The translations under genes and the position numbers were made by a program. Under the pieces are notes generated by a model. It worked only from the letters and a program-made list of their open reading frames with translations. It searched no databases and was not told the DNA's origin. From assembly GCA_026025075.1 (NCBI GenBank), contig JAPEUI010000035.1, forward strand, positions 120,005-140,004: 20,000 bases of DNA. The letters run 5' to 3'. This DNA comes from Vezdaea acicularis (Eukaryota). Each line of letters opens with the position of its first letter. Position 1 is the first letter of the stretch. Shown one piece after another: positions 1-20,000 of the stretch.

Positions 1-2
1 TC

Positions 3-359
3 CAACTGCAAACCTACATCCCCGCGCGCCGCCTCCCCTGGCCCGCCCCACCCCCCCGTCCCACCTCCTCCTCCTCTCCCGTCCCCGCCGCCGCTGCTAC
101 CGCCGCAAACCCAACCGGCATGCTCAGCCAGCGCCAAGAACGCTGCAACTCCGACTTTCTGCGGCGCTACTGCGTCCTCAAGCAGATGCGGGACAGGGGC
201 GTGCTGCGCGCCGATCGCCCGCTGAAGGTCGTGCTCAGTTATCCGCCGAGGAGGGATGGGGAGAGAGAGAAGGAGAAGGTGGGGGTGGGGGGGGTGCCGC
301 GGCGGTGGGTTCCGCTCGGGGTGGAGGATGAGGTGGAGGCGGAGGAGGAGGGGAGGTAG
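3..359 (+). CDS. 3' end of an uncharacterised fungal protein (5'-truncated by the window)
   Basis: The frame of ORF 120..359 is open back to base 3 (QLQTYIPARRLPWPAPPPRPTSSSS...). The C-terminus NSDFLRRYCVLKQMRDRGVL...PPRR...VPRRWV resembles, from memory, an NSDFLR...MR.xG.L...PxRW tail in uncharacterised ascomycete proteins. GC-rich codon usage; TAG at 357-359. Confidence 0.6.
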   Translation, partial: QLQTYIPARRLPWPAPPPRPTSSSSPVPAAAATAANPTGMLSQRQERCNSDFLRRYCVLKQMRDRGVLRADRPLKVVLSYPPRRDGEREKEKVGVGGVPRRWVPLGVEDEVEAEEEGR

Positions 360-539
360 GAAAAAGGGGGGGTTTGAAGATACCGAACCATCCCAAACCC
401 CAACCGCCGGTTTTTCCGAGCGCAAGCAAGATCTCTCTCCCTTTCCTTTCCTCGGCTTTCTCATTCTACGCTACCTTGGCCACACCATCCGCGCTCGTTT
501 TTATCTTTTAAAGAAGGGGTGGAGATATATCAGCGGTTC

Positions 540-580
540 GCGCTTTTGCGTTCTGCGCTTTTGCGCTTTTGCGTTCTGCA
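540..580. repeat. Short tandem repeat of GCGCTTTT/GCGTTCT units
   Basis: gcgcttttgcgttctgcgcttttgcgcttttgcgttctgc, downstream of the first gene. Confidence 0.7.
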
Positions 581-589
581 TCCTTTCAC

Positions 590-665
590 ATCGTCCTCGT
601 TGTCGTCCTCGCTATCGTCGTTGTCGTTTGTCATTGTCGTTGTTGTTGTCGTTGTCGTTGCCGTC
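590..665. repeat. Degenerate (TCG/TTG)n microsatellite
   Basis: tcgtcctcgttgtcgtcctcgctatcgtcgttgtcg...ttgtcgttgttgttgtcgttgtcgttg. Confidence 0.75.
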
Positions 666-1242
666 ATATAACTCGGGAGTATATACGTTGGTGGTTTGGA
701 TTCTGCTGTTATGCTTTCTTATTTCTCGTCTTTTCGTATTTCGGGGGGAGTGGCGAGTTTCTTTTTTCCGGCGCGGTAGAGGTTGTGGGAGGAGCTCGGG
801 TGCTCGCTTTTGGATTTGATGGAGGGGGATTGTGATGGAGGAGGGAAAGGGCGCGAGTGCGGGGGGATGCAAGGAGGAGGGTGTTTCATGGACCGCGTGT
901 TTCTTCTCTCATGGGCACGTTCCTTGGTTGAGACTCTAGTGGCGCGGCGCGGTTGATACCTAAGGGGCATTTTGTTGGAGGTATACATTCGATGGGGGAG
1001 ATGTGTAGGATCCGATTGGGATCTACTTTATCGGATTGGATTGAATCAGGTGGAATTGGATAGCGCCCCCGCTCGTGAAAGCACTTTTGTAGGTTACAAG
1101 TACATAGCCCTTACCCAAAAAAACCATGGCAAGCCCAGCTTTCACCTCAAACCTCCAAACTCCCCTCCTCCTGACCTGTGCCATGATGAACGCCCTTGAA
1201 AAAGAAAACCGTGATCATGTAGTGAACTAATGAAACGAGACA

Positions 1243-4200
1243 TTATGCGGCGAACCCTGTTCGAGAGGTCAGATTGCATTGAAAGAAAGGGGTTTAGGTG
1301 GGCGGGTCCGCTCACGCTCCTCGTCAAGTCTCGTCCTCTCCTTGAAACTCTGCTCGACCCACGCGCGCGTCACCCATCGAGGCAGCTTAGGGCGGCTGAT
1401 AGAAACAGTCAGTAGCTGTCAATCTCGCAACACCCAAAAACAAAAAAAGGACAGGACGACGCACCCAGCGAGCCTCTGCCTCTGGCTTAAAACACGTTGC
1501 CTGGATGCTGATGTTCCGTCAAACTCTCCAACCACTACATGCGTCACCTCTAGATTCTCCAGGATTTCATCCGCAAGGCGGGCCCCACCGAACTCAAGCA
1601 TGTTCCGGATGATATCTACATCTGGAGACGTCCGATTCGGATGCGGCGCTTCGCCCTGCGGTTCGACGACGAGGGCTTCGGATGAACAGTCCTCGACGTA
1701 GACCACGAGTCCGGAAAATATTGATCCTGGGAGGTTGCCGAGGTTCATGGAGGGGTTGTGGTCTTCTAGCTGCGACTTGAACTCCGCGGCGGAGAAGGAA
1801 GGGCTGGGTTTGAAGTCCATAGAGCTGAAGATCTATTATGGGGAGGGGGTGTTTTAGTATGGAACAAACGGCGTCTATAATCTGGAGAAAACACACCTTT
1901 TGAAGCTCCTCTATAGTAACGTCTCGAGAGTAGCTGTCATTGTACTCATCCACCTCCTTGTATGCCTGCTCAAGGGTTTTGGGGGTAGCGAAGGAGAGGT
2001 GATCTGGCTCTAGCGGCAGGAGAAATGTTGGCCGTCCTATGTCCTTCTCGGCCTGTGCAATGCAGGAGAAAAGCCACGTCGAACGGATGATATCCGTCTC
2101 TCCTGCTTTTTGCAGAGAGGCCGCTTTGACGACCCTCCTATCGGCGATACAAAGAATGTCCGATACTGCGTCGTGAGACTGGTAGATTCTCCCTCCATGC
2201 GCCTTCACTATCTTCTCGACCTCGGCCTTGGTCCTTTTAGGTGGACCAAGAGCTTCGGTTATGATGAAAAAGTTCAAGCCCTCGAAAACGTTAGTATGGG
2301 GGCCTGCGAAAACGGCATCTTCAGCTTCTTCATTGCCAAGAACAGTCAAGGCCTTCTTCGTACTCTTCTTCACTCTCTTACGTCGATGCTCAAATTCGAA
2401 TTCCTTCTCCTTTCTCTCTTTTTCGGCATCTGCTTTCAAGGCCATGAAATCAGATAATGACAGGGCAGAATCCCAAGACCGGTCCATCCGCAAACGTGAG
2501 AATCGCGGAAAGCGAAGGGAGAGGCCGACCCGAAATTGGTCACTCTGTGTGACCTGAGCCGCTTTGACGGACAAAACGACAGACTCATCGGGTCGGATCC
2601 AGACATCAGGGCGCTCGCACTGCAGATTCCCACCTGCAAGCTCTATGTAATCTGTCGGTGGACATTTGGGATCCCACTCTTTCCATTTGCTGTCGGTTTG
2701 GTGTCGAATAGCGGCATAATCTGCAGCAGTGAAACCTCCTCCGACCCTAAAGAATGAGTAGCATTTCATTGGATTTGCCCTGCTTTGCGACTCGTTGCCG
2801 GCAACTCTGAGGCCGCAAAGGAAGCTGGATATTGTGCCTCCACGACGTCCAGAGCCATAGTACCCGCCTATGACAATGCAGTCCAGAGATTCGCCGAATT
2901 CGGTCATATATTCTGGCTTGACCTTCATCCAATCGTCGACGCGCTCGTTCAGGCGGTACATCGCGCGTGGGTTTTTTAAGATGAGGCCTTCCGATGCCTC
3001 AGCAACGACTTGACGCAGGAGAGGTTCAATCGCTTCTGCGGTGAACGCCTCTTCATAGCCATGGATTTCCAGCCGTCGATGAATGGATTTGACACTGGCC
3101 TCGAGCGCTTTCCGTCGATCACGCAAGGTGTAGTTGGTTAGACACGTTCCGTTTAAGTATAGACAATCAAAAACTCGAAAAAGGGGCCTGATCCCACCAG
3201 AAAAGGGGTTTCGCTGTTCTGACAATGCTGCTGTCTTCAGAGTCCCAAAGGGGACCATAGCATCCTGCTCCGGGTCCCAGGTAATCATCTCACCGTCCAA
3301 AATAATGTTTCGAACACCGTCGTGAAATGCACCCCGGATGTGCTGTGTGAGAGCGCCCTCATTATCCAAGAATCCACTACCATAAAGATAAGTGTACTCC
3401 TTAGCTTTTCGTGACCAGAAGCCGAAGCGCATGCCACCGGGAGTGTCCACATCTTCCATCATGTGCATTTGCATCCTCTCCCCATCTAACTTTTCCTCAA
3501 TCCAGAATGCTTGGTCTTCCTGAGTGGGACGCATTCTCTCAACCATCTTTTGGAAGGAATGTATCTGAAACTGAGCAAGTTGAGGCTGAAAGCATTGCAT
3601 CAGAGTCACTCCCCGGTCCTCCCCTTCCAGTCGAACCCTCTGGTCATATAACTCCCAACAAACACGTCGAAGGCTAGAGGACACATTGAAAAGACTCTCT
3701 GCGTCAGGATGCCAGATGTCAAACAAAGTCTTTTCTGTAGCTCCCACTTTCATTTGACGGAGAATGATTCGGATCAACCACATGAGCTCTTCAGCGTTCA
3801 TGCGATCGTAGAGCTCTTCTAGGATGGGGAGCTGCTCAGCCTCCTTTGTGGCAGCAGATAGATTATCAAGTATATCATTAACTTCTGAAATCAACATGTT
3901 GCCCACTTCTATTCGCATCGGTCGCTTTGAAATGACTTCGAAGCATCTACCTGCAAAGTCTCCAGCTAGACGGCTGGCGGTCGTCTGCCCCGGTAGCTTC
4001 CAATTCAGAAGGGCAAAGCCGTCTTCGGAGTTCTTGTCGATCTTCATAACCTTAACGAGAAGCTTTCCAATGGCCTTCTCCTTAAGACCATACATAGGTC
4101 TATCTCGGTCCTTTTCTGGAACGATAAGCCGAAAGGCAGGGTAGATATCATTGCCGACATCTCGCCGCCAGCGTGAGACAAAGCGCTCAATGATAGCTCT

Positions 4201-4507
4201 GCGCGCTTCGTGTGGGGACATACCAGCAGGTCCATGGGGCCCGACCTTCCTTCGCCACGGGATGGGTCCGGTGGGCTTCTTCTTGTTTTCATTCAACGGA
4301 TTGAATAGAGTAAGGAAGAGATCATGGAAAGGGAAAGTCTCTCCATGGTTACGGGGCCTATCTGGATATCTGCAGATCAAATAAGAAAATCTGAATTTAC
4401 AAAGAAACGAAAGGGAACAACTACTTCTGATCTAGTTCTTCCACTATCCGAATAGGTGGCCCCTGCGGTTCAATGTCCTCCATGTCAAAGTCATCACTGA
4501 GAGGCAT
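1243..4507 (-). CDS. LIG4: DNA ligase IV (non-homologous end joining), about 1005 aa, 5 exons
   Basis: Exons deduced by hand: 4507-4425, 4369-1897, 1832-1465, 1395-1316, 1256-1243. All four introns are GT..AG and phase-compatible (total 3018 nt). Adenylation motif EEKLDGERMQ, motif EGLILK, WMKVKPEY, OB-fold SLRFPRF, two BRCT-like regions, and the C-terminal WVEQSFKERTRLDEERFAA typical of fungal Lig4. Confidence 0.96.
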
Positions 4508-4992
4508 CTCAAGGGGAGTTCTTTGAACAACATCTAGTGAAGAGAAGATCACATGAAACAAATGTAGAGAAAAGAAATATAGTGAAGGAAGAGGGTTACC
4601 TAAACTATGCCATGTTCCTAGAAAGGCGTGTTCTGCGAAGCGAGGTTGATCCTGCAACTGTTGCCTTGACATTGTGTTCTGTATTCGGACGCGACAGTTA
4701 CACGGACGCACGTGGAGTTTGGTTCCGAATGCAAGATGACGGAAGGTTACGTCCAACTGCGAAGGCAGCCGACACCGAATTGCGAGTAATCACCGACCCA
4801 ATGGTCCTCTCTCTTCTGCACCTTCAGCGTAATATTGCGCCCGGTACTGACTGAAGCTTTTGATTCGCTATGCAAGGCATAACATCTAATTTTTGCTCAT
4901 GCTCGATTATCTGCGTTCACTCCGCTACACGAGACCCTGACCAGCTGTACTCCAGCATCGTCCTGAAGCAGTCCTACGCGTGAGCGGACTCA

Positions 4993-7149
4993 ATGAGCGC
5001 TACTCCCCGGTCTCGGACCAATCCCGTTGCAGAACATCCCAGTTCGTTATCGGAATCAAACGGGAATGCTCATGTACGAAGACTCTCGGCAGCTTATACT
5101 GGTGCCTCTCTAGCTTTTTCGAAGTCTCCTGAGGAAACCAAACGCACAGCCAATACATACTCAGGCATCAACGGGGCCTTGGCTGCTGCAAGCAAGGCTG
5201 GGGCAAATGTACAACCTCAATTGAAACCGCAACCGTCACAGACACTTAGACCTACAGGCCATCCGCGAAAGCGTCAAGGTACAAGTGCTGAGGTAGGTGG
5301 AAATGGCGCTCTGACTGCGGCACACCCATCGGTTGATTGGAATAGGTCCATAGGGCCATTGCAAGGAGCGGGTGTTGATACAGGCTCTACCAAGTCCGCA
5401 TCTCCATCGAATGTCGCAGCAGTCTTGGCAGCTGCAAAGTTTACACCCCAAAATACCGGACCGCAATCAAGCAGGACCACCCCCAGCCCCCATCGGTCAC
5501 GCTTACCCTCGATGGACAGTGGGGAGGATTGTGAAGTGATGTATCAGCCTGGCATCGTAGCAAAAGCTCGGCGTCAGTTCGATACATCAGACGACACGTC
5601 TCGACAAGGACCCAAGGTGGTTCGAGGTTCGGCAGCCGTTGCAGAGGACATTCCGCTACCCACAGATTCAAAATCGATTCCGCCCACAAATGAGCTGATA
5701 AAGCTCTTTGAGCCTAGTGAGCGCGGCTCAAGTGCCCGAAGAAACAATAGGAGTCCAAGATTGACAGCAAAGGGACAGACACCAGAGCTACGTTCTCCGA
5801 AGCCCATAAGGCCGCCAACTCTTGGTAACGCACCCCTCACCGCAGCTTTAGCCGCGACTCAAAGATCAGCCGTTTTGGAAAAGGGTGAAAACAGGCTCAG
5901 GGGACGTTCGGTGACCACGTCGCCGCGGTCTAGCCAAGCCCTTTCTCCATTACACGTTGATTTAAGAAATGACCCAACCCAAACCTTCTCTAACGAGTCG
6001 GGCAATCGACAACACAGTACCCTTACTGGGGCACGAGGGATAAGCCCCGCTTCTATCCAACACCAAGAGGGAAACTCAAACCGAGCGATTTCGCGGCCAT
6101 CACCGAACGTTCCATCTCTTCGCAAAAAGGGACATAAGAGAACTGCCTCCTCGAGCAGTCTAAAAATTCGTGAGGTTCCAGAATCTGCAGCTAGCTCTCC
6201 TCTGTCCTCGCCCACGGGTGGGGAGACTACCACCTTCGGGCAGTCATATAAGCCAGTTCCACCTCCACCGAGGAGATCCGGGCAACTAGGTTCAGCCACG
6301 ACCAAAGATGCTCCCACTCGAGATAGCCTTCACCCTGAGACACGGCCAAGTACTGGTCGACGGACGCGCTCGGCAAACACACTTTCAGGTAATATCTCAC
6401 AAGTTCCTCGGCGTGAGAACTCGCCAGCTACTCGCCCAGGCGGATTTCGGTCTCCCCCAGCACGTCATATGAATCCCCATTTAACCGGCGATTCTTTGGC
6501 TAATGCAATCGTTGCATCATCGCTGGCATCTTCACGGGTTCCCTCTCCGACGAAGTCTCCAACTCCGCCACCACTTCCATCACGACATGGAGGCAAGACC
6601 CACTTCTTGTTTCATCATGGCCACGAGACCGCCCGAGTCCCTAGCCCCGCGAAAGGTATGAGGCAGACTTTGCGGAAACCCCCAAAATCAGAAGACGAGG
6701 AGGACGCAAGGGGACCGCATCAGAAGAAGAAGCACATTATGCGAAAGCATCCAAATAAACATCATGAAGGGGATCGGAAACGCTGGCGAGATGCCTTAAC
6801 GGAGCGGGAACGAAAGAGGTACGAGGGGGTTTGGGCGGCGAATAAAGGCGTTTTCGTCGAGCTCCCGCACAAGGCGGGGTCAGATGATAGACAAAAGTAT
6901 CTCGTTTCTAACATCATAGTGCGAGATGTTTGGAAACGAAGTCGACTGCAAGGTGATATCTTGGAAGAGGTTTGGGAGCTGGTTGATCGTGACAGGGTCA
7001 AGGCTCTTACCAGAGAAGAGTTTGTCGTGGGCATGTGGCTCGTTGATCAAAGGCTGAAGGGGCGCAAGCTACCGATCAGAGTCTCGGATAGTGTATGGGC
7101 AAGTGTACGAGGAATAGCCCATGTGAAAATTCCTCGCAATAAGCAATAG
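4993..7149 (+). CDS. IRS4: IRS4/TAX4-like EH-domain protein (increased rDNA silencing protein 4), 718 aa
   Basis: Long S/P/R-rich disordered N-terminus. The C-terminal HHEGDRKRWRD..TERERKRYEGVWAANKG followed by the EH domain (VRDVWKRSRL...LEEVWELVD...EEFVVGMWLVDQRLKGRKLP) is characteristic of fungal Irs4. Confidence 0.88.
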   Translation: MSATPRSRTNPVAEHPSSLSESNGNAHVRRLSAAYTGASLAFSKSPEETKRTANTYSGINGALAAASKAGANVQPQLKPQPSQTLRPTGHPRKRQGTSAEVGGNGALTAAHPSVDWNRSIGPLQGAGVDTGSTKSASPSNVAAVLAAAKFTPQNTGPQSSRTTPSPHRSRLPSMDSGEDCEVMYQPGIVAKARRQFDTSDDTSRQGPKVVRGSAAVAEDIPLPTDSKSIPPTNELIKLFEPSERGSSARRNNRSPRLTAKGQTPELRSPKPIRPPTLGNAPLTAALAATQRSAVLEKGENRLRGRSVTTSPRSSQALSPLHVDLRNDPTQTFSNESGNRQHSTLTGARGISPASIQHQEGNSNRAISRPSPNVPSLRKKGHKRTASSSSLKIREVPESAASSPLSSPTGGETTTFGQSYKPVPPPPRRSGQLGSATTKDAPTRDSLHPETRPSTGRRTRSANTLSGNISQVPRRENSPATRPGGFRSPPARHMNPHLTGDSLANAIVASSLASSRVPSPTKSPTPPPLPSRHGGKTHFLFHHGHETARVPSPAKGMRQTLRKPPKSEDEEDARGPHQKKKHIMRKHPNKHHEGDRKRWRDALTERERKRYEGVWAANKGVFVELPHKAGSDDRQKYLVSNIIVRDVWKRSRLQGDILEEVWELVDRDRVKALTREEFVVGMWLVDQRLKGRKLPIRVSDSVWASVRGIAHVKIPRNKQ

Positions 7150-7471
7150 GAGCACCTCTACCCGGTAACGTTTGTTGGGCAAATCTGGGTCGCACAGCAT
7201 ACGGAGTTTTACTGAATGCATTACTAGCATGGACTTTATACCTATATTTAGTGATGACCTTTATGGATACACGGCAGGTGGGAGGGTGTTTGGAGCAGAA
7301 ATGTTACTTGCGCTCTTACCAAATCGCATTGGGTCCTCAAACAACCGTGGGTAGTGATTAAGATGTCGGCAACTTAGTTATTACACATGTTGTCAAGACC
7401 AGGGACACAGCCTGAGTATTCTTTGCTTTACCAGCATAGGTACAAGCTGTGAGAGAGCTTGTAGCATTCCT

Positions 7472-8605
7472 CTAGTTATCACTCCTTTTCGCTTCATCCC
7501 TCAACTTATTTTCACCTTCCATTGCGAGCAAGGCCACATCTCTTACAAAGGTGGACATGGGGTAAAACGAACCGCCGAATTCCATATCATACCAGTAATT
7601 AACCGCGATGCAGATACCCTCCTCTGAACAACTCTGGCTCACTTTGTGATACCACAGCGTGGGCAAATAGAGAACATCGCCCTCCTCAAGCGTGACTCTC
7701 ATCGGCCTCGCCAACTCAGATAATGGCATCCCTCGATGCCCTCCCTTCTCCGGATCCCACGTTGCGAAAGGCACCTTTTCTGCACCTTCATCTTGGCGTA
7801 GCGCCAACCTTCCTTCTTCTGTGCGGCTGTAGGTGGCAGGGGTTAGCTCGCGCTCACGAACGCACGCTACGTCCGTTGGAGGGAGCAGGATAAAGTGCTT
7901 TCGCCCAATTATCTGGCAGTAAATATTCTCGTAATTATCCCTGTGCAATGCAGAAACGCTTTTTGAGTTTCCGATCCACATGTTAATTGCGTCTGGCTCC
8001 TTTTCTAAGGCGATCCGTGCCCATGCTATATCCTTCTCCACGTCTTGGAAAAGGGCTTTGTACTCGCCGCGCAAGTTATCATTTTCTATTTTTCAGGCCG
8101 CTCATTAACGCGAGCGCCGGTTTAGAAAGGGGTAGGGTCACGCACGCGTTTGAGCATACCTGACTTCCCCTTCATTCGGTCCTAGTTGCTGGTTTCGCAC
8201 ATAATCCAGAAAATCGGTAAACTTCTCCGTCGTCTCCATTGGTTTTGCAAAAAGTAGTGATCCATCCGCACCTTGAACCACAGAGTCCGCATTCCTAGCG
8301 AAATCATAAGTGATCGATGAATCGTGAAATTCCAATACGTCAGTATTTGTTATCACTCACCCAGATGGCGTAATGGCAACATTGACCTCGTTATCGCCTA
8401 TAACTGTCCTTAAATATTCTACGTCCCAGGCCTTTACAGCTTTCCAGTCCGACACACCAGCACGTATAACAAATGGGCGGTTACGTGCGACGTAACGCAT
8501 GAACTCAAGAGGGCTAGGTTGTGTATTGAGCTCGTCAGGGGTTTGAGAATTGAGCTCGTGATATGCGGTTGTGAGATGAATTTGAACGTCATCAATGGAG
8601 CACAT
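7472..8605 (-). CDS. JmjC/cupin-like 2-oxoglutarate Fe(II) oxygenase, JMJD7-like, about 335 aa, 3 exons
   Basis: Exons 8605-8361, 8294-8146, 8085-7472 (GT..AG, in phase, 1008 nt). The spliced sequence reads PSPLEFMRYVARNRPFV...VAITPSGNADS...YAQTQNDNL...DAINMWIGN. Iron-binding HxD (LHRDNYEN) and distal His (WYHKVSQ); ends with AVNYWYDM. Confidence 0.9.
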
Positions 8606-9204
8606 GCTTTCAAGATAGCAGACTGATTCAAAAGAGAGTGATCAAACATTTATTTCTCGGGAAGGGAAACACAGTAGCTAAATGTTAAGGTAGCTTGCTT
8701 GATATGGCGGGAGATAATTATTGCAGCTCCAACAACCATGGATTATGATATAAAATGTGAATACATATATTGAGACTTGAAGATATTATTTTTATATTTT
8801 ATACAATATTCAATTATAATACTATATTATTATATCTTCAGTTCAGACTCAAGAATTGTTATAAGGAGCCCCGAATCCAGACACATGCATACTTGTCTTG
8901 AATTGATATCCAATCATCTTAGCAATAAGTAGCATCATGACATGCTCTAGCACTCCACTATCATATGTAAAGCCTCTACTACCCGATGACTAAATCTCCC
9001 ACATGCCAAACTCCCAATTCTATATGTCAAGGGCTTCTTGTCCGCCGGAAGTTCAACCCGTAGAATGCCTGAACCAAAGCGCTTTAATATTGACTAGGTC
9101 CAAGTCATATAACTCGAGTTCTAGCAGGATGGATAATCCTGGGACATCACTTTGTATCGTCTCTCATCGGCGAAAACGCGATGTGTTTGTGTAGGCTGTC
9201 ATAG

Positions 9205-11966
9205 CTATAGCTTTGACCTCACAGCCTCCAATCGAAACTTGACGTCCTTCAGAACCTTGCTCGTAGGTTTCCACTTGTCAAACTGCTCTAGTAATTCCGT
9301 AGTCTCCTTGTCAAGTTCAGTCTTCACGTACTCTTCCTCCAACAACCCTCGCATGGACCACGGCAAAATGAATGGATTACTGTTAGTCGAGACATGATAG
9401 TCTTGAACCTGCAAAGGGACGTCGCTGATGGATGTTGTCTCCAGCGCATGCTCCACGGCAAGACTTGAGAAAGAAATCATTAGTAACCTCTACTCGAATG
9501 CGAGGCTGGTATTGGACATACTCATAGACCTTCTGATCCTCGTAGAGGCGTGAATGACCTTCCCCCGAGTAAAGACTTCCTGCAAGAGGGGAGCTGAGTT
9601 CTCGAATTAATCCATGGTCAGATATACCAAGATTCCGTAGCTTCAAGGCGAAGCCAACCAGATGAGTAATGCTAATGCACATGTAAGCTGGAGTTCATGT
9701 TGCTATTTGAGGGAGTGAACATACAAGTCTGGGGCGTGGACTCTCCCGTCTACAAAAACCGCCCTGTAAATGTAAGGGTGGCTCACAGTAGAAAAGGTCG
9801 ATGACTAGCCAGCCGTTAATATACAGAGATGAACACATTTGCTTAGCCATACCTCAAGTGATACTAGCTGATCGTCTATGCTTCCAGTGAAAACAATCCT
9901 AACGCCATGATGCAGGGCAATTCTTAAAGCCTCTATATACCGCTGCGAGACGGAGCTCTGAGGATTTGAGAATTCGAAGAGCTCCCCAGCACTTCCTCCC
10001 CCAAAGAGACGAGATTTGTAGTCTGGGAAAGGACCAAGGTTGACTCCAGCCATAGCGCAAACACCAATCCTAGCTGAATTGACACAGCCGAATTCAATAA
10101 GTTTGGCGACTAACATCATTGCGACTGGAACTCCCTGAGAATGGCAAGCAACAAGTATGAAGTCAGCTTTCTGAATGTGCTCAATCCAGTTCAGCATCAA
10201 CTTCCAAAGCGTATCGATACGCTCAGTGATTCTGCCTTCACCTTCTAATGCTACCTTCTCGATTTCACATTCATAACCTCTGCATTGTGTCCATGACTTG
10301 ATGGCCTCCGCGGCAGCAGTGGCGAATCGAATAGAAGTCCCTGTCGGCTGGCCCAGAACAGAGCGTATGAGGGGAGCAGGGAAATATCCATGCACGCCGA
10401 TTGCAAGAGCTTTCTTTACGCGTAGAACATCCTGAGAAAGGCTCACATGTCGAGTTGACGACTGCGTGGTGTAATGAAGTAATCGAGCTATTTGCTGGAT
10501 AATGGACGGATTCTCAAGTAAACGATAGGTGCTTTTGAAAGAAGGCAGCAGAAGATTGTTGTGCGACAGTTTTTGTACCTGTGGATTTACCAGAAGTTCC
10601 ACTTTGGATTTAGCCGGAGTGGGACTGCCTCCAGGTGTCGACTTGGGGGACTTGAATAAACTTCCCTCCACTTCCATTGACATTGGTCTACCTCTTTTCC
10701 CTGATTTCAATTTGTCCAGGCCCGTTGAATCCTGCTGGCTTCTGCTTGCAAGTGGAGGATCACCATGAGCGGTAGTTTCTGCAACGGCTAGCTCTTCATT
10801 CCTTTGAGGTCCGTCTGTCTCCTGGCCTACTTTAACCTTTTCCTTCGACCAGAATGCCCATCCAGAAGTCCTTACACCCGTAGGGCTCACGGAATCTTTT
10901 CTCTCAGACGGCATTTCGAGCGGTGTAGTTGAAGTTGCTGGTAAGTCTATTGACATGATCTCTGACCCAGGAACTGCTGGTGGCTGGCTTGGAGCTTCCT
11001 TTGGCGTCTTTGACGCGTTCTGATTTTGAGAGTCACCACGCGAGGTGGGAATGGGGTTACCGCTAGTCCAAATGCCGAGCCATGACCTCGGCTGAGGTAT
11101 ATCTGAAATGATGGAGGGCTCACTTTGCCCATGGTCTGGGGCTTCAGCCTTTGTAGACATATTGTTATTTGCTCGATTAGGCGTATCGGCCGTACCTAGA
11201 TTGCCCATAATTTCGTGGGATTGAGTCTTTGAAAGCCATCCTAGCCAAGTCGAAGATGGAGGGTGAACACTGGGCTCCGTAAATATCGAGCCAGCTTTCG
11301 TAGGGGCTGTTATATTCTCTGAAGCTCGGTTGGTTTGGAGTGACTCGGCTTCCCTCTTGGACCCCTCGTCCTTGAATTCTGCTGTCTGTACCTGATTTTC
11401 AGATTCAGCCTTTCCCTGATCTTCCGCATTTGAATTTGATGTGATGTTCAATTTCGTGATCGTTGCAGCGAGAGGAGATGACCTTGCCGGAGGGCCTACG
11501 CCACGCGAGATGGAAAGAGCAGGAGATCTCGGAGGCCCATTGAAAGGCTGCTGGCTTTGAGATTGTACAGGAGTCGAACTAGCTTGTTGTGTGATACTAT
11601 TCCCGTCAGGTTTCGCCGCCAAGATACTCTCCTTTGCAACTTGGGTGAGCGGTGCTGACTTAGACAGTCGTGGCCATGTGCCTCCATACCAGCTACGGGT
11701 AGATTGTGGCTTCGACGATCAGTTATGTAACTCATTTATGTGCAGGGAAACGACATGCTCACCGTTCGAGGAGTGACGGCTTCCGCTTCTCCTGCATTCG
11801 GTGGTCCTCGCGTATTAAGATTGTCATTCACGCTCTTTGAATCCGAAGACTTTTCTGTGGCGTCTGTAGGACCTTTATTTGACGTATCGTGGAGCAGGTC
11901 CCGAGATGAAGTACTCTCAATATCTGAGCTTCCTGGGCTAAGCTTTACGCGTTTCCGTGATCCCAT
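9205..11966 (-). CDS. Conserved fungal YML020W-like protein, putative alpha/beta hydrolase, about 849 aa, 5 exons
   Basis: Exons 11966-11763, 11709-9853, 9804-9725, 9671-9522, 9463-9205 (in phase, 2550 nt). Conserved block KKALAIGVHGYFP...GQPTGTSIRFA...ALEGEG...ACHSQGVPV...SIDDQLVSLESS...GEGHSRLY...NPFILPWSMRGLLEE...KFRLEAVRSKL. Confidence 0.85.
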
Positions 11967-12346
11967 GGGTGACTGCTCCGCTTTAGGTTCCGAAAGCTGG
12001 ATGGTGGAAGGTGTCAAAGCTCGGTCGGGGGCTATAGATGTATGGTTATTGGAAAACAGCGCCGAACGCCCGATAGGTCATTTCTATGAGCGCATGCTAC
12101 ATCCAACGATGATGGTTGGGTGACTAGGTACCCCACGCAATCGGAGCATACTTATCGTACCGTAATCACTACGGTACCCCACAATCGACATCCTCCCACT
12201 TCGGCGAACATTTTCTACCAACAACCGAAGTCTCAAAACTTCAAGCACCTGTTCGAATCAATTGCACCCTGCAAATTAGTAGCACAAAATTTGGGAGTTC
12301 GCCGGCGAAGGTGGAGTCTGCCGTGAATGTATGACGTGCATTAGTC

Positions 12347-15033
12347 ATGGGTATTCAGAAAAAAGTTTGTCTCTCAGAATGCATCTTTCGTTTTTCTTCT
12401 AAAATTACATCTGCAGCATGGAAAAGGTCGACTGGACAAGTGGTATAAGCTTGCGAAGGAGAAAGGCTACAGGGCAAGAGCTGCGTTCAAATTGATCCAA
12501 CTCAACAAGAAGTATGGTTTTCTGGAGAAGAGCAAGGTCCTGCTGGACCTTTGCGCCGCGCCTGGAGTAAGCCAATTTCCACCAAGTCACCTGTGTAACA
12601 TGCTCATGGGCCCCGTCTAGTCATGGTGTCAAGTAGCCGCGGAGACCATGCCAGCAGGCGGTCTTATAGTTGGTGTAGATCTTGCCCCTATAAAGCCGAT
12701 CCCAAGGACGATTACATTTCAAAGCGATATAAGGACGGACAAATGTCGGGCTACGATCCGACAACACCTCAAAACGTGGAAGGCAGATACTGTGCTTCAT
12801 GATGGGGCACCCAACATTGGTACCGCCTGGGTGCAGGATGCATTTTCACAAGCAGAGCTTGCGCTTCAAGCTATGAAGCTCGCAACAGAATTCCTCGTTA
12901 AGGGTGGAACATTTGTAACGAAGGTGTTCCGGTCAAAGGATTACAACAGCTTGATGTGGGTATTCAATCAATTGTTCGAAAAGGTAGAGGCTACGAAGCC
13001 ACCATCATCCAGAAACGTTTCGGCGGAGATATTTGTTGTCTGCCGTGGTTTTAAAGCACCCAAGCGCATCGACCCAAGGTTCTTAGATGCACGATCTGTT
13101 TTCGCAGAACTTGCTGACTCAACACCAAACAATGAAGCAAAGGTCTTTAACCCCGAAAAGAAGAAGCGGAAAAGAGACGGGTACGAAGAAGGAGACTATA
13201 CTCAGTTCAAGGAAGCCACTGTGAGCGAATTCATCCAGACAACGGACCCAATTGCTATGCTTGGAGGACTGAACAAATTGAGCTTTGGGCAAACTTCAAA
13301 CGGTGACATCGCGTTAGCCGCAATTGGGAAGCTTCCCGAAACTACGGACGAGATCAGGGAATGTTGCGGTGATCTGAAAGTTTTGGGCCGGAAGGAATTC
13401 CGGTCTCTTCTTAAATGGAGGCTCAAGGTTCGGGAAAGGTTCGGACTAGGACCGAAGAAGCTCACTGGCGAAGAGAAAGATGAAGGAGAGGCAGTAACAG
13501 AGATTGAACCTATGGATGAAGAACTTCAGATCCAAGCCGAGCTTCAGCAGCTGAACGAGCAGGCAAGCTCACGGAAGAAAAGAGATCGAAGGCGTGAGAA
13601 TGAAAAGAAACAGCGCGAAATAGTCCGCATGCAATTGCATATGACAGCGCCCACTGAGATTGGTCTCGAGCAGTCTGGCCCGAATGGTGAAGATGCGATG
13701 TTCGCGTTAAGGACTGTTGATAAGGCGGGAGCTTTGCGTCAAATGATGAAGGGGAATACAGCTCTATCTCGTGAAGGTGTGGAAAATGAAAGGCTAGGTA
13801 GCGATGAAGAAAACCGAGGCAGTGACCACGAGGCGAGTGACGTCGAGGAAGACGCGCTAGAGAGAGAACTAGACTCTATGTATGAGCTGTACAGAGAGCG
13901 AAGATCTGAGACAGATGTGAAGTACAGGGCAAAGAAGGCAAGAAAAGAGAATCACGACGGCGACTGGGAAGGGTTTTCTGAGGGAGATCGAAGTAGCATA
14001 AGCGGAAGCTTGCGAGAAGATTCGGAGAGCTTAGAGGACTCTTCAGATGATGAGCTTATGGGCGACGACCAACCACTCATCAGTAAACTTACAATACGAG
14101 AATCCGATCAGGATGGGCTTACGCATCGTGCAGCAGCATTCTTCAGCCAGGAGATGTTTAGGGACATATCCGGGCTTGAAGATGAACCTCATGAGCTCGA
14201 GAAGTCCGTTGATCAAGCAGACGACACTTCTGTCAATCACCCCACCGTCTCACATGTCAACGTTGTTGCAGAGTGTCAGATCAGACCATCAGAGGATAAC
14301 GTTCTCGAAATGCCCAGGCTTTCGGATGCTTCGAGCAGCGGAGATGATGCCTTTGAGATCGTAAAGTCACATAAAGACAGGGAGAGGAATGAAGGCCAGG
14401 GTGAGCCACGTAATAATGGCAAGATGGGTAATCAGATATTGAGATCATTAATCATAGCTACATGCTAATAATCTCTTAGATATTGATATCATCACTGCAG
14501 AAGCTATGACCTTAGCGCATCAACTAGCGTCGGGCGAGAGAACCACTCGAGACCTAACAGATGAAGGATTCAATAAGTACGCATTCCTCGACAGAGACGG
14601 CTTGCCAGAGTGGTTTCTTGACGATGAGGGTCGACACAGCAAGCCTCATCGTCCGGTCACCGCAGCTGCTGCTGCTGCCATTAAGGAGAAGCTGCGTGCT
14701 TTGAATGCAAGACCCATCAAGAAAGTAAGAGAAGCAAAAGATCGGAAAAAGTTCAAAGCGGCGCAAAGACTAGAGAAGATGAGAAAAAAATCGGCTCTCA
14801 TGGCGGACGACGAGGGCCTTACGGAGAAGGATAAGGCTCAAAACATTGCGAAGATGATGAGCAAAGCAGCAAAGAAAAGACCGAAGCAACAAGTGAAGGT
14901 CGTTGTTGCTCGAGGAGGAAACAAAGGTATCTCGGGAAGGCCACGGGGCGTGAAAGGTAAATACAAGATTGTTGATGCTCGACTTAAAAAGGACGTACGA
15001 GCAGAGAAGCGAATCGCAAGGAAGCGGAAATAA
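12347..15033 (+). CDS. SPB1: AdoMet-dependent 27S pre-rRNA 2'-O-methyltransferase Spb1 (FtsJ family), about 842 aa, 4 exons
   Basis: Exons 12347-12364, 12417-12566, 12621-14427, 14480-15033 (GT..AG, in phase, 2529 nt). [39 protein letters not shown]-binding [32 protein letters not shown], and the C-terminal NARPIKKV...[13 protein letters not shown]. Confidence 0.97.
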
Positions 15034-15359
15034 GGGAGGGTTTCGAGCTTCTCAATAAAACCTTTAAAGGAGGAGCCGAAATCCTTGGTCTGTTGCAATA
15101 TGATAAGTAGCAGCAAATCATAATTGAAAATAGCCTGTCTAATCATCTTGACCTGTTTCCCAATACAAGGATGGGCAGTAAAGTAATTTGGCTTCGTTCT
15201 TCTGAAAGCCTTGGGCCCTCAAAGGTGAACGGTTCCCCTCTGCTGATAATGTGAAATATGCGAACGTGTCCTCCCGAAAATGTCTTTAGGAAATAGTCAT
15301 TCTTGCAGATATTTTACCCAAACCAGAAAACATGAATATGCCCTTCAGCAGAACGTGTA

Positions 15360-15900
15360 GATAAGTATATGATGATACGTGAGTTATTTTTTTATTAAAT
15401 AATTTCATTTTTTACAAAATATTATTGATCAATGCAAAATTAAAAGAAAGATTTTATTTGAATATTTGTATATTATAGATATTTAATTGTTCTTATTGAA
15501 TTGAATAAGAGTTCCACAATAAATGCAAAAACTAGATTGAAGATTTGCTCACAAATAGAATGATAAAATGAATTAAGTATTTTATTTTATTATATTTAAA
15601 ATGTTAACAACATAAGAACTTTTTATATAATTCTAGATTAAAAGTAAGCTAAAGTTATTATCTTTTACCTATATCAAAAGAATATATTCAATATATACTG
15701 TAAATAATACAAAATAAATGATTAAGAAATATATAATTAAGTGCAAAAAGATTAATATATATATTTCATTTTGGATGATGGATTTTTTTTGATATTTATT
15801 ATTATTTTAAATGTAATCTTTTAAAACACTACAAATGTATCTAATGAAAGCCTAGTAAAAATTCAACTTTAAACAGTCAAAAAACATTATATTTGTAAAC
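15360..15900. other. AT-rich, TpA-rich tract, possibly a heavily RIP-mutated repeat relic
   Basis: Abrupt drop in GC with many TATA/TTAA runs and no ORF. It sits between the gene block and the transposon nest. Confidence 0.55.
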
Positions 15901-17298
15901 TGCTTGACACCAAACTACCCCGTCCGGTTTAGCCACCGCTCCATTGAGAAAGGCGCCTCGCTTCGCTCGGTGCCGCTTTGTCAACACCACCGGTTGTGAT
16001 ATCGTTCAAACCTCCATCGCTCTTTTTAACATAAACACTCGTCGTTCCCTCCCCCTTCTGTCCCAACACGACTGCGTTGCAATTTCACTATGACTGCCTG
16101 TTCATGCACTGCGCTCTCCGCCCTGTCTCAGCTCCCCTCCTGCTGTCTACGTCAGCTCAACGGCGCTGGCGATTGAGCAATAGCTCGCCGATTGAGCTTT
16201 TCCGCCGTCTGGCCTCGAACCCTCGGTTCCCCCCCCCTCTGAACCGTCTTGTCATGCGATGAGCTGACGTCGCAAATGTAGCGCTAACGTGTCCTCACAG
16301 CTTCAATTGGACCGTCTCGTCCGGCGCAATGTTGCCGCAAGGCAGCTTTCAGGAGCCGTCTTGCCCTGGGACGCTTGCTTACCACTGATCAAGGCATTGT
16401 TGCACTCACAACTCCTCTCGATCTGATGCGTCATCTAACAAGGCCGTGCAACGGACCGGGATCGGTGAATCAGCAATGACAAACGAGCATCGAACATCGA
16501 CTATCAAGAATCGAGAAATCGAGAAATCGAGACATGACGATTAAATGGAAAGAATTGATGATTTGGCTGCTGATGATCGAGACGTGAGGAGGATGTGTGG
16601 TAATCTGCCGGATGAGGGGAACTTGAGAAACAGGAGCAAGAAGCTGACGTCTTGACTGAACTTGGCCGCAGCAAGTCCCTAGCGCAGAGAGCAATGTTGA
16701 TAATGCGTCTTGTCATCCAGCTCTGATACTAAACAGATGGAGCATCTGCTGCTCTTTCTCAATCTTCGACAGTCAATATCCCAGCCGCCTTGTTATGGCT
16801 TTCCTGTCTGCCTTATTCTATTGCCCCAGCACGACAAGAATGTACCAAGCAGCATGATGATGGGCTTGGGCACCAGCGCCACCGTGAATTACTTCTATCT
16901 TGAGAGCGTGGAAAGCTGCCTTGGTCAAATATTGAGCTTACGTGGCTTTCTCTGACATAGCAAATCAAAACCTGATGATAGCCATTGGAACTGCAGTAGA
17001 CTGACACGCAGGTGATAGCAATCGGTGTTTTTATCAAGAAAAACGCAGCTCTTCTTTTTATACAATCCCTACAATGCTGGAAGCGCTTTGAGATTGCGAT
17101 ACACGGAGGCATGACGGCTGAGCTTCCTGAATCGTATGGCCTCTCTGCATGAAATCACGTCATGGCTTTTGCAGTGCTCAGCTGAAATCTCAGAGAAATA
17201 TAAAAGCTCGCTCCTCCCTCTCTGGATGAGCTGCGTTCTACATCATATCCTATCATTCTCGACCATCAAATATTTTCACACAACAAAGCACCCTTTAC

Positions 17299-17700
17299 TG
17301 TAAGGATAGGCCAGTGCTTCGTCAGGGAGCGAGGGTCTGTAGGCATGTGAGCTAACTTCCAAGGACTTAAGAACTTGCAGACAAAGACTAGGTGCAGTGA
17401 TAGTAGCTGGGGCGAGGCAAGATGAGGCAAGACAAGATAGAACGAAGGTCAGACAAATCAAAGCGAGGATGCCTTCCTACTAGTTATTCAGATGAATAGA
17501 TGAGTTGATTGCTGAAGAGCTATCCTAAGGGAAGCGGCAGCTCTAATAGCTGCGCTTGTCTGTATCAGGTGATCTAAAGACCACCTGACCTTATGCTAGG
17601 TGCTAGGGGGCTGGGCAAAGCAGAAGCAAAAGCTAGCCCTCCTACCCCTTACTCATCCCAAAGGGCTTGATAGAAGCTAAGGGCTAATATAGTTATTATA
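17299..17700. mobile_element. Solo LTR, family A copy 1 (402 bp)
   Basis: Starts TGTAAGGA and ends gttattaTA (transition-mutated form of gtcattgCA in copy 2). Aligns end to end with 17751-18173. Flanks TTTAC and TTAGT do not form a target-site duplication. Confidence 0.85.
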
Positions 17701-17701
17701 T

Positions 17702-18278
17702 TAGTCGCCCTTGCAAGTTTTAATTGGACAACACTGGATTAGAAATTTTATGTAAGGACAGGCCAGTGCTTTGTCAGGGAGCGAGGGTCTGTAGGCGTGT
17801 GAGCTAACTCCCAAGGACTCAAGAACTTGCAGACGAAGACTAGGTGCAGTGATAGTAACTGGGGCGAGGTAAGACGAGGCAAGGCAAGATAGGAGAAGGG
17901 TCAGACGAAGCAAAGCGAGGATGTCTTCCTACTAGTTATTCAGATGAATAGATGAGTTGATTGCTGAAAAGCTATCTTAAGGGAAGCGGCAGCTCTAATA
18001 GCTACGCTCGTCTATGTCAGATGATCTAAGAACCACCTGGCCTTATGCTAGATGCTAGGGAGCTAGGCGAAGCAGAAGCAAAGCTGAAGCAAAGCTGCAG
18101 CAAAGCTAGCCTCCTTACCCCTTATTCATCCCAAAAGACTTGATAGAAGCTAGGGGCTAATACAGTCATTGCATTTTATCAATTGACACGACGAGATTAA
18201 ATCAAAATATAACCAGAAATACGATTATCAACGCGCAAAATGCGAAGATCCAGAACTTATTCGTGCTTGGTTTCAGCG
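17702..18278 (+). pseudogene. Fot1/pogo-family (Tc1-mariner superfamily) transposase relic interrupted by a solo LTR
   Basis: Joining 17702-17750 to 18179-18278 (removing the LTR and one TTTTA) gives *SPLQVLIGQHWIRNFIN*HDEIKSKYNQKYDYQRAKCEDPELIRAWFQR. This matches the Fot1-type segment GxxWxxNFxxRH...KYDYQRAKCEDP..I..WF after the CENP-B HTH. Stops at 17702 (TAG) and 18184 (TGA, where CGA/Arg is expected). Confidence 0.88.
17751..18173. mobile_element. Solo LTR, family A copy 2 (423 bp), with a 5-bp target-site duplication
   Basis: TG...CA termini (TGTAAGGA...CATTGCA) flanked by TTTTA at 17746-17750 and at 18174-18178. Confidence 0.92.
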
Positions 18279-18674
18279 TGTCAGGGCACGGGGTGTCCAG
18301 ATACTGCAAGGACAAGGCGTCCTGGTACGGGTTTATGATGAAAGAGTTGCATTGATTCTATCTAAGGGGATATGCTATATATACGGGCCATCACGTGCCC
18401 GGTCACGACTATCTGGTCAGGACAGCGCGGTAAGCGCTGTCCGTTGCAGGGCAGTCGCATGCCTCATAGCGCTGCTCCTATGGGCAGGCGCTATAAGGAG
18501 GCTGCGTCGGTTAGTATATATTGTCCTTGCTCCCTGCCCCTATAGTGTATTGCTACTCCGTGCCCCTATCCCGCTGTCCCACAACACCATTATACATTTC
18601 TACCACGTGGTAGAGGACGAAGCTACGTTGTTAGTGTTCTATATATCTTATCAACCTTTGAGCATAAGCTAACA
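18279..18674. mobile_element. Probable solo LTR, family B (396 bp)
   Basis: TGTCAG...CTAACA near-inverted termini, TATA-like runs and internal hairpins. It begins where the transposase relic breaks off. No 5-bp TSD (CAGCG versus CGACC). Confidence 0.65.
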
Positions 18675-19463
18675 CGACCAATAGTGCTCTCGAGAATACT
18701 CATGTGCATTGGGGTCTGATCGACAAGGTTCCTTGGGGAAGGCACCTTACAAAGTCAACGCTTCAGGCTCAGTCTTAGATAAAAGCTATTAAGCGCCTGA
18801 TTCCTCCCTTATCCAATAACTCAACATTCGGTGCCGGTGAATGCTCAAAGAGGAGGTTTTGTATTGTTGCGCGCCTGCAAGGTGTTGAGGACGTTGGGCT
18901 ACAATCTACGCATAAGCATAATGGGGTTGGTAGGCGTCATCTGTCAGTATTGGAATGAAGACGACTGAGTGCCGCACTTCTGGGCCTCGCTCTTGTCTAT
19001 CGTTCCAACTAGTGGAGCTAGTGGAACCGCTAGTTTAAAAATTGAACCAAAAGATCCTACCGTGATTGCCATGTCGCACTTCTTTTACGGTGACAGTTGT
19101 ATTCCGTGGTGGCTAAGCTTTCTATTTCCCTGCGAGTTATTACCGCTACTCCTCGAAACGTGCAGGAGCACGATTGTCTAGACGTTGTTGGTCTATAACA
19201 ATTCCTTCAACCTTGCCAACATGAGAGGCTGAATAAATAATCCTTCACCCTTTTACTGACGCGATTGAGAACTTGGTCTGCCCTTAACAACCTATGATGC
19301 AAAGAGTCTCACCAACCATGTGTAAGCTCCCCGTTATTAAAACATGCGTTATAGTTGCGAAGCCGCTGAGCTCGCGGTTACGGAGGCTCGCCTCTATAGG
19401 CGAGCCTGACTAAGCGGTACGTACATAGTCCCCCCCCTAACGTTCTTGCCCCCGAGAACCCCA

Positions 19464-19539
19464 GCTCAGTTATAACTCAGTTATAACTCACTTATAGCTT
19501 AGTTTCACCTCACTTTCAGCTCACTTTTGCCTCATTTCA
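19464..19539. repeat. About 7 copies of a degenerate 11-bp tandem repeat (NCTCASTTWYA)
   Basis: gctcagttata actcagttata actcacttata gcttagtttca cctcactttca gctcacttttg cctcatttca. Confidence 0.85.
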
Positions 19540-19544
19540 CTATC

Positions 19545-20000
19545 ATGGATGCCCAAAGCGTCCCCAGCTCGTCCAAAAGCAACTCGAGCGATTCCACGCA
19601 GCCTGAGCCTCCTATCCAGCCCGGTCCTATGCCAACTCCTTTCGGCCTTGCTACGGCCCAAGTCCCTGTTATCTCGGGCTTCAAGGCGACCGAAAATCAG
19701 CGTCGCCTGTCTGTGAAGCCCGTTCTGCGCCTCCTGATCACCTACGATCGCAAGGGGGAGCTGCTTTTGACTCGAAAAGTCAATATTGAGGCCACCATGA
19801 TCTACATGACCGGCCAGAGGGCAGAAGATGCCTGCGAGTACTGCTCCCAGGCACTCGGATGGCTCGCCGGGTGCGTTTTTGACCCGGCGGTGCTTCAGGG
19901 AGGCTGTGCCAGCTGCGCTCAGCAAGGGGCAACCGTCCGGTGCACTCTACGCACCGGCAGGCTGCTCGCGGCCTCCGCCCAGGCCCCAGCACTCCCCCAG
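19545..20000 (+). CDS. DUF3716-like six-cysteine (putative Zn-binding) protein, 3'-truncated by the window
   Basis: ATG at 19545 and 152 open codons to the window end: MDAQSVPSSS...RKVNIEATMIYMTGQRAEDACEYCSQALGWLAGCVFDPAVLQGGCASCAQQGATVRCTLR. The pattern N.EA.....G......CxxC-x9-C-x10-CxxC-x8-C fits fungal DUF3716 as I recall it. Missing from the ORF track because there is no stop codon in the window. Confidence 0.75.
   Translation, partial: MDAQSVPSSSKSNSSDSTQPEPPIQPGPMPTPFGLATAQVPVISGFKATENQRRLSVKPVLRLLITYDRKGELLLTRKVNIEATMIYMTGQRAEDACEYCSQALGWLAGCVFDPAVLQGGCASCAQQGATVRCTLRTGRLLAASAQAPALPQ

Follow-up and report, generated by a model that had tools for sequence, protein, structure and literature searches.

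An antisense DUF3716 gene under purifying selection and a dispersed, family-specific word in a young Ty3/Gypsy element of Vezdaea acicularis

In the fungal retrotransposon Boty/BcGypsy1 of Botrytis cinerea and Sclerotinia, a gene named brtn lies antisense between pol and the 3' LTR (PMC7264820, PMC4227169, bioRxiv 10.1101/2021.04.13.439636), and antisense reading frames (aORFs) are also described in the plant elements Grande (gene23), RIRE2 and Retand (PMC7264820). DUF3716 genes are carried by REP9, an IS3EU-like DNA transposon of Zymoseptoria tritici, whose two DUF3716 genes, REP9-1 and REP9-2, are expressed (PMC8232023). In the VANDAL elements of Arabidopsis, the element-encoded VANC protein has been shown to bind a short word and to bring about demethylation (PMC5735166).

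The stretch of DNA analysed here (the window; 20,000 nucleotides, G000:C245:120005-140004) belongs to a fungal genome of 18.9 Mb in 315 contigs, and its right edge is the terminus of contig C245. Proteins that match two sister copies of the element carry the label Vezdaea acicularis in their source. Its first 15 kb contain long ORFs of host-like character. Three LTR-like repeats of other families (approximately 410, 425 and 310 bp, each multi-copy in the genome) occupy 17294-18586, and the right end sits within the 3' end of a Ty3/Gypsy element, 651 nt of which fall in the window. The 3' LTR is on the minus strand, has the form TG...CA and spans 76 bp (19350..19425), with its last base pair mutated in the window copy, so that the terminal TG now reads TA. 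A reading made from the sequence only had proposed an LTR of 105 bp (19321-19425) and CCATG (19316-19320) as TSD. Both proposals were wrong: all ten LTR copies listed span 75-76 bp, equivalent to 19350-19425, positions 19321-19349 are host flank, and CCATG follows none of the three 5' LTRs in the genome. The real TSD is the 4-bp GCGT (19346..19349, plus strand), whose partner copy adjoins a 5' LTR on contig C86. Metagenome contigs from two of four runs, both belonging to one study, agree with the flank as far as position 19349 exactly and continue beyond it into unlike sequence, which supports the border independently and would fit an empty insertion site. The PPT anticipated on the minus strand is in place at 19430..19438, where positions 19430-19437 are a run of G; 4 nt separate it from the LTR, and it recurs in all five 3' ends of the family. 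Within the LTR, a hairpin with a perfect 9-bp stem and a 4-nt loop can be seen at 19385..19406, and the whole of 19350-19425 folds as a nested hairpin; for the LTR of the C168 copy the fold has a z of -2.5, with 5 of 200 shuffles equally good. An LTR of 76 bp would be among the shortest known, that of Bombyx Mag being 77 bp.

The family is represented by three contig ends that carry the 3' LTR, the PPT and the start of an antisense ORF (C245, C231 and C312), and by three that carry the 5' LTR, PBS and gag (C86, C283 and C168). The LTR pairs thus lie on separate contigs, and they were matched by TSD: the outer four bases (GCGT, AATC and CGGT) pair the three 3' ends with the three 5' ends one to one, for which the rough chance is 4e-7. 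For the window copy, a shared LTR variant provides a second link, since its LTR and that on C86 are identical at all but 1 of the 76 bases and are the only two of the six paired LTR ends to carry the variant at 19384. In this way the second LTR, the TSD and the minus-strand gag/pol that had been predicted were all recovered on paired contigs, gag-pol being read on the sister copy C168, as were the several genome copies. Copy number is low, at three full insertions. A solo LTR on C274 is flanked by ACCC on both sides, and another lone LTR of the family, with unmatched flanks, lies beside a long palindromic repeat (L020:4950-5035, G000:C291). Elsewhere, two 3' ends of the family (LTR, PPT and first ORF codons) stand head to head in a 548-bp fold-back with CTAT on both sides (L015:6005-6553, G000:C256:84004-84552); this inverted-LTR unit seems to have integrated as such, and it could be a source of hairpin RNA.

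Intact gag-pol is present at two of the three 5' ends, C168 and C283 being 98% alike. In C168, gag has 325 codons from its ATG and matches Ty3_capsid and a zinc knuckle, while pol is unbroken over 1205 codons and encodes protease, RT, RNase H and integrase in the order PR-RT-RH-IN. The two genes overlap at A AAA AAC, pol lying in the -1 frame, and we take this sequence to be a slippery site. No Chromo domain was matched in the complete 1205-aa pol; two other Gypsy families of the same genome, C and E, do match it. Relatives of the pol at 57-67% identity exist. For 13 nt, the PBS can pair with the 3' end of the host tRNA-Met(CAT) once CCA is appended; this tRNA was found at 2 of the 20 tRNA loci retrieved (36 are listed). 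Of the window copy's own interior, 386 nt survive in the assembly, on C86, and the rest is missing. Other Gypsy families of the genome have TSDs of 5 bp, and that of Ylt1 is 4 bp. A Ylt1-like non-chromovirus clade is a candidate placement, for which the text consulted in PMC3248453 and PMC5014426 was not decisive, and relatives of the element's integrase or DUF3716 protein were not found among viral contigs. As regards anatomy, there is very little doubt that the window ends in the 3' end of a young, tRNA-iMet-primed Ty3/Gypsy insertion with 76-bp LTRs, a 4-bp TSD and no chromodomain.

The antisense ORF begins 120 bp inside the LTR and runs on the plus strand for at least 152 codons (19545..20000), as predicted, with a Ser/Pro-rich start, DUF3716 and a Pro/Ala-rich continuation. 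It had been called intact; it is indeed unbroken for 152 codons, but it is cut by the contig end and the copy bears C>T and G>A changes. The predicted cysteine spacing, CxxC-x9-C-x10-CxxC-x8-C, holds, and the identity of the six-cysteine domain is confirmed by a PF12511 match (19791..19952, plus strand) of 34.4 bits against a cut-off of 22 that covers the whole profile; the first Atlas hits for the DUF3716 protein gave 0.91-0.93. The Zn2Cys6 profile suggested as a further check found nothing, Zn_clus failing to match even at E values as high as 1, and DUF3716 was the sole matching family in the Pfam scan of the antisense protein. The structure predicted for the C312 copy has a pLDDT of 89.4 and a pTM of 0.81. 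Fold searches with this model gave a best E of 6.6 in the PDB by Foldseek, a best Z of 2.1 over 48,161 chains by VIA-align and a best E of 2.8 against viral structures, an absence of matches that does not amount to a different or new fold and is still compatible with the binuclear cluster of Gal4-type proteins. Upstream of the ORF, three 11-bp tandem units containing TTATAA (19465..19497, plus strand), whose number differs among copies, are its candidate promoter. At their starts, behind pol, C168 and C283 hold an open plus-strand frame with a helical-looking tail at its end, which is probably the end of the antisense gene. Since the assembly lacks the GC-rich middle of all three insertions, we infer rather than read a single continuous ORF. 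Joining the ORF start to the C168 frame through a 6-base overlap between C312 and C168 was tried and gives the wrong frame. No homologue of greater length was found at E 0.01 among 231 candidates, which is weak evidence, and the tail helix has no match in the DUF3716 proteins compared.

The antisense DUF3716 gene is under purifying selection between element copies. Across 89 codons of the domain, dN/dS between C231 and C312 is 0.093 (dS 0.62, Fisher p 1e-11), and between the window and C312 it is 0.124; gag gives 0.13 and pol 0.083 for comparison. Of five control frames, four give values of 1.0-4.3; a value of 0.24 comes from the reverse frame, whose third positions are shared. The proposed comparison of dN/dS among copies thus came out clearly, at 0.09-0.12. 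A dN/dS of about 0.1 at a dS of 0.6 speaks against the gene being a captured host gene or a passenger without a role for the element, as do the lack of any host copy of DUF3716 in the genome and the long branch that sets the protein apart from all other sequences. Some DUF3716 genes (PSC58, NCU05718) are described as belonging to hosts in the sources consulted, and 4 of 19 long metagenome loci with DUF3716 (see below) have no transposon gene, points that favour a passenger; we nevertheless consider one very improbable. The antisense genes of C312 and the window are 82% alike and their LTRs 97-100% alike, so that two types of the gene coexist in one element family.

The copy in the window carries signs of decay. 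Between it and C231, 19 of 580 bases differ, and 18 of the 19 differences are C>T or G>A; at these 19 positions C312 has the base of C231 in 12 cases, that of the window in 3 and that of neither in 4. The C>T and G>A changes of the window copy lie in CpG (nine), CpC (seven) and CpA (two) contexts. Classical, CpA-biased RIP fits this distribution poorly, and the changes look like methyl-cytosine decay. Host cytosine methyltransferases account for four matches at three loci.

GACGGA repeats seen by eye in the spacer between the convergent genes prompted a test of over-represented words. In C168, TCCGTCA occurs 20 times in 5299 nt against 2.4 expected (corrected log10 p -7.8) and is present in 10 of 11 bins, whereas in eight host stretches no 7-mer fell below a corrected log10 p of -0.7. 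Five of the sites lie in gag, nine in pol and six in the spacer, so that 14 of 20 are coding, and they occur on both strands; the six spacer sites are clustered within 240 bp. Shuffles of synonymous codons gave 0.52 sites in gag and 1.14 in pol, and none of 2000 reached the count observed in either gene. When all words are considered, the focal element scores 9.2 against a null maximum of 3.6, a value reached by none of 150 shuffles. The element is thus marked by TCCGTCA through gag, pol and spacer, on both strands. The mark does not extend to the LTR, which has no site, nor to the 651 nt of the element within the window, the promoter region of the antisense gene included. Nine other Gypsy stretches of the genome hold 0-2 copies each. 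Within the same C168 element (L019:1-5299), ACCCCT is also over-represented, at 8 against 0.8. The distances from one TCCGTCA cluster to the next conform to multiples of 168 bp (p 0.001, in 1 of 10 word/element tests with three statistics each), a periodicity that is lost with broader words and absent in Helitrons, and that we regard as suggestive only. TCCGTCA sites are better conserved between C168 and C283 (1 of 140 against 108 of 5104 positions changed), a difference too thin to use.

A conserved antisense gene within an element peppered with one word suggests that the element may make a protein that recognises its own DNA. The same observations can be read in other ways. TCCGTCA may be a site for a host transcription factor, the DUF3716 protein acting otherwise, for example in trans on host development; words that contain CGG are typical of fungal Zn2Cys6 factors. 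Expression of REP9-1 lowers pycnidia formation, for which action in trans is proposed (PMC8232023), and the link between the word and DUF3716 is imperfect (see below). We nevertheless consider a host factor unlikely, given that the word is specific to one family in one genome (20 copies against 0-2), that it is mostly coding, on both strands and not in the LTR, and that a nearly identical word occurs in Helitrons that share only DUF3716 with the Gypsy element. A second possibility is that the protein binds its own element as a brake on copy number, perhaps together with antisense RNA converging on pol. The convergent orientation of the genes, the 6 of 20 sites in the 240-bp spacer where they meet, the low number of full insertions (three) and the discussion of antisense transcription as a regulatory route (PMC7264820) would all suit a brake; sites distributed over the entire element, however, are more in keeping with chromatin-wide action than with one operator, and the LTR has no site, and we rate a brake as rather unlikely, below the host factor.

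Self-recognition by the element's own protein can also be considered in the light of where else DUF3716 is found. The genome has four PF12511 matches, all in transposons, three in the Gypsy family and one in a Helitron. The Helitron gene is antisense to a broken RepHel, starts approximately 115 bp inside the hairpin-CTAG 3' end and has a stop, a geometry that is the same as in the Gypsy element. This broken Helitron (L027:1400-6500, G000:C267) contains the genome's only Helitron_like_N match, and CCG(C/T)AA is mildly enriched in it. A metagenome scan with an alignment of 12 proteins and one peptide pattern, which selects one DUF3716 subfamily, yielded 47 loci. A transposon gene is near 19 of the 47 and, when only the 19 loci that reach 4 kb are counted, near 15, although nearness does not equal membership. 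Ten loci face a Helitron RepHel (six of them from two assemblies), four lie behind a second type of Helitron on the same strand, and others lie by a MULE gene (one), a Plavaka gene (one), a Copia-like gene (one) and RT fragments (two); no intact Gypsy element with an antisense DUF3716 gene is among the 47. A search made without a profile returned 119 relatives, only one of which is more than 42-43% identical, and the six-cysteine pattern is present in 109 of the 120 proteins compared. In a tree of 93 domains and 88 columns, which left out 13 of the 47 metagenome loci that lack the motif, the Gypsy pair forms a long branch and is not sister to the Helitron gene of the same genome.

This distribution bears on a further alternative, in which the protein serves transposition as a cofactor, coating or tethering cDNA and replacing the missing chromodomain in the choice of insertion site. 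The pol without a Chromo match and the coverage of the whole element by sites would agree with such a role; DUF3716, however, is also found in Helitrons and in MULE-, Plavaka- and IS3EU-like elements, whose chemistries differ, and the chromodomain-bearing family C has an antisense six-cysteine gene too, which leaves a cofactor improbable.

Evidence on whether words accompany DUF3716 in general is mixed. TCCGTAA occurs 18, 12 and 14 times in the metagenome Helitrons L051, L066 and L076, against 1.2-1.4 expected, and in the RepHel of L051 and L066 none of 150 shuffles was as high. The shuffle test, which covered 3 of the 10 metagenome Helitron loci, was beaten at k=6 by four of nine DUF3716-linked coding sets (the focal element, L051, L066 and L064) and at k=7 by three of nine; of the remaining sets at k=6, two stand at 4/150, the Helitron of the same genome being borderline, and three are non-significant. 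Among Gypsy sets without DUF3716, three of seven beat all shuffles at k=6, all of them family B/B2, as compared with none of two host sets. Family B has no PF12511 match and has a word of its own, CCTGCG (0/150 shuffles), together with an antisense gene of the spacing CxxC-x11-C-x8-CxxC-x6-C. In families C and D an antisense six-cysteine gene is present and no word reaches significance; family E has neither. Two family B elements have near-identical LTRs (L110:1282-9367 and L111:1082-9134), and CCTGCG is present 42 times against 10 expected in C106. Antisense genes of the type CxxC-x11-C-x8/12-CxxC-x6-C were located at L110:8523, L111:8286, L113:7949, L114:1557 and L118:988, in three other Gypsy families; a Pfam scan of these ORFs, which did not take in the cysteine exon of family B, gave no relevant match, and the genes are possibly brtn-like. 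A chromodomain-bearing Gypsy family also has a 580-codon sense ORF behind pol without a Pfam match (L117:4120-5859).

We propose that the element encodes a DNA-binding protein that docks on the element itself, in the manner of VANC, and shields it from methylation, a mechanism to which we give, taken as a whole, about an even chance. The six cysteines would coordinate zinc and build a DNA-binding domain with sequence specificity, and the antisense gene would be transcribed separately from gag-pol, inward from the TATA-like repeats next to the 3' LTR. The protein would dock on TCCGTCA wherever its own family carries it, and docking would keep the copies of the family open against host cytosine methylation. 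The logic would be that of VANC with an unrelated protein, in a module common to unrelated classes of fungal transposons. The dispersed motif lends indirect support to a regulator role of the antisense protein. A hint towards DNA binding by DUF3716, by indirect analogy, may come from Neurospora NCU05718, which binds double-stranded TTAGGG directly through a domain that is unmapped (PMC4650311) and is called an orthologue of a DUF3716 protein (PMC10776026). Any protection must be incomplete, since the window copy has gathered C>T and G>A changes. Counting against the mechanism is the imperfect link between word and domain: family B has a word without DUF3716, and several DUF3716 elements have none. 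Further points against it are that TCCGTCA is missing from the element's 651 nt in the window, that VANC sites, unlike these, are non-coding tandem repeats, and that the 47 metagenome loci include no intact Gypsy element with the gene in antisense. More broadly, and somewhat more tentatively than for the single element, Gypsy, Helitron, MULE, Plavaka and IS3EU elements might share a swappable self-recognition cassette, in which a six-cysteine protein, its fold unmatched in solved structures, is paired with a cognate word that extends into codons and shields the element from methylation; at least two cysteine spacings would serve in this way in a single genome, with a separate word for each (TCCGT(C/A)A for DUF3716 and CCTGCG for the x11 type).

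The layout alone is ordinary, and it is the selected DUF3716 gene together with a sharp, family-specific word that makes a long-open question directly testable. The family is a clean case for a binding test: it is young, its sister copies retain intact gag-pol, its one sharp word is non-palindromic and the same genome supplies controls. If the proposal is true, DUF3716 gains a function and a named, testable target word, the antisense extra genes of fungal LTR elements gain a first mechanism, and VANC anti-silencing gains a fungal parallel. The sequence-only reading knew of no functional description of such a cargo in fungal elements; the Gypsy cargo is real, and the layout was already known in brtn and DUF3716 in REP9, as far as the text consulted for these systems goes. 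In the literature searched, which lay mostly outside subscription journals, neither a DUF3716 gene in an LTR element nor a cognate word was found to be reported. What is new here is the studding of gag and pol with TCCGTCA, paired with a selected antisense DUF3716 gene.

Compared with the systems described at the outset, the element is like Boty in that both are fungal Ty3/Gypsy elements with an extra antisense gene placed after pol and before the 3' LTR. Boty, by published description rather than by BRTN sequence, differs in having a chromodomain and a 5-bp TSD reported at a solo LTR, whereas the Vezdaea element has no chromodomain, a 4-bp TSD and a 76-bp LTR. The plant aORFs resemble the DUF3716 gene in position, orientation and conservation across copies; they encode different proteins, described as without similarity to other TE genes (PMC7264820), whereas DUF3716 is common to several transposon classes. 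With REP9 the likeness is that DUF3716 genes are carried by a transposon, but REP9 belongs to class II and has TIRs and a TSD of 6 bp, and the accessible text on it mentions no target word (PMC8232023). Gal4-type Zn2Cys6 domains likewise have six cysteines, in two CxxC pairs and two singles, and TCCGTCA contains the CGG expected of their targets. Their spacing is CxxC-x6-C, with a first loop of 6 residues, unlike the 9 residues of the antisense protein, which has no Zn_clus match. The proposed logic is closest to that of VANC, in that an accessory, element-encoded protein is accompanied by a short word that is specific to the family and enriched in the element itself. In the available account of VANC, binding and demethylation are shown and the words form non-coding tandem repeats, whereas for the Gypsy element both are proposed and the TCCGTCA sites are dispersed, 14 of 20 within gag and pol and 6 in the spacer.
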